A model generated the notes under the pieces. It worked only from the letters and a program-made list of their open reading frames with translations, ran no database searches and was not told where the DNA came from. Both the position numbers and the translations under genes were made by a program. This document shows positions 1 to 64,000 of a DNA stretch of 64,000 nt, piece by piece. Positions within the stretch are counted from its first letter, which is position 1; each line of letters begins with the position of its first letter. The stretch is taken from NCBI GenBank assembly GCA_964549765.1, contig CAZJWR010000003.1:48975-112974 (forward strand), given 5' to 3'. The DNA comes from an uncultured Ignavibacteriales bacterium (GTDB lineage Bacteria; Zixibacteria; MSB-5A5; GN15; JAAZOE01).

Positions 1-261
1 AGAAAGGAGCGTCTATGCGTACGCCAAGATCATATAATTGTTATTCCCGATATCAACGATTACCATCACTCGCTACTGCCCAATTTGGCGACGCGCGAAA
101 ATGAAAAAATGAACAAACGAACCCATTTCGGTGTAACTCCAAGGCGTCAAGCGCCTTGCCCGGAATTTCGTTTTTTGGCTTTCCATCCATAGTGGTAACT
201 GAACCACAAAACCACAACGGGTGCTCCGGCCTTAAGGGAAAAATGCTTGCATCAAAAAAAC

Positions 262-290
262 TTGCCATTGAAAACGATGTCTTTTATGAT
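262..290 (+). promoter_or_regulatory. sigma-70-like promoter TTGCCA-17nt-TATGAT upstream of the YeiH-like gene
   Basis: Hexamers TTGCCA (262-267) and TATGAT (285-290) with a 17-nt spacer, about 48 nt upstream of the ATG at 338. AAGGAG RBS precedes the ATG. Confidence 0.4.
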
Positions 291-337
291 ACGATTAACG
301 TAGATCAATCTCACTTGCTGAGGTAAGGAGACATCTC

Positions 338-1909
338 ATGGGCAGAGGCATGAATTCCCTGTGGAAAACCGAAGATTGGTGGGCGGTATGGTTCGGGATC
401 GGAATCGTATTTGTGGCGCTCATCGCCTTCTGGGCCGGCGGCAGCATTTCCCGATTGGCGGCGCTTCCCTCCAGCTGGACCGGGCTTAATGCCATCGGAA
501 ACGACTTGGCCAAAAATATCGGCAGTTATGCAATATTAATGGTCTTTTTCGGTGTTGTCTTCTCTTTCTCCCTGAGACTTATGGGAGTGTCATTGCGCCA
601 ATTCATCCCGGGTTTTCTGATCCTGTTCGTTTCGTCGCTCATTATCTTCTATCTGTCGGGCTGGAAGGTAATGAAGGACCTCAACATCGAGGCGCCCCTG
701 ATGGCGTTGATCGTCGGCCTGCTGATATCCAACGTATTCAAAATGCCCGAGTGGTTCAAAACGTCGTTGCGCACCGAATACTATATCAAAACCGGTATCG
801 TCCTGCTGGGAGCCACGCTGCCGTTGACGTTGATTTTCAGTGCCGGTCCTATCGCCTTTCTGCAGGCGACGCTGGTTTCGGTGATCACGTGGCTGACGAT
901 TTTTCTGGCGGCGACAAAAATCTTCAAGCTCGAACCCCGCTTCGCGGCGGTCCTCGGCGCGGGCGGAGCCGTATGCGGTGTATCGGCTTCGATAGCAGTC
1001 GGGGGTTCCGTCAAGGCGCGCAAAGATCATATTTCAATCGGCATCGCCGTGGTCACGGTCTGGGCCATTGTCATGATTCTTTTTCTGACTATTCTCCTGA
1101 AACAGCTCGTCCCGGACAAAATGCACCCGGCGGTCGCCGGGGCATGGGTGGGGACTTCGGAATTTGCTGACGCCGCCGGATTAGCGGTTGTGGCCGAGCT
1201 GGCGACCCGTTTCGGAGATGCCCCGATCAACGCCTTCACCCTTATGAAAGTTATCGGGCGCGATATCTGGATCGGCATATGGTGTTTGATCCTTGCCGTC
1301 GTTTCCGTCATTTATTGGGAAAAAGGCCGCGAATCGGCGCGAGGCAGCGTCGGGGCCGGGATTATCTGGCAACGCTTCCCAAAATTCGTGATCGGGTTTC
1401 TGGCGGCCTCGATACTAATGAGTGTCGTATCGAGCCGGGCTCCGAGCGATCATATGGGAATCGCAAAATGGCAGGGGAAATTTAAAAATGTAGCATACAC
1501 TGCTGATTTCTCCGATTATCAGATCCCTCCCGCTCTGGCCGATCGGATGACCGTCGACCCAGCCAACCAGACCTTGCATTTCGCCGGCCGAATGTCATAT
1601 GAGCAAATCAAAACCTTATCCGCGGCGGCCACCGGTCAGGATCAGATATGGGCCCTCAACCAACTGCAATTCAGTTCATCGTGGTTCGATAGCGTCCTTA
1701 CTCCGCAGGTGATCAAACCCATCAAAAACTTGCGGACGTGGGCATTCGTGCTGTGCTTCCTTTGCATCGGGTTGTCGACGCGGTTTGCCGAGCTTTTCAC
1801 TTTTGGGGTAAAGCCCTTCTGGGCGTTCACCATCGGGGTGCTCGTCAATGTCCCGTTGGGATTTTTCCTCTCGACGGTTGTCTTCGCGGACTTCTGGTCG
1901 AAACTCTGA
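338..1909 (+). CDS. YeiH/UPF0324-family membrane transporter (putative sulfate exporter family) with an inserted soluble segment
   Basis: Polytopic membrane protein. GAGGAVCGVSASIAVG, GTSEFADAAG and LMKVIGRD blocks align by eye with E. coli YeiH (GAGSSICGAAAV, GSTVHEVAQ, ISKMLRV). AAGGAG RBS lies 8 nt upstream. Confidence 0.7.
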   Translation: MGRGMNSLWKTEDWWAVWFGIGIVFVALIAFWAGGSISRLAALPSSWTGLNAIGNDLAKNIGSYAILMVFFGVVFSFSLRLMGVSLRQFIPGFLILFVSSLIIFYLSGWKVMKDLNIEAPLMALIVGLLISNVFKMPEWFKTSLRTEYYIKTGIVLLGATLPLTLIFSAGPIAFLQATLVSVITWLTIFLAATKIFKLEPRFAAVLGAGGAVCGVSASIAVGGSVKARKDHISIGIAVVTVWAIVMILFLTILLKQLVPDKMHPAVAGAWVGTSEFADAAGLAVVAELATRFGDAPINAFTLMKVIGRDIWIGIWCLILAVVSVIYWEKGRESARGSVGAGIIWQRFPKFVIGFLAASILMSVVSSRAPSDHMGIAKWQGKFKNVAYTADFSDYQIPPALADRMTVDPANQTLHFAGRMSYEQIKTLSAAATGQDQIWALNQLQFSSSWFDSVLTPQVIKPIKNLRTWAFVLCFLCIGLSTRFAELFTFGVKPFWAFTIGVLVNVPLGFFLSTVVFADFWSKL

Positions 1910-1976
1910 GAAATAAGGTGAAAGCGTAAAATGGTTTCGACTTATTTATGTAATAAAAATTGTATTTATAAATATA

Positions 1977-3116
1977 TTAGGCGGCAGCGGTGATGGCATC
2001 GAATTCGCGGAGCAGTTCTTTCTGGCGTTCGGTCAATTTCGTCGGGACTTTGACGTGGACGGCCACCAGAAGGTCGCCCTTCTTGTCGCCGACGGCCAGA
2101 CCGAGACCTTTCAGACGCAGGACCGTCTCCGGCTGCGTGCCGGGTTTGATCGTAACGTTGATTTTTTTGGTCAACGCCTGCACGGTCACTTTGGTGCCCA
2201 GCGCCGCCTGCGGAAACGTGAGATCCACCGCGGTGCGTATGTCGTTGCCTTCACGCTGATATTTTTCGTCTGTCATAACGTTCACCTTTATGATAAGATC
2301 GCCGGTCGGTCCGCTGGCAGCGCCAGGGTATCCCAGACCCCGCAGGCGGATCGTCTCGCCGTTTTTAATTCCGGCGGGAATTTTGACCCGGATCGTTTTT
2401 TTCTTCTTGATTGTGCCCGCGCCGTTGCATTTCGGGCAGGTCTGTCCCGGAAGCACGCCGCGCCCCAGGCACGACGGGCACGGCCGGGAGATAGAGAAAT
2501 TACCCTGCACATGGGTTACCTGACCGGAACCGTGGCATCGCGGGCAGACCGTCTCCCCCGCTCCGGCAACGGTGCCCTGGCCGCCGCAGGCGTCGCATGT
2601 TTGGGGAACGCCGAGGCGAATTTTTCGGGATGTGCCCAATGCAGCCTGCGAGATGCTGATGTCCAACTCGGCGCGGACGTCGCGGCCTTTCTGCGGACCG
2701 GCCTGCCCACGTCCGAAGGGACTACGCCGACGAGCGCGGACATTGTCTCCGAATATGGAACTGAATATATCGCCCAGTCCGCCGCCGCGGAACAGGTCGT
2801 TGATATTGAAACGGTCGCCGAAAACCTGCGAAAAGTCGGCGTCGGTATAGAACCGCCCGCCGCCGGGGAAACCGCCTTGCTGCGGCCCGCCGCCGAATCC
2901 GCCGAATTTACGCATGTTGTCGTACTGGCGGCGTTTCTCGTCGTCGTTGAGGACCTGATAAGCCTCGGAAATTTCCTTGAATTTCTCCTCGGCGGCTTTG
3001 TCGCCTTTGTTGCGGTCCGGATGGTATTTTTTGGCCAGTGTGCGATATTTCTTTTTTATCTCGTCCTTGTCGGCGTTTTCGCTGACACCGAGGACTTGAT
3101 AATAATCCTTGGCCAT
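1977..3116 (-). CDS. dnaJ: molecular chaperone DnaJ (Hsp40, type I)
   Basis: N-terminal J domain (DYYQVLGV...[11 protein letters not shown]), G/F-rich region, four CxxCxGxG zinc-finger repeats and a C-terminal substrate-binding domain. Confidence 0.97.
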
Positions 3117-3123
3117 CTATCTA

Positions 3124-3747
3124 TCACTTCCCTTGCTGTGCTATTTTGAAGATGACGGTCAGGTGCAGATTGTCGATATGCACACGCATCCGCCATCCAT
3201 CGGCGGTATTCGATGGGATATCCACCGTGGCTGCCTTACGGTATTCTTCCTCGCCGGTACCACCGCATCGACTACAGGTCTTCCACAACGGTTTCCCGAA
3301 GCCCATACAATGACGGCATTTTCGCATCAGCGGCAAATCGAGCTTCAGCCGTCCGCCGCGGGCGGCTTCGGCCGGCGACAACTCGATGAACAGATCAAGG
3401 TATTCGGGCGCATCGAGATTAAACAACGTCAGAAATCCGTCGCGGAAATCATCGAACAGATCCTGCACCCGGTTGCGCTCGCGGTCGATCTCGACCCGCA
3501 TGTAATAATCATGCGAATCGGCCGTCGTTGGCGCCTGGTTTCGCCCGGTGAGCTGTTCGTAGGCGATCAGCACCCGGCGAAACCGGTCATCGGGGCCGCC
3601 GGTGATATCCGGATGATACTTCTTTGCCAGACGCCGGAAGGCGCGCTTGATTTCATCCGACGATGCATCGCGGCCGATACCGAGTATTTCGAACGGATCG
3701 ATTGACATATCCATCACCAAAGTATACGTAACCGCCGTCGTAGTCAA
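3124..3747 (-). CDS. J-domain protein with a minimal zinc finger (truncated DnaJ paralog)
   Basis: J domain with HPD (DPFEILGIGRDAS...KKYHPDITGG). Only two Cys-pair motifs (CRHCMGFG, CSRCGGTG) and no G/F region. Start is uncertain: TTG at 3747 or an ATG 33-39 nt downstream, none with a clear RBS. Confidence 0.75.
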   Translation of the reverse strand: MTTTAVTYTLVMDMSIDPFEILGIGRDASSDEIKRAFRRLAKKYHPDITGGPDDRFRRVLIAYEQLTGRNQAPTTADSHDYYMRVEIDRERNRVQDLFDDFRDGFLTLFNLDAPEYLDLFIELSPAEAARGGRLKLDLPLMRKCRHCMGFGKPLWKTCSRCGGTGEEEYRKAATVDIPSNTADGWRMRVHIDNLHLTVIFKIAQQGK

Positions 3748-3766
3748 TCGTTCTCTTGCCCGTCAA

Positions 3767-3798
3767 AAGGGGGGGCGGCCTATAGGTCGGAAGGCCGC
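3767..3798 (-). terminator. terminator-like hairpin downstream of dnaK
   Basis: On the minus strand, GCGGCCT...AGGCCGC stem followed by CCCCCCCTTTT. It is the third of three consecutive hairpins in the dnaK/J-like intergenic region. Confidence 0.5.
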
Positions 3799-3800
3799 TG

Positions 3801-3847
3801 TTCCGCAGGGTCCTGATCCCGCCCGGCGGGATTGTGACCCTGCGGAA
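3801..3847 (-). other. 47-nt extended hairpin (12-bp outer stem plus 6-7-bp inner stem)
   Basis: TTCCGCAGGGTC...GACCCTGCGGAA pairs perfectly over 12 bp. Inner stem is ATCCCG/CGGGAT. Verified by manual pairing. Confidence 0.7.
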
Positions 3848-3859
3848 TTTGTTGGTGAA

Positions 3860-3902
3860 CCGCACGATCACACCGCCGCAAGGCGGCGGCAGGATCGTGC
3901 GG
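3860..3902 (-). other. 43-nt extended hairpin (10-bp outer stem plus 7-bp inner stem)
   Basis: CCGCACGATC...GATCGTGCGG outer stem and CCGCCGC/GCGGCGG inner stem. On the minus strand it shares the TTCCGCA 5' arm with the neighbouring hairpin. Confidence 0.7.
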
Positions 3903-3941
3903 AACACATCTGCTGGGAATTATGAGACAGTTCCTTCGCGT

Positions 3942-5870
<1,929 letters not shown>

Positions 5871-5945
5871 TCACATGCATAATTTGGGCTCCGAATGCAG
5901 TCGCCGCCGGAGCCCATGTATGTCGACCAAGACTCGACAAGATTA

Positions 5946-6377
5946 TTAGCTGATCTTGACGTCGATCTGCTTCGGCTTTTCCTCTTCCTTGAGAGGAAGC
6001 GTGACTTCCAGCAGACCGTTCTTGTAGTCGGCTGATATGCCGGATTTATCGATATTTTCCGGCAGCGTGAAGGAACGGGAGAAGGTCCCGTAGAAGCGTT
6101 CGGAACGAACCACTTCCCGCTTGTCCTCGTCGTTGCGCTTGCGCTCGCCGCTGATGGTCAGAGTATCGTTTTCGACCATCAATTTGATTTTGTCTTTTTC
6201 CATGCCCGATAGTTCGGCGACGATTTTGAACGCCCCGTCTTCCTTCATGAGATCCATCCGAACCGGGAACGATGCGTGGCCGTTCCAGGCGCGTCCAAAA
6301 TGATTGCGAACTCTGCGGTCGAAATCCCAGTCCGCGTCGAGCAGATTGCGCAGCTGATTGTATGTTACGAGAGACAT
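5946..6377 (-). CDS. Hsp20/alpha-crystallin family small heat-shock protein
   Basis: Alpha-crystallin core (VRMDLMKEDGAFKIVAELSGMEKDKIKL...GERK...ERFYGTFSRSFTLPENIDKSGISADYKNGLLEVTLPL). Start trimmed to the ATG at 6377, preceded by AGGAGAA. Confidence 0.92.
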   Translation of the reverse strand: MSLVTYNQLRNLLDADWDFDRRVRNHFGRAWNGHASFPVRMDLMKEDGAFKIVAELSGMEKDKIKLMVENDTLTISGERKRNDEDKREVVRSERFYGTFSRSFTLPENIDKSGISADYKNGLLEVTLPLKEEEKPKQIDVKIS

Positions 6378-6427
6378 AATCTTTTCTCCTTTCGATTTCT
6401 TTGCTTTGTTCAATGACCGATAATATA

Positions 6428-6442
6428 ACAAACAGCGTGCCA
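6428..6442 (-). promoter_or_regulatory. sigma-54-like -24/-12 element upstream of hsp20-dnaK
   Basis: Minus strand reads TTTTGGCACGCTGTTTGTTATA, i.e. TGGCACG-N4-TTGT. The -24 element is perfect; the -12 is TTGT instead of TTGC. It lies about 50 nt upstream of the hsp20 ATG. No properly spaced sigma-70 hexamers were found there. Confidence 0.45.
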
Positions 6443-6709
6443 AAATTTCTATTCGACTGCAGCACAATGAATTACGAATCACCTTGGAAATCAAGAGGCG
6501 TAAACTGATGTCAAAATGGCATTGCTATTCTGCCGTATTGGCTGCAATAACTGCCAATCATGTCATATCGGCAGTCATGATGACGATGGGCATGATTCGT
6601 GGTTTGTGAATCAACTACATCTCACGCGTGCAAGGTACGGGTGGGCCACCGTAGTTTGATTGCTTGAAGTCATGATTTATGAAACAGCCCCGTTGTGCTT
6701 AAATGGGAG

Positions 6710-7828
6710 TTATCCCTTGAAACAATACAGACGCTCTTTGCGATCAGAAACGAGTATCAACCCTCCGCCGACCTGGGCGGGCATGGTCACGGGGCCTTCC
6801 AAGCGCCTGCGGTCGATAAGCTCACCCGTGCTTCGGTCGAGGCTATAGAAGTGGCGATCATATGATCCGACTAGAACGGCGCCGTCATAGATCACCGGTG
6901 TGGCCGTAACGACCCCTTCAGTCTGATAGCGCCATATGATTTCGCCGGTGGTCTTCGCCAGGCAATACATGGCGCCGTCGGTGCCGCCGAAGAAAATTCG
7001 GGATTCCGTCTCGGCGACGCGACCGTGGATCTGAAAACCGATCGGCTGCTGCCAGACGATCAATCCGGTGGTTTTATCAACGGCATTCATGCTCCCGTCG
7101 GCGAGCCCGAAGTACAGGTATGATCCGACGGACAGATCGGAGACAATGCTATAATCGAATTGTGCGTCCCAAACAGGTTCGCCGTTGCCCGCCTCCAGCG
7201 CCCGGATCATGCCGTCGCCGTCACAATAGTATACCGTGGAACCGTCCGATACCGGGGACACGTCGACCAGTTCTTTCGATTTGACGCTCCAGAGCGTGTC
7301 CAGGCTGGGAAATGTGAATGCGGCCAGGCCTTCGGTGGTCCCGACGACAAGAATATCCGCAACCAGTATCGGCCCGGATCGAATGTTCCGGACGACACGT
7401 TTATCGATCCTGTTTCCGTTGTAGAGATTGGTTACGCTGACTTCACCGTAAGGAACTTTTCGAATGAAGACGAGAAGGGAGTCGGCTACAACCGTATTGA
7501 GTATGATGCCATGTCGTTTCTTTATCTGCGCCGCCCGGTCGCCGGTCGTGCGGTCATAGGCGAGGATACGGTCATGGGTCGATCTGAATACGACAAAACC
7601 GCCCGACGCCAGCAGGGGACTATCGGCAGACCCCTTTATCTTCTTTTCGTAGAGAAGATTTAAGCGTCCATCGAATGTATCGCTCGAAGCTGAGAATGTT
7701 TCGACGCCGGAGGCGACATATTTTGACGGCGGTGAAAGAAGCTCATTTTTTCGTGACAGGTTTTTCGAGGCGCAGCCGGTCAGGGCAAGTACGGCAATAA
7801 GCGGCGCAATCGGCAGGAATCTACGCAT
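6710..7828 (-). CDS. PQQ-like beta-propeller repeat lipoprotein (BamB-like)
   Basis: Lipoprotein signal MRRFLPIAPLIAVLALTGC. Repeated propeller motifs (ALEAGNGEPVWDAQ, AVDKTTGLIVWQQP, CLAKTTGEIIWRYQ, SLDRSTGELI). The ATG at 7828 overlaps the upstream stop by 1 nt (TAATG). Confidence 0.8.
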   Translation of the reverse strand: MRRFLPIAPLIAVLALTGCASKNLSRKNELLSPPSKYVASGVETFSASSDTFDGRLNLLYEKKIKGSADSPLLASGGFVVFRSTHDRILAYDRTTGDRAAQIKKRHGIILNTVVADSLLVFIRKVPYGEVSVTNLYNGNRIDKRVVRNIRSGPILVADILVVGTTEGLAAFTFPSLDTLWSVKSKELVDVSPVSDGSTVYYCDGDGMIRALEAGNGEPVWDAQFDYSIVSDLSVGSYLYFGLADGSMNAVDKTTGLIVWQQPIGFQIHGRVAETESRIFFGGTDGAMYCLAKTTGEIIWRYQTEGVVTATPVIYDGAVLVGSYDRHFYSLDRSTGELIDRRRLEGPVTMPAQVGGGLILVSDRKERLYCFKG

Positions 7829-10692
7829 TAGAAATTCCATCCGAAAAAGAACTGTGTTTCGGTGTGTTTGGAGATATGATGGAAATCGTGCCGTCGCGCG
7901 ATATCGAAGCGGAGAACAACCAGATACCCAAGAGCGACTCTGAACGAAACCCCGAAGGAACCTTTCCAGGGCTGCCACTTGTCGTCCCAGGCCGCCGCGA
8001 GATCGTGGAAAATGGCGCCCCGGATGCCCCGAAGATGGAAACTGCCCAGCGGGAATGCCACCAGGAAATCATTGATAAGCGGAAAGCGTAGTTCTTCGGA
8101 ATTGAACAGGATATTCCGATTATAGAAGGCCCGGCGGTCATAGCCGCGGAACGACCAGCTGCCGCCCAGGTATATCCGCTGCGGTTCGACCCCGGAGGAT
8201 GAAAACGCAAAGAAGCGGCTCGCGATACAGGACAGATATCCTATGCGAAGATAGTGGCGAATATCGGCCAGCGCCAGCCGGTTAAATTCCTGCTCGCTGC
8301 GGAAGTCATAGGTCCAGCCCACGGTCAGATTGACCCGCCGGCCCTCCAGCGGCCCGGTTGTTTCCCAAAGCGTGTTATCGGTGATGTAGCTCAGCGAAAA
8401 TGTCGTCGGGAGAGCGATGCGGCTGCGGCGAAAACCGACGTCCTTGTCGGAATATCGGGAAAATACGGTCGCCTCGAACCGGTCGAATTTGGAGATCGGG
8501 TAGCCGGCGAAAAGAACGCCGCCAACCTGACGTTCGTAATAATATCCTTCATAATCGTTATAATATTGATCATAAAGGTGGAAGGCGCCGACGCCCCAGT
8601 TCAGCCGCGCCGAACGACGCAGGTAGGTCACGGCGCCGTTGAAACTGGAAAGGAATTCGTCCTTGTTGCGGGCCGTGTTGGAGAGAAGGAAAATAAAAGT
8701 ATTATTGCCCAGCACGTCGCTCATGGCGACCTGGACGCCGCCCAGTGTTCCATAAACTTCATCGTACGCCACTGCCGATTGGGCAATATCCAGAGAATAA
8801 TCGGTGGCATACTTGACCGTGGTCGCCTTGGCGCCGGCGCCGATCTTGCCGGGGAACCATTCACTGTTGACGGGTGGTTCGGTTGCGGCAAACACCGGAG
8901 TGGCTTCTTCAATGGACATTTTGAAAATCTGGAATCCCCGGTTCTGGTAGGCGGAGAAGTATAGTTCATCCGGTTCATCCCCGAAGCGGGGATCATACGC
9001 CCCGGTGATGAAGTGTGTCATTTGAACCATGCCGCCGTCGGGATCGACGCTGAAAATATTGAAGGCGCTCTTATCGCCGCGGTCGGACGAAAACACGATC
9101 TGCGACCCATCGGGACTCTCGGTAGCGCCGCGATCATGGTAAGGACCGTAGGTCAGACGTTCGATGACCCTTTCATCGATCCGATAGCGGTAGAGCGCAA
9201 GATAACCGTCGTACCCCTCTCCCCCGCGATCGCTGGAAAATATAATGGAACGGCCGTCGTGGCCGAAACAGGGATCGACATCATAGTAGATGTCGTCAGT
9301 AAGCCGCGTCAGACCACCGGAGGTCAGATCGAGAATATAGAGATCGGAGTATCCCGATGACCGGCTGCCGGAGAAAACGACCCGTTTACCGTCGGGCGAA
9401 AAATGGGGCGAGGCGATGGCAACGAGGCTGTCAAACTGGTACTTCTCGGTGATCGACCGTTTCTCGATATCATAAAGGTATAGGACGTCTTTTTCCTTGG
9501 ACTTGGACGAGAAGGCCAAGAAACGATTGTCGTACTGGTCGACGCCGCTGGTCATGAGATGCAGCGATTCGAACCGGGCCGACAGGTCGCCTTTGATCAA
9601 CGTGATCGACCGGTCGCTGTCGCCGTCGGCGGGAATCATGTAGATGGCCGAATACCCTTCCTTGTTGGCCTTGTAGATAACCCACTGTTCCAGTTCGCCT
9701 CTCTTATTGGTGAGCGTAACCGGGACCGGCCTGACGGCGAATTGCCGCCGGGTCAGCCGGGTGGCTTTCTTGTCGGGAAGATCAAGCGAGGCGATCTGCG
9801 GGAAATATTTCTTCTTAAGAGAGTAGGTCCATTTTTCCGAGAGCGTGTTCAAATCGTCGCCAAGCGCATACTGCATAAGCTCGTCGAAGCGGCGGCTCAT
9901 GTCCCAGTCGTCGAACAGCCGCGTCAGTTTGTCTTCGCCGTATTCGGCCGAGATAAAATCGCATATCGACTGGCCGAGCTTGTACATGAAATACGATCCC
10001 TCGACCGTCCAGAGCTGTTCAATGGACGGCAGGGTGCCGTTGATGACCATGTCGCGGACGATCAGGTCGGCTTCGCTATCCCATTCCCGCGACCAGTGTT
10101 CGGCCAGCCCCTCGGTAAACCACAGAGGCGGGTAAGCGACCGAATTGCGCCCGTATTCGCGGGCGGTGCGGCTTATTTTGGCGATGGTGAAGACATGGAC
10201 GAGTTCATGGCGGATGACGCGATCGAAATCATAGAAGGAGCCGTTGTATGGGACAACCACGCGCCCCTTGATGAATTCGGTGAATCCGGCGACGTTTTCG
10301 GGCAGCAGCGACCACGTCACGTTGGTTTGCACGAAATAATTGGGATTGCTGTAGATGATCAGCGGAATTTTGGAATAGATCTCAAGATTAAATTTGGCGG
10401 CAAGGAGTCGATAAGAATCCTCGGCCGATTTGGCGGCGATTTCGGCCAGGTCGCCTTCACGGCTGTAGAAATAAATCTTGAAATGGTCGGTGGTCATGAC
10501 CTGCCAGTCGAAGGTGGTGTATTGGACCTTGTTTTTGCCGAAATAATATTGCGCCGACGCGGGCACGGCGGTGATAATCGCGAGGGCTGCGAGAACGAAG
10601 GCGAATATATATCTATGTCGAATCACTCGATATCCAGACAGAACATGGGTGACGTTTTCCACCCTTTTACTCACGGTACTATGACGTATCAT
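7828..10692 (-). CDS. outer-membrane fusion protein: MA-clan metallopeptidase-like domain, TolB-like beta-propeller, Omp85/surface-antigen-type C-terminal beta-barrel
   Basis: Signal/anchor segment, then HELVH plus a downstream WFTEGLAEHW glutamate. TolB/WD40-like repeats follow (SPDGKRVVFSGSR...DLYILDL, GHDGRSIIFSSDRGG, SPDGSQIVFSSDRGD). C-terminal barrel ends in FFFGWNF (terminal Phe). Confidence 0.65.
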   Translation of the reverse strand: MIRHSTVSKRVENVTHVLSGYRVIRHRYIFAFVLAALAIITAVPASAQYYFGKNKVQYTTFDWQVMTTDHFKIYFYSREGDLAEIAAKSAEDSYRLLAAKFNLEIYSKIPLIIYSNPNYFVQTNVTWSLLPENVAGFTEFIKGRVVVPYNGSFYDFDRVIRHELVHVFTIAKISRTAREYGRNSVAYPPLWFTEGLAEHWSREWDSEADLIVRDMVINGTLPSIEQLWTVEGSYFMYKLGQSICDFISAEYGEDKLTRLFDDWDMSRRFDELMQYALGDDLNTLSEKWTYSLKKKYFPQIASLDLPDKKATRLTRRQFAVRPVPVTLTNKRGELEQWVIYKANKEGYSAIYMIPADGDSDRSITLIKGDLSARFESLHLMTSGVDQYDNRFLAFSSKSKEKDVLYLYDIEKRSITEKYQFDSLVAIASPHFSPDGKRVVFSGSRSSGYSDLYILDLTSGGLTRLTDDIYYDVDPCFGHDGRSIIFSSDRGGEGYDGYLALYRYRIDERVIERLTYGPYHDRGATESPDGSQIVFSSDRGDKSAFNIFSVDPDGGMVQMTHFITGAYDPRFGDEPDELYFSAYQNRGFQIFKMSIEEATPVFAATEPPVNSEWFPGKIGAGAKATTVKYATDYSLDIAQSAVAYDEVYGTLGGVQVAMSDVLGNNTFIFLLSNTARNKDEFLSSFNGAVTYLRRSARLNWGVGAFHLYDQYYNDYEGYYYERQVGGVLFAGYPISKFDRFEATVFSRYSDKDVGFRRSRIALPTTFSLSYITDNTLWETTGPLEGRRVNLTVGWTYDFRSEQEFNRLALADIRHYLRIGYLSCIASRFFAFSSSGVEPQRIYLGGSWSFRGYDRRAFYNRNILFNSEELRFPLINDFLVAFPLGSFHLRGIRGAIFHDLAAAWDDKWQPWKGSFGVSFRVALGYLVVLRFDIARRHDFHHISKHTETQFFFGWNF

Positions 10693-10756
10693 GTTTCCAT
10701 TTCGCTTGATAATAAATTATATCGGTTTTGACGGCGGTCATGTCAAGAGGTGTTGT

Positions 10757-11758
10757 TCAAGTTTTATTGAGGATTATATCGGCGGCCCGTCCGCATTTGC
10801 CGCATTTTCTGTCCTTGTTGACGCCGGTAAGCTTCGTCTGATACCATGAACGGGTTACCAGCGTATTGCCGCAGGCTGGGCAACGGGTGTCGGAGCGACC
10901 CTCGATCTGCATATTGCCGATGAAGATATAGTTCAGGTACTGATCGATAATCTCACAGGCGCTAATCAGCGTCTGTTTCGAAGTGGCCGGCTTGTCCAGT
11001 TGATAATCGGGATGGTAGGCCGAGAGATGCAGGGGGATATTTTTGTCAACCGAGGCAAGGAACTCGCCCAGCTTATGGAAATCCTCGTCGCTGTCGTTCA
11101 ACTCCGGAATGACCAGATTGGTGACCTCCAAATGCGCGGGCGAGGCGCCCACGATGCGGATGACTTCGAGAACCGGCTCCAGTTTTCCCTTGCAGATGCG
11201 GCGGTAGAATTCCGGGCGCATGCCCTTGAGGTCGATGTTGAAGGCGTCGATTAACGGTAGTAATTCCCGCAGAGGTCCGGGATTGATATAGCCGTTGCTG
11301 ACCATAACATTCACCAGTCCGGCCTCGCGGACCCTGGGAGCGGCGTCGAGCAGATATTCGAACCAGATCATCGGTTCGGTGTAGGTATAGGCGACGCCGA
11401 CCGATCCGCGTTGGGCGCCGACCCGAGGAAGTTCCTCTGGGGAAATATAGGCGGTCGGCGCTTTCTCCTGCGAAATTTGCCAGTTCTGGCAATTCTGACA
11501 CGAGAGGTTGCAGCCGTTGACGCCGATGGAAACGATATCGGCTCCGGGGAGAAAATGATAGAGCGGTTTTTTTTCGATGGGATCAATGGCGACAGTCACG
11601 GTCTCGCCGTAATTTTCCGTCATAAGCCGGCCGGCGTCGTTGAACCGGGACTGGCAGATGCCCCGGCGATCCGGTTTCAGGCGGCATTCTGCCGGACACA
11701 GATGGCATTGCACCCGATCATCTTCAAGTTTTTCGTAATGTAGCGCTTCTCTGATCAT
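10757..11758 (-). CDS. amrS: AmmeMemoRadiSam system radical SAM enzyme (PflA-like activase fold)
   Basis: N-terminal Cys cluster (VQCHLCPAECRL...GICQSR), radical SAM CxxxCxxC (GCNLSCQNCQNW) and a C-terminal zinc-ribbon-like CPACG...CGKCG. The ATG overlaps the upstream stop by 4 nt (ATGA). Confidence 0.75.
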   Translation of the reverse strand: MIREALHYEKLEDDRVQCHLCPAECRLKPDRRGICQSRFNDAGRLMTENYGETVTVAIDPIEKKPLYHFLPGADIVSIGVNGCNLSCQNCQNWQISQEKAPTAYISPEELPRVGAQRGSVGVAYTYTEPMIWFEYLLDAAPRVREAGLVNVMVSNGYINPGPLRELLPLIDAFNIDLKGMRPEFYRRICKGKLEPVLEVIRIVGASPAHLEVTNLVIPELNDSDEDFHKLGEFLASVDKNIPLHLSAYHPDYQLDKPATSKQTLISACEIIDQYLNYIFIGNMQIEGRSDTRCPACGNTLVTRSWYQTKLTGVNKDRKCGKCGRAADIILNKT

Positions 11759-13317
11759 TTTCCATTTATGATACGTTCTGCGGCAGCAGCCAAATCGTCG
11801 CCTATATAATACGGGCGGGAATATATGTGCGTGGGCAATTGCTTTTCGGCTTCAGCGCCTTTGCCGGTGCGAACCAATAGCGACCGGGGGCCGACGGCAA
11901 GCCCGCACTGAACGTCGGAATATTTGTCTCCAATCATGAACGATCGCTTGAGGTCCAGACCCAACTTCCGGGCGGCCTCTTCCAACATCCCGCCTTTGGG
12001 TTTGCGGCAGTCGCAGTCCGCCGTGAATTCGGGATCATCGCCGTCGGCGAGGTGCGGGCAATACCGCACATCGTCGGGTTCGGCATCCTTTTCGCGCATC
12101 TGCCGCCGCAGCTCCTCGTGGATAACATCCACTGTCTGGGCGGTGAAAAAGCCTCTCGCCACGCCGGACTGATTCGACACGACGACTATTTTATAACCGG
12201 CCTTCTTCAGGTTCTCAACCGCTTCCATCGAACCCGGCAGAAATTCGATTTTATCGGGATCGGCCAGGTAGTCGTTGTCGATAATCAGGGTCCCGTCGCG
12301 GTCGACGAACACGGCCGGGTCGAGTTTGATCTGATCGAGCATAGCGGCGACTTTATCGTAGACCATGTCCACGGTCAGGCGGGTGAAGCAGTATTGCATG
12401 TCCCGATAGCAGGCCTTGTTTCCGTGCAGTGAACACGGCCGGCAGGGTTCATCGATGCCGAGCACGACATCATGGACGCCCTTGGGGGAAAAGCCGAGCT
12501 GTTCATGGGTTGGGCCGTAGAGGGCCACGGTGGGTGTGCCGACGGCCGATGAGACATGCATCAGACCGGAATCATTGGTGAGCGTCAGGCGGCCGGCAGA
12601 AAGTAGCGCCGCAACTTCGGGCAGCGGGCGGTCGATATGGAATGAGACGAGATCGTCCGGGAGATTTTGAAAATGACTCTTGAGATCGGCTTCAGCCTTA
12701 CCGAGTAAGATGCGCACAGGAAATTTGAAGTCATAGATGATCCGCTCGGCAAGTTCTGCGAATCTTTCCGGCGGCCACGCCTTTACCGCAGCGCTGGCGC
12801 CGGGGACGATGGCCACGCCTTCGCGGCGGAGCCCATCGCCGGACAAGACGTTATCGGGAAGATCCAGATCCGGCAGACGGGCCAGACGGGCGCCTTTCAG
12901 TTCGTCGATGACGCCGTTGTACAGATCGATCGTATGCGGCACCGGGGAAACGAATTTCTTCTGATTGACAGCGGCCTGACGTCCTTTGCGGCGTTTGTGA
13001 TAGACGACCTTGTAAGGCGCTTTGGTCAGGGCCGAGAGATGGAACGAACGGAAGTTCTTGTGTAAATCAACCATCAGATCGGGATTGAATTCGTCGATCC
13101 GCGACGAAAGTTCGACCAGGTCGAAATAATTGCCGTCATCGGGAAAGGCGATCACGTCGTCAACTCCCGGCAGCATTTTCGCCAGCGGACGATACATTTC
13201 CCGCGTCACGAAAACGATGTTTGTGTCGGGATACAAAAAGCGCAGATTTTTTATGGTCGGTCCGGTCAGGGTGACATCCCCGAGCCGGCCCAGTCGAATC
13301 ACGGCTATGGTTTTCAT
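11755..13317 (-). CDS. fusion protein: glycosyltransferase family 9 (LPS heptosyltransferase-like) plus D,D-heptose 1,7-bisphosphate phosphatase (GmhB-like HAD)
   Basis: N-terminal GT9 signature (IAVIRLGRLGDV...NDSGLMHVSSAVGTPTVALYGPT). C-terminal HAD motif FVDRDGTL, VVVSNQSG and the GmhB zinc site CPH...CDCRKPKGGM. Start trimmed to MKTIAV at 13317, overlapping the uppP stop by 1 nt. Confidence 0.8.
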   Translation of the reverse strand: MKTIAVIRLGRLGDVTLTGPTIKNLRFLYPDTNIVFVTREMYRPLAKMLPGVDDVIAFPDDGNYFDLVELSSRIDEFNPDLMVDLHKNFRSFHLSALTKAPYKVVYHKRRKGRQAAVNQKKFVSPVPHTIDLYNGVIDELKGARLARLPDLDLPDNVLSGDGLRREGVAIVPGASAAVKAWPPERFAELAERIIYDFKFPVRILLGKAEADLKSHFQNLPDDLVSFHIDRPLPEVAALLSAGRLTLTNDSGLMHVSSAVGTPTVALYGPTHEQLGFSPKGVHDVVLGIDEPCRPCSLHGNKACYRDMQYCFTRLTVDMVYDKVAAMLDQIKLDPAVFVDRDGTLIIDNDYLADPDKIEFLPGSMEAVENLKKAGYKIVVVSNQSGVARGFFTAQTVDVIHEELRRQMREKDAEPDDVRYCPHLADGDDPEFTADCDCRKPKGGMLEEAARKLGLDLKRSFMIGDKYSDVQCGLAVGPRSLLVRTGKGAEAEKQLPTHIYSRPYYIGDDLAAAAERIINGK

Positions 13318-14108
13318 CAATACATCACTAAAAACGAAATCGCGCCGGCCACAAGGCAATAAAGCCCGAATAGATAAAAGCGGCCGGTGGCGACGATTTT
13401 CAACAGGTAGTGGATCGCCAGCAGACCAACAATGAAGGATACCAGCGCGCCAACAACATACTCTATTCTTGTACCGGAGGCGATTAATTCAGTTCCTGAA
13501 GATAGCGTATCGAGGAGGAAGGCGCCACCGATGGCCGGAACGGCCAGAAGAAACGAGAATTCCGCCGCCAGTGACGGGTCCATCCCGAGAAACATGGCGC
13601 CTGAGATGGTCGTCCCCGACCGGGAAATTCCCGGCAGAATGGCGACGGCCTGAGCGCAGCCGATCGCGAGACCACGAGCCATCGTCAGTGGTTTCTGCCT
13701 ATTCACCGCCAGCCGCGTCAGCAACAGGATAATTCCGGTGACCATAAGCATCAGAGAAGCGAACTCAGGCGAGTCGAAGGCCTTTTCGAAGTACCCTTTA
13801 AGCGAAAGGCCGATAACGCCCGCCGGAATGGTGCCGATCACAACCGCCCAGAAAAGCCGTCGGTTTTTCTCCGGCTCCGGGGCGCTTGGACGGAAGAGGA
13901 TCGCCTGCGCGACGGTGTAAATTCTGCGACGGAAGTACACGAGGACCGCCACCAGGGTGCCCATATGCAACCAGACTTCCAGATGAAGGCCGGGCGCCGA
14001 CAGACCCAGGAGTTTTTGTGTGATGACCAGATGTCCCGAAGACGAAATCGGGAGAAACTCGGTCAGCCCCTGGATAATACCCAGAATGAGAGCGTCAAAT
14101 AAATTCAT
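13317..14108 (-). CDS. uppP: undecaprenyl-diphosphate phosphatase
   Basis: MNLFDALILGIIQGLTEFLPISSSGHL and PGISRSGTTI are hallmark BacA/UppP motifs. Polytopic membrane protein. Confidence 0.95.
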   Translation of the reverse strand: MNLFDALILGIIQGLTEFLPISSSGHLVITQKLLGLSAPGLHLEVWLHMGTLVAVLVYFRRRIYTVAQAILFRPSAPEPEKNRRLFWAVVIGTIPAGVIGLSLKGYFEKAFDSPEFASLMLMVTGIILLLTRLAVNRQKPLTMARGLAIGCAQAVAILPGISRSGTTISGAMFLGMDPSLAAEFSFLLAVPAIGGAFLLDTLSSGTELIASGTRIEYVVGALVSFIVGLLAIHYLLKIVATGRFYLFGLYCLVAGAISFLVMY

Positions 14109-14164
14109 ATCAAACCGGCGTGACCCTTGTGGTAAGCAGTGATTCTCGGTCAGTTATCTCCGCA

Positions 14165-14845
14165 TCAAAAGGCGGCAATATCAATACCCAGCATAAAGGC
14201 GGTCTGGTCATCGATCTGGAATTCGGCGGTAAAATCGACCAGGGGCGTCACCGAGAAAAGCGCGCCCATATTCAACCCGATCTCAAAATCAGAATCCGAA
14301 TACCCTTCGAGTCTCCGGTTATCTCGATAAAAGGCGTCGGCATGGTTTCTCTGATACCGTAGGTTGAGCCGTGCATACGGTTCGATGGAGGACCGGTTTT
14401 GGAAAACGAAGGGCCGCGAGGCTATGACCGATCCGCCAATACCGAGCACATCGTACCATTGCAGGACGGCGTATTCCATGCCGGCCCCAAGGGAGAGGTC
14501 AATCGGATTACGATAGCCGCCTTCGGACGCCTCACCCGTCTTTCCGTCGCTGAATTTCCACAGCAGGTATTTGGCGTCGACGCCCATGATGATATGCGGA
14601 TCTGTGTGGGAACCTTCCTCATCGATAAATCCGAGGCGGAATCTTCCTTCGGTAAACGGGCCGAAGCCGTACCGGAACGATCCCACGACGGCGAAAGCAT
14701 CTTCGGCGGAAACGATATATCCACCGATCTTCCCCGCATTGGCTGGGAGAATACTGGCCGGACTCATCTGGCCGAGAAATTGCGCCGAGGCGGTCGCGGC
14801 TGAAATCAGCACTATCGCGGTGAAAATCAAAACCGTTCTTCGCAC
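14165..14845 (-). CDS. small outer-membrane beta-barrel protein (porin-family-like), function unknown
   Basis: Signal peptide (VLIFTAIVLISAATASAQ), alternating beta-strand pattern, C-terminal Phe (DIAAF). Start moved to the GTG at 14845, which has AAGGAG 7 nt upstream. Confidence 0.6.
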   Translation of the reverse strand: MRRTVLIFTAIVLISAATASAQFLGQMSPASILPANAGKIGGYIVSAEDAFAVVGSFRYGFGPFTEGRFRLGFIDEEGSHTDPHIIMGVDAKYLLWKFSDGKTGEASEGGYRNPIDLSLGAGMEYAVLQWYDVLGIGGSVIASRPFVFQNRSSIEPYARLNLRYQRNHADAFYRDNRRLEGYSDSDFEIGLNMGALFSVTPLVDFTAEFQIDDQTAFMLGIDIAAF

Positions 14846-14881
14846 TATAGACTCCTTTCCAATTTGCAATTTACCATGCTC

Positions 14882-14909
14882 TATATACGCGCCGTATTCG
14901 GTACGTCAA
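14882..14909 (-). promoter_or_regulatory. sigma-70-like promoter TTGACG-16nt-TATATA for the OMP-uppP operon
   Basis: Read on the minus strand: TTGACG (14909-14904), 16-nt spacer, TATATA (14887-14882). About 35 nt upstream of the GTG start. Confidence 0.5.
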
Positions 14910-14945
14910 CAAAAACTAATCCCGGCGGCCGGTTTAAGTTTAACC

Positions 14946-14974
14946 TTGACATTGCCGGCGGCTCTTTCTACTAT
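14946..14974 (+). promoter_or_regulatory. sigma-70-like promoter TTGACA-17nt-TACTAT for the NSS transporter
   Basis: TTGACA (14946-14951), 17-nt spacer, TACTAT (14969-14974). Implies a leader of about 140 nt before the ATG at 15120. Confidence 0.55.
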
Positions 14975-15119
14975 GTGACAAATTTTTCGCGACGATGGTT
15001 TATCGGCCGCAGCCGCGCTCGTTTCGCCGCCGACATCGAATTCGAATTTGCATCGCCCGGTTTTGGGAACTTTCTGGGGCGGCTGCGATTGTTCTGCCAC
15101 TGAATGCGGGAGGAATGAC

Positions 15120-16685
15120 ATGGCGAATGCACCTCGGGAGCATTGGGGCACGCGAATCGGCGTCATCCTGGCCGTGGCCGGTTCGGCGGTCGGCCTGGGG
15201 AACTTCCTGCGGTTCCCTGTCCAGGCGGCCGAAAACGGCGGCGGGGCATTCATGATCCCCTATCTGCTGGCGCTGGTCTTTATCGGCGTCCCCATGATGT
15301 GGGTGGAATGGACGGCCGGGCGCTATGGCGGCGGCTACGGTCATTCATCGGCTCCCGGCATTTTCCAGGCGTTGTGGAAACGAAACCCGGCCATCAAATA
15401 CGTCGGCGTCCTGGGGATACTCGGGCCGCTTATCATTTACATGTTTTATGTCTATATCGAGTCATGGACGCTGGCCTATTCCTATTATTCCCTGACCGGC
15501 AAACTGACCGCCGCCGCCAACGCCGGTCAGTTGACGGGATTCTTGTCCGGTCTCCAAGGGTTGAGCCAGAACGGCTGGTTTGCCAGCATGGCGCCCGCGT
15601 TCATCTTTTTCTGCATAACGTTTCTCATCAATATCGGGATAACGTATTTCGGCATCCGGGGCGGCATTGAAAAAGTCTGCAATATCGCCCTGCCGATTTT
15701 GCTGATTTTCGGCGTCCTGCTGGCCATCCGCGTGCTGACGCTTTTTGCCCCCGATCCGTTACATCCCGATTGGAGCTCATTCAACGGACTTGGATTCTTA
15801 TGGAATCCCGATTTCTCGGCGTTAAAATCGGGCAAGGTGTGGCTGGCGGCGGCGGGACAGGTGTTTTTCACGCTGTCGCTGGGGATGGGAGTGATACTGA
15901 CCTATTCGAGCTACCTGCGCGAAACCGACGACATCGCCCTCTCCGGGCTGACGGCGGCCAGCACCAACGAATTCGCCGAAGTTATCCTGGGTGGGTCGAT
16001 CATCGTCCCGGCGGCGTTCGTGTTTTTCGGCCCCGAAGGCATCGTCGATATCGCCAAATCGGGCGCGTTCAACCTCGGTTTCGTCACCATGCCGGGGATA
16101 TTCGGGCATCTGCCGCTGGGACAACTGTTCAGTTTCCTCTGGTTCTTTATGCTTTTCCTGGCCGGCATCACGTCGTCGATATCGCTGGCGCAACCGATGG
16201 TCGGCTTTCTGGAAGATGAGTTCGGCATGAGCCGCCGCCGAGCGGTGCTGATATTCGGCATCTTTACGTTTATACTCTGCCAACCGGCGGTATGGTTTCT
16301 ATCCAACGGGGTTGTCGATGATCTTGATTTTTGGGGCGGAAACTTCTTCATCGTCCTTGGCGCCACGATCGAGATTATCCTGGTGGCGTGGATTTTCGGC
16401 ATGGACAAGGCCTGGGCGGAAATGCATGTCGGGTCGAGTATCCGCGTACCTCGGATTTTTCGGTTCATTATCAAGTATATCACGCCGGTGTTTCTCCTGA
16501 TCATTCTCGGGACATGGTTCGTCCAGGACTGGATTCCGTTCATATTTATGGAAGGCGTGCCGTCGGAGAATATCCCCTACGTGCTGGGCACGCGGCTGGG
16601 TATTCTGGCCATATTCGTCCTCCTGTGCGCAATGGTCCGGGTAGCCTGGCAACGAAAGAAACGAGCGGCTCAAAAGGAGGTATGA
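15120..16685 (+). CDS. sodium-dependent transporter, neurotransmitter:sodium symporter (NSS/SNF) family
   Basis: WGTRIGVILAVAGSAVGLGNFLRFP...NGGGAFMIPY is the NSS signature. 11-12 TM segments. Start trimmed to the ATG at 15120 (GGGAGGA RBS). Confidence 0.92.
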   Translation: MANAPREHWGTRIGVILAVAGSAVGLGNFLRFPVQAAENGGGAFMIPYLLALVFIGVPMMWVEWTAGRYGGGYGHSSAPGIFQALWKRNPAIKYVGVLGILGPLIIYMFYVYIESWTLAYSYYSLTGKLTAAANAGQLTGFLSGLQGLSQNGWFASMAPAFIFFCITFLINIGITYFGIRGGIEKVCNIALPILLIFGVLLAIRVLTLFAPDPLHPDWSSFNGLGFLWNPDFSALKSGKVWLAAAGQVFFTLSLGMGVILTYSSYLRETDDIALSGLTAASTNEFAEVILGGSIIVPAAFVFFGPEGIVDIAKSGAFNLGFVTMPGIFGHLPLGQLFSFLWFFMLFLAGITSSISLAQPMVGFLEDEFGMSRRRAVLIFGIFTFILCQPAVWFLSNGVVDDLDFWGGNFFIVLGATIEIILVAWIFGMDKAWAEMHVGSSIRVPRIFRFIIKYITPVFLLIILGTWFVQDWIPFIFMEGVPSENIPYVLGTRLGILAIFVLLCAMVRVAWQRKKRAAQKEV

Positions 16686-16686
16686 T

Positions 16687-16797
16687 ATGGACGTCGGCGG
16701 ATGGATCATGCTGGGATTTATGTGGGGCGGGGTCATCACCCTTTTGATCTACTGCTTCGCGAAAATCCTGACGACGGATAAAAGCACCGAGTTGTAG
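16687..16797 (+). CDS. 36-aa single-TM small protein, candidate NSS transporter small subunit (MetS-like)
   Basis: Not in the ORF track (under 60 aa). The ATG is 1 nt after the NSS stop, with AAGGAGG 8 nt upstream. Translation is MDVGGWIMLGFMWGGVITLLIYCFAKILTTDKSTEL: one hydrophobic helix and a charged tail. Confidence 0.55.
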   Translation: MDVGGWIMLGFMWGGVITLLIYCFAKILTTDKSTEL

Positions 16798-16801
16798 CGA
16801 T

Positions 16802-17560
16802 CTACTCGAGCTTGACACCGACCAGCGTCGGGCAACACTCTCCGGCGTCGTTGGGAACTGACGAGCGATGCCGGTGCACTTCGAAGCCGGCCGCGGCCAT
16901 TTCATCCAGCCATGTCTTCAGGGAAAATAATCCGAGCAAATGACAATCGGTTTCGATGGTTAGCTCTCCCCTCTGGCGGATAAGATAGATCAGGTGGCAT
17001 TCGTACCAGGTATCACCCGGATCGGGATCGTAGCTATTGTCGATGAGAGTGATTTCGATATCGTCTTTGGAATTGGTTAGCACCGTCGTTTTGTTTTGAC
17101 GAAAATCATCGGCGCATTCTTCGACATAAGTCACAAAAACTCCACCCGGACGGAGGTGGCTGTAGGCGGTATTGAACGCGGCGCGAAGGCTTTCGATGGT
17201 GCGCATATAGTTAATCGCGTCGAAGATGGTGACGGCGTCGAATCGATTCCCCAGCCGGACGGAACGCATGTCGCCCCGTACATAGGTAACCTCGGGATTC
17301 AACGCCCGGGCCAGCGACAGCATGTTCTCGCTGATGTCGACACCGGTAACCTGAAAATACCGTTTGAGAGTGTGATCGTTATGCCCGCCCCCGCAACCGA
17401 AATTGATAACCCGTTCCACCGGGATAGACGCGTATTTGCGTATAAGACCGATCATTTCTTCGCTTTCGTCGACGTAATCCTCCGGAGGACTGATGATCGG
17501 CCATGTCCAGGCCAGATCGTCGTACAGGCGCCGTTTGTCGCGACTGACGAATGTCTTCAT
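16802..17560 (-). CDS. class I SAM-dependent methyltransferase, substrate unknown
   Basis: Motif I INFGCGGGHND. Downstream motifs VTGVDISENML and FDAVTIFDAINY. GGGGAGAG RBS. Lies 44 nt downstream of the Mre11-like gene on the same strand. Confidence 0.8.
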   Translation of the reverse strand: MKTFVSRDKRRLYDDLAWTWPIISPPEDYVDESEEMIGLIRKYASIPVERVINFGCGGGHNDHTLKRYFQVTGVDISENMLSLARALNPEVTYVRGDMRSVRLGNRFDAVTIFDAINYMRTIESLRAAFNTAYSHLRPGGVFVTYVEECADDFRQNKTTVLTNSKDDIEITLIDNSYDPDPGDTWYECHLIYLIRQRGELTIETDCHLLGLFSLKTWLDEMAAAGFEVHRHRSSVPNDAGECCPTLVGVKLE

Positions 17561-17604
17561 ACTCTCCCCTGTCTCATCCGTTGAAAGAATGCGATCTATC
17601 TATA

Positions 17605-18708
17605 TTACGACTCTTCGGCCTCGGCGCGACGAAGAAAATCCAGAGCCAGCTCCCGCAATTTATCCTTGTCGAGGTGTTCGATCTTTTTGGCGTCGAGGAA
17701 TTTGGAGAAGGCCTGATCCAGCCGCCCCAGATTCAAATCGGCGTAAAGGTTCTCCTCGGGCTTTTCCTCTTTCTCGAAACGCACATCGAGCGAAAAGGCC
17801 TCGTTTTTCAGGGCCGCGATACGGTCGAAGGGCAGTGCCCGGTAGGTTTCCTCGGGAATGTCGGTCAGCCGGATACGGATGATTTTGTCTTCGGGCCGCT
17901 GAGCCCGGACGGCGTTTTCGAGTTTCGCGACGATATCGTCGGCACTTTGTCCCCTGGCGTCGACGGCCGGAAGATCGAGCATGACGCGCGACGGGGTTTC
18001 GTGAAAGACGATCTTGTTTTCACCGGCATCAAGATTTACCTCGACGAATCCCTTGGCGTGTCCCGCTTCGGACTGCGACAGCCGTTCGGTCGATCCGGAA
18101 TAATAAACCATCGGTTCGACCTCGGTGTAGTTGTGATAATGTCCCAGGGCGACATAATCGAATCCCCGGTGAAAATAGGATGAGGCGATTTCCTGCTCGG
18201 ACAGATCGGCCATCTGGAATTCCTTGATACCGGCGACGACGCCGTGCAGCATGAGGATATTATATTTCGCGTCGGGATCGGGTTCGATTTTATTCAATTC
18301 ATCTTTGAGGATATCCGGCGTCAGGCAATGCGGCACGGCGGAAACGCTGCATTCGCCGATGCGCAGCCGTTCGTACCGGGACTGGTATATGACATGGATG
18401 TTTTCGAAATCCCTGAAAATCGACAGCACTGCCCCGATATGCTTCTGCTTGGGGGCGTCATGATTGCCGGAGATGATCACCGTCGGGATGTTCGCTTCGC
18501 GTCCCAGCCGCAGGAGATGCTCCGTGGCGAAGGCGATAATCCGGTTGGGTGGATGCACCATATGGAAGAGATCGCCGGCGTTGATGACGATATCCGGCTT
18601 GAGCGCAATGATGCGATCTACCGCCTCGGCGAAACTATCGAGGATGTCCTGCTGGCGGCGGTCGCTTCCGGCGCCGAGATGATTATCTGCAAAATGGACG
18701 ATCCGCAT
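17605..18708 (-). CDS. Mre11/SbcD-family metallophosphoesterase nuclease
   Basis: Calcineurin-like phosphoesterase motifs in order: HFADNHLG, AGDLFH, SGNHD, LMLHG, GHYH. Length and the C-terminal capping-like region fit Mre11/SbcD. Confidence 0.85.
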   Translation of the reverse strand: MRIVHFADNHLGAGSDRRQQDILDSFAEAVDRIIALKPDIVINAGDLFHMVHPPNRIIAFATEHLLRLGREANIPTVIISGNHDAPKQKHIGAVLSIFRDFENIHVIYQSRYERLRIGECSVSAVPHCLTPDILKDELNKIEPDPDAKYNILMLHGVVAGIKEFQMADLSEQEIASSYFHRGFDYVALGHYHNYTEVEPMVYYSGSTERLSQSEAGHAKGFVEVNLDAGENKIVFHETPSRVMLDLPAVDARGQSADDIVAKLENAVRAQRPEDKIIRIRLTDIPEETYRALPFDRIAALKNEAFSLDVRFEKEEKPEENLYADLNLGRLDQAFSKFLDAKKIEHLDKDKLRELALDFLRRAEAEES

Positions 18709-18710
18709 GG

Positions 18711-20279
18711 TTAGAAGAAATCATCCGGGATTTTGTCTTTGACGTCGTCTGCTTTGCTATTGGCACGATTCTTCAAATAGTCTTCATAGAGAAATATCTT
18801 GAGCGGCAGGGCGAACGGTACGGTCGGCGACGTCAGCAGCGCCTCGCCGGCGGCCAGCGTCTGGATTTCGGTGCCGAGGGCGGAGATGTCCTGTTTGGCC
18901 GAGGAACGCATGATGGTGCGGTCGCGTTCATCGGCCAGTCCGAGGATGAAAATGGAATTGAGCTGCGACAGGAGTTCCTCGGAGAGCAATTTGGGCTGCT
19001 GCGTGATAACGCCTAGGCCGACTTTGAATTTACGACCCTCGCGGACAACCTGGTGGAAAATATTGCTGTCGCCCGCCGATGCTCCCAAGACCCGTTGCGC
19101 CTCTTCGAGCATGATCAGGCAGGGAGTGAGTGTGTCGAATTCTTCTCCCGATTGGTATTTGTATCTATAGCTGTTCAGGACGGCGCGGGTGAGCACGGAT
19201 GTGACCATCGTCTCTTCGGGAGTCGACAAATTGGCGGAATCGACCAGCACGGTGTATCCGTTTTGCAGGCGATTAACGACGTCGCCGCAAGTGGAGACGG
19301 ACGAATCGAAATTGACGGTTTTGAAGTCCTCAAAACGTTGGGCGCGGCGTTTGAGCACGCCCAGAGTCGCCTCCTGGAATGACGCGCTGGAAGCGGTCAA
19401 CTCTTCGGCCAAGGATTCGATGTCTTTTCGTATCAACGTCCGCAGCCATTCCCTGCCATATTTGATGCGCACCGCCCAGAGGGCCTCCCGCTGGGCCTGC
19501 GTGAAGCTGAAAATCTGCTCGACGTCCTCGATTTCGATTTCATTGATGGAGATGGACAAGCTGTTGTGTTCGCCCTTTAATTTTCGCCGGGTATACGTGG
19601 ACAGGCGTTTCCCTGCCAGAGGGTGATCGGCCAGCCCCTTGCGCCGCCCCTTGCCCCCGTCGTGATATTCTCCGTGGGGGTCGAACATCAGCAGACCGTA
19701 ACCCCGACTTTCCATTACAGCGGCGGCGAGCACCTTCATCAGGTTCGATTTACCCATGCCGGTCGTGGCGAAAATACCGAGGTGCTGCGACAGCGACCGT
19801 CCCTCAATGCCGAGCGGCAATTCCATGATCATCTCGCCGCAGCGGAGATTGCCAACGATAAGATCGCCGCTGTAATCCTTGAGAAATGTCATGGTTTCCT
19901 GATCGGGCAACGTCACCCGTGAAAAATGGGCCGGAATCGAACGGGGTCGATGAAATCGTCCCTGATACACGTAGCCGAGTGGCGAGCATTTGGCCAGCTT
20001 ATACAAACGGCGGTCGGGATCGTGGATGCGATACGAACGGCCGTGCAGGTCCTCCTCCATCATCCGGCCGGCGGCTTTTTCGGCCCAATTAGCCTCGGCG
20101 CTCTCGTGACCGTAACTGATGTCGGTGATGCGCAGGAGATATTTCCGACCGGTCTGCTCGTCGTCGGCCATGACGATACCGCCGATGGACAACGGGGTGG
20201 TATAGAGGGAGCGGAAATGCAGTTCCGCTGCCGACCGTCCCACCAAACGTCCGATAAATGTCTGATTCGATTCGCTCAT
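18711..20279 (-). CDS. herA: HerA-like FtsK/HerA-superfamily ATPase (DUF87 type)
   Basis: N-terminal HAS-barrel-like region, Walker A GIFATTGMGKSN, Walker B-like CLIMLEEAQR, and a downstream VITQQP motif. The start overlaps the NurA-like stop by 4 nt. Confidence 0.8.
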   Translation of the reverse strand: MSESNQTFIGRLVGRSAAELHFRSLYTTPLSIGGIVMADDEQTGRKYLLRITDISYGHESAEANWAEKAAGRMMEEDLHGRSYRIHDPDRRLYKLAKCSPLGYVYQGRFHRPRSIPAHFSRVTLPDQETMTFLKDYSGDLIVGNLRCGEMIMELPLGIEGRSLSQHLGIFATTGMGKSNLMKVLAAAVMESRGYGLLMFDPHGEYHDGGKGRRKGLADHPLAGKRLSTYTRRKLKGEHNSLSISINEIEIEDVEQIFSFTQAQREALWAVRIKYGREWLRTLIRKDIESLAEELTASSASFQEATLGVLKRRAQRFEDFKTVNFDSSVSTCGDVVNRLQNGYTVLVDSANLSTPEETMVTSVLTRAVLNSYRYKYQSGEEFDTLTPCLIMLEEAQRVLGASAGDSNIFHQVVREGRKFKVGLGVITQQPKLLSEELLSQLNSIFILGLADERDRTIMRSSAKQDISALGTEIQTLAAGEALLTSPTVPFALPLKIFLYEDYLKNRANSKADDVKDKIPDDFF

Positions 20280-21343
20280 GGTATGGTCGTGTCCAGCAAG
20301 TCCGCGTTTAGACGGTCATGCGCGTCTCCTGATAGATAATGCCATAGTTCGCGGGGAAAGTCAATATGTTCGAGGGCGCGTTCGAGCGTTTCGCAGATGT
20401 GGTTTCGCAGAATTCCATCGATACGGGCCAGCCGATGGGCCGCCGCCAAGGGATAAGGATAGCCCGCGAATTCGATATCATCCGAAATCGAAACCAGCGC
20501 GGCGAAAACATCGTCGATATCATCATCGTAGCGATTGATGTCTATTCGATACGGTTTGTCCGCATACGAATGCAACTGGGCCAAGTAGATATTGCCCAGC
20601 CAGCCGCTCGTTTCGGGCAGATCCCGATTCAGGCGCCTGTACCACAGGCCGGTGCCAGCATCCTTCGGTGCGGTGTCACCCATACGGCTGTCCAGCGGAA
20701 GCGAGTTATTGACCGACAGCGAGCTTTGTTTCGTTACCGCGGCGACATGGATTTTTCGTTCCGTTGCGAGGCGCATGAGACGCCGCTGATGTTCCAGGTT
20801 GAACGCCGGATGTCCCCGGAGCGAACCATCGACAAGGACCAGACTATCCGATTCCGCGTCCTCGATCAGACTTTCGAGCAGCCGCCATTCGGCCAGCCAG
20901 CGGAGATCATCGACCGCTCGCGCCGGAACCGACGGATTATATCCGCCGGGAATGTCGGCGGCGTATTCGCGGACGATGTCGGCCGCCGCCGAGCGATCAT
21001 AAGCGACGACTTCCGGCGGTGAACATTGCTCCCGCAGGCGGACCCGGTCGCGGAAACACACCATCCCCGCCCGCCATGCGATCACCTCGGCCAGGCCGCC
21101 GTATCCGACGACGGCCGACCCGCCGTCGACGGCGTAAACCGTGGCAACATGAGCCGCGGCAGTTATGTCATGTCTCGGGGCGTCGTCAAGGGATTTGACC
21201 AATTGCGGCGATCCTATCTTGTCGTCGGTCGGCATGGATTCCTGCTGGGCCGGGGTGGCGGCGTAGAGAGTCTTCAATTCGCGCGCCACGCGGGCAGCGG
21301 TGTCGTATTCGAGACAATTATGTTCGCCGGTAACGTAGGGCAT
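20276..21343 (-). CDS. nurA: NurA-like nuclease
   Basis: NurA-type catalytic Asp motifs AVDGGS and LVLVDGSLRG, plus the position directly upstream of herA. The start codon is uncertain: the ATG at 21343 has no RBS and abuts a terminator T-tract. Confidence 0.65.
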   Translation of the reverse strand: MPYVTGEHNCLEYDTAARVARELKTLYAATPAQQESMPTDDKIGSPQLVKSLDDAPRHDITAAAHVATVYAVDGGSAVVGYGGLAEVIAWRAGMVCFRDRVRLREQCSPPEVVAYDRSAAADIVREYAADIPGGYNPSVPARAVDDLRWLAEWRLLESLIEDAESDSLVLVDGSLRGHPAFNLEHQRRLMRLATERKIHVAAVTKQSSLSVNNSLPLDSRMGDTAPKDAGTGLWYRRLNRDLPETSGWLGNIYLAQLHSYADKPYRIDINRYDDDIDDVFAALVSISDDIEFAGYPYPLAAAHRLARIDGILRNHICETLERALEHIDFPRELWHYLSGDAHDRLNADLLDTTIP

Positions 21344-21344
21344 G

Positions 21345-21375
21345 AAAAAATATATGCGGCCAGCGAGCCGGCCGC
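21345..21375 (-). terminator. intrinsic terminator after the NtrC-type regulator gene
   Basis: Minus strand reads GCGGCCGGCTCGCTGGCCGC (6-7 bp GC stem, 6-nt loop) followed by ATATATTTTTT. Confidence 0.6.
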
Positions 21376-21424
21376 AAGTTTATATCAGAACGGATAGACA
21401 AAAATGTGATCGGCGAACGGGGTG

Positions 21425-22858
21425 TTAATATATTCCGTAGCGGCTGATACGATCACGGAGGGTATTGCGCGAAATCCCCAGCATTTCCGAGGCTTTCACT
21501 TGGTTCGAATTGTAATGCTTGAGACAGGCGGCGATCAGCGCCTTTTCCATCGACGATTGCATCAATTGATAGGCGCGGCCGAAACTTCCGGCCACCAAGC
21601 GCGGGAAAATCGGGTCGATGAGCCGTTCGAACATGGCCATGTAATCTTCCTGGAGGCTTTCCAGATCGATTTCGATCTTGTTGTTTTCCTCATTGAAGAT
21701 CGGAAAATCTTCAGCCTGCAATTCATCGTTCTTGGCCATGACCATAGCGGTATGGATGTTGTTTTCCAGTTCGCGGACGTTTCCCGGCCAGATGTATTTA
21801 TTCAGCATCGTCTTGGCTTTTTTGGAGACGGACTTGATGTTGCTATTGAGCGTCTTGTTGTACTTTTTGATAAAATGATCGACGAGAAGCGACACGTCTT
21901 CCTTGCGCTCTCTCAGCGGCGGCATATAAATGGACACAACTTTCAGGCGATAGAACAGATCGACGCGGAAGGAACCGTCCTTCATGCACTGCACCAACGA
22001 TTTATTGGTGGCGGCGATAATCCGGACGTCGACTTTGATGGTTTCGTTGCCGCCGAGCCGTTCGAATTCCTTTTCCTGCAATACCCGAAGGACTTTGCCC
22101 TGGGTCAGCATAGACATATCGGCGACTTCGTCGAGGAAAATCGTCCCCTGGTCGCACTGTTCGAATTTACCGATGCGCTTGAAGTAGGCTCCGGTAAAAG
22201 CGCCCTTTTCATGACCGAACAGTTCCGATTCGAGCAGGGTATCGGAAAGGGCTGCACAGTTGACCGATAAAAACAGATTGTTTCGCCGCAGGCTGTTGCG
22301 ATGGATGGCCCGCGCCACCAGTTCCTTGCCCGTGCCCGACTCACCGAATATCAGTACCGCCGCGTCGGTCTTGGCCACCTGACCGATCAATTTGGCGATT
22401 TCGACGATTTCAGGAGATTGCCCGACGATTTCATCGGGAACATGTTCGTCCTCGGCGGGGGGCTGTTCCGGGTGACGGCGCGATTCCTGGCGCCCGAACC
22501 CGCAGGCTTTATTGACCGTATCGATCAGCTTGTTCACTTCGAACGGTTTGGTCAGGTACTCGTATGCCCCCTCCCGCATCGCCTCCATGGCGTTTTCGGT
22601 GGAGATGAATCCGGAGATGACGATCACTGGCAGTTTCTGGTCGATCTTTTTTATGTCTCGCAGGACATCGAGGCCGGAGCAGGAAGGGAGATTCACGTCG
22701 AGCATGACCAGGTCAAGATCTTCCTTGTTGGCGGTGACATACCGGGATGTCTCCTGCCCGTCATCAAGACGGTGGAAGGCGTACTTCTCCGGGTCGAATA
22801 GATTTATTACCGAATTTGAGAGATCAATATCGTCATCGACAAGCAGTATGTTCTTCAT
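21425..22858 (-). CDS. sigma-54-dependent response regulator (NtrC family: REC, AAA+, Fis-type HTH)
   Basis: Receiver domain (LLVDDD...VMLDVNLP...KPF), AAA+ Walker A GESGTGKE, canonical GAFTGA, and a C-terminal HTH ([20 protein letters not shown]). Confidence 0.93.
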
Positions 22859-22964
22859 GTATTTCGGTCCCCATAAGTTACTATGGTATAGTATTCTAAT
22901 CGGTTGAATCGGGGGGTTATTTAGCGGGAATTGTGCAAATTCTTAACGATGAAAAAAATAAATG

Positions 22965-24320
22965 TCATTTGCGGAGATTGTATTTTTCGATGAGATCATA
23001 AAGCGTGGTCCGGCTGGTGTTCAATTCACGGCTGACCCGTGAAATATTCCAGTTGTTGCGCACGAGCGAATCGGTCAGGCAGTTTTTTTCAGCCTCTTCC
23101 CGTATCTCCTGAAGCGATCGGGGCTTATGATTCTCACCGGATGCGTTCGGGAGCGGCAGGTCGGCCGGCTTTATCTTCTTGTCGCGAGCCATGATAACCG
23201 CCCGCTTGATCTTATTCTCGAGCTCCCGGACATTCCCCGGCCACGGGTAAGCAGCGATGGCCCGGGCGGCGGCCTCGGTCAGAGACAGATTGGGCATATT
23301 ATTCTCCTGACCATAACGATTCAGGAATGTCGTCGCCAGCAGTAAAATATCGTCGCCGCGGTCGCGCAGAGGCGGCATATCGATGGTGATGACCGACAGC
23401 CGATAATACAAATCCTCGCGGAACGTGCTGCCATTGACCTCCTCCATCAGATCGCGGTTGGTGGCAGCCAGGATACGTACATCAAGGCTGATTTTCTCAT
23501 GGCCGCCCACCCGTTCGATACTGCGGTCTTCGAGGACGCGCAGGAGTTTGACTTGCAGTTTCAGCGACAGTTCGCCGATTTCATCAAGGAAAATCGTGCC
23601 GCCGTCGGCCATCTCGAATTTGCCCCGCTTCTGGGCATGGGCGTCGGTGAAAGACCCTTTTTCGTGGCCGAATAATTCGGATTCCAAGAGGTTTTCGGGA
23701 ATGGCGCCGCAGTTGATAGTCACAAAGGGACCTTTATGCCTGGGGCTGGAGGCGTGAATCGCCTTGGCGACCAATTCCTTGCCGGTGCCGGATTCCCCGG
23801 TTATCAGCACGGTGTAGTCGCTGCCGGCAACAGTTTTGACGACCTTGAAGACATCGAGCATCTTATCGGAATCGCCGATGATGTTCTCAAAACTCTTGAT
23901 CCGCGCCAATTCCGAGGTCAATTCGCTGTTTTCTCGTTCCAGCCGGGCGACGTTGATGCCGCGTTCGATGATGATACTGAGCTGGTCTAAATCGATCGGT
24001 TTGGTAAAGAAATCATATGCTCCCAGTCGAATGGCCGTAAGGGCGTTTTTATGCTCGCCATGACCGGTGACCATGATAACCTTGCAGAACGGGTTCAGGT
24101 CCAGATATTTCTCGATCAGATGGATGCCTTCGGCCGCGCCGTCGCGCGACGTTAGCGCGATATCCTGCAGGATGATCAGCGGCCGGTGCTTCTCCGCCTG
24201 CTCCAGCGCATCGTCGGTCCCTTCCGCTTCGAGGACATGATACTTGTCGACCATGGCCCACTTTAATTGTGACCGGATACCCTCGTCGTCGTCGACGATC
24301 ATGATTTTCTGCTTATCCAC
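22965..24320 (-). CDS. sigma-54-dependent response regulator, PrsR-like (PEP-CTERM-box regulator type)
   Basis: [18 protein letters not shown] and [17 protein letters not shown] resemble PrsR as I recall it. AAA+ GESGTGKE. The sigma-54 contact loop is GSFTDA rather than GAFTGA. HTH is [19 protein letters not shown]. Confidence 0.85.
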
Positions 24321-26418
24321 GTCGATATTCTCCCGGCAGATAAATGACGAATTCGGCGCCGTTGCCCGGTTCGCTGATCACCTCCATCCGACCCCGGTGG
24401 GCCATGACGATCTCCCGTGACTGGTACATGCCGATCCCGAGACCGTGCGGCTTGGTCGAGGCGAACGGTTTGAACAGCCGCGTCGAGATGAATTCCTGCT
24501 CCAGGCCGGGCCCGGTATCGGCAATCGACACGGCCACGACCCCGTCGCTGTCGGACGGCCGGGTCGTGATGGTCAGCTTTCCGCCATCGGGCATGGCTTC
24601 GATCGCGTTCATGACAAGATTATCGAACACGGAACCGATTTTTTCATTATCGGCGATTATGACCACGTTGTGATCCACAGCGACCGTCGTAACGATTGGT
24701 TTTATCGTTTCTATCCTGACCCGTTTCAGGGTCTTGTGTATCAAGGCGGACAGGTTGACTTCTTCCAAATATAGTTTATCCTCAGTTTTCTCTTCCGTCA
24801 AGCGCGATATGATTTTTTTCTGGCGGTTGACGGCCTTGGCGATGGTCAGGATGGCTTCCTTCTGGAATTCCGGGTTGCTCATGTTCTTTTCGGCGTTCTG
24901 CATCAGCATCGACAGCATGGCCACGGAGTTTTTCAGATCGTGCAGCACAAACGACGAAAATCGATGAAATGATTCGATCTCGCGCGAGATCATGATTTCG
25001 TCGGTCATGCGCGCCGCCAGGATGGTCAAGGCCACGGGGTTGGAGGCGGCCTCGATGAAAGCGATCTCATCCGACGACAGAGGCCGGCCGGAGGCGTGGA
25101 CGCTGACGCCCCAAAAGCCCAGTGGCTGCTGGCGGGCGATGAATGGCACCAGCAGGAATATTTCAAACGGGGCGGCTTTCTTCACGATATCGATCTGGGC
25201 CGATTCATCGGGAGCTTTTTCCCGAAGGGTGGACAGTTCCACGGGATGGCCGAACCGAGACAGCCAGTCGCACAGACGGTCGAGATTTTCGGCGGGTATG
25301 CCGCGATCGATGCCGTCGCCGCAATATAAGGTGTAATTGATCGACGGGGCCGGTTCTTTGATGACAAACAGGCAATGGTCGATCTTGAGCAAGCGGCGCA
25401 GGAGTTCCCCGGTCCGGGAATAGATGGCGTCCATTTCGAGAGTCACGGAAACCTCTTCGGCGAATTCCTTCCATTCGGCGGCGTACGGGCTTTTGGCCCG
25501 GAATGGCGTCCCCGGCGACGGATCGACCTTGAACCGCGACCGCAGCGCCTGCGAGGCAACGAGAATAATAAAGGTGACGACCATCAGCAGGAGTACGGCC
25601 AGGGAAAAGAACATCCCCTCGTCGAGGTTGTACTTGACCAGAAATTCTCCGACGGCGCCGATGATCAGGAAGTATATGCCGAATAAGACCACGACCAAAG
25701 ACGAGTAGACGCCCCGGCGGGTCAGAATGATGCCGTCATTGGAGGGATCGAACAGAATATAATGCCGGGCCGCGGGAACGCTGACCAGGGCGAATAGCAA
25801 AAAGGTGATGGAGAGGATCAGGTCGCCGACCCGCCCATAGAGGACGGCCACAGTCGCGACGCCGAGCAGGCTGATGGCATACGCCAGAAGCGGAAAGAAA
25901 GATCGCTTAATCCTCTCCCGCGCCAACCCCAGCGACGACCGGTAGCAAATCTCGATGGCGTACGCCCCGGCGGTGACGCTGACGATGAGGAAAGCCGACA
26001 GCCAGAAATATATGCGGCCGAGATCGAGAAACCATCCCCGGTTTACGATAACAAGATCGATCGAACCGGTTATCCAGAAATACACGAACATGACACCGGA
26101 TAGCGCGAGAAAAAAATAGAAGAGAATTCCCGACATGCGCGGCCTCTCGGCGACATCCAATCCCCACCGGGAAGCGAGAGCATACCAGCCGAACGGCAAA
26201 AAGGCCACGAAGAAATAGAGCATGATGTAGCCGAGAACCCAGAGCGCCGAAACTTGGCTCGATTCGATGATTCCGGCGGTGATACCCAGGAGATTGACGA
26301 CGATGAGAAAAAGGAAGGGGCGGGTGTACGGAGCCAACCCCCGTTTCAACAAGACCAGGCCGCCGGCAATGATGAGAATTCCTCCGGCGACATAGTGCAT
26401 TGTCGCGATCGGGTTCAT
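24313..26418 (-). CDS. polytopic sensor histidine kinase, PrsK-like (multi-TM N-terminus, GAF-like region, HisKA, HATPase)
   Basis: About 300 aa of TM helices, then a GAF-like region, an H-box (SFVLHDLKNS), N box (DNLVMNAIEA), and G boxes (DTGPGL, GLGIGM). Overlaps the downstream regulator by 8 nt. Confidence 0.85.
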   Translation of the reverse strand: MNPIATMHYVAGGILIIAGGLVLLKRGLAPYTRPFLFLIVVNLLGITAGIIESSQVSALWVLGYIMLYFFVAFLPFGWYALASRWGLDVAERPRMSGILFYFFLALSGVMFVYFWITGSIDLVIVNRGWFLDLGRIYFWLSAFLIVSVTAGAYAIEICYRSSLGLARERIKRSFFPLLAYAISLLGVATVAVLYGRVGDLILSITFLLFALVSVPAARHYILFDPSNDGIILTRRGVYSSLVVVLFGIYFLIIGAVGEFLVKYNLDEGMFFSLAVLLLMVVTFIILVASQALRSRFKVDPSPGTPFRAKSPYAAEWKEFAEEVSVTLEMDAIYSRTGELLRRLLKIDHCLFVIKEPAPSINYTLYCGDGIDRGIPAENLDRLCDWLSRFGHPVELSTLREKAPDESAQIDIVKKAAPFEIFLLVPFIARQQPLGFWGVSVHASGRPLSSDEIAFIEAASNPVALTILAARMTDEIMISREIESFHRFSSFVLHDLKNSVAMLSMLMQNAEKNMSNPEFQKEAILTIAKAVNRQKKIISRLTEEKTEDKLYLEEVNLSALIHKTLKRVRIETIKPIVTTVAVDHNVVIIADNEKIGSVFDNLVMNAIEAMPDGGKLTITTRPSDSDGVVAVSIADTGPGLEQEFISTRLFKPFASTKPHGLGIGMYQSREIVMAHRGRMEVISEPGNGAEFVIYLPGEYRRG

Positions 26419-26421
26419 CGT

Positions 26422-27276
26422 CTACGTCGATTGATCCATAAAACATTTGACGGCCGTGCCGAGCATGAAGAAATTGAGAATGACGTCCAGACCGATGCTG
26501 ATGAGGATCAGATAGAAGACGAGGTCCGGCGAAAAATTGGTCACGACGGTGCTGGCGTTGGATAACGCCCATGACGGCAGGAAGCCGACCAGGTAGGGAA
26601 TCAACACCAGACCGAGGGCAACGAAGGGATGACGCATGGCGACGGTGAACCCGTGTTTGATGCGGCTCAGCCACGATCCCGTTCCGGCCATGAGGCTGGG
26701 GAGCAGAAAGATACAGGCAGCATAAACGACGATGGTTATTCCCCGCAACAGGAACTCGGCGCCGGCGCGCCGCCGCGGCGCAGCCTGCAGCGAAAATCCG
26801 ATGACTTTTTCGACAAAATCGAAGAAATAGGTATTAAGGAGGTACAGCGCGCCGAGCACGACAAACCAGACCAGCATCAATTGAAAATAGCGCCGCAGGG
26901 CATTGCCGACCGAGGTCATGAAAACCGGCTTCCGGCCATGATACAGTGCGATAAATAAATCTATCACAATCCCGAACAGGAAGGCTTCGACGACGAGATT
27001 GACGACCATCTGGGCCTGCCCGAAGAAATAGGGCATGAAGACGAACTGGGCCGGATAATGGAAAAAGGCGTTGGCCAATTCAGGCCGGAAAATGCCCGTC
27101 CACGCCTTGATGACGGGACTGATGACAGGCGAAAAGATATAGAGATGCATCAGGGCCAGGATGAGCATCAAAAAGGCCTGGATGAGCAACGGCACCCACA
27201 ACTTGATGCGGCCCACCTGACGAAATGTCTGCCCGTAGAGATAACCAAACTCGGATATCGCTATTCGCTGCGCCAT
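26422..27276 (-). CDS. polytopic membrane protein of unknown function
   Basis: Six or more hydrophobic helices and no recognisable motif. The stop lies 3 nt upstream of the kinase start, suggesting cotranslation. Confidence 0.6.
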   Translation of the reverse strand: MAQRIAISEFGYLYGQTFRQVGRIKLWVPLLIQAFLMLILALMHLYIFSPVISPVIKAWTGIFRPELANAFFHYPAQFVFMPYFFGQAQMVVNLVVEAFLFGIVIDLFIALYHGRKPVFMTSVGNALRRYFQLMLVWFVVLGALYLLNTYFFDFVEKVIGFSLQAAPRRRAGAEFLLRGITIVVYAACIFLLPSLMAGTGSWLSRIKHGFTVAMRHPFVALGLVLIPYLVGFLPSWALSNASTVVTNFSPDLVFYLILISIGLDVILNFFMLGTAVKCFMDQST

Positions 27277-27311
27277 AAAATACCTGCCTGACTGTATTAG
27301 ACAATTCCCTC

Positions 27312-28883
27312 TCAGGGAATGTTTATCAAGACCTCATTGGAGGGCGATTTCAAGCCTTGTTGATCGACGACATAGACGCGATAGTAATATGTCCCGGCGG
27401 CGGGGATGGAGCGATCGGTATAGGTCGTCGTCTGTTGATCGGTTATGAAATCTATGACCAGATTCGGGTCGTATGATCCGGTCGAGGCATCGCTGCGCAC
27501 GATGTAATAGGCCTCAAAATCGTCCGCGGTGCACGGATTCGCCCAGCTGATCTTGGCCGTCAGAGAATCGCCGGTGGTGTTGACCCGGATCGTCACCGAA
27601 TCCGGATATTCGTTTTCCAAAGTACGGATGTAGGTCCGCTCCGAAGCGACCTCGTTGCCGTGCGTGTCCTCGACATACACCCAGTAGGCGTAGGTTTGCA
27701 TCTCCTTGAGATTCTCGTCGAGAAATTTGGCGTCGCCGGCCTGGACGATCTGAATCGCCAGAGTCGAATCCGTGCCAACCAGCGTACTTTCCGCGCGGAA
27801 AACGCGGTAACGCGAAAAATCGTTGATGTCCGAAACGGTCCAGAGCAACTGCACCTCAAGAGACGATACGGCGTATCCCCAGACGGTCACCGGATCGGGC
27901 GGCGAAGTGACGTTCAATTTGTACGATGCAACCTTGCCGGGAGCCGCATTACCGGCGGCGTCGGTGAAATGCCCGGTGACGGCCGCTGAGATCAGTTCGG
28001 TCTCTTCGGCAATAATATCATCCGCTTCGAATACGTGATCGCCTGCAATGCGGTCGCCGTTGGCGCCCAAGTCGTTGAGATTGATGGTTCCGCCGCCGGT
28101 GATTTCCACCGATGCCGATTGTCCCTCCTCGGACGCGTACACCGCGAAATGCACGGTATCCCCCGGCCCCAAAAATAGATCGGGTGGAATGGGACTAAGG
28201 TTGGGATAGGTGACCGTCACCGAATCGATGACGGCGCTGCGATCCAGGATAATGTCGTCCGACGCGCTCGTAACGGAATTACCCCCGGCGTTGATTTGGA
28301 ATCGGGCGTAAACGGTTTTGACGCCGTCGCCGTCGGACAGTCGGAAGCTTTTGGAATTCCCGAACGTTTCCCAGTGGGCTCCGGCGAACGACGCATCCTC
28401 GGACAGTTGAACGAGGCTGACGTTCTGCGGGGCGGTCAGGGACACGGTGACGTCGCGGGTCTTCGTGTACTGCCGGTCGTTCTCTATGATAATGGAAAAG
28501 ACGCCCGGGGAGGCCGCCGCCGGGCTCGATTTATCGCCTTCCAGTCCGGTCGTGTCGACCGCCGCCACGCGGAAATAATACTGCCGGCCGTTGACCAGTC
28601 CCGTCGCCGTGTAAGACATGGCATTGGTATCCGTGGAATCGAGCAGCGTCGCCGCCGTCACGGTCGAATCGGAAAAGTAGATCACGAAATGATCCACCGC
28701 GGCCGTGTCACCGACCGTCCAGGAAAGATCTACTTGCCTATCCCCGACCGACGCCGTCACGCCCCGGGGCGTCTCCGGCTTGACCGGCAAAGGCAGAGAA
28801 CGGTTGGGAGCTTCGATTTGGTTGCTGCAGCCGGCCACCGCAAGCCCCAGTATCACCGAAAGTATGCAGAGGTATTTGCCCAT
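27312..28883 (-). CDS. lipoprotein with repeated fibronectin type III-like / Ig-like domains
   Basis: Lipobox LAVAGCS. Several Fn3-like units (PRGVTASVGDRQVDLSWT...YYFRVAAVD, VQLLWT...YAYWVYVED, AKISWA...YYYRVYVVD). Confidence 0.75.
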   Translation of the reverse strand: MGKYLCILSVILGLAVAGCSNQIEAPNRSLPLPVKPETPRGVTASVGDRQVDLSWTVGDTAAVDHFVIYFSDSTVTAATLLDSTDTNAMSYTATGLVNGRQYYFRVAAVDTTGLEGDKSSPAAASPGVFSIIIENDRQYTKTRDVTVSLTAPQNVSLVQLSEDASFAGAHWETFGNSKSFRLSDGDGVKTVYARFQINAGGNSVTSASDDIILDRSAVIDSVTVTYPNLSPIPPDLFLGPGDTVHFAVYASEEGQSASVEITGGGTINLNDLGANGDRIAGDHVFEADDIIAEETELISAAVTGHFTDAAGNAAPGKVASYKLNVTSPPDPVTVWGYAVSSLEVQLLWTVSDINDFSRYRVFRAESTLVGTDSTLAIQIVQAGDAKFLDENLKEMQTYAYWVYVEDTHGNEVASERTYIRTLENEYPDSVTIRVNTTGDSLTAKISWANPCTADDFEAYYIVRSDASTGSYDPNLVIDFITDQQTTTYTDRSIPAAGTYYYRVYVVDQQGLKSPSNEVLINIP

Positions 28884-28893
28884 CAGTCCATCC

Positions 28894-29628
28894 TCAGAAA
28901 TTGAAAGATACGGTTAGGCCAACCCGATCGTGGCCGACTTCAGGCGCGGCGGTGATCGCCTTGTATTCGGTAAAGGAACTGTATTCGGGAAAGAGGAGAA
29001 ATGAATCCAGCAGGTTCAGGGCATACACGCCGATGGTCACGCCGGCCATGATGTTGACCCAGTCTTCGGCGTTGTTAGCCCGTTCCTGCGCATCCAGCAT
29101 CTCGGTCTGCAATCGGGGGAGGTCGCTCCAGCGAGTGGCGTCTTCGTAAGCCGCCTTCCTCGCCTCGTAATCGTCTTTCTTGGTATTGTAATCGTCACGA
29201 ACTATACCGTAGCCGACGACGGAGGCGAGCGTCCCGACGAAGAAAAAGGCGGCCTTGTAGCCGTTGCCATAATATTTCTGCCCCCAGCCGGGGATGATCA
29301 GAGACCGCATAAAGGCCTTGACCGGCCTCTTGGGTACCAGTCTGATATCGAGTTGGGTAGTCTGGGTGCTGGAAAAATACGCCGTTGAGTGATAGTTTTC
29401 GTAGCCGTCCCTCGTCACCTCGATCCGGTATTTTCCCGACAGGGCACGGCCGAACTGCACCGGTGAAACGCCGGATAACGTCAGATCGCCGTTAAGCGTG
29501 ACCAATGAGCCCTGGGGATCGGTATTGACCAAAACATTGCCCGCATCCTGGGCCAGAACCATGTTCGGCACGAGGAGGATCAAACAGACAAGGGCGGCCG
29601 TCAAAATCCTTTTTTGGGCCAAATACAT
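28894..29628 (-). CDS. PEGA domain protein with a DUF5683-like membrane segment
   Basis: Signal peptide, a PEGA-type domain (VNTDPQGSLVTLNG...GKYRIEVTRDGYENY) and an IIPGWGQKYYG motif followed by a TM helix. Confidence 0.7.
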   Translation of the reverse strand: MYLAQKRILTAALVCLILLVPNMVLAQDAGNVLVNTDPQGSLVTLNGDLTLSGVSPVQFGRALSGKYRIEVTRDGYENYHSTAYFSSTQTTQLDIRLVPKRPVKAFMRSLIIPGWGQKYYGNGYKAAFFFVGTLASVVGYGIVRDDYNTKKDDYEARKAAYEDATRWSDLPRLQTEMLDAQERANNAEDWVNIMAGVTIGVYALNLLDSFLLFPEYSSFTEYKAITAAPEVGHDRVGLTVSFNF

Positions 29629-29660
29629 AGGCGATTTCCCTTTTTTATTTAATTTCGGGG

Positions 29661-29689
29661 AATATAGACAATCCTTGATATTATGGCAA
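29661..29689 (-). promoter_or_regulatory. internal sigma-70-like promoter TTGCCA-17nt-TATATT upstream of the PEGA gene
   Basis: Read on the minus strand: TTGCCA (29689-29684), 17-nt spacer, TATATT (29666-29661). About 33 nt upstream of the ATG at 29628. Confidence 0.5.
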
Positions 29690-29752
29690 TAAAAACCGCA
29701 CCCAATGAAAAACTATTTCTTTCGCCGCGCCCCTGTGCCGGTTCCGAGACTG

Positions 29753-30661
29753 TCAGAACGCCCCTTTGCCCGTGATCACCACCAACACCGTCTTCAGTAT
29801 GATCTTGACATCCTGCCAGATACTCCAGTTATGAATATACTGGAGATCGTAATGGACCTTCCTGACCACGGATGAGAGCGAAGAATCGTAGCCGTTCTCG
29901 ATCTGAGCCAGACCGGTCAGACCCGGTTTGACTTGAAGACGTTGATTATAATTTTCGACCTGGGCGGACAATTCCTCGACGAATTTCGGCCGTTCCGGGC
30001 GCGGTCCCACCAGAGACATCTGGCCCAAAAAAACATTAATGAATTGGGGAATTTCGTCGAGTCGCGTCTTGCGGAGAAAATGTCCGAGGCGGGTGATGCG
30101 TGGATCGTTCTTGGTCGCCCATACGGGTCCGCATTTCTTTTCGGCGTCGGCGACCATCGTCCGGAATTTGATGACGTTGAACGGACGACCCTTAAAATCC
30201 TGGCGGCGCCGGTCGCGGGAACTGCGCCCCAGGCTGGATCCATGCGGCGCCCGACGTTCGCGACGGCGGCGGTTGTGACCGACTCGGAGTTGCAGATAGA
30301 ACACCGGTCCCGGCGAATCGAGCTTGATGAGAATCGGCAGTATGATAAAAAACGGCGATGTCAAAATCAGGCCGATCGAGGCGCCGGTGATATCGACAAC
30401 TCTTTTAAAGAAAGCGTGCAATGAGGCTCGCAAGGGTCGGGCCTGACCCGGCGTTATCACGCCGGCAAGAAAAGTCAGCGCCAAGACCAAGTGACCCCAA
30501 ATATATTCGGAGGCGAAGTAAGCGATGAGGTAAAGGAATCCCTGGTCTTTCCTTGAGCCGCATTTGACGAGGCAATCACGATCCTTCACAATGACTGTCG
30601 TATGAGGATACTCTATGCGAGTCTCACGTTTTCCCTGTGTCCCGATCAGATTGTGCAACAT
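29753..30661 (-). CDS. polyprenyl glycosylphosphotransferase (bacterial sugar transferase, WbaP/EpsB-like)
   Basis: C-terminal catalytic core: KRVVDI...LIKLDSPGPVFY, FKFRTM, DPRITRLGHFLRKTRLDEIPQF, MSLVGPRPERP. GAGGGG RBS. Contains an Arg-rich insert between the QLRVG and FNVIKFRTM blocks. Confidence 0.9.
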   Translation of the reverse strand: MLHNLIGTQGKRETRIEYPHTTVIVKDRDCLVKCGSRKDQGFLYLIAYFASEYIWGHLVLALTFLAGVITPGQARPLRASLHAFFKRVVDITGASIGLILTSPFFIILPILIKLDSPGPVFYLQLRVGHNRRRRERRAPHGSSLGRSSRDRRRQDFKGRPFNVIKFRTMVADAEKKCGPVWATKNDPRITRLGHFLRKTRLDEIPQFINVFLGQMSLVGPRPERPKFVEELSAQVENYNQRLQVKPGLTGLAQIENGYDSSLSSVVRKVHYDLQYIHNWSIWQDVKIILKTVLVVITGKGAF

Positions 30662-30737
30662 CTGTAATACCCCTCATGGTTCCGTTAACTGTCATTCGAT
30701 AATTGAGTTAGATTGCAGGTATCAGTTGTTGAACTTA

Positions 30738-30753
30738 TGCAAACAGTCTGCCC
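30738..30753 (-). promoter_or_regulatory. sigma-54 -24/-12 promoter upstream of the sugar transferase operon
   Basis: Minus strand reads ATGGGCAGACTGTTTGCAT: GGCAG-N5-TTGCA with exact GG-N10-GC spacing. About 78 nt upstream of the ATG at 30661. Confidence 0.6.
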
Positions 30754-30980
30754 ATCCGACCGTGAAAAGAGAGGTAATAAACCGGTTTACCAATCGGAGA
30801 TTGGACCGCATATTAATGCGCTGTAAGACAAACGGTTAGAAACCTATAATGGAGTATTTACACCTATTATTCAAAATTATATTCAAGTAGGCCCGATAGC
30901 GGCGCGAAATAGGTGAATAAAGACTCATATAACTTGCAAAACCCTGCAGGAAATGTGGTGTTAATATTGCATTATATTGC

Positions 30981-31028
30981 AAACAAAAGCCGCCGCGAAG
31001 GGGATTTCGCCCCATATTCGCGGCGGCT
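30981..31028 (-). terminator. intrinsic terminator after the PorV-like gene
   Basis: Minus strand reads GCCGCCGCGAA...TTCGCGGCGGC (11-bp stem with an inner GGGG/CCCC helix) followed by TTTTGTTT. Confidence 0.75.
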
Positions 31029-31058
31029 ACAGGCTTTTCAAAATCGCTTATAAGTCGA

Positions 31059-31985
31059 CTACCACGATAGACTTATCGAGAAATTGTGCACGGCGTCGCT
31101 GCCGTAATCATCCGACGGAATGAACGTATAATCGAATCGTCCACGACCATAGGCAACCCCCAAGCCAAGATCGAAGGAAACCGCGTTGGTCCCGGCAACG
31201 GTCCCGGTTTGATAAACCAGCCCCGAACGGGCATAGAGATCCTGGATGATATTGACTTCGAGGCCCTGATGGATTGCCGGCGCTCCCCTGAACGGAGTAT
31301 ACGCTTCGATCGCAAACAGCGCTTTATCCTCGAATTGACGGAACGACACACCCGTGCGCACCGCCGCCGGCAGCGGTTCGGATTCGCTAAAATAGGTGAT
31401 ATCAGTGCCCATGTTTGTTACGGTGGCGCCGAAGTTTAATCCGCGGAAGGACGCCAGGATACCGATATCGGCGGCTACGGCATCACCCTTTATAATATCG
31501 AATGACTGTTCGACATATTTGGCCGATACGCCGATGGCGACGTTATCGGTGATATCGGCAGCCGCCGCCACCGTCACGGCCATGTTGTACATCGTGAGAT
31601 CTTCGCCCTGATTGCCGAATTCGTCGTAGGAACGGATCAATCCCAGGTTTACGTAAGTAAGCCCGGCGCCGAAAGAAACGCTGTTTCCGGGAAAGGCAAT
31701 CTGCAGATTTTCGACCGTGACGTCCTGATACCAGCTTTGATGCGAAAATTCCGCCTGGGACGACGCCAGTCGGCGCAGACCGGCGGCGTTCCAATAGACC
31801 GCCGAGGGATTATCGGCGACGGACGTAAAGGCGCTTCCCATACCCAGCGCCCTCGCCCCAACGCCGATTTTCAAGAAATTTGCCGTATTCGAACCCAGTT
31901 CACCGGCGACGGAAATATCGCCGAACAGTGTGGCGACTACCGCAGCAAGCACCCAAATCGCTATGACAATCTTCACCGTTTTCAT
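31059..31985 (-). CDS. PorV/PorQ-family outer-membrane beta-barrel (T9SS-associated type)
   Basis: Signal peptide MKTVKIVIAIWVLAAVVA. Hallmark N-terminal motif NTANFLKIGVGARALGMGSAFTSVADNPSAVYWNAAGL. Start trimmed to the ATG at 31985 with a GGAG RBS. Confidence 0.75.
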   Translation of the reverse strand: MKTVKIVIAIWVLAAVVATLFGDISVAGELGSNTANFLKIGVGARALGMGSAFTSVADNPSAVYWNAAGLRRLASSQAEFSHQSWYQDVTVENLQIAFPGNSVSFGAGLTYVNLGLIRSYDEFGNQGEDLTMYNMAVTVAAAADITDNVAIGVSAKYVEQSFDIIKGDAVAADIGILASFRGLNFGATVTNMGTDITYFSESEPLPAAVRTGVSFRQFEDKALFAIEAYTPFRGAPAIHQGLEVNIIQDLYARSGLVYQTGTVAGTNAVSFDLGLGVAYGRGRFDYTFIPSDDYGSDAVHNFSISLSW

Positions 31986-32021
31986 TGTGCATTCACTCCA
32001 TTTCGTTCGAATACAGATAAT

Positions 32022-32037
32022 TGCAATCGGTGTGCCG
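32022..32037 (-). promoter_or_regulatory. sigma-54 -24/-12 promoter upstream of the PorV-like gene
   Basis: Minus strand reads GCGGCACACCGATTGCAA: CGGCAC-N5-TTGCA with exact GG-N10-GC spacing. The -12 element lies about 37 nt upstream of the ATG. Confidence 0.65.
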
Positions 32038-32389
32038 CCTGCCAACAACTACATCCCGTGAGGATGAATGCGCGATGCCGGATGGAACGGTACTGATAAA
32101 CTACCAACTCACAATGCATTACAAAACACCCTATGACCATTCCCTGTCGTTCCCTTGACTGCTGGTTTTCCCGAAACTCAAATCCGTACCACGGAGCCTG
32201 TTCATAACGATGGCCCTTACTTCATTATTTCGGCCGCATCCGCTTCTAACTTCCGCCGTCAAAGGCATTTGCCCATATCTGTTCAATTCCTAAGCATAAC
32301 CGGCTTTTGAGCCGCTATGTTGGAATTTTGGTTTCATTTCCCAGTTCGAAAATTGACCTAAAACCGTTTCCGGCCAATTTTCTTGATAG

Positions 32390-32419
32390 ATTGTACGATT
32401 TTTCATAAGCCCTTGTCAA
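32390..32419 (-). promoter_or_regulatory. distal sigma-70-like promoter TTGACA-18nt-TACAAT inside the 590-bp intergenic region
   Basis: Read on the minus strand: TTGACA (32419-32414), 18-nt spacer, TACAAT (32395-32390). About 400 nt upstream of the PorV-like ATG, with no convincing ORF in between. Confidence 0.45.
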
Positions 32420-32639
32420 TCAAATTAAACAATATGAAGGCAAAAAAACAATTTGGATAACTACATATTGTTATGCGAGTTATCGCTGTTAATTTATTGC
32501 GTCCATGTTTCGGTTTTCTTCACAGACCGGTGCAAATCCTCGGCATTTTACTCCCAGGAAAGCGGTTCAAAATCTAGTTTCAGTTATCCGCCCGGCGGCG
32601 AGAGTGCATATAATCAGGCAGGTATATGTTGTCGGCGCC

Positions 32640-33485
32640 TTATTGTTCGGGTTGTGAGGCCGGAGGCGCCGGATTTTCTTGTTTGGCCGGTAATCGATCC
32701 TTCATTTGGTGAAATCGCGGCGTATCCGCGATAAGCTGCGGTGACAAATCGTTCATTTCCGCGATCTGCGACCGGGTCGCATCAATGCGATCATTCGTCT
32801 GCGGATGGCTGGCGGCGAGCATCTCGAAGAAATTCATTTCATGCTGACCGGATAATTCCTCGAGCTTCTGAAACATATTGATCATGCCATTCGGATTCCA
32901 TCCGGCGCGGGTCATATAGATGGCGCCAAAGCGATCGGCCTCGGTTTCCATCGATCGTGAATATCCCGACATCATAATTCCCAGGGCCGCGCCCGCCAGT
33001 TGTTGGGTAGTTTCGGATCGTTCACCGACGGCAAGCTGCAGCACCACCGACAATCCCATGACCGACTGCAGCTGTTTGATGCTATGCCGGGCCACGACGT
33101 GGCTGATTTCGTGGGCCATGACGGCGGCCAGTTCCGATTCCGAATCCATCTCGCGGATGAGGCCGGAGTAGAAAAAGACGAACCCTCCCGGCGCGGCGAA
33201 GGCGTTGATCTGATCCGATTGGATGACCGCGAAATGAAACGGCAGATCGGTTCGGTCGGAGACGGCCACGATACGCTGCCCGATATCGTTGATGTAGTTC
33301 TGCCAGAGGGTATCGGCCAGGAGCGTGTCGGTCTGCCGGACTTCCTCATTCAATTGCTGGCCGATGGCGATTTCCTGGCTGGTGGGAATGAGGATCAACG
33401 ATTTTCTGCCGCCGGGACCGGTGGTCGCGCACGACAGCGTCAGAGCGACAAGAATCACCGGAATCAAAAAGGTATATCGTTTCAT
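32640..33485 (-). CDS. M48-family zinc metallopeptidase lipoprotein
   Basis: Lipobox LTLSCA. HEISHVVARH (HExxH) with a downstream METEADRFG glutamate. Start trimmed to MKRYTF at 33485. Confidence 0.88.
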   Translation of the reverse strand: MKRYTFLIPVILVALTLSCATTGPGGRKSLILIPTSQEIAIGQQLNEEVRQTDTLLADTLWQNYINDIGQRIVAVSDRTDLPFHFAVIQSDQINAFAAPGGFVFFYSGLIREMDSESELAAVMAHEISHVVARHSIKQLQSVMGLSVVLQLAVGERSETTQQLAGAALGIMMSGYSRSMETEADRFGAIYMTRAGWNPNGMINMFQKLEELSGQHEMNFFEMLAASHPQTNDRIDATRSQIAEMNDLSPQLIADTPRFHQMKDRLPAKQENPAPPASQPEQ

Positions 33486-33507
33486 CGAATCAAACACGAT
33501 CTCCGCC

Positions 33508-33900
33508 CTACATCCGCAACCGATCGGCAATATCGCCGATTATGGGCAGTTTGTACATTTTCCCCTGGATGGAGAAGATGATCCCGGCCAGCGCGGCGCC
33601 GATGCAGGCGATAATAATGACCGTCCAGAACAACTGGCTGAGGTGCGGAAAGGAAAAAATAAAGGCGATAACCTCGATGAAGAACAGCACGATTCCCTGA
33701 CGGGCATGGAAATAAGCGTAGGGATCATCGCGCATTTTGATCAGCGGCACGAAGCATAGGAACGGGACATAGGCCATGATAGCCGCCATGCGGCGATCCT
33801 CGGACGGACGGCCGCCATCCTCGTTGTCAAGATTGGGAATATCGCTCCTTCCCGTCGGTTCATCGTGCGGTTGGTCGTGATCGAAAAATGAATCAGCCAT
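33508..33900 (-). CDS. small membrane protein (DUF4870-like), function unknown
   Basis: Acidic N-terminus, then two or three TM helices. YVPFLCFVPLI...FHARQGIVLF resembles DUF4870-type proteins. Family assignment is tentative. Confidence 0.5.
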   Translation of the reverse strand: MADSFFDHDQPHDEPTGRSDIPNLDNEDGGRPSEDRRMAAIMAYVPFLCFVPLIKMRDDPYAYFHARQGIVLFFIEVIAFIFSFPHLSQLFWTVIIIACIGAALAGIIFSIQGKMYKLPIIGDIADRLRM

Positions 33901-33912
33901 GGCTCCTCCGCA

Positions 33913-36051
33913 TCACAAGTCCCATACGATCTCCTCACCCCGCCCGGCGAACTGGAAACGGATCGGGTCGCCCTGAGGCCATAATTCTACTTCCTCACCG
34001 TCCTTGACAATGCCGACCCTGAAAAAAACCTCGCCCCGTTCATCGGGAAAGAAAATTTTCTTTTTCATGCCAATCTCGGCAATCTCTCCTACGCCGCATG
34101 AAATACCGGACGGGTCGCCGGCCCATTCCGGAGCCGAAATGAACCCCTCGGGGCCAAAGACAAAATCCCCCTGACCGGGATTAACGATTTCAATTTTAAG
34201 CCTGACCGTCGCATTGTCAACTAAAAAGGCCTTTTCGTTGAAATCGACGCGCACATACAAGTTCTCTTCATCAGAGACATAGAGAATTTGCGTTATGACG
34301 CGATCGCTGCGGTGCATGCTCCCGCCGGCTTTGCGGCAGTCGAATTTGCCCGCGCCCAGCCATTCGTAGTAATGCGTCAGTTTGCCGTCGATAACCGGTG
34401 TCACCGTCCCCTCCGGTTCGGTCAAGTACGATTCGGGGAAACCGGACGATATCGGGGTCAGGAGCGACTTGGGAATTTTCAGTCCCAGGCTGGTGTATAT
34501 CGAGGACAGGTGCGCCCGATAGATGCGGTCGAAAATATCGTTCTGGGGCCCGCGATGCTCGTCCCCGTACCACCAATTCCAGTCGGAACCCTCGGCCACC
34601 AGGAGCGATTTTTCCGCATGTGCAATTTTGGCGGGATCGTAGTCGGGGTGCTCCTTCTTGAATTCGGTAAGGGCGTGACGGGCGTCCCAGAGGAAATCCC
34701 AAGCGGTATTATCCTCGGGATGGCCGATCCAGATGCGAAAATTATGGTTGATCCATGACCCGGCCTGGATATTTTTCAGCGGTTTCGGCTTAACCCGTTC
34801 GACCGCCTGACTCATGGTGACGGTCTCAATGCGATCGTCGGCTTCCAGTTTTTGAAATAATCCCTCGAGGAAATCATCGCCGTCATCGGGATAATATTCC
34901 CAGCAATTCTCGCCGTCGAGAATCACCGGAATGACGACATCATCCGCCGTCCCTCCCAGGGTCTCCGCCAGACCATGCAGTCCCTTCAGGAAATCGTCAA
35001 CGGCCTTCTCCGTATCCCAGCTCGAATACACGAATCCGATGCGGTCGGACAGGGCGTGGTCGCGGAAGAAAAGACTGACGGCTCCCTCGGACGAATTGAA
35101 CGAGAAAACGGCGTGGGGCGAGTACCGGTTCGAGGGCAAGCCCGATTTCACCAGCGAGCCGTATAATACCTGTTCGTCCGAAGCCATCCAGCGGATGCCG
35201 TTGCGGACGAGGATGGCGGCCATCTGTTCGGAGATGGAGCCTTCGGAGGGCCACATGCCGGAGAGGTCGCGGCCGAATTTCTCGCGATGCATCTCAACGG
35301 CGAGCGCTACCTGGCGGTCGGCGTCTTCCGGATGGCAGAACCGGTTCTTGGGCAGGGTGATTCCGGGCAGAGCTTCCTTGGCCGCATCGGTATCACACAG
35401 CAGGGGAAGAATGGGGTGATAGTACGGTGAAAACGAGATTTCGATTTTACCGGCATCCATAAGTGATCGATACGTGGGAATAATTTCCTTGAGGATGGCG
35501 TATTGGGCTTCGATAAGCGCCTGCTTATCGTCCTCGGTATACCTCTCCCCTTTGGCAAAAAGATCACGGAAAGGATCGCGGGAGCGATAGATCGGATCTA
35601 CCCAGACCAGATTCGACCAGACTATCAGGTCCCGCACCTCCTGCTGTGACGACGTACGGGCCGCCAGTTCCGCGTTCATGTTGCAGTCCTGGAGTTTCTT
35701 TTGCAGTTTTCGATAGCGCGGGTACGGGTCGATCATGGTGGCGGGATTGGCCGTAAAAAAGGTGCCGAATATTTCGGCCTTTTCAGCCTGGGTCAATTCG
35801 GCGGACGGTTTACTCGATAGCGCCAGGTGCTGGTCGGTCGTTTTACGGTCGCAATAGAGATCGATTTGTTCCAAGAGTGAGGGAACGAGATTGAAGGTCA
35901 TTCGCAGGCGGTCGAATTTGCCCAGACGGGCCGGCAAATCGCCGTAGTCTTTCAGACCATGCAGCCGCACCCATGGCAGAAGCATCGCTCCCGATGCCGG
36001 GTCCCGATAATAGGGTTGATGCATGTGCCAGAGAAAAGCGACTTTGAGCAT
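33913..36051 (-). CDS. glycoside hydrolase family 57 protein (alpha-amylase / 4-alpha-glucanotransferase-like)
   Basis: N-terminal FLWHMHQPYY signature and conserved GH57 blocks (EISFSPYYHPILPLL, WPSEGS, DGENCWEYY, EGSDWNWWYG). Confidence 0.88.
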   Translation of the reverse strand: MLKVAFLWHMHQPYYRDPASGAMLLPWVRLHGLKDYGDLPARLGKFDRLRMTFNLVPSLLEQIDLYCDRKTTDQHLALSSKPSAELTQAEKAEIFGTFFTANPATMIDPYPRYRKLQKKLQDCNMNAELAARTSSQQEVRDLIVWSNLVWVDPIYRSRDPFRDLFAKGERYTEDDKQALIEAQYAILKEIIPTYRSLMDAGKIEISFSPYYHPILPLLCDTDAAKEALPGITLPKNRFCHPEDADRQVALAVEMHREKFGRDLSGMWPSEGSISEQMAAILVRNGIRWMASDEQVLYGSLVKSGLPSNRYSPHAVFSFNSSEGAVSLFFRDHALSDRIGFVYSSWDTEKAVDDFLKGLHGLAETLGGTADDVVIPVILDGENCWEYYPDDGDDFLEGLFQKLEADDRIETVTMSQAVERVKPKPLKNIQAGSWINHNFRIWIGHPEDNTAWDFLWDARHALTEFKKEHPDYDPAKIAHAEKSLLVAEGSDWNWWYGDEHRGPQNDIFDRIYRAHLSSIYTSLGLKIPKSLLTPISSGFPESYLTEPEGTVTPVIDGKLTHYYEWLGAGKFDCRKAGGSMHRSDRVITQILYVSDEENLYVRVDFNEKAFLVDNATVRLKIEIVNPGQGDFVFGPEGFISAPEWAGDPSGISCGVGEIAEIGMKKKIFFPDERGEVFFRVGIVKDGEEVELWPQGDPIRFQFAGRGEEIVWDL

Positions 36052-36070
36052 CCCGCTTCCCCACGCCGGC

Positions 36071-36748
36071 CTATAGCCGGAGCCCGTGTTCCGCCGCCAG
36101 GCGAGCGCCTATCATGTAGTACTGGGTATCCTTGTACTCGTTGGTCAATTTGGCCAGTATGACTTTGGCCGATTCCATTTCGTCGGCCTTGACGTAGTTA
36201 TCGAGCGCGTGCAGATAGTATTCTCCGGATAGATGGAAATCGGGGTATTTCTCGGCCGCTTCCCGGTATGCGTCGGCAGCCTGCTTATAATCGCCCGTCC
36301 CTGCCAGTGACGCGGCGATGCCGGCCATGGCCGAGGTGACGAAGTATTTGTCGCCCTTGTAATCGTCCAGGTAGTTCTCGAATGCCGTCTTGGCTTCGGC
36401 GTAATTCTTGGCGGAAAAATAGGCGTTGCCCAGATTGAACGCGGCCATGGGACCATAGGTGGTCGAACCGTAATCATCCATGATGGTCTTAAAATCGACG
36501 ATGGCCAGCTGGTAATTGGCCGACCGGTATTCTCCGAGGGCGCGATTATAGATATCGGCCGCTTCCATGGTCCGGGAGGTGCCCTGCGATCGGATCAACG
36601 ACATCCCGACGATGACGATAATGATGACCGCCGCAGCGCCGACAAAATAGGCCCACCGTTCGTAAACGTAGTCTTTCGCCTGAAACACGAAAGTGGTGAA
36701 TTTATCTTCTTTGATTTCCCGTTTCGTGATTTTGACGTTGTGTCTCAT
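36071..36748 (-). CDS. membrane-anchored tetratricopeptide repeat protein (YfgM-like)
   Basis: N-terminal TM anchor followed by TPR-like repeats (AAFNLGNAYFSAKNYAEAKTAFENYL, YKQAADAYREAAEKYP). Confidence 0.7.
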   Translation of the reverse strand: MRHNVKITKREIKEDKFTTFVFQAKDYVYERWAYFVGAAAVIIIVIVGMSLIRSQGTSRTMEAADIYNRALGEYRSANYQLAIVDFKTIMDDYGSTTYGPMAAFNLGNAYFSAKNYAEAKTAFENYLDDYKGDKYFVTSAMAGIAASLAGTGDYKQAADAYREAAEKYPDFHLSGEYYLHALDNYVKADEMESAKVILAKLTNEYKDTQYYMIGARLAAEHGLRL

Positions 36749-36808
36749 ACCTTTCCTTCTCCTACCCAGTTATACGTCATATCGGCCAAGGCGCGGGAAG
36801 TTCCCTAA

Positions 36809-36846
36809 GAAAAAGGCGGAAGGTGCCCAGATTTCCGCCTTTTTTA
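36809..36846 (-). terminator. intrinsic (bidirectional-looking) terminator after 36870..38336
   Basis: AGGCGGAA...TTCCGCCT 8-bp stem flanked by an A-run and a T-run. On the minus strand the hairpin is followed by TTTTTCTT. Confidence 0.7.
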
Positions 36847-36869
36847 TGATCTTCATTCCGTGCAGGCGA

Positions 36870-38336
36870 TTAAAAATATCCGGTCATTGTCACCCGGAAT
36901 TCGCTGGCTTTCCGTTCCCAGACATATTTGGTAGTGGTGTCCAACACGTTATCCGGCTGAGATTCATCGTAGGCAACGGTATTCACGGTTTCATTCAACT
37001 TTTTTCCGGTCGTGAGCCGATAAGCGAAATCGAACCGCACTTGCGACCAGGCGATGCCGGATCCCAGGCTGAAGCTCGTTTCACTCTGCCGTCCCGACGA
37101 CGTGCGGGTTATGATCGCCTCGTCCAGCTGGAAGGGCTCGTTCGCTTGGTCGTAGCCGACATCGGTAGCAAAAATCGTGAAATCCTTGGGTTGCGGCAGT
37201 TGGTCGTACCGCAGACCGGCGCGCAGCGGAATTTGCCCGATTCCGACATCGAGCATATATTCGGCGCCGCCCCCGATTCCGAACGTGTTGTTCCAGCCGA
37301 TCGGTACCGAATTATAATAATCCGTCCGCTTGCCGCCGGCGTCGATGAAATAACCCGTCCGGTAATACCATTTCGTGGAACCGTAGTTTTGATAATTTAT
37401 ATCGAGGGTCAGGGTCAACTTTTCGGTGGGAAACAACCCGACACCGGCCGCCAGCGTTAGCGGCAAACCCTGCTTGGTCAGGTTATCCAGCGAATATACG
37501 GTATCGGACAGCTGGGAGCTCGGTAGCCCGTCCAGGGTCGTTTCCAACAGGCTGGCGGCGTCATCCGAATGCTTCATCGTGAAGGGCGTATGCACGACCG
37601 CTCCGAGGCTGTATTTGTCCCCTTTGAGCATCAAGCCCGTCGTAAAATTGAAGCCCGTGGAGGTAACGGAATCGATCCCCCGGACCGTCATGACCTGTTC
37701 CTGGGTTGTCCCGAAGAGCGGGTCGACGATGACATTCACGGCATAGATACTTCTGGTTTCCACGGCTCGGCGACCGTCGAAAATATTGATAAGTACACCC
37801 ATCGACAATTGCCTGTAGATTCGCGTGCTGCCGCCGAAATTGTACATCTGGACATGCCCAACGTCATTCTGATAGTACGTGAGAGAGCCGACGTCGACGG
37901 TCCCGTCATACGAGGCCTCTTCGGTGTATTCATTGGTCCGGTCGATATTGAAGTTGAAAACGAATGGATGTCCCTTGATACGCACCGGCGCCACGAAAGA
38001 GAAATGCCCGAGGCCGTTCATATCCAGGTTATTGTCGGTGATGCCCGGAGTATGGTTCTGGGTGAATGAGCCTCCCGGCACATAAACGTTATATGACCCG
38101 GCCACGATCGGGCTCTCCAGTGTCCATAATCCGGCGGGATTCCAGATGCCGCTGGAAGCGTCATTGGCCAGCCCGACGAAGGCATACCCCATGGCCATGG
38201 CCCGGGCGCTGCCGCCAAAATACGAATAGTTGTTTAGTCCGAGCGAAGCGTAAAAACCGCCCACGTCGGAAACCTGAGCGCTCAACGGCGAACATAGAAT
38301 CAGTAGAACTGTTAACAAACCTGCCAGCGCTTTCAT
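36870..38336 (-). CDS. large outer-membrane beta-barrel protein with a PorV/FadL-like N-terminal motif
   Basis: Signal peptide ending SAQ. GGSARAMAMGYAFVGLANDASSGIWNPAGL is paralogous to the motif in 31059..31985. Beta-strand periodicity and a C-terminal Phe. Confidence 0.65.
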   Translation of the reverse strand: MKALAGLLTVLLILCSPLSAQVSDVGGFYASLGLNNYSYFGGSARAMAMGYAFVGLANDASSGIWNPAGLWTLESPIVAGSYNVYVPGGSFTQNHTPGITDNNLDMNGLGHFSFVAPVRIKGHPFVFNFNIDRTNEYTEEASYDGTVDVGSLTYYQNDVGHVQMYNFGGSTRIYRQLSMGVLINIFDGRRAVETRSIYAVNVIVDPLFGTTQEQVMTVRGIDSVTSTGFNFTTGLMLKGDKYSLGAVVHTPFTMKHSDDAASLLETTLDGLPSSQLSDTVYSLDNLTKQGLPLTLAAGVGLFPTEKLTLTLDINYQNYGSTKWYYRTGYFIDAGGKRTDYYNSVPIGWNNTFGIGGGAEYMLDVGIGQIPLRAGLRYDQLPQPKDFTIFATDVGYDQANEPFQLDEAIITRTSSGRQSETSFSLGSGIAWSQVRFDFAYRLTTGKKLNETVNTVAYDESQPDNVLDTTTKYVWERKASEFRVTMTGYF

Positions 38337-38402
38337 AAAGGAATATCCTCCCGTCTATGACATACTATAGCCGTTTTTCATTTTTTCCACCAACAAAGCG
38401 AA

Positions 38403-38431
38403 AATATAACAGCTTCATTATCCCGTGTCAA
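38403..38431 (-). promoter_or_regulatory. sigma-70-like promoter TTGACA-17nt-TATATT for 36870..38336
   Basis: Read on the minus strand: TTGACA (38431-38426), 17-nt spacer, TATATT (38408-38403). About 60 nt upstream of the ATG. Confidence 0.6.
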
Positions 38432-38756
38432 ACCCTTTTCGCAGACTTTAGCAATCTGTTTTTTCTGCCCTTTCCTCCCGGAACAGCCAGAGTCTACCTG
38501 CTTCCTGAAATAGAGACGTTCCAACGACCCGATTTGTTAAATGCCCAAAGATACCGTCCGGGATTAATCGCCGCCGTCGAGGCGCCCCGGCCGCGCAAAA
38601 CGGCTGGATTTGCCTTTGCCGGGAAAGGGAGTCGGGATTATATTGGCCCGAATCTTAACGAAACCGGAACGAGGCGCGCCCGTATATTTCAGGCAATATC
38701 GCCGTGGGATCGCCGGATACCGGCAAGCCGCAGGGTGATTGGACGAAGGGAGTGTG

Positions 38757-41075
38757 ATGAATCTCAGAAAATGCTATCGACTGTTATATCCGATATTCTT
38801 CATCAATTCTTTATTCCTGATGTTCTCCGTACCGTCGGTCGCCGAAGACGGATTTCGCCCCGTGTATAATCCGTCGCTCAATGTCCCCGCCGTCACCGGC
38901 GAGATCGAAATCGACGGGAATCTCGATGATTCCGGCTGGCGCGGCGCGGCGCGGGCCGATCATTTTGCCGAGCATTATCCCGGCGATCAGACAAAACCGC
39001 CGGTTGAGACAGTAGCCCTGATCACCTATGATCATGACCGGCTGTACGTGGCATTCTTCTGCTATGACGACCCGGAGCTGGTGCGGGCTTCGATGTGCGA
39101 CCGTGATGCGCTTTACGCTGATGACAACGTGGGCTTCTTTTTCGATACCTACGGCGAGGCGGCGTGGGCATATGAGCTTAACGTAAATCCTTACGGCGTC
39201 CAGGCGGATGCCCTTTATTCGGTCAACGGCGGAGAGGACGACAGTTATGATCTGGTCTGGAAATCGGCCGGGCAGATCACCGATTCGGGCTGGCAGGTGG
39301 AAATCGCCATTCCGTTTTCGAGCCTGCGTTTTCCCGACCGGGAAGTCCAAACATGGAAGGCAGATTTCTGGCGCAATCACCCCAGGGAAAGCCACGCCGA
39401 ATATTCATGGGCGGCGTATGACCGTAACGAACCATGTTGGCCGTGCCAATGGGGCACGCTGACCGGAATTGCCCACGTCTCCCCCGGCACCGGGCTTGAA
39501 TTGCTGCCATCGGTGATCAGCTATCAGTCGGGGTTTCTGGATCACCGGCTGATTATCGATACTATCGCCCACGACACGTCCGTCAGCCGCAAATTCGACA
39601 ATGAAAAAATCAAGGGTGAGCTTTCGCTGAACGGGAAGTATGTCATTTCGTCAAATATGACCGCCGAGGCGACCTACAATCCCGATTTCAGCCAGGTGGA
39701 ATCGGACGCGGCCCAGATCGATGTCAACACCGCCTTCGCCCTCGACTATCCCGAACGGCGGCCGTTTTTTCAAGAAGGCAGCGATCTATTTCGGACGTAT
39801 ATTTACGGTTTTTATTCCCGCAATATCAACGACCCGCAATTCGCGACGAAATTTACCGGCCGATTCAACCGCACCAGTGTGGTGTATCTGGCCGCCTATG
39901 ATGAACATTCCCCGGTGGTCATGCCGTTCGACGAATTTAGCGTCACCGTCCCCGATATCGGCAAAACCTATTCCAATATCGTACGTTTCCGCCGGGTGTT
40001 CGGCGAGGAATCGCATGTCGGCATCCTGGCCACAGACCGGCGGCGCGACGGCGGCGGGGCGGGGACCCTGCTGAGTATGGACGGCGGCATTCGTCTGTTT
40101 CAGAATTACCGGTTTCAATTCCAGATCATCGGAAGCCGTACGCAGGAGCCGGACGACAGCATGATTACGTTTTCTATCGACAGCCTGATGCACCGGGAGC
40201 AGTTTGATTACGGCAAGCATACCATCGGATTCAACGGTGAGTCATTCTGGGGGCACGGCGCCTACGCCGGGTTCGAGCGCAATGCCCGCCATTTGAGTTT
40301 CAGCCTGGGGTACAAAGACTTTTCACCGTCATTCCGCACCGATATGGGACTGGAAACCAAGAACGACATGCGCGAATTCGACTTCTTCAGCCAATACATG
40401 TTTTATCCGAAAAACGGGATTTTTGAGCGCGTCGCGCCGCAGCTTATACTCGGACGGGTGTGGAATTACCAAAAGCACAAACGGGACGAATGGGTGATCG
40501 CCGAGCTTTACGCGCAGCTCAAGGCGCAGACCGAGGTTTCGGTGGCGTACCTGCGTAGCTGGGAACGCTACCGGCAAAAGAATTTCCCCGACATCACGCG
40601 CTATACGATCGGGCTCGACAGCGATTTCAGCGAGTTTCTCGGAGCCGGATGCGAGGTCGTCTGGGGGCATATCATCGCCCGGGGACCGGCGGTGATGGGG
40701 AATGAGGTTTTCGTCGAATCATGGGCATCGATCAAGCCGATGGACCGCCTGCGGATCGAGCCGGCGTTCGATTATGACAAAAGCCGGGACCGCGCCACCG
40801 GCGAACTGCTGTTCGAAGGATTTATCGCCCGCGTGCGCACCCATTATCAATTCACGCGCGAATTGTTCATGCGACTGGTGGTTCAGTATAATGATTTTTC
40901 GGAGCAATGGAATATCGATCCCTTGCTGACCTATCGTCTCAATCCGTTCTCGTTGTTCTACGTCGGGTCGACCCATGAATATGATAATCTGTATTCGTAT
41001 ACCGACCGCGAGGAGCGGTGGCGGCTGTCGCGGCGGCAGTTTTTCGTAAAACTCCAATACCTGTTCCAAATATAG
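38757..41075 (+). CDS. DUF5916 / carbohydrate-binding family 9-like domain protein (secreted or outer membrane)
   Basis: Signal peptide. N-terminal CBM9-like block (IDGNLDDSGWRGAA...YDHDRLYVAFFCYD...DDNVGFFFDTYGE...YELNVNPYGVQAD). Long beta-rich C-terminus ending in an aromatic-rich strand. Start at the ATG at 38757 with a GAAGGGAG RBS. Confidence 0.7.
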   Translation: MNLRKCYRLLYPIFFINSLFLMFSVPSVAEDGFRPVYNPSLNVPAVTGEIEIDGNLDDSGWRGAARADHFAEHYPGDQTKPPVETVALITYDHDRLYVAFFCYDDPELVRASMCDRDALYADDNVGFFFDTYGEAAWAYELNVNPYGVQADALYSVNGGEDDSYDLVWKSAGQITDSGWQVEIAIPFSSLRFPDREVQTWKADFWRNHPRESHAEYSWAAYDRNEPCWPCQWGTLTGIAHVSPGTGLELLPSVISYQSGFLDHRLIIDTIAHDTSVSRKFDNEKIKGELSLNGKYVISSNMTAEATYNPDFSQVESDAAQIDVNTAFALDYPERRPFFQEGSDLFRTYIYGFYSRNINDPQFATKFTGRFNRTSVVYLAAYDEHSPVVMPFDEFSVTVPDIGKTYSNIVRFRRVFGEESHVGILATDRRRDGGGAGTLLSMDGGIRLFQNYRFQFQIIGSRTQEPDDSMITFSIDSLMHREQFDYGKHTIGFNGESFWGHGAYAGFERNARHLSFSLGYKDFSPSFRTDMGLETKNDMREFDFFSQYMFYPKNGIFERVAPQLILGRVWNYQKHKRDEWVIAELYAQLKAQTEVSVAYLRSWERYRQKNFPDITRYTIGLDSDFSEFLGAGCEVVWGHIIARGPAVMGNEVFVESWASIKPMDRLRIEPAFDYDKSRDRATGELLFEGFIARVRTHYQFTRELFMRLVVQYNDFSEQWNIDPLLTYRLNPFSLFYVGSTHEYDNLYSYTDREERWRLSRRQFFVKLQYLFQI

Positions 41076-41199
41076 GCGGCGATATCCCGCCACGCGGCTC
41101 TCCCCCTGCTAAAATGTTGTTGCCCGCCGAAATATCGCCTATCTTGCGTACAACATTCAACCGCCCGGAGGGTCCGGCGCGAAATATCCGGAGGATCGC

Positions 41200-41922
41200 A
41201 TGGCCCAACATGCTGTCGAAACGTTTACCTGTCCCATCTGTCATTTGAAAAAACCGGAGATTGAAGGGCGCCCGGCGGAATTGGTTCACGGCCCGGTCGG
41301 CGAATTGATCCGCAAAGAACACCCCGATTGGGCTCCGGGGCATACCATCTGCCTGTCGTGCCTCAATCGGTTCAGGACGGAATATGTCGAGGACGTCCTC
41401 GAACTTCAGCGCGGCGACCTGACCTCGCTCGAAAAAACCGTGATCGATACGCTCAAGGAGCAGGAGCTGATTTCGCGCAACGTCGAGGCCGAATTCGACC
41501 GCAAGTTGACGGTCGGCGAACGGCTCGCGGATCATGTCGCCGATTTCGGCGGCAGCTGGAGATTTATAATAATATTCGGCTGTATTCTTTTCGCATGGAT
41601 TATACTCAATTCCATATTCCTGCTTCGAAGGCCCTTCGATCCGTATCCGTATATCCTGCTCAACCTGGTATTGTCTTGCCTGGCGGCCATGCAGGCCCCA
41701 ATCATCATGATGAGCCAGAACCGTCAGGAGGACAAGGACCGGCTCCGCTCCCAGCACGATTATCAGGTCAATCTGAAGGCGGAAATCGAAATCCGTCAAT
41801 TGCACATCAAGATGGATCAGTTGATAAACAACTCCTGGCAGCGCCTGCTCGAAATTCAGCAGATCCAAACCGAACTTTTGCAGGATATGGTCGGGTTGCG
41901 GGGGAAAAAGGATACCGAATGA
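41200..41922 (+). CDS. DUF1003 membrane protein with an N-terminal zinc-ribbon
   Basis: CPICH...CLSCL zinc ribbon, then the DUF1003 core (FGGSWRFIIIF...FDPYPYILLNLVLSCLAAMQAPIIMMSQNRQ). Confidence 0.75.
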   Translation: MAQHAVETFTCPICHLKKPEIEGRPAELVHGPVGELIRKEHPDWAPGHTICLSCLNRFRTEYVEDVLELQRGDLTSLEKTVIDTLKEQELISRNVEAEFDRKLTVGERLADHVADFGGSWRFIIIFGCILFAWIILNSIFLLRRPFDPYPYILLNLVLSCLAAMQAPIIMMSQNRQEDKDRLRSQHDYQVNLKAEIEIRQLHIKMDQLINNSWQRLLEIQQIQTELLQDMVGLRGKKDTE

Positions 41923-41978
41923 ACCTGCCAAAAAAACGTCACTGTATGCGGCATGGATGAAACGGGTATAGCAACTTC

Positions 41979-42545
41979 ATGCCGCTGGAACTTATAATAC
42001 AAAAATACGGCTATCTCGCGCTGTTTATCGGGACGTTCCTGGAGGGGGAAACCATACTTATCCTTGCCGGCTTCGCGGCGCACCGGGGATATCTCGATTT
42101 CGACCTCGTATGGCTGATCGCCTTTTTCGGCGGGGTGATCGGCGACCAGGTCTATTTTTTCATCGGGCGATTCCGGGGACAAGCGCTTATCGCCAGATAT
42201 CCCAAGTTGCAACGCCGCGTTAATCGGATCACGCCCTATCTGGAAAAATACCAGGATTATGTGTTGATCGGCTTTCGATTCATTTACGGTTTCCGAACGG
42301 TGACGCCGTTTGCAATCGGCATTAGCCGCATCGGCGCCCGGCGTTTTTTTCTTTTCAACATGGTCAGTGGTGTCATCTGGGCGCTGATTTTCGCCGCTGC
42401 CGGATACCTGTTTGGTCATGCGGCTGAGGCGCTTTTCGGGCGGGTCGAAGAATACGAGGAGTATATCTTCGCCGGCATCATCATCGCCGGAATAATCTTC
42501 TCGCTGTATCATTTCCTCAGGAGCAAACATCCTGACGACGGTTGA
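41979..42545 (+). CDS. DedA-family membrane protein
   Basis: YGYLALFIGTFLEGETILILAG and FIYGFRTVTPFAIG are typical DedA/SNARE-associated motifs. Confidence 0.88.
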   Translation: MPLELIIQKYGYLALFIGTFLEGETILILAGFAAHRGYLDFDLVWLIAFFGGVIGDQVYFFIGRFRGQALIARYPKLQRRVNRITPYLEKYQDYVLIGFRFIYGFRTVTPFAIGISRIGARRFFLFNMVSGVIWALIFAAAGYLFGHAAEALFGRVEEYEEYIFAGIIIAGIIFSLYHFLRSKHPDDG

Positions 42546-42625
42546 AAGCAAGGCAGAATCAATGTGCACCCGGCTTCGGATCGGATCAATCGATCTACAG
42601 CCAACGGATCGGGATGCGACATTTA

Positions 42626-43165
42626 TTACTTTACAATCTTGAGTAATTCCCTGAACCGGTTTCCCTCGGCCACGCGTAACACTGCGAAGAGAGCCATCTC
42701 GACGCTGGTGATTTTGACTCCGGCATCACGCATGGCATCGAGCGCGATCCGTTTGTTTTCGGCTGATCGGGATGACACGGCGTCGGCTGCGATATAAACC
42801 GCGTGCCCGTCATCGAGAAGATCTAAAGCGGTTTGATAGACGCAGACATGCGTCTCCATCCCCGCCAGGATCACCTGCCCGCGACCGATGGCTTTGAGTT
42901 CGGACATGAAATCCGGATTGCCGCAGCAACTGAACGTACGCTTTATCAAAGGCGACTGCCCCGGAAGGGCGCTTTTGATCTTATCGATGGTCGGGCCCAG
43001 TTTATCCGGAAGCTGTTCATTCCATATGATGGGTATTTCGAGCACCCGGGCGCCTTTGATTATCCTGACCACATTCTCGTAGAATTCCTCTTTGCGGTCC
43101 ATGAGTGTCGCCAGTTTTCCCTGGATATCGACAACCACCAGGACGGCGTCTTTTGCCTTCAGCAT
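42626..43165 (-). CDS. isochorismatase-family hydrolase
   Basis: AVLVVVDIQGKL N-terminal motif, VILAGMETHVCV catalytic Cys block, and about 180 aa length. Confidence 0.85.
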   Translation of the reverse strand: MLKAKDAVLVVVDIQGKLATLMDRKEEFYENVVRIIKGARVLEIPIIWNEQLPDKLGPTIDKIKSALPGQSPLIKRTFSCCGNPDFMSELKAIGRGQVILAGMETHVCVYQTALDLLDDGHAVYIAADAVSSRSAENKRIALDAMRDAGVKITSVEMALFAVLRVAEGNRFRELLKIVK

Positions 43166-43403
43166 GGTCTTTATCCTTCGCTTGCATTCTATTCGATTAA
43201 TATATTACGTAACGCCCCAACGCGACGGTTGAAACCCGGAACGCTCCCGCCCCGAAATGGACATACAATATCAAGTGCGACAACGGCTTTCCGGTTAAGG
43301 TAACCAATTACCGGAATTTTTGTTGATTCGGGATAAGAATTATCTTAATTTACTATTGCTCGGCGTCGAAACGATATGTGAATGCTTGACTGGAGGTATT
43401 GCG

Positions 43404-44255
43404 ATGCGCAACTATGTCAGCCTTCCGGCGATTCTCGCCGTTCTCATGATGACGGCCACGGGCTGGGGATACTCGGACGGATCAAGGTTAAATCGGCGGA
43501 CCGGCGCGCCCGGGGAATCGACCTGCGCCAACTGCCATAATAATTTAAATACCGGTTCCGGGTCGGTGACAATCGACGCCCCGTCGGGTTTCGCTCCGGG
43601 CGATACGCTCGATGTGACCGTGACAATTCAAAATCAGGGACAGCAGCGTTGGGGATTCGAATTTACCGCGCTTGACGAAAGCAATCTTATAGCCGGTCAG
43701 TTGTTGGTCACGGATGCGGCGCGGACGGTCCTTTCCACAGGCGGGGGCAAGCAGTACATCAATCATACCGAGCAAGGCACAGACGCCGGCACCGCGAATG
43801 GTACAAGCTGGTCGTTCCGATGGGTGGCGCCTGCCACCCCGGTGAGTTCGGTGACATTCTATACCGCCGCTAATGCCGCCGATTATTCCGGAAATACCAA
43901 TGGCGATTCGGTCTATACGACGACGCATATGCTGCTTTCGTCGGCCGCCGACGATGTGACGTCGGGCACATTGCCCTACGCTTACCAGCTGGCCCAGAAT
44001 TACCCCAATCCTTTCAACCCGACGACGACGATCGAGTTTTCGCTGCCGAAATCATCGCGTGTGCGCTTGACCGTATTCAATATGCTGGGACAGCAGGTGC
44101 GGACTCTTGCCGATGAATATCTGACCGCCGGGCCGCATGCCGTCAACTGGGACGGCGCCGATGCAGGCGGTAACCGGGTGGCCAGCGGGATATATTATTA
44201 CCGCCTTGAGACCGACGATTACTCGCAGACCAAAGAGATGATTCTCGTAAAATAG
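43404..44255 (+). CDS. secreted protein with a CxxCH motif and a T9SS-type C-terminal sorting domain
   Basis: Signal peptide. GAPGESTCANCH (CANCH fits CxxCH). C-terminal about 80 aa (NYPNPFNPTTTIEFSLP...GIYYYRLETDD...) is a typical T9SS/FlgD-Ig-like CTD. Start at the ATG at 43404 with a TGGAGG RBS. Confidence 0.7.
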   Translation: MRNYVSLPAILAVLMMTATGWGYSDGSRLNRRTGAPGESTCANCHNNLNTGSGSVTIDAPSGFAPGDTLDVTVTIQNQGQQRWGFEFTALDESNLIAGQLLVTDAARTVLSTGGGKQYINHTEQGTDAGTANGTSWSFRWVAPATPVSSVTFYTAANAADYSGNTNGDSVYTTTHMLLSSAADDVTSGTLPYAYQLAQNYPNPFNPTTTIEFSLPKSSRVRLTVFNMLGQQVRTLADEYLTAGPHAVNWDGADAGGNRVASGIYYYRLETDDYSQTKEMILVK

Positions 44256-44324
44256 AGTCGGATATGTCGACGACGGGTGGGTCCTTACCGGGGATCGACC
44301 CGTCGGAAATTAAGGATTGTTCGA

Positions 44325-45029
44325 TTACTTCGCCATTGCCTCGCGGCGTTTATCCTCCAGGTATTTTTCTATAGCGTATCTGAGGGCCGTGCGTGGCATG
44401 TCGGCCTTGTTTTTCATCACGTAGGCGAACACCTCGTCCGGGAATTTGTTGGCGGCTTCTTTCAGCATCCAGCCGTAGCCCTTTTGCACCATGTCGTCTT
44501 TATCGGTCAGGAGAATATCCGCCGTCCGGAACACCTCTTTCAGCAGCAAGCCCTTTCTCACAGGAACGATCAGGCTGACCGCCGCCGCCCGGCGTTGCCA
44601 GCGGTTTTTTGATGTCGCCCATTTTTTCGTCCTTCGGGACAGCTCGGGAAACTGAGTAATAATGAACCCGATTGGCCGGGTGCACAGGCTGTCACAGGCG
44701 CCCCAGTCGTCGACGTACGTTTTCAACCAACGCTCGAAGCGGGCAAAATCCTTCTTGGCATACTTGCCTTTGAACCGCGAGACCCAATCGAAAGCGAAGA
44801 AGCGGAAATATCGATCCCCGGCAGCCAGCAGTTCGTCGCCGATTTTGAGGACCTCATCTTTGGATTTCTTCCTGATTTCTTTGAAGCAGCGGCTGGAAAT
44901 GTCTTTGAGAATGCCGCCTCTCAGCCCGGTCGGCTCGGCGAGTTTTTCCTTGAAGAATTGCTGGTAATTGATCCGGTTATCGGGTATGTCGTATTTCTGG
45001 ATCTCCTGTCTCAACTGATCGGTGATCAT
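44325..45029 (-). CDS. DNA alkylation repair protein (AlkD-like HEAT-repeat)
   Basis: About 230 aa helical repeat protein with a SKNRWQRRAAAVSLI block typical of this family. Confidence 0.75.
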   Translation of the reverse strand: MITDQLRQEIQKYDIPDNRINYQQFFKEKLAEPTGLRGGILKDISSRCFKEIRKKSKDEVLKIGDELLAAGDRYFRFFAFDWVSRFKGKYAKKDFARFERWLKTYVDDWGACDSLCTRPIGFIITQFPELSRRTKKWATSKNRWQRRAAAVSLIVPVRKGLLLKEVFRTADILLTDKDDMVQKGYGWMLKEAANKFPDEVFAYVMKNKADMPRTALRYAIEKYLEDKRREAMAK

Positions 45030-45105
45030 GATTCCCCCGTGTTTTAACTTCCTATGTCTCTATCTACATCCCTATCTATGTGAACCAAGAATGGATTTCT
45101 CGCGA

Positions 45106-46416
45106 TCAGGGGGTTGAATAGATGGTTACATGTATCGAATTCCCCTCATAGGCGGCGGCCTCGGCGCTTATCAGAGTCGCCGTCGCCGGGACGGTGAGAA
45201 TATCCGCCGCGCCCGCCGGTATATAGCCTGATCCGATGTCATAAATCAATACCCGCAATTCATCGCTGTAAATACTATGCTTTATGCTCATATCCGGCAC
45301 GGTCAACGTCGGTTCGCCGGGAATCGCATTCAGGTCGAAGATCAAAAAAATTGCTCCTACGTCGGCCGGTGAGTCGAGATACACATGCCCGTTATGATAT
45401 AGAACGGTCGCTGTCGTATCCGGAAGCGGCGGTGGATTCGGCAGGGCGTCTCCCTGAATGATTCGGATAAGATATTCCAAATCGGAAAGCGTTAAGGTCT
45501 GTCCGTCACCATTGACATCCGAAGCGACTGTTGAAGCATAGACGTGAGGTTCGAACACACTGATTCCGTGCAAGAAATAATCGGTATACAGCACGGCGTC
45601 GGCGATTTCATTGGGCCACCCGTTGAGGTTTAGATCGCCGCGTACATCAAGGGATTCGGCGCAGAGAAAATCGATGCTGCCATTGACAAGATCGATGCCC
45701 CGGAAGGGGACGATTTTTTCGCCGAGTAGGCAGGAGCTGTCGGAGGCTCCGACGTAGCCGGGGAATACCGCCAGGGAATCCTCGATGCGGGTTGAATCGG
45801 AATCGTAAATCCGAAGATTTATCGCCAGAGAATCGCCGCTGTATGTCGAGATGGTGTTATCGCCGCATTCGAACCAATAGAAACGGATAGGATGTTTGGT
45901 ACATTCCAGCATCCGGTCGCCGCTGACATAGAATGTTAGGGTCGCTAGGATCTGCTCGCCGCCGTCCAAAATACATTGAACGTCGGGATGTACGGCCCCA
46001 TTATTGGTTTCGGCCATCCCGACCAGCCGTATAAGACTCCTGGGACAGTCCGGGCCGCAGGTATCGACATACCAGTATCTATAAGTAAAATATTCCCAAC
46101 CGCAATCAAGAAAATACTGGCCCAGGCTGGCCTGAACGAATGTTAGGACGGTATTGTCATAGGTGATCAAGAGATCGAAGCCTCCGATGGCTGCGGAGTT
46201 GGCCGCCAATGTCATATCGACGTCGTGATAATGTCCCAGAATGACATCGATATCGTGCGCGATTTCAAGTTTCCAGACGGCGGGGACGGTATCGCCATCC
46301 TCGACGACACTGTCCGGCGAGGCGATTTTTTTATCCTCGCCGCAGCCCAGAAAAGTTGAGACGATGCCGAGACAAATAATGGCAACGGCATCAAACAGGC
46401 GGAGAAATAGCTTCAT
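45106..46416 (-). CDS. lipoprotein with a cohesin-like N-domain and dockerin-type calcium-binding repeats
   Basis: Lipobox FLGCG. Cohesin-like GGFDLLITYDNTVLTFV. Dockerin-like pair GDLNLNGWPNEIADAVLYTDYFL and DVNGDGQTLTLSDLEYLIRIIQGD. Confidence 0.6.
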   Translation of the reverse strand: MKLFLRLFDAVAIICLGIVSTFLGCGEDKKIASPDSVVEDGDTVPAVWKLEIAHDIDVILGHYHDVDMTLAANSAAIGGFDLLITYDNTVLTFVQASLGQYFLDCGWEYFTYRYWYVDTCGPDCPRSLIRLVGMAETNNGAVHPDVQCILDGGEQILATLTFYVSGDRMLECTKHPIRFYWFECGDNTISTYSGDSLAINLRIYDSDSTRIEDSLAVFPGYVGASDSSCLLGEKIVPFRGIDLVNGSIDFLCAESLDVRGDLNLNGWPNEIADAVLYTDYFLHGISVFEPHVYASTVASDVNGDGQTLTLSDLEYLIRIIQGDALPNPPPLPDTTATVLYHNGHVYLDSPADVGAIFLIFDLNAIPGEPTLTVPDMSIKHSIYSDELRVLIYDIGSGYIPAGAADILTVPATATLISAEAAAYEGNSIHVTIYSTP

Positions 46417-46593
46417 TTATGACCGCTTTTCAAAAGCGAAGATTTCTATAGATGATAATTCCGACCATAATATAGGCAAAATTTCCGATAAAACAACCCG
46501 AATATGGGCCAAAATCAGCCGCCGTCGAGGCCAGCCCGGGGCCGGTGAAAACAGCCGATTCAAAAAAATGTCAAAATCTTCGCTAAATATGTG

Positions 46594-46622
46594 TTGCTTT
46601 TATCCTATTTTGCCGTATATAG
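46594..46622 (+). promoter_or_regulatory. sigma-70-like promoter TTGCTT-16/17nt-TATATA upstream of the RRM gene
   Basis: TTGCTT at 46594-46599 and a TATATA/ATATAG -10 at 46616-46622. Implies a 5' leader of about 175 nt. Confidence 0.45.
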
Positions 46623-46803
46623 GTACAGATGAAAACAGTTCTCCTTATTTAATCGTTAGAGGAATTGCTCAGTTTATCAATCCTTGCCCGAAATTAATCT
46701 GGAGACAAACGCGCAATAGTGCGCAAGGTACGTTTATCTGCTGTTACGAAATATTTTCCGTGAGAAAAAGTTCGTGAAGGGGTAAACAAGTTCGGAGAGT
46801 AGA

Positions 46804-47109
46804 ATGAATATCTACGTCGGCAATTTGTCGTTCACTACGACGGAAGACGATCTTCGCAAAGCGTTTGCGGAGTATGGCGAAATCACCAGCGTCAACATCA
46901 TCAAGGACAAATACAGCGGTGAGTCCCGCGGTTTCGGATTCGTGGAAATGGCCTCGAATGACCAGGCCCGTGAAGCCCTGAACAGTTTGAACGGCGCCGA
47001 GCTCGGCGGCCGCAACTTGAAGGTCAGTGAAGCCCGTCCGCGCGAAGAGAGCGGCGGCAAGTCCAATTTCCGTCGCCAACGGGGCGGCGGCTACCGCGAA
47101 AACTGGTAG
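46804..47109 (+). CDS. RNA-binding protein, RRM (RNP-1/RNP-2) type with a Gly/Arg tail
   Basis: RNP-2 IYVGNL, RNP-1 RGFGFVEM, and a C-terminal RGG-like tail. Confidence 0.93.
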   Translation: MNIYVGNLSFTTTEDDLRKAFAEYGEITSVNIIKDKYSGESRGFGFVEMASNDQAREALNSLNGAELGGRNLKVSEARPREESGGKSNFRRQRGGGYRENW

Positions 47110-47145
47110 AATTTTCGTCGGGACTCCCGACAAGATGACCACCAA

Positions 47146-47181
47146 CCGGGGATCGGAACTATCCGACCCTCGGTTTTTTTT
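47146..47181 (+). terminator. intrinsic terminator after the RRM gene
   Basis: CCGGGGATCGGA-ACTA-TCCGACCCTCGG hairpin (about 11 bp with one mismatch) followed by a run of 8-9 T. Confidence 0.8.
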
Positions 47182-47290
47182 ATGGAGCATTAGGCCAATC
47201 AAGAAGCAGTATTGTCGAGGCCCTGAAAGGGTTTCGACCCACGCTGCCAATTTATCGATACGGAGATTATTCGTTGGACACGATTTTCAA

Positions 47291-47364
47291 TACCCCCGGC
47301 AGGACTTGAACCTGCGGCACGCGGTTTAGGAAACCGCTGCTCTATCCACCTGAGCTACGGGGGC
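47291..47364 (-). tRNA. tRNA-Arg (anticodon CCT)
   Basis: Minus strand GCCCCCGTAGCTCAGGTGGATAGAGCAGCGGTTTCCTAAACCGCGTGCCGCAGGTTCAAGTCCTGCCGGGGGTA folds as a cloverleaf. Anticodon loop is TTCCTAA. No encoded CCA. Confidence 0.9.
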
Positions 47365-47500
47365 ATGAAATACTCTGTCGGGAGCACATGGCTCCAGAAC
47401 TACAGCCAAAGGAATTATACGTTTTCGCCTGACTCGGCACAAGGGGAAAGAACAGGCATGGCCCTAAGGGTTGCCTATTCAAAAGGCAGTCGATGGCGGG

Positions 47501-48031
47501 CTACACGGCCTCGGTGTCGTAGTCGATCAGGGCTTTGATGTCGTATCCCGACAGCTTATCTCGGCCTTTGAGGAACGACAACTCGATGACGACGCCGATT
47601 ACGGCGACCTCTCCCCCGAGTTTTTCCACCATCTTGCATGACGCTTCAAGGGTACCGCCGGTCGCCAGCAAATCGTCGATGACCGCCACCTTATCGCCCT
47701 TCTCGATGGCGTCGATGTGCATCTCAAGCGTATCGGTGCCGTATTCGAGGGCGTATTCCTCGTGGATTGTCTTGTATGGCAGTTTCCCCTTTTTGCGTAT
47801 AATCGCCAGCGGCACGCTCATGCGGTCGGCCAAAGCGCCGCCGAATATGAATCCGCGCGAATCGATAGCGGCGATCCGGGTAACCCCTTTTTCCCGGAAA
47901 TACTCTTCGAATTCATCCAGCGCTTCTTTGTACGCTTCCGGATCGGACAATAGCGTCGTAATGTCGCGGAATATGATCCCCGGCTTGGGAAAATCGGGGA
48001 TGGATCTGATAACGGCTTTTAGATCATGCAC
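47501..48031 (-). CDS. apt: adenine phosphoribosyltransferase
   Basis: FPKPGIIFRDITTLL and the PRPP-binding VAVIDDLLATGGT motif. About 175 aa. Confidence 0.95.
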   Translation of the reverse strand: MHDLKAVIRSIPDFPKPGIIFRDITTLLSDPEAYKEALDEFEEYFREKGVTRIAAIDSRGFIFGGALADRMSVPLAIIRKKGKLPYKTIHEEYALEYGTDTLEMHIDAIEKGDKVAVIDDLLATGGTLEASCKMVEKLGGEVAVIGVVIELSFLKGRDKLSGYDIKALIDYDTEAV

Positions 48032-48040
48032 GATGTCACC

Positions 48041-48316
48041 TCATCGAATATCAAAATCCTTGAATGTTTGCGGAGGGTCTATCTTTTCGAGGTCGACGCC
48101 GGAAACGGATGCATAGGACGGACCGGATCGCGCCGTTTTAATCAACTCATCGATCAGGCCTTTTTCACCCGAGGCGACGATTTCGACCTGACCCGTGGGG
48201 AGATTTTTGACATAGCCGGTCAGACCGAGTGCATTGGCCTGACGATAGATATAGTACCGGTATCCGACCCCCTGGACTAATCCGCTGACGATTACTCTAA
48301 CCGTGTTTTCTGGCAT
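48041..48316 (-). CDS. acyP: acylphosphatase
   Basis: VSGLVQGVGYRYY and GYVKNLPTGQVEIVASG signatures. 91 aa. Confidence 0.92.
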   Translation of the reverse strand: MPENTVRVIVSGLVQGVGYRYYIYRQANALGLTGYVKNLPTGQVEIVASGEKGLIDELIKTARSGPSYASVSGVDLEKIDPPQTFKDFDIR

Positions 48317-48779
48317 CCTTGGCGAGTTTCACGGCTTTCTTTGCCGCCTCGACCGGGCTGGCCACGGTGATCACTTCGGGGAAAACATCCCATTTGACCA
48401 GCGATACCAGCGGCCGCTGCAGTTTAAGGCTGAAGGCCATTTCCGAAATCGTCCCGTATTTTCCATGGAGGGAAATCACGGCGTCGGCGGCCCGGATTAC
48501 CATGATGTTGCGGGCTTCGCCGATTCCGGTGGGAATGACAATATCACAATATGGATTCGCTTCCGATCGGCTGTCACCGGGGATAATGCCGATGGCGATG
48601 CCGCCGGCATCCTTGGCGCCGTGGGCGGCGCCCTCCATGACCCCCTTCAATCCACCGCATACCAAAACGGCGCCCTGTTTGGCGATGGCCGCGCCGACTT
48701 CATAGGCTTGATCCCGTAGCTTCTTGCTGCACTTGCCGGCCCCAATGACGCCAATGCACACTGAGTCTTTGTCAAACAT
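48297..48779 (-). CDS. TIGR00725-family (LOG/DprA-like Rossmann fold) protein
   Basis: IGVIGAG...VLVCGGLKGVMEGAAHGAK..GG..IGIIPG...IPTGIGEARN pattern. The track ORF extended across tRNA-Pro, so the start was trimmed to the ATG at 48779 (GAGGGG RBS). Confidence 0.8.
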   Translation of the reverse strand: MFDKDSVCIGVIGAGKCSKKLRDQAYEVGAAIAKQGAVLVCGGLKGVMEGAAHGAKDAGGIAIGIIPGDSRSEANPYCDIVIPTGIGEARNIMVIRAADAVISLHGKYGTISEMAFSLKLQRPLVSLVKWDVFPEVITVASPVEAAKKAVKLAKDARKHG

Positions 48780-48840
48780 GCTACCCCTCGTTTGGCCAAG
48801 GCCCCCGGCTTCTTCATACGCCCACCATACAATAAAAAAA

Positions 48841-48913
48841 TCGGGGCGACTGGATTTGAACCAGCGACTTCTTAGTCCCGAACCAAGCGCGCTACCATCT
48901 GCGCTACGCCCCG
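48841..48913 (-). tRNA. tRNA-Pro (anticodon CGG)
   Basis: Minus strand CGGGGCGTAGCGCAGATGGTAGCGCGCTTGGTTCGGGACTAAGAAGTCGCTGGTTCAAATCCAGTCGCCCCGA. Anticodon loop is TTCGGGA. Ends may be off by 1-2 nt. Confidence 0.88.
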
Positions 48914-48973
48914 ATTTGAACCATACAAAATACGCATCCAAACGGAATTGTCAAGCGGAGAATTGCCTCGAAA

Positions 48974-49726
48974 TCAGCGCGGCAAGCGAAAATCGCCGGC
49001 AGTCAGCCGCGCCAAAACCTCGCCGTCGGTGAAATGCAGGTGAATCGGCGTGATCGACACTTCCCCGGCGCGGATGGCGTGGATATCCGATCCGGGGGCA
49101 TCTTTCCAGACGGGGCTCCCGGCGATCCAGTAATAGTCAAGGCCGCGCGGGTCAGTGTTCCGGATGATGACGTCGTCGTACTCGCGGCTGCCCAGGGAGG
49201 TATAGCGATATTTGCGGAACCCGTCGCGGACGCGCCCGGGAAAGTTGACGTTCAGAAGGGTCCCCGCCGTTAAATCTAATTTGGGATATAATTTTATGAG
49301 CCGCCGCAGAAAACGGGCGGCGCCTTTGAAATCGGCCCCGTTGGAACTGACCATTGAGGCCGCGATCGACGGAATGCCCAGTTGCGAGCCCTCAATGGCC
49401 GCCGCCACCGTGCCGGAGTATAGAATATCCTCGCCCATGTTGGCGCCGTGGTTGATTCCGGAGACGAGCATATCCGGCTTCTTGTGGTCGAGGATCTGGA
49501 GCAGGGCCAGAAGCACCGAATCGGTCGGGGTGCCGTCGCAGGAATAGAAATTTTTGGCGAGGCGGTTGATCCGCAGCGGCCGGGTCAGCGTCAGCGAATG
49601 GCTCGTGGCCGATTGTTCCCGGTCCGGCGCAACCCGAAGGCAGTCATGGTACTTGCTCAGTTCCTTAAAGAGAATGTTTATACCCTCGGCCTGAACGCCG
49701 TCGTCGTTGGTGATGAGGATCTTCAT
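48974..49726 (-). CDS. surE: 5'/3'-nucleotidase SurE
   Basis: MKILITNDDG, SGINHGANMG and YSGTVAAA motifs. Confidence 0.95.
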   Translation of the reverse strand: MKILITNDDGVQAEGINILFKELSKYHDCLRVAPDREQSATSHSLTLTRPLRINRLAKNFYSCDGTPTDSVLLALLQILDHKKPDMLVSGINHGANMGEDILYSGTVAAAIEGSQLGIPSIAASMVSSNGADFKGAARFLRRLIKLYPKLDLTAGTLLNVNFPGRVRDGFRKYRYTSLGSREYDDVIIRNTDPRGLDYYWIAGSPVWKDAPGSDIHAIRAGEVSITPIHLHFTDGEVLARLTAGDFRLPR

Positions 49727-49766
49727 ATATCTTATACGTCTCCGTTGTCTTGCGTGTCCTGATTCG

Positions 49767-50435
49767 TCAGTACCACAACCGTTTCCATATCTGCCGGATG
49801 AAGCGGGTGGTGTCCTTGAAGGGATTGATGAACGAATGCGACCCTTCGTAGACGGTGTCGATGGCCACTTCGCCGGCGGTGAACCCGAGGTATCCGGCCT
49901 GGAACAGTATCTCGCTTTCCGTGTCGTACCGCTCGCTGGTCAGCCGGAGCATCCGCAGCACCGGGGTTTTGATCAGCCGGTAGCCCGACTGCGAATCGCG
50001 CGTCCGGATCGATCCGAAGAGCGATATGATAATCGATGTCAGGTTATTCGTCAACAGGCGGTCGGCCGGCATCAACGACAACCGGATGGTCCGGGTGCCG
50101 ATGAGCATATCGGCCCGGTCGTAGCCGGCCAGAAACGCCGGCAGGTGTTCCGGTTTGTGCTGCAGGTCGGCATCGATGGTCACGACAGCATCGTACTCGT
50201 GGTCCACGGCGTACCGGAAACCGGCTTTCAAGGCCGCTCCTTTCCCTTGGTTGACCGAAAAGGTGATTGTCGGGCAGGCGAATCGTCCGAGGATGGCGGC
50301 GGTGTCGTCGGTCGAGCCATCGTCGATGAAAAGAATATGTTCCGGAGACGAGAAGGGCGCCAAGCGTTCCATCAATCGCGGAATATATTCGGCGGCGTTG
50401 AAGGCGGGGACGATGATGAGGATAGTGGGATTCAC
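49767..50435 (-). CDS. glycosyltransferase family 2 (polyprenyl-phosphate glycosyltransferase-like)
   Basis: IIVPAFNAAEYI, FIDDGSTD and TIDADLQH (DxD-type) motifs. About 220 aa. Confidence 0.85.
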   Translation of the reverse strand: MNPTILIIVPAFNAAEYIPRLMERLAPFSSPEHILFIDDGSTDDTAAILGRFACPTITFSVNQGKGAALKAGFRYAVDHEYDAVVTIDADLQHKPEHLPAFLAGYDRADMLIGTRTIRLSLMPADRLLTNNLTSIIISLFGSIRTRDSQSGYRLIKTPVLRMLRLTSERYDTESEILFQAGYLGFTAGEVAIDTVYEGSHSFINPFKDTTRFIRQIWKRLWY

Positions 50436-50457
50436 AACCAGCCTGCGGTATTTTTGG

Positions 50458-50532
50458 TCGGGGCGAGCCGATTTGAACGGCCGACCTCTCGCACCCCAAG
50501 CGAGTGCGCTAACCAGTCTGCGCCACGCCCCG
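50458..50532 (-). tRNA. tRNA-Pro (anticodon GGG)
   Basis: Minus strand CGGGGCGTGGCGCAGACTGGTTAGCGCACTCGCTTGGGGTGCGAGAGGTCGGCCGTTCAAATCGGCTCGCCCCGA. Anticodon loop is TTGGGGT. Confidence 0.9.
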
Positions 50533-50558
50533 ACTGAATGTACAAAATGCGCAAAATC

Positions 50559-50924
50559 CTAGAAAAGGCAAGGGAAAAGTTTCAGGATATCCTCCAGCTC
50601 TTTCTTGATTTCGCCCAGGATGGTATCCGATTTGGCTTTACGCATCAGGTCTTTCTTTTCGGTCTTGGATTCCATTTGGCGAAGTCGTTTGCGGGCGCCG
50701 GCGATCGTATAATTTTCCTCGTATAACAGGTGCTTGATCTGGTTGACCAATTCGATATCGCGTTTCTGATAATGCCGGTTGCCGCCCTTGTTTTTCTTGG
50801 GGCGGAGCATGGGAAATTCTTTTTCCCAGAAGCGAAGCACGTACGCCTGGAGATTGGTGATGCGAGCGACTTCGCTAATGGAATAATATAATTTGTCCGC
50901 GGTCGATCCCTTGGATCTGGCCAT
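50559..50924 (-). CDS. MerR-family transcriptional regulator
   Basis: N-terminal wHTH YSISEVARITNLQAYVLRFWEKEF...RHYQKRDI followed by a coiled-coil tail. Confidence 0.85.
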   Translation of the reverse strand: MARSKGSTADKLYYSISEVARITNLQAYVLRFWEKEFPMLRPKKNKGGNRHYQKRDIELVNQIKHLLYEENYTIAGARKRLRQMESKTEKKDLMRKAKSDTILGEIKKELEDILKLFPCLF

Positions 50925-50959
50925 AATTCACTCCATTATCCAACATCGTCTCGGTGTCG

Positions 50960-51973
50960 CTATTGCCACACCTCTTCTTTTAACGGCCGTGTCATCAGGT
51001 TGGTGACGGCCTCCCGGGGCGGGAGATTTTCAAACAGCACCTGATACACAGCCTCGGTTATCGGCATTTCAACTTTATGTTCGCGGGCCAATTGACGCGC
51101 CGACCGGCAGGTCGTCACGCCCTCGGCCACCATGACCATCCCAGCCAGAACCTCTTCGAGAGTCATCCCCTTCCCGATATGATACCCCACATACTGATTG
51201 CGGGAATGGATCGAGATGCAGGTGGTAATGAGATCGCCGACGCCGGATAGCCCGGCCAGGGTCTCGGGTAATGCCCCAAGTCCGATGGCGAGGCGATTGA
51301 TCTCCACCAGGCCCCGGGTGATTAACGCTCCTTGGGAATTGTCCCCGAAGCCCAATCCCCGGGCGATGCCGGCCCCGATGGCGATGATATTCTTCAGCGA
51401 TCCCCCCAATTCCACGCCGACAATATCGGTCGTGCGGTAGACGCGGAAAACTTCATTGCTGTACAGCTTCTGCGTTTCGACACACCGCCCCTCATCGCCC
51501 GCCGCCACCACCGACGTCGGCAAATGCTGCGCTACCTCCTCGGCATGTGACGGCCCCGACAGGGTGACAATCGAGCGCCGGTCGATTCCGCTCCATTCGT
51601 CGCCGATGATCTGCGACGCCCGGCGCAAGGTGCCTTCTTCGATACCCTTGCTCAAGTTCACCGTCAGCTTCGGCGGCGCAATCGACGCCCCACTCAGTCG
51701 GCGGCAAACCGATGCCAGCTTCTGGGCCGGAATCGCCAGCACGGCGATATCGGCGCCTTCCATCGCGGCGGTCACATCGCCGATTATCCGGACGGAATCA
51801 TTGATGTGAATGCCGGGAAGTTTCTTGGGATGTTCGCGCCGCTCCTGGAGCAGTTTCAATTCACCCGGATCGAATTCCCACAGAGCGACTTCGGCGCCGT
51901 TTTCGGCAAGGAGATTGGCGTTGGCAATCCCCCACGACCCGGCGCCCAGTATGGCAACACGGGCGCTCATCAA
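50960..51973 (-). CDS. gpsA: NAD(P)H-dependent glycerol-3-phosphate dehydrogenase
   Basis: VAILGAGSWG Rossmann motif, LKNIIAIGAGI and GDLITTC blocks. Confidence 0.95.
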   Translation of the reverse strand: MMSARVAILGAGSWGIANANLLAENGAEVALWEFDPGELKLLQERREHPKKLPGIHINDSVRIIGDVTAAMEGADIAVLAIPAQKLASVCRRLSGASIAPPKLTVNLSKGIEEGTLRRASQIIGDEWSGIDRRSIVTLSGPSHAEEVAQHLPTSVVAAGDEGRCVETQKLYSNEVFRVYRTTDIVGVELGGSLKNIIAIGAGIARGLGFGDNSQGALITRGLVEINRLAIGLGALPETLAGLSGVGDLITTCISIHSRNQYVGYHIGKGMTLEEVLAGMVMVAEGVTTCRSARQLAREHKVEMPITEAVYQVLFENLPPREAVTNLMTRPLKEEVWQ

Positions 51974-52602
51974 GCGGCCCCGCTGAAGTGAAAGCGGTTT
52001 TCGTCGCCGTGCATTAGACGTTTGATGTTACCGCGATGCATCACGATGATCAGCAAAGCCAACAGGGTCACTGCCGCCAGGTACAAATTCTCGACCTCCC
52101 GGTGCATGACGTACCGCTCAATCCATAGCACGGCGGCCAGAACGACCGCCCCGGCCATGGAGCCGAGGGAAATGTATCGAAAGACGGCAACGAAGACGAT
52201 GAATACGGCGAAGGCAATCAGGGTTTCGATCGGGAGCAGGGTTATGAATACGCCCAGCGCCGTGTTGACGCCTTTTCCGCCGCGAAAACCGAGAAATGGC
52301 GAGAAAACATGTCCCAAAACAGCGACGACGCCTCCGATGAGGGCGGCATTGGATTCGGAGATCGGCCAGCCGGCGTGATAGAATGCATGGCAAAGCAGCA
52401 CCGCCGCGACGCCTTTGCCGATATCACCGATAAAGGTGATCGCCGCCGCGACCGGGCCGGCCACGCGCCAGACATTGGTGGCGCCGATATTGCCCGATCC
52501 CTGGCTGCGGATATCGCCCTTGCCGAAGGCGAACCCGATGAGCAGGCCGAAGGGGACGCCTCCGAGAATGAAGCTGATTATAAAATAAACATATACGGAC
52601 AT
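51970..52602 (-). CDS. plsY: glycerol-3-phosphate acyltransferase PlsY
   Basis: GSGNIGATNVWR, FRGGKGV motifs and a polytopic membrane topology. 4-nt overlap with gpsA. Confidence 0.95.
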   Translation of the reverse strand: MSVYVYFIISFILGGVPFGLLIGFAFGKGDIRSQGSGNIGATNVWRVAGPVAAAITFIGDIGKGVAAVLLCHAFYHAGWPISESNAALIGGVVAVLGHVFSPFLGFRGGKGVNTALGVFITLLPIETLIAFAVFIVFVAVFRYISLGSMAGAVVLAAVLWIERYVMHREVENLYLAAVTLLALLIIVMHRGNIKRLMHGDENRFHFSGAA

Positions 52603-52618
52603 TCCGATGCGAATCCAA

Positions 52619-52921
52619 TTAGGTTATTTGGGTCTGCAGCACCCAGGTATCGCTTTCCGCCTTGATTCCCCGGTCATGATACAGTTCAAAAACCTCTCCA
52701 TCGACGGTCTCGACCCGGTAATAATTTCGATGACGGCGCATCCGCCAATTCTTCCGCCTTGGCGATCCCGTTGGAAATCCCCAATCAGGCCAGACCGCGA
52801 TAATCTCCTTGATGGCATAGACGCGGCCGTTCCATATGAAGGAAACCGGTCGCCCACTCGCCTCGTCCCGGGAGACCGAAATTGCCTGGGAGATGAATTT
52901 CTCCGGATCAGGTCCCATCAC
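52619..52921 (-). CDS. hypothetical small cytoplasmic protein (possibly DUF6504-like)
   Basis: 100 aa ORF in an operon-like position, with an RRHRNYYRVETVDGEVFELYHD beta-rich core. Family assignment is tentative. Confidence 0.5.
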   Translation of the reverse strand: MMGPDPEKFISQAISVSRDEASGRPVSFIWNGRVYAIKEIIAVWPDWGFPTGSPRRKNWRMRRHRNYYRVETVDGEVFELYHDRGIKAESDTWVLQTQIT

Positions 52922-52932
52922 CCGTCGTATAT

Positions 52933-53364
52933 TTAGGCCGTGTCGGGCACAGCCTGCAAGGTGTCGGGCAATGTATCGGTGGGAGCTTCCTCGGGCATCT
53001 GCGGTTCCTTGCCGAGCGCTTTTTGGATCAGCATGAGCAGATGCGCGCCTTCTTCCTTGCTGATTTGTTTATCTTCCACCGCCGCCTTAAAGGCATCCGC
53101 CAGTTGCTGCATTTCGGCAGCGCCGACTTCCCCGTTTTGGATGGCGGTCTTCAGTTGGGACATCAGATCATGTACCTGAGCCTCGGTATAGCCGTCGGGC
53201 AGATTGGCGACGATTTGCATTTCGGCCATCGTCACCAACTTATCCACCGCGTAATTCTTAATGCTGTCGCGATTGAGCCAAACAATAAAAATACCGACGA
53301 TGATCAGCAGCAGAATCGCCGCCACGATGATTAATGCAACCGTACATCCTCTCGACATGGCCAT
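52933..53364 (-). CDS. hypothetical membrane-anchored helical protein
   Basis: N-terminal TM helix (VALIIVAAILLLIIVGIFIVW), then an amphipathic helical domain. GGGAGG RBS upstream of the ATG. Confidence 0.55.
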   Translation of the reverse strand: MAMSRGCTVALIIVAAILLLIIVGIFIVWLNRDSIKNYAVDKLVTMAEMQIVANLPDGYTEAQVHDLMSQLKTAIQNGEVGAAEMQQLADAFKAAVEDKQISKEEGAHLLMLIQKALGKEPQMPEEAPTDTLPDTLQAVPDTA

Positions 53365-53536
53365 AGGATTGCCTCCCTGCGCTCAAGAAACGGTTTGGTT
53401 AAACAGTATGGATTAGATCGTTCACCCCTTAACCTGTGATGAACAAATCTGTTCACCTGACTATTTGAAACAGTTGTTTAAGTAAGATAATAGGGCGCGG
53501 TGCGAGGGGCAACTCTTTTTTGACGTAATCCCCGGC

Positions 53537-53579
53537 AAAAAAGACAAAAAAGAACCGGCCGCGGAGGGCGGCCGGTTCC
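53537..53579 (-). terminator. intrinsic terminator after rplQ
   Basis: Minus strand GAACCGGCCGC-CCTCC-GCGGCCGGTTC (11-bp stem) followed by TTTTTTGTCTTTTTT. Confidence 0.85.
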
Positions 53580-53613
53580 GCAAACTCTATAGCACATTGC
53601 CCGCCGACGGGTC

Positions 53614-54027
53614 TTATTTGGCCTTTTCTTTCTTGGCCTTTTTCTTCTCTTTATCGGTGACTACTTTGGGCTTGGGCGTCAGCAGTTCCACCAGGGAGAC
53701 CGGGGCGCCGTCGCCGACGCGATGCCCGACCTTGATGACCCGGGTGAAACCCGATTGACGCTCGGCAAAATGGGGCGCGATTTCGGTGAACAGCTTTTTG
53801 ACGATGGTCTCATTGCGCAGCTCGGCGAAAACATTGCGGCGCGCCGCCACCGTATCGGTCTTGGCCGTGGCGATCAGGCGATCGGTGTATCGCCGCAGTT
53901 CCTTGGCCTTGGACTCGGTCGTCTGAATAGTGCGATGAGTGAACAGCGACACGGCCATATTGGACAGCATCGCTTCCCGATGCGGTTTGGTACGGGATAG
54001 TTTCTTGGTCTTAACCTGGTGTTTCAT
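53614..54027 (-). CDS. rplQ: 50S ribosomal protein L17
   Basis: MKHQVKTKKLSRTKPHREAMLSNM...TT..KAKELR pattern, and its position after rpoA. Confidence 0.97.
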   Translation of the reverse strand: MKHQVKTKKLSRTKPHREAMLSNMAVSLFTHRTIQTTESKAKELRRYTDRLIATAKTDTVAARRNVFAELRNETIVKKLFTEIAPHFAERQSGFTRVIKVGHRVGDGAPVSLVELLTPKPKVVTDKEKKKAKKEKAK

Positions 54028-54044
54028 CGGATGATCCTACCGGC

Positions 54045-55025
54045 TTATGATTTCTTTTCCTGATACGGGGTGATGTCCATACCGAAGGACAACCCCAGTT
54101 CATCGAGGATTGAGGTCAGTTCGTTGAGTGATTTGCGGCCGAAGTTCCGGTACTTGAGCATTTCGGATTCGGTTTTGGACACCAATTCGCCGAGGGTTTG
54201 GATGTTGGCCGCCCGCAAGCAATTGGAGGAACGAACGGAAAGCTCCAGCTCGTCGACGCGCGTCTTGAGTAGCTGCCGGATGCGGGCGGTTTCCTCGTCC
54301 TCTTCCTCTTCCACGGCAATCTGCAATTCCTCGTCGATGTGGATGAAGAGCTGCATATGATCCTTGAGGATTTTGGCCGCATAGCTGAGGGCGTCTTCCG
54401 GCGTAACCGACAGGTCGGTCCAGATATCGAGCAGGAGTCGGTCGTAGTCGGTTTTTTGGCCGACGCGGGTGTTTTCGATTTCGTAATTGACTTTTATCAC
54501 CGGCGAAAACAACGAATCGAGGAAGATGGTTCCGGCCGGGGCGTCGTCGCGCTTGTTCTGCTCGGCGAGAACGTACCCGCGGCCGTAGTCGAAATCGACC
54601 TCCATGGTCAATTCCTTGTCGGCCGTCAGTTCGGCTACGTGCAGGTCGGGATTCAGGATTTCGACATCGGCGTTTTCCTCGAACATACCGGCCGTCAACT
54701 TACCCTTGCTGTTGTTTCGCATGATCAGGGTCCGCCGCTCGTCGGCGTCGAATCTCACCCGGACTTTCTTGATATTCAAAATAATGTCGGTGATATCCTC
54801 GTAGACTCCTTCGATGGCGCCGAATTCATGCAGCACGCCGTCGATCCTTATGGCGACGGCCGCCGCCCCCTGGATCGAGGACAGCAGGACCCGCCGCAAG
54901 GCGTGTCCAATTGTGGCGCCGAAGCCACGCTCGAGCGGTTCGATGACAAACCTGGCATACCCTTCATCCGGATTGGATTGATCGGTGACGATCTCCCTGG
55001 GCATTTGCAGGCTTTTCCATTTCAT
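54045..55025 (-). CDS. rpoA: DNA-directed RNA polymerase subunit alpha
   Basis: [25 protein letters not shown] and the C-terminal domain [17 protein letters not shown]. Start set to the ATG at 55025 (GGGGGA RBS) rather than the upstream TTG. Confidence 0.96.
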
Positions 55026-55071
55026 TCGTATATCCCCCACATAGGTTGTGTCTATAGCCAATGGGATTCTC

Positions 55072-55698
55072 TTATTTCGAGTACAACTCGACGATTAACT
55101 GTTCCTGGGCCGGCGTCGGGATTTCCTCTCGTTTCGGCAGTTCCAGCAGTTCACCTTCGAGACCGGCTTTGTTCAGGCGCAGCCACGGGATTTCCTCACC
55201 CCGGGACTCTTTCAGGGCCATGTGCACGATATCCAGGCTCTTCGATTTGTCCTTGACACGGACGATGTCGCCCACGCGGACGTTGTATGAGGGGATATCG
55301 ACGATCCGGCCGTTCACGGTCAGGTGCCGGTGACGCACCAGCTGCCGGGCGGATTTGCGCGACGGCGCAAAGCCGAGCCGGTAGACGATGTTATCCAGAC
55401 GGCACTCCAGCAGTTGGAGCAGGGTTTCGCCGGTGATTCCCTTCTTGCGTTCCGCCGTTTCGAAATAGTTGCGGAACTGGCGCTCCAGTATGCCGTATAC
55501 CCGGCGGACTTTCTGCTTCTCGCGAAGCTGGAGGCCGTATTCGGAGACCTTGCGACGAATATTCTGCCCGTGCTGTCCCGGAGCATAGGCGCGCCTATCG
55601 ATGGCGCACTTCTCGCTCAGGCATCGGCTGCCCTTCAGAAACAGCTTTTCGCCTTCGCGTCGACACAATTTGCAATTTGCGTCAGTGTACCGAGCCAT
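55072..55698 (-). CDS. rpsD: 30S ribosomal protein S4
   Basis: [23 protein letters not shown]... with a Cys4 zinc-type N-terminus and an S4 domain. Confidence 0.97.
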
Positions 55699-55749
55699 TC
55701 ACTCTCCTTAATATTCCAATCAGTTTTGCTTCACCGTGTTCCGGGATGC

Positions 55750-56142
55750 TTACACCCGGCGCCGTTTGGGCGGCCGGCACCCGTTGTGGGGTATCGGTGT
55801 CACGTCCTTAATACTTATCACTTCCAGGCCCGCCGCCGAAATGGACCGGATGGCGGCCTCGCGTCCCGATCCGGGACCCTTGACCTGGATTTCCACTTTC
55901 CGCATGCCCATATCCAGGGCTTCCTTGGCGGAGGTTGCCGCCGCCTGCTGGGCCGCAAACGGCGTCGACTTTTTGGACCCCTTGAATCCGGCGCGACCGG
56001 CCGAATTCCAGCAGACCACCCGGCCCCGGGGGTCCGAGATGGAGATGAGGGTATTGTTAAACGACGCCTTGATATGGACCACGCCGAAGGCGTCGACCTT
56101 TTTGACTTTCTTTTTGGTTTTTCTCTTTTTCGGTTCCGCCAC
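55750..56142 (-). CDS. rpsK: 30S ribosomal protein S11
   Basis: [18 protein letters not shown]...[14 protein letters not shown] signature. Confidence 0.97.
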
Positions 56143-56172
56143 AGTTTTACCTCGTGTTGTTCGTTATGACGT

Positions 56173-56556
56173 TTACTTCGGTCCCGGCGCTCTCTTCTTG
56201 CCGGCCACGGTCCGTTTGGGACCTTTTCTCGTCCGGGCGTTGGTCTTGGTGCGCTGGCCTCTCACGGGCAGTCCCCGCCGGTGGCGCAGGCCCCGATACG
56301 ACCCGATATCGATGAGCCGCTTGATATTCATGGCGACTTCGCTGCGCAGGCTCCCCTCGACCTTGAACTGATTTTCGATCATGCTTCGCAGCTTGATCAC
56401 ATCCTCTTCGGTCAGTTTGTTGACCCGAATATCGGGGCTGACACCGGTTTCCTTGAGGATGCGCTTGGCCGAGGTCGGCCCGATCCCGAAAATATAGGTC
56501 AGGGCGACTTCAATCCGTTTGTCTCGTGGTAATTCCACACCAGCTATACGGGCCAC
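56173..56556 (-). CDS. rpsM: 30S ribosomal protein S13
   Basis: [26 protein letters not shown] signature. Confidence 0.97.
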
Positions 56557-56592
56557 GTACAGACCTCCTCATACAATGCTCTTGTCATCCGC

Positions 56593-56706
56593 CTAGCCCT
56601 GACGCTGCTTGTGCCGGGGGTTTTCGCAGATGATCCGCAGAACGCCGTGCCTGCGGATGATTTTACACTTGTCACATCGTTTCTTCAGTGATGCTCGCAC
56701 TTTCAT
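56593..56706 (-). CDS. rpmJ: 50S ribosomal protein L36
   Basis: Not in the ORF track (37 aa). Minus-strand translation is [37 protein letters not shown]. Sits between infA and rpsM as expected. Confidence 0.95.
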
Positions 56707-56723
56707 GATAGCACCTTTCCGCG

Positions 56724-56942
56724 TTACTTATGGCGATACACGATTCGTCCCCGCGTCAGATCGTATGGAGACAATTCCATGCTGACGCGGTCCCCGGGAA
56801 GAATTTTGATGAAATGCATCCGCATCTTCCCCGAAATATGCGCCAGGACCACATGCCCGTTGTCGAGCTCGACCTTGAACATCGCGTTCGGCAACGGCTC
56901 CAACACCTTACCTTCAACCTGAATGACATCTTCCTTAGCCAT
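56724..56942 (-). CDS. infA: translation initiation factor IF-1
   Basis: [30 protein letters not shown]...ISGKMR signature. 72 aa. Confidence 0.97.
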
Positions 56943-56949
56943 AGCTTCC

Positions 56950-57708
56950 TTATGCCAGCGTTAAGATCTCGGGACCATCCTTGGTGATCGCCACGGTATG
57001 TTCAAAATGCGCCGAGGGCGATCCGTCCGCCGTCACCGTCGTCCAGCCGTCGGGCTTGAACGAGATGGCGTACCCGCCGGCGTTAACCATCGGCTCGATC
57101 GCCAACACCAACCCGGTCTTCAACACCGGGCCCGTGCCGGGCGTGCCGAAATTTTGGACCTGGGGATCCTCATGCATGCGCCGTCCGATTCCGTGTCCCA
57201 CCATATCACGAACGACCGAGAACCCGTTTTGTTCCGCCGTTTTCTGGATCGCGGCCGAGATGTCGCCCAGATGATTGCCCGCGACGGCCTGCTCGATGCC
57301 GGCATCGAGCGCCCGCCGGGTAACATCCATCAGCTTCTGCTTTCCTTCGTCGATCTCTCCCACCGCATAGGTGCGGGCGCCGTCGCCGCAATAGCCGTCC
57401 TTGAACGTCCCCACGTCGATGGAGATGATTTCGCCGGCGACCAGCTTGCGCTGCGACGGTATGCCGTGCACGACGACTTCGTCGATCGAGGCACAGATCG
57501 AAGCGGGATAGGTATTACCGCCCATGCGGTATCCCTTGAAGGCGGGCGTAGCCCCACGACTGAGGATATGTTCCTCGGCCATGCGATCCAACTCCGCCGT
57601 CGTTATGCCGGGCTTGATATGCTCTTCGAGCAGGTCAAGTACCTCGGCGACGATTCGTCCCGCTTCCCGCATGATTTCGATTTCGCGCTCCGACTTATAT
57701 TCCGGCAT
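56950..57708 (-). CDS. map: type I methionine aminopeptidase
   Basis: [21 protein letters not shown]...GYCGD, GHGIGR and EPM motifs. Confidence 0.96.
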
Positions 57709-57710
57709 CT

Positions 57711-58358
57711 TTACGCGACGCCCAATCCTTTCGTAATCCGAGCGAAAATTTCATCGGGCGTTCCCACGCCGGGGATCGGCAGCAGCACCGACTTGCCCCG
57801 ATAATAATCCTCGATCGGCTTGGTTTGCTTTTGGTACACCTCCAGGCGATTTTTGACCACCTCCGGTTCGTCATCAGGCCGGCGGGCCAGTTTCCCGCCG
57901 CATTTATCGCAGACGCCTTCCTGCTTGGGCATGTTGGCCGGGTAGTTATACGCCGCCTGGCATTCAGTGCAATACATCCGGCCCGAAAGGCGCTTGATTA
58001 TTTCATTGTCCTGGACATCCAGCAGGACGGCCTTGTCGATTTTGGCGCCGGCATTGGCAAACATCTCGTCCAGCGCCTCGGCCTGCGGGATGGTGCGCGG
58101 GAACCCGTCGAGAATAAACCCGTTGTTGAGTTCGCCGTCGTTCTGCTTTTCTTCTATCAATCCGATAATGACGTTATCCGGCACCAGTTCTCCGGCCTTC
58201 ATATACGATTCCGCCTTCTTGCCCAATTCGGTGCCCTGCTTCACGGCGGCGCGGAGCAGATCGCCGGTGGACAGGTGCAGAATCGACACTTTCTCGGCCA
58301 GACGGGCCGCCTGCGTTCCCTTGCCGGAACCCGGCGCGCCCAGAAAAATCAAATTCAT
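57711..58358 (-). CDS. adk: adenylate kinase (zinc-lid type)
   Basis: P-loop GAPGSGKGTQ, LDGFPRT, and lid CTECQ...CDKCG. Confidence 0.97.
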   Translation of the reverse strand: MNLIFLGAPGSGKGTQAARLAEKVSILHLSTGDLLRAAVKQGTELGKKAESYMKAGELVPDNVIIGLIEEKQNDGELNNGFILDGFPRTIPQAEALDEMFANAGAKIDKAVLLDVQDNEIIKRLSGRMYCTECQAAYNYPANMPKQEGVCDKCGGKLARRPDDEPEVVKNRLEVYQKQTKPIEDYYRGKSVLLPIPGVGTPDEIFARITKGLGVA

Positions 58359-59674
58359 CAGAACGACCTCCCGCGAATTCGCCCCTTCTTCATGAATCCG
58401 TCATAATGCCGCATCAGCAGATGCGATTCGATCTGCTGCAAAGTGTCGAGCGCGACACCGACGATAATCAGCAAACCGGTGCCGCCGAAGAAATACTGCA
58501 CGTTGAACTGCGCCACCAGCACCCACGGCAGGATGGCGATCATAGCGAAAAATATCGCGCCCGGCAGAGTGATGCGCGTCAGGATTCGTTCGATATACTC
58601 GGCGGTGCGTTTACCGGGGCGAATGCCGGGGATAAAGCCGCCGTTCTTGCGCATGTTGTCGGCCAGGTCGATCGGATTGAACACCAACGCCGTGTAGAAA
58701 TAGGCGAAAAAGATGATGATCAGGCCGTAGATAACCGAATAGACGAGTGTCCCCGGAGCCAGCCAGTAGCCGATGATATTGTTGATCCATTCCGTGTTCG
58801 GGAACAGCTGCGCCACTGTGGCGGGAGCGAACATGATCGACTGCGCAAAGATGATCGGGATGATACCGGCCGAGTTCACCGACAACGGCAGATGCGTCGT
58901 CTGCCCGCCGTAAACGCGCCGTCCAACCACTTTCTTGGGATATTGCACGGGCACCCGGCGCTGAGCGCGGGTTACGACGATGACGGCGGCGATGACAGCC
59001 AGCATCAGGGCGATCATGAGCACCTCGACGAAGATCGACCGCGTGCCGGCCAGAACCATTTGCGATTCCTCGATCACCGCCGACGGAAAGCGGGCAATAA
59101 TCCCGATGAAGATGATGAGCGAAATGCCGTTGCCGATGCCCCGTTCTGTTATCTGCTCACCCAGCCACATGATGAAGATCGTGCCGCAGGTGAAGGTCAA
59201 TATCGTTAATGGAATAAAGGTCAAACCAGGCATCGTCACCGCCGGCATTTGGTTGGGACCGATGATCGATTTCAGATATATCGAGGTGCCGTAGGCCTGC
59301 AAGGCAGCGATGAGCACCGTCAGGTACCGGCTGTATTGGGTGATCTTGCGCCGCCCCTCTTCGCCTTCTTTCTGCAGTTTCTGGATATAGGGGATGACCG
59401 CGCCCAGAAGCTGCATGATAATCGACGCCGAAATGTAGGGCATAATGCCAAGGGCAAAGATGGTCGCCTTGCGAAAGGCGCCGCCGGCGAACATGTCGAA
59501 CATGCCGAGAAGCGTTCCGGATGATCCCGAAAAGAAACTCTGCAGCACGCTGGCGTCGATGCCCGGCGTCGGGATATGGCCGCCGATGCGATAGACGACG
59601 AGAAGACTGAGGGTATAGAAAATCCGTTTTCTCAGTTCCTCGATTTTGAATACCGATTGAAACGTCCCAAACAC
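58358..59674 (-). CDS. secY: preprotein translocase subunit SecY
   Basis: ELRKRIFYTL..., 10 TM segments, and GTSLLI-type GTGLLIIVGV near the C-terminus. Canonical position after rplO. Confidence 0.97.
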   Translation of the reverse strand: MFGTFQSVFKIEELRKRIFYTLSLLVVYRIGGHIPTPGIDASVLQSFFSGSSGTLLGMFDMFAGGAFRKATIFALGIMPYISASIIMQLLGAVIPYIQKLQKEGEEGRRKITQYSRYLTVLIAALQAYGTSIYLKSIIGPNQMPAVTMPGLTFIPLTILTFTCGTIFIMWLGEQITERGIGNGISLIIFIGIIARFPSAVIEESQMVLAGTRSIFVEVLMIALMLAVIAAVIVVTRAQRRVPVQYPKKVVGRRVYGGQTTHLPLSVNSAGIIPIIFAQSIMFAPATVAQLFPNTEWINNIIGYWLAPGTLVYSVIYGLIIIFFAYFYTALVFNPIDLADNMRKNGGFIPGIRPGKRTAEYIERILTRITLPGAIFFAMIAILPWVLVAQFNVQYFFGGTGLLIIVGVALDTLQQIESHLLMRHYDGFMKKGRIRGRSF

Positions 59675-60115
59675 TTAGGCTACCTCGACCTTTCCCCCGG
59701 CCGTCTCGATCTTCTCCCGGGCCTTTTTGCTGCACGCCGTGACGACTATCGTCATGGCCGCCTCAACCTCACCCTGACCAAGAAGCTTAACCGGTTTATT
59801 CACAGTTTTGATTTTGCCGTGCTTCTTCAAAACCTCGACGGTGATCGGTTCATCCGTCGGAACGTCCTTGAGTGCAAAGAGATTGACGATCTGGTATTCC
59901 TCTTTGAAAATATTCCGAAAGCCGCGCTTGGGGAGCCGCAGATGCAACGGCATCTGGCCGCCTTCCGCCCAAGGCTGGATGGAGCCGCCGGCCCGCGCCT
60001 TCTGGCCTTTATGGCCACGAGTGGCGGTTTTGCCGTGTCCCGAACCGGGACCGCGTCCCACGCGTTTTCTTTTTTTGGTCGCTCCCGGCGCCGGTTTTAA
60101 TTTAGAAAGATCCAT
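59675..60115 (-). CDS. rplO: 50S ribosomal protein L15
   Basis: [28 protein letters not shown] signature. Start set to the ATG at 60115 (AAGGA RBS). Confidence 0.95.
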
Positions 60116-60146
60116 TGCTATCCTTACCGTCTTCAAGCCGTGAAAA

Positions 60147-60329
60147 TCACGCGATTTCTTCCACTTTTATCAGGTGCAGGACGGATTTGACCATCCCCCG
60201 AATAACGGGAGTGTCGTCATGAATGACCGTCTTGCGAATACGCCCCAGGCCGAGCGCCTCGATGGTGCGCCGGTGCTTGGGCAGGCGCCCGATAGTCGAA
60301 CGAACCTGGGTTATCTTGAGCTGTGCCAT
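60147..60329 (-). CDS. rpmD: 50S ribosomal protein L30
   Basis: [25 protein letters not shown] signature. 60 aa. Confidence 0.96.
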
Positions 60330-60339
60330 GTCGCGATTC

Positions 60340-60822
60340 CTAACCTTTTTCCAGGTAATCTTCTTCCTGCTCGCGGGTCCGCAGTTTCTTGAGGCCGTTC
60401 ATCGTCGCCTTGACGACATTATGCGGGTTCCGCGATCCCAGCGCCTTGGTCAGAACATCCTGCACGCCTGCCGCTTCCAGTACGGCTCGGACGCCGCCGC
60501 CGGCGATGACGCCGGTGCCGGGCGAGGCCGGTTTGAGAACGACGCGGGCGGCGCCGAAGATGCCGTTTACCTGATGCGGGATAGTGCCGTCTTTGATTGA
60601 CACCGAGACCATCGACCGCCGGGCCAATTCAGTGCCCTTGTGGATGGCACCTGCAACCTCGGCCGATTTGCCGAGGCCGATGCCGACGCGGCCGTTGCCG
60701 TCGCCGACGGCCACCAGCGCGGTGAAGGAAAAGCGCCGGCCGCCCTTGACCACCTTGGCGACGCGATTGATATGAATTACCTTCTCTTGAAACTCCAGGC
60801 TATCAACTTCAAATCGAGCCAA
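60340..60822 (-). CDS. rpsE: 30S ribosomal protein S5
   Basis: [33 protein letters not shown] signature. Confidence 0.97.
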
Positions 60823-60847
60823 CTGTCACCTCGTTCTATATAGCGTC

Positions 60848-61222
60848 CTAAAATTCCAAACCTTTTTCGCGGGCGCCCTCGGCCACCGCTCTGACCCGGC
60901 CGTGATAGCGATACCGGTTGCGGTCGAAGACCACCTTCTTGATTCCCTTTTCGATGGCCAACTCGGCGATCACCTGGCCGGCCTTTTTGGCCTTGTCGGC
61001 CTTTTTATCGCCGTCGGCGAATTTCCCGGCCATCGCCTTGGAATTCGTCGACAGCCCGACCAGCGTCACCTGATTGGTGTCATCGATGATCTGGATGAAT
61101 ATGTTCTTGAGCGACTTGGTCACGGTGAGACGGGGAATTTCCGGCGTCCCGTGAATTTTGCCGCGCACGCGCCGGTGCCGTTTGAGCGCCCGGGCTTCTT
61201 TATGTTTTGCTGTTTTTTCCAT
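60848..61222 (-). CDS. rplR: 50S ribosomal protein L18
   Basis: RHRRVRGKIHGT...RLTV..S..I..Q.IDD and YHGRV.A.A.GARE.GL.F pattern. Confidence 0.96.
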   Translation of the reverse strand: MEKTAKHKEARALKRHRRVRGKIHGTPEIPRLTVTKSLKNIFIQIIDDTNQVTLVGLSTNSKAMAGKFADGDKKADKAKKAGQVIAELAIEKGIKKVVFDRNRYRYHGRVRAVAEGAREKGLEF

Positions 61223-61240
61223 TTCCCATGCTCCACGACG

Positions 61241-61780
61241 TTAGGCCGCCGTCTTGCCCGCCTTTCTGCGGATATGCTCGCCTTTGTACTTGATTCCCTT
61301 GCCCTTGTACGGCTCCGGCTTGCGGATGGAACGAATGCGATCGGCGGTCAGGCCGACCAGTTCCTTGTCGATGCCGGACACGGTGATCAAACCGGCTTTG
61401 TGGTCGAAATCGATTTCAACGGTATCGGGCGGCTTGACCAAAACCGGGTGGGAATAGCCGACATAGAGGATCAGGCTCTTCCCTTTCTTCTCGCCCCGGT
61501 ATCCGACTCCGACCAGCTCCAGTTCCTTCTTGAATCCCTCGGTGACGCCCGTCACCATATTATTGATCAGGGCCCGCGTCAGACCGTGCAGGGCGCGGTG
61601 AAAGGTCTTGTCGGATGAGCGCGTGACGGTGACGGCGTCATCGGCCACGTCTATGTTGATTTCCGGATGGAATGTCTTTACCAGTTTTCCCTTCGGCCCC
61701 TCGACGGTAAGTTCCCTTCCCGAGAGGGCGATTTTCACCCCTTGGGGAATGGGGACGGGAAGTTTTCCAACGCGCGACAT
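61241..61780 (-). CDS. rplF: 50S ribosomal protein L6
   Basis: MSRVGKLPVPIPQGVKI... and a YKGKGIKY C-terminal motif. Confidence 0.97.
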   Translation of the reverse strand: MSRVGKLPVPIPQGVKIALSGRELTVEGPKGKLVKTFHPEINIDVADDAVTVTRSSDKTFHRALHGLTRALINNMVTGVTEGFKKELELVGVGYRGEKKGKSLILYVGYSHPVLVKPPDTVEIDFDHKAGLITVSGIDKELVGLTADRIRSIRKPEPYKGKGIKYKGEHIRRKAGKTAA

Positions 61781-61793
61781 AATCAGTCACTCC

Positions 61794-62195
61794 TTACCAG
61801 ACGACGCAGACAGCTTCGCCGCCGATTTTTCTCTGCATCGCCTCTTCATTGGTCATCACGCCCGACGACGTGGACAGAATCATGATTCCCTGCCGGCCGG
61901 TGGCGTAGTGGAAGGCTTCTTCAGCCGACACATATTTGCGCAGGCCCGGCCGCGACAGTCGCCGCAGACCTCGGATAATCGGCTCGTCCTCACGGCTATA
62001 CTTGAGATACACCCGGATGATTCCCTGCTTGTTGTCGGGAAGTTCGATATAATCCCGGATGTACTTGCGGTCTTTGAGAATCCGGGCGATCTCCCGTTTC
62101 AGCTTCGAGCCCGGAATATCGACCGCCTTCATCTTCGCCTTCGAGCCGTTCCGAATCCTGGTCAGCATATCGGCTATGGGATCGGTCATTGACAT
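61794..62195 (-). CDS. rpsH: 30S ribosomal protein S8
   Basis: MTDPIADMLTRIRN signature. Confidence 0.97.
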   Translation of the reverse strand: MSMTDPIADMLTRIRNGSKAKMKAVDIPGSKLKREIARILKDRKYIRDYIELPDNKQGIIRVYLKYSREDEPIIRGLRRLSRPGLRKYVSAEEAFHYATGRQGIMILSTSSGVMTNEEAMQRKIGGEAVCVVW

Positions 62196-62241
62196 ACAGA
62201 ATACTCCTCACGAGAGCCGGCCGGCCATCGGCCGACTGCCA

Positions 62242-62427
62242 TTACCAGCTCGCCTTTCTGACGCCCGGCAGGTCACCGGCCAGGGCCAATTGTCGGAAGC
62301 AGATTCGGCAAAGGCCGAATCGCCGGATATAGCCGCGCGGCCGGCCGCATTGCCGGCACCGGTTGTAGGCGCGAACCTGAAATTTCGGTTTACGTTTTTG
62401 TTTTTCTATCAGACACTTCTTGGCCAC
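62242..62427 (-). CDS. rpsN: 30S ribosomal protein S14, type Z (zinc-ribbon)
   Basis: 61 aa: (V/M)[47 protein letters not shown] start at 62427 with AGGAG 5 nt upstream. Confidence 0.93.
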
Positions 62428-62429
62428 AG

Positions 62430-62975
62430 TTACTCCTCTTTTCGGAAGGGCATGCCCATCTCCCGTAACAGTTGGATGCATTCGGCATCGGTTTTGGCCG
62501 TGGTCGCGATGGCGATGGACATTCCCCGGACCTTGTCGATTTTATCGTAGTCGATTTCGGGAAAGATCAGCTGTTCCCTGATACCCAGATTGAAATTGCC
62601 GCGTCCGTCGACCGCCTTGAGCGATATGCCGCGGAAGTCACGGATGCGGGGCATGGCCACGTTCATCAGCCGATCCAAAAACTCGTACATCCGTTCTCGG
62701 CGCAAGGTCACGCTGCAGCCGATCGGCATGCCCTGACGGACCTTGAAATTGGAGATCGACTTCCGGGCCCGGTTGATTCTCGGCTGCTGGCCGGTGATAG
62801 TGCGCAGATCCTCGATGGCGGCCTCAAGCGACTTGGCGTTCTGGATCGCTTCGCCCACCCCGATATTGACCACCACTTTCTGCAGCCGCGGAACGGCCAT
62901 GACCGACGGGTATTTGTTCTCCTTCATCATCCGGGGAACAACCTCTTCGAAATATTTCTTTTTCAGGCGCGCCAT
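62430..62975 (-). CDS. rplE: 50S ribosomal protein L5
   Basis: [14 protein letters not shown]...[20 protein letters not shown] signature. Track ORF trimmed to the ATG at 62975. Confidence 0.96.
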
Positions 62976-62988
62976 TGTACCGATATCC

Positions 62989-63312
62989 TCACAATTCCGC
63001 TCCGCACAACCGGCAGACGCGAATTTTATCCTGTGTTTTGATTCCTTTTCCTCCGACCACCCGGTGCGACACCCTCGTCGGGGAATTGCAATTGCCACAG
63101 TAAATCTTAACGTTCGACCGATGAATGGTCCCCTCTTTGGTAACAATCCCGCCCTGGGGGTTCCGCTGGGTCGGCCGGGAGTGGCGCTTTATCATGTTAA
63201 CGCCCTCGACGATCAAACGGTTGCGATCCGGGAAAACATGCAGAACCTTGGCGGTCTTGCCCTGGTCATTGCCGCTGATGATGTAGACGTTGTCGCCTTT
63301 CTTGATATTCAT
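62989..63312 (-). CDS. rplX: 50S ribosomal protein L24 (with a C-terminal Cys-containing extension)
   Basis: [26 protein letters not shown] motif. C-terminal CGNC...CRLCG. Confidence 0.95.
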
Positions 63313-63324
63313 GACTCCATATCC

Positions 63325-63693
63325 TCAGAGTACCTCCGGCGCCAGAGAGACGATCTTCATGAACTGTTTTTCACGAAGCTCCCTCGCCACCGGTCCGAAA
63401 ATTCGTGTGCCGCGCGGTTCCCGCGCATCGTTTATAATGACGGCGGCGTTGTCCGAAAACCGGATCAATGAACCGTCTTTACGGCGCACTTCCTTGGTCG
63501 TCCGCACGACAACCGCCTTGCAGACTTCCGATTTTTTTACCGTTCCGCCCGGAATGGCATCCTTGACGGTGCAGACGATAATATCGCCGACCCGAGCGTA
63601 CCGTTTTTTCGACCCGCCCAGGACCTTGAAACACATGACGCGTTTGGCGCCCGAGTTATCGGCGACCACCAACTGCGAATATTCCTGAATCAT
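63325..63693 (-). CDS. rplN: 50S ribosomal protein L14
   Basis: [27 protein letters not shown] signature. Track ORF trimmed to the ATG at 63693. 122 aa. Confidence 0.97.
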
Positions 63694-63718
63694 CGTTGCC
63701 TCTCCCAGTACCGGCCGG

Positions 63719-63976
63719 TTACTTGGCCTTCTCCATGATCTCAACCAGCCGCCACCGTTTGATCTTCGAAAGCGGGCGACATTCCATGACCCGGACGGTA
63801 TCGCCGATACCGGCTTCCTGCTTCTCGTCGTGAGCGTAGAGCTTGGACTTGGTCCGGACGACGCGCTCATAGAGGGGGTGCTTAAGGGTGCGGCGCACTT
63901 CCACCACGATCGTTTTGTTCATTCGGTCGGAGACGACCGTTCCGGTTCGCACCTTTCTCTGATTTCTCTCGGCCAT
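63719..63976 (-). CDS. rpsQ: 30S ribosomal protein S17
   Basis: [21 protein letters not shown]...[16 protein letters not shown] signature. Start at the ATG at 63976. The upstream part of the operon lies outside the window. Confidence 0.95.
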
Positions 63977-64000
63977 TTCTGTCGGGACTCCTGTAATCAT

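Follow-up and report, generated by a model that had tools for sequence, protein, structure and literature searches.

The window analyzed here, a 64,000-nucleotide stretch of chromosome from an uncultured bacterium of the phylum Zixibacteria, carries four neighbouring genes on its minus strand, preceded by a promoter-like element:

21349..21377, minus strand: promoter-like element, read from the sequence at the level of consensus
21377..21372, minus strand: -35 hexamer TTGCGG of this element, followed by a 17-nt spacer
21354..21349, minus strand: -10 hexamer TATATT, ending 5 nt before the nurA ATG
20276..21343, minus strand: nurA, ORF of 355 aa
18711..20279, minus strand: herA, ORF of 522 aa
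17605..18708, minus strand: mre11 (Mre11/SbcD), ORF of 367 aa
17614..17730, minus strand: part of mre11 for the C-terminal helix-loop-helix (aa 327-365), matching the Rad50-binding domain
16802..17560, minus strand: class I SAM methyltransferase (MTase) gene, ORF of 252 aa

The junctions are exactly as tight as the first-pass annotation had described them. The nurA and herA genes overlap by 4 nt (ATGA), and only the 2 nt CC separate the herA stop codon TAA from the mre11 ATG. The ORF coordinates likewise agree with an MTase gene on the same strand 44 nt downstream of mre11. Related loci were sorted into type A (nurA-herA-mre11), type B (solo mre11) and type C (rad50-linked). Conservation of the neighbourhood was borne out, with the nurA-herA-mre11 unit kept in L001/L011, L007, L009, L010 and L050. 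Across all type A loci herA and mre11 are separated by -1 to 11 nt and are translationally coupled, and the flanks of the locus show conserved housekeeping synteny in dozens of genomes.

Because the -10 hexamer ends 5 nt before the ATG, the nurA transcript is probably leaderless. Type A and type B loci share this promoter motif, with TATATT standing 5-7 nt ahead of the first start codon, that of nurA and of mre11 respectively; in type C loci nurA has none in front of it. A hairpin resembling a terminator, between nurA and the response-regulator gene, was considered and rejected; it is the palindromic spacer of the promoter element, and the spacers of L001, L007, L009 and L010 have no palindrome. 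Taken together, nurA, herA and mre11 appear to form one translationally coupled operon, read from a conserved promoter that lies immediately ahead of nurA.

Gene products of the locus

All three family assignments to be checked by HMM (NurA, DUF87/HerA and Metallophos) scored above the curated Pfam cut-offs. For NurA (PF09376) the score was 41.7 bits, with a cut-off of 21. A phmmer search of the PDB with the window NurA alone gave no match and a profile from orthologues was needed; built from 13 of them, it matched Sulfolobus NurA 2ygk with an E-value of 5.8e-8. Residues D73, E152, D172 and H303 are invariant in these 13 orthologues, and in the alignment with 2ygk the DGGS and DGSL motifs coincide. 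The Asp motifs AVDGGS and LVLVDGSL noticed earlier are both present. The 355-aa product is thus a NurA-family protein, a predicted 5'-3' nuclease that would have the RNase H-like fold and dimeric state of NurA.

The 522-aa product is a translocase of the HerA/FtsK superfamily, predicted to be hexameric. It scores 95.2 bits with Pfam DUF87/HerA (cut-off 23.2), and among solved structures S. solfataricus HerA 4d2i is nearest to it (1.3e-24, HerA aa 136-502). The alignments begin at aa 136, behind the N-terminal part in which a NurA-docking HAS barrel would be expected. Walker A reads GMGKSN and Walker B MLEE; the longer motifs originally pointed out, GIFATTGMGKSN and MLEEAQR, are in place. Among NCBIfam models HerA_Thermprot is the best, at 96 bits, and HerA_antiphage reaches 53 bits. 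HerA is closer to repair-type HerA models and to the Sulfolobus enzyme than to antiphage HerA models. PADLOC gives partial matches of HerA to its HerA models and to mad8, which would favour a role in defence, but these cover the C-terminal ATPase part only and PADLOC gives nothing for NurA. A scan of viral contigs with HerA found no relative.

Mre11 scores 47.8 bits with Pfam Metallophos (cut-off 21.5) and 86 bits with NCBIfam TIGR00619 sbcd (cut-off 77.65), and its profile matches M. jannaschii Mre11 at 3.7e-35. The five phosphoesterase motifs attributed to it are all present; D8/H10, D46, N82/H83, H155 and H190/H192 are invariant in an alignment of 54 sequences. In the AF2 model (pLDDT 90.5) a nuclease domain (aa 1-215) is followed by a capping domain (about aa 216-313) and a linker. 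Foldseek places the model closest to Mre11 chains of the Mre11-Rad50 complexes 3av0 and 5dny, the best match being 3av0_A with 385 aligned columns; E. coli SbcD, from SbcCD structures, is also among the Foldseek and HMM matches.

Behind the poorly conserved linker the model has two C-terminal helices, at 327-340 and 348-365. Residues L330, F334 and L359 of these helices are invariant among 14 sequences from lineages with and without an adjacent rad50 gene, and almost invariant across the 54 aligned sequences. Mean pairwise identity of the helix-loop-helix is 54.5% in clade B, in which rad50 is unlinked, and 55.5% in clade C, compared with 33-38% for the linker. In the rad50-unlinked clades its conservation is about that of the capping domain. 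By sequence and model, the window Mre11 keeps the Rad50-binding domain, a predicted Rad50 contact under constraint.

The MTase scores 63.1 bits with Pfam Methyltransf_25 (cut-off 27). Among solved structures it is nearest to two dTDP-sugar N,N-dimethyltransferases, DesVI (3bxo, 1.2e-20) and TylM1 (3pfg), and its 33 matches include no DNA methyltransferase. PADLOC matches it to the SAM domain of mad2, a point in favour of defence. L091, which lacks nurA and herA, has the gene beside mre11; L010, L050 and L008 do not have it. It would be a small-molecule or sugar-type enzyme, predicted to be of the sugar N-methyltransferase type, and is probably a same-strand neighbour sharing the locus and not part of the repair machinery.

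Location of rad50

The first-pass annotation found no Rad50/SbcC in the window, and this was confirmed over the 64 kb: the Rad50 HMM matched no window ORF of at least 60 aa, and Pfam detected no SMC-like protein among the ten largest other ORFs. The window therefore does not hold the archaeal-type end-resection operon as a single four-gene cluster, and no type A locus has rad50 within 10 kb.

Relatives do carry such clusters. In other Zixibacteria, nurA-herA-(ICMT)-mre11-rad50-SNase-S54RR clusters occur at L004, L005/L035, L014, L015, L025 (whose contig begins inside herA), L041, L046 and L088, and the Actinomycetota locus L006 has nurA-herA-mre11-rad50. These bacteria thus do not bear out the assumption that HerA and NurA form stand-alone pairs in bacteria. 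Since other Zixibacteria and some Actinomycetota have the full four-gene cluster, the window is a derived, split form. The Mre11 tree puts the window in clade A and the rad50-linked clade C outside clades A and B; the deep-branching L050, with nurA-herA-mre11 and no rad50, is basal to clades A and B. Clade A also includes the closed genome JAWLBI010000001.1, which carries nurA-herA-mre11-MTase, and clade B the chromosomes OY760907.1 and CP070756.1. The nurA-herA pair was lost at least three times with mre11 left in place, and mre11 stands at the locus without nurA-herA in about 35 species (type B loci, L008 and L091). No assembly appears twice among the best 80 loci listed, as it might if clade A or B genomes held a paralogous second mre11-rad50 cluster.

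An unlinked rad50 is found in the clade-A metagenome-assembled genome (MAG) GCA_036480375.1. Its mre11 (P0039, MEE9443375.1), whose product is 64% identical to the window Mre11, lies on JAZGGI010000037.1 at a window-type locus in the order S54RR-S54RR-mre11-MTase-SNF. Another contig, JAZGGI010000028.1, carries an intact rad50 of 800 aa (P0514, MEE9442886.1) followed by SNase; nurA-herA is absent from this genome. In L089 and L090, from two further assemblies, rad50 has the same neighbours as at this second locus, in the order LIAS, response regulator/GAF/HD, peptidase M50, rad50, SNase. The unlinked rad50 has kept its CxxC zinc hook, its SGGE signature and both Walker motifs, A and B, and the unlinked rad50-SNase loci hold no remnants of mre11, herA or nurA. 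A type C Rad50 used as protein query found only type C proteins among its best 120 matches, which makes this search uninformative on clades A and B.

From this one clade-A MAG, in which a binning error is possible, and from conservation, rad50 most likely lies unlinked elsewhere in the window's genome. We infer that nurA-herA-mre11 and an unlinked rad50 occur together in one genome.

A probable split resection system and its alternatives

We consider it likely that the locus belongs to a lineage-specific, split form of the archaeal-type NurA-HerA-Mre11-Rad50 system for double-strand-break end resection, on the chromosome of a Zixibacterium. This reading rests on the gene identities, the conserved catalytic residues, the sister four-gene cluster, the unlinked rad50 in the same clade and the retained Rad50-binding domain. 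It would be an ordinary repair system in an odd gene arrangement, because rad50 has most likely only been relocated in the chromosome. By analogy with the archaeal and Deinococcus systems, Mre11 dimers would be bound through their C-terminal helix-loop-helix to Rad50 from the separate rad50-SNase locus, and Mre11-Rad50 would recognise DNA ends and nick or trim them. [quoted passage not shown]

Known systems fit this scheme in part. In thermophilic archaea herA, mre11, rad50 and nurA form one operon (PMC3326311). The same four protein families occur in the operons of Sulfolobus and Pyrococcus; S. solfataricus supplies the best match for the window HerA and NurA, M. jannaschii that for Mre11, and related Zixibacteria and Actinomycetota hold all four genes in one cluster. 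The window, however, comes from the metagenomic genome of a bacterium of the FCB group and not from a thermophilic archaeon. Its gene order is nurA-herA-mre11 with a probably leaderless start, and rad50 would be detached and paired with the SNase gene at another locus.

Bacterial precedents also exist. The NurA-HerA pair of Deinococcus radiodurans is co-transcribed and used in end resection (PMC9960219). Like this pair and Thermus HepA, the window has a bacterial NurA-HerA pair; here, in contrast, it is joined with mre11 in one operon descended from a four-gene cluster, and it is dispensable, having been lost repeatedly within the clade. With SbcCD and Mre11-Rad50 the window Mre11 shares the five phosphoesterase motifs, the capping domain and the helix-loop-helix at its C-terminus, whereas the gene for the partner ATPase is not adjacent and in clades A and B would lie elsewhere in the genome.

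The first-pass annotation had suggested a Rad50-independent machine, in which HerA took over from Rad50 as the ATPase that works with Mre11, and NurA-HerA-Mre11 is self-sufficient in resection. We regard this as improbable. The translational coupling of herA with mre11 and the missing rad50 next to type A loci speak for it, and Rad50 in the window's own genome is deduced from one relative's MAG and from conservation. Moreover, contact between HerA and Mre11 is plausible, because archaeal HerA, Mre11 and Rad50 co-precipitate, a direct interaction documented in Sulfolobus (PMC2288612). Yet the intact unlinked rad50 of the clade-A genome, the four-gene relatives and the Rad50-binding helices retained under constraint all argue against substitution. 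In addition, Mre11 does not depend on HerA, since mre11 persists in so many species from which nurA-herA is gone. There is similarly little chance that a stable NurA-HerA-Mre11 assembly lies behind the herA-mre11 coupling and resects without Rad50, or that Rad50-SNase is only a separate, exchangeable sensor module. If true, such an assembly would be a bacterial resection machine with Mre11 driven by a hexameric translocase.

A chance neighbourhood, in which the Mre11-like gene encodes a generic phosphoesterase functionally unrelated to the adjoining NurA-HerA, is very unlikely. Most Zixibacteria do have mre11 at the window-type locus without nurA-herA. Against this, the gene product has the complete Mre11 architecture, capping domain and Rad50-binding helices included; archaea and the sister lineages also group these three families with rad50; and the coupling has been kept from L050 through to the window.

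The defence role that the first-pass annotation had entertained, with a HerA ATPase, the nucleases NurA and Mre11 and a methyltransferase for modification as an anti-phage module, we think hardly credible. In its favour, nurA-herA is patchy among close relatives and, as in Sir2-HerA, DUF4297-HerA and MADS, a HerA-family ATPase adjoins nucleases, with weak PADLOC matches. But these matches are partial and generic, and for no described system were the components matched at full length. Sir2, DUF4297 and other mad genes are missing, the locus sits in conserved chromosomal synteny, the methyltransferase does not resemble DNA methyltransferases and is not tied to nurA-herA, and the ancestor is an mre11-rad50 repair cluster.

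Probable archaeal-type end resection in Zixibacteria

As a probable split form of a known repair system, the cluster opens no new mechanism. Our literature search found no paper on Zixibacteria and Mre11. The present data suggest that archaeal-type NurA-HerA-Mre11-Rad50 resection is widespread in this uncultured phylum and occurs also in some Actinomycetota. A missing rad50 beside mre11 is not evidence of loss; the operon would have been split, with rad50 left together with the SNase gene. Moreover, the repeated loss of nurA-herA with mre11 kept in place offers a natural series for asking what NurA-HerA may add to bacterial Mre11-Rad50.

Four consecutive minus-strand genes

20276..21343, minus: nurA-like, 355 aa
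18711..20279, minus: herA-like, 522 aa
17605..18708, minus: mre11-like, 367 aa
16802..17560, minus: methyltransferase, 252 aa

These four ORFs are consecutive on one strand, and their coordinates agree with the tight coupling described in the first-pass annotation: nurA and herA share 4 nt, the mre11 ATG lies 2 nt past the herA stop, and the methyltransferase gene follows mre11 after 44 nt. NurA, HerA, Mre11/SbcD and the methyltransferase all exceed curated Pfam/NCBIfam thresholds. NurA scored 41.7 bits against Pfam NurA (cut-off 21), upholding the family of the 355-aa protein; HerA scored 95.2 bits against DUF87/HerA, the methyltransferase 63.1 bits against Methyltransf_25, and Mre11 47.8 bits against Metallophos and 86 bits against NCBIfam TIGR00619 (sbcd; cut-off 77.65). 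The motifs quoted earlier were found in the window proteins, and, as claimed, no SMC/Rad50-like protein is encoded within the 64-kb window. The cluster is genuine and was read correctly. Close homologues are labelled Zixibacteria.

Window HerA matched S. solfataricus HerA (4d2i) at 1.3e-24 and scored 96 bits with NCBIfam HerA_Thermprot versus 53 bits with the antiphage HerA model; on sequence comparison it is nearest to repair-type HerA. NurA is divergent in sequence, and a profile of 13 orthologues, in which D73, E152, D172 and H303 are invariant, matched Sulfolobus NurA (2ygk) at 5.8e-8. The predicted Mre11 structure is confident (pLDDT 90.5): the nuclease domain is followed by a capping domain, then by a linker and a pair of C-terminal helices. 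Its top Foldseek matches are Mre11 chains of M. jannaschii Mre11-Rad50 complexes.

The nearest solved relatives of the methyltransferase are the dTDP-sugar N,N-dimethyltransferases DesVI and TylM1, with no DNA methyltransferase among its structure-database matches. Its gene is missing from the relatives' loci L010, L050 and L008, and is kept beside mre11 in L091, where nurA-herA is absent. It is apparently a neighbour of the locus, not a partner of NurA-HerA. Unrelated methyltransferases recur beside these repair genes, as seen from ICMT/PEMT-family genes that separate herA from mre11 in some of the type C clusters (L004 11847-12422, L005 11721-12296) and a UbiE-like gene upstream of nurA in L004 (8077-8820).

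Gene arrangements and promoter-like element in relatives

Loci were compared by neighbourhood look-ups and a one-genome-per-species scan listing at least 80 loci, all annotated with HMMs made from seed genes, and three arrangements were found among them. Type A, that of the window, runs sigma-54 response regulator (S54RR), nurA-herA-mre11, sometimes the methyltransferase, then a convergent SNF transporter gene (window, L001/L011, L007, L009, L010). L050 has the same regulator and nurA-herA-mre11, followed by convergent minus-strand genes in place of SNF. Conservation of the three-gene unit is thus borne out by type A and L050, and herA-mre11 coupling is kept throughout type A (gaps between -1 and 11 nt). 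In type B, mre11 alone stands between the same flanking genes, in at least about 35 species among the loci listed, complete chromosomes included; L008, within clade A of the Mre11 tree, also has a solo mre11. Type C, nurA-herA-(ICMT)-mre11-rad50-SNase-S54RR, occurs in Zixibacteria L004, L005/L035, L014, L015, L025 (partial, the contig beginning within herA), L041 and L046, and in the deep-branching L088. Actinomycetota L006 carries nurA-herA-mre11-rad50, and rad50 adjoins mre11 in archaeal loci too. The mre11 loci look orthologous, one per genome, because no assembly occurs twice among 80 loci listed.

21377..21349, minus: promoter-like element TTGCGG-N17-TATATT, conserved in relatives

This element (-35 TTGCGG, 17-nt spacer, -10 TATATT) stands upstream of whichever gene opens the unit: nurA in type A, mre11 in type B. 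This suggests that nurA-herA separate mre11 from a promoter of its own. Across loci, 5-7 nt lie between the end of the -10 and the ATG (5 nt for nurA in the window), which suggests a leaderless transcript. A terminator-like hairpin upstream of nurA was rejected: it is the spacer of this element, and its 9-bp palindrome occurs in the window only. In L008, the intergenic region at 9893-10003, without nurA-herA, carries ATGTTACCCGGGAAC just past the promoter, resembling the 5' end of window nurA, ACGTTACCGGCGAAC; it may be a nurA deletion scar.

Upstream in the window (21425-26418, minus) lie a 701-aa histidine kinase gene and a tandem pair of sigma-54-dependent response regulator genes, an arrangement also present in L001 and L091; the nearest regulator gene adjoins the mre11 unit of types A and B in dozens of genomes. 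A 36-aa hydrophobic ORF (16687-16797, plus) directly follows the SNF-family transporter gene (15048-16685), and gene calls of similarly small size (38-40 aa) occur at this position in L001 and L002.

A probably unlinked rad50

The window cluster is best explained as an archaeal-type end-resection system whose rad50 is unlinked. A protein search with type C Rad50 gave, among the matches listed, type C proteins only. Searching representatives at 50% identity with a profile led to a distinct Rad50 group of roughly 800 aa, which has about 33% identity to the type C proteins and includes one member labelled Zixibacteria (P0514, MEE9442886.1). Three loci of this group (L087, L089, L090) share the order lipoyl synthase, response regulator (GAF + HD), peptidase M50 (opposite strand), rad50, SNase. 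Their rad50 genes encode intact Walker A, zinc hook, signature and Walker B motifs, and no mre11, herA or nurA, or remnants of these, was found at these loci. A cluster look-up with clade-A/B Mre11 gave P0039 (MEE9443375.1), a clade-A Mre11 64% identical to that of the window. Its locus, L091, lies on another contig of GCA_036480375.1, the assembly holding L087, and has window-type synteny (S54RR-S54RR-mre11-methyltransferase-SNF-BacA-GT9); therefore one clade-A genome has both genes, apart. The link rests on this one MAG, itself without nurA-herA, and on conservation arguments.

The C-terminal helix-loop-helix of Mre11 is conserved at 54.5% within rad50-unlinked clade B versus 55.5% within clade C, far above the linker (33-38%), and L330, F334 and L359 are invariant in all types; this conservation supports a Rad50 encoded elsewhere. 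The earlier proposal that HerA replaces Rad50 as the Mre11 motor runs against both the unlinked rad50 of GCA_036480375.1 and the conserved helices. A defence role for the NurA/Mre11/methyltransferase combination, also raised earlier, is unlikely: PADLOC gave only partial HerA/mad8 matches and a mad2 SAM-domain match in the window, and none for NurA, no relatives of window HerA were found in viral contigs, and the flanks are conserved housekeeping genes.

In every Zixibacteria rad50 locus, regardless of mre11 linkage, a 209-aa SNase-domain gene with a weak Ada Zn-binding match directly follows rad50, often overlapping it by 1-8 nt. The Actinomycetota cluster L006 lacks this gene. The SNase-domain protein may be an extra component of the Mre11-Rad50 system.

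SNase genes after rad50
L087: 12400-13029
L089: 12400-13029
L090: 12416-13051
L088: 11584-12213
L004: 16200-16826
L005: 16165-16794

Probable history and function of the cluster

In neighbour-joining trees of Mre11 on identity distances, L050 is basal to clades A and B, with clade C outside. The likeliest history begins with an ancestral four-gene cluster, followed by the mre11/rad50 split in the ancestor shared by L050, A and B, and later loss of nurA-herA in clade B, L008 and L091. In the KSB1 group, L064, L066, L068, L072 and L073 have same-family mre11 without adjacent rad50, and in L085 rad50 lies 460 nt downstream of mre11. Splitting may have happened more than once.

Direct interaction of HerA, Mre11 and Rad50 is known from Sulfolobus (PMC2288612), and may be why herA-mre11 coupling is conserved. 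By analogy with archaea and Deinococcus (PMC3326311, PMC9960219, PMC2288612), Mre11-Rad50 would recognise and trim the DNA end, and HerA-NurA would resect the 5' strand processively.
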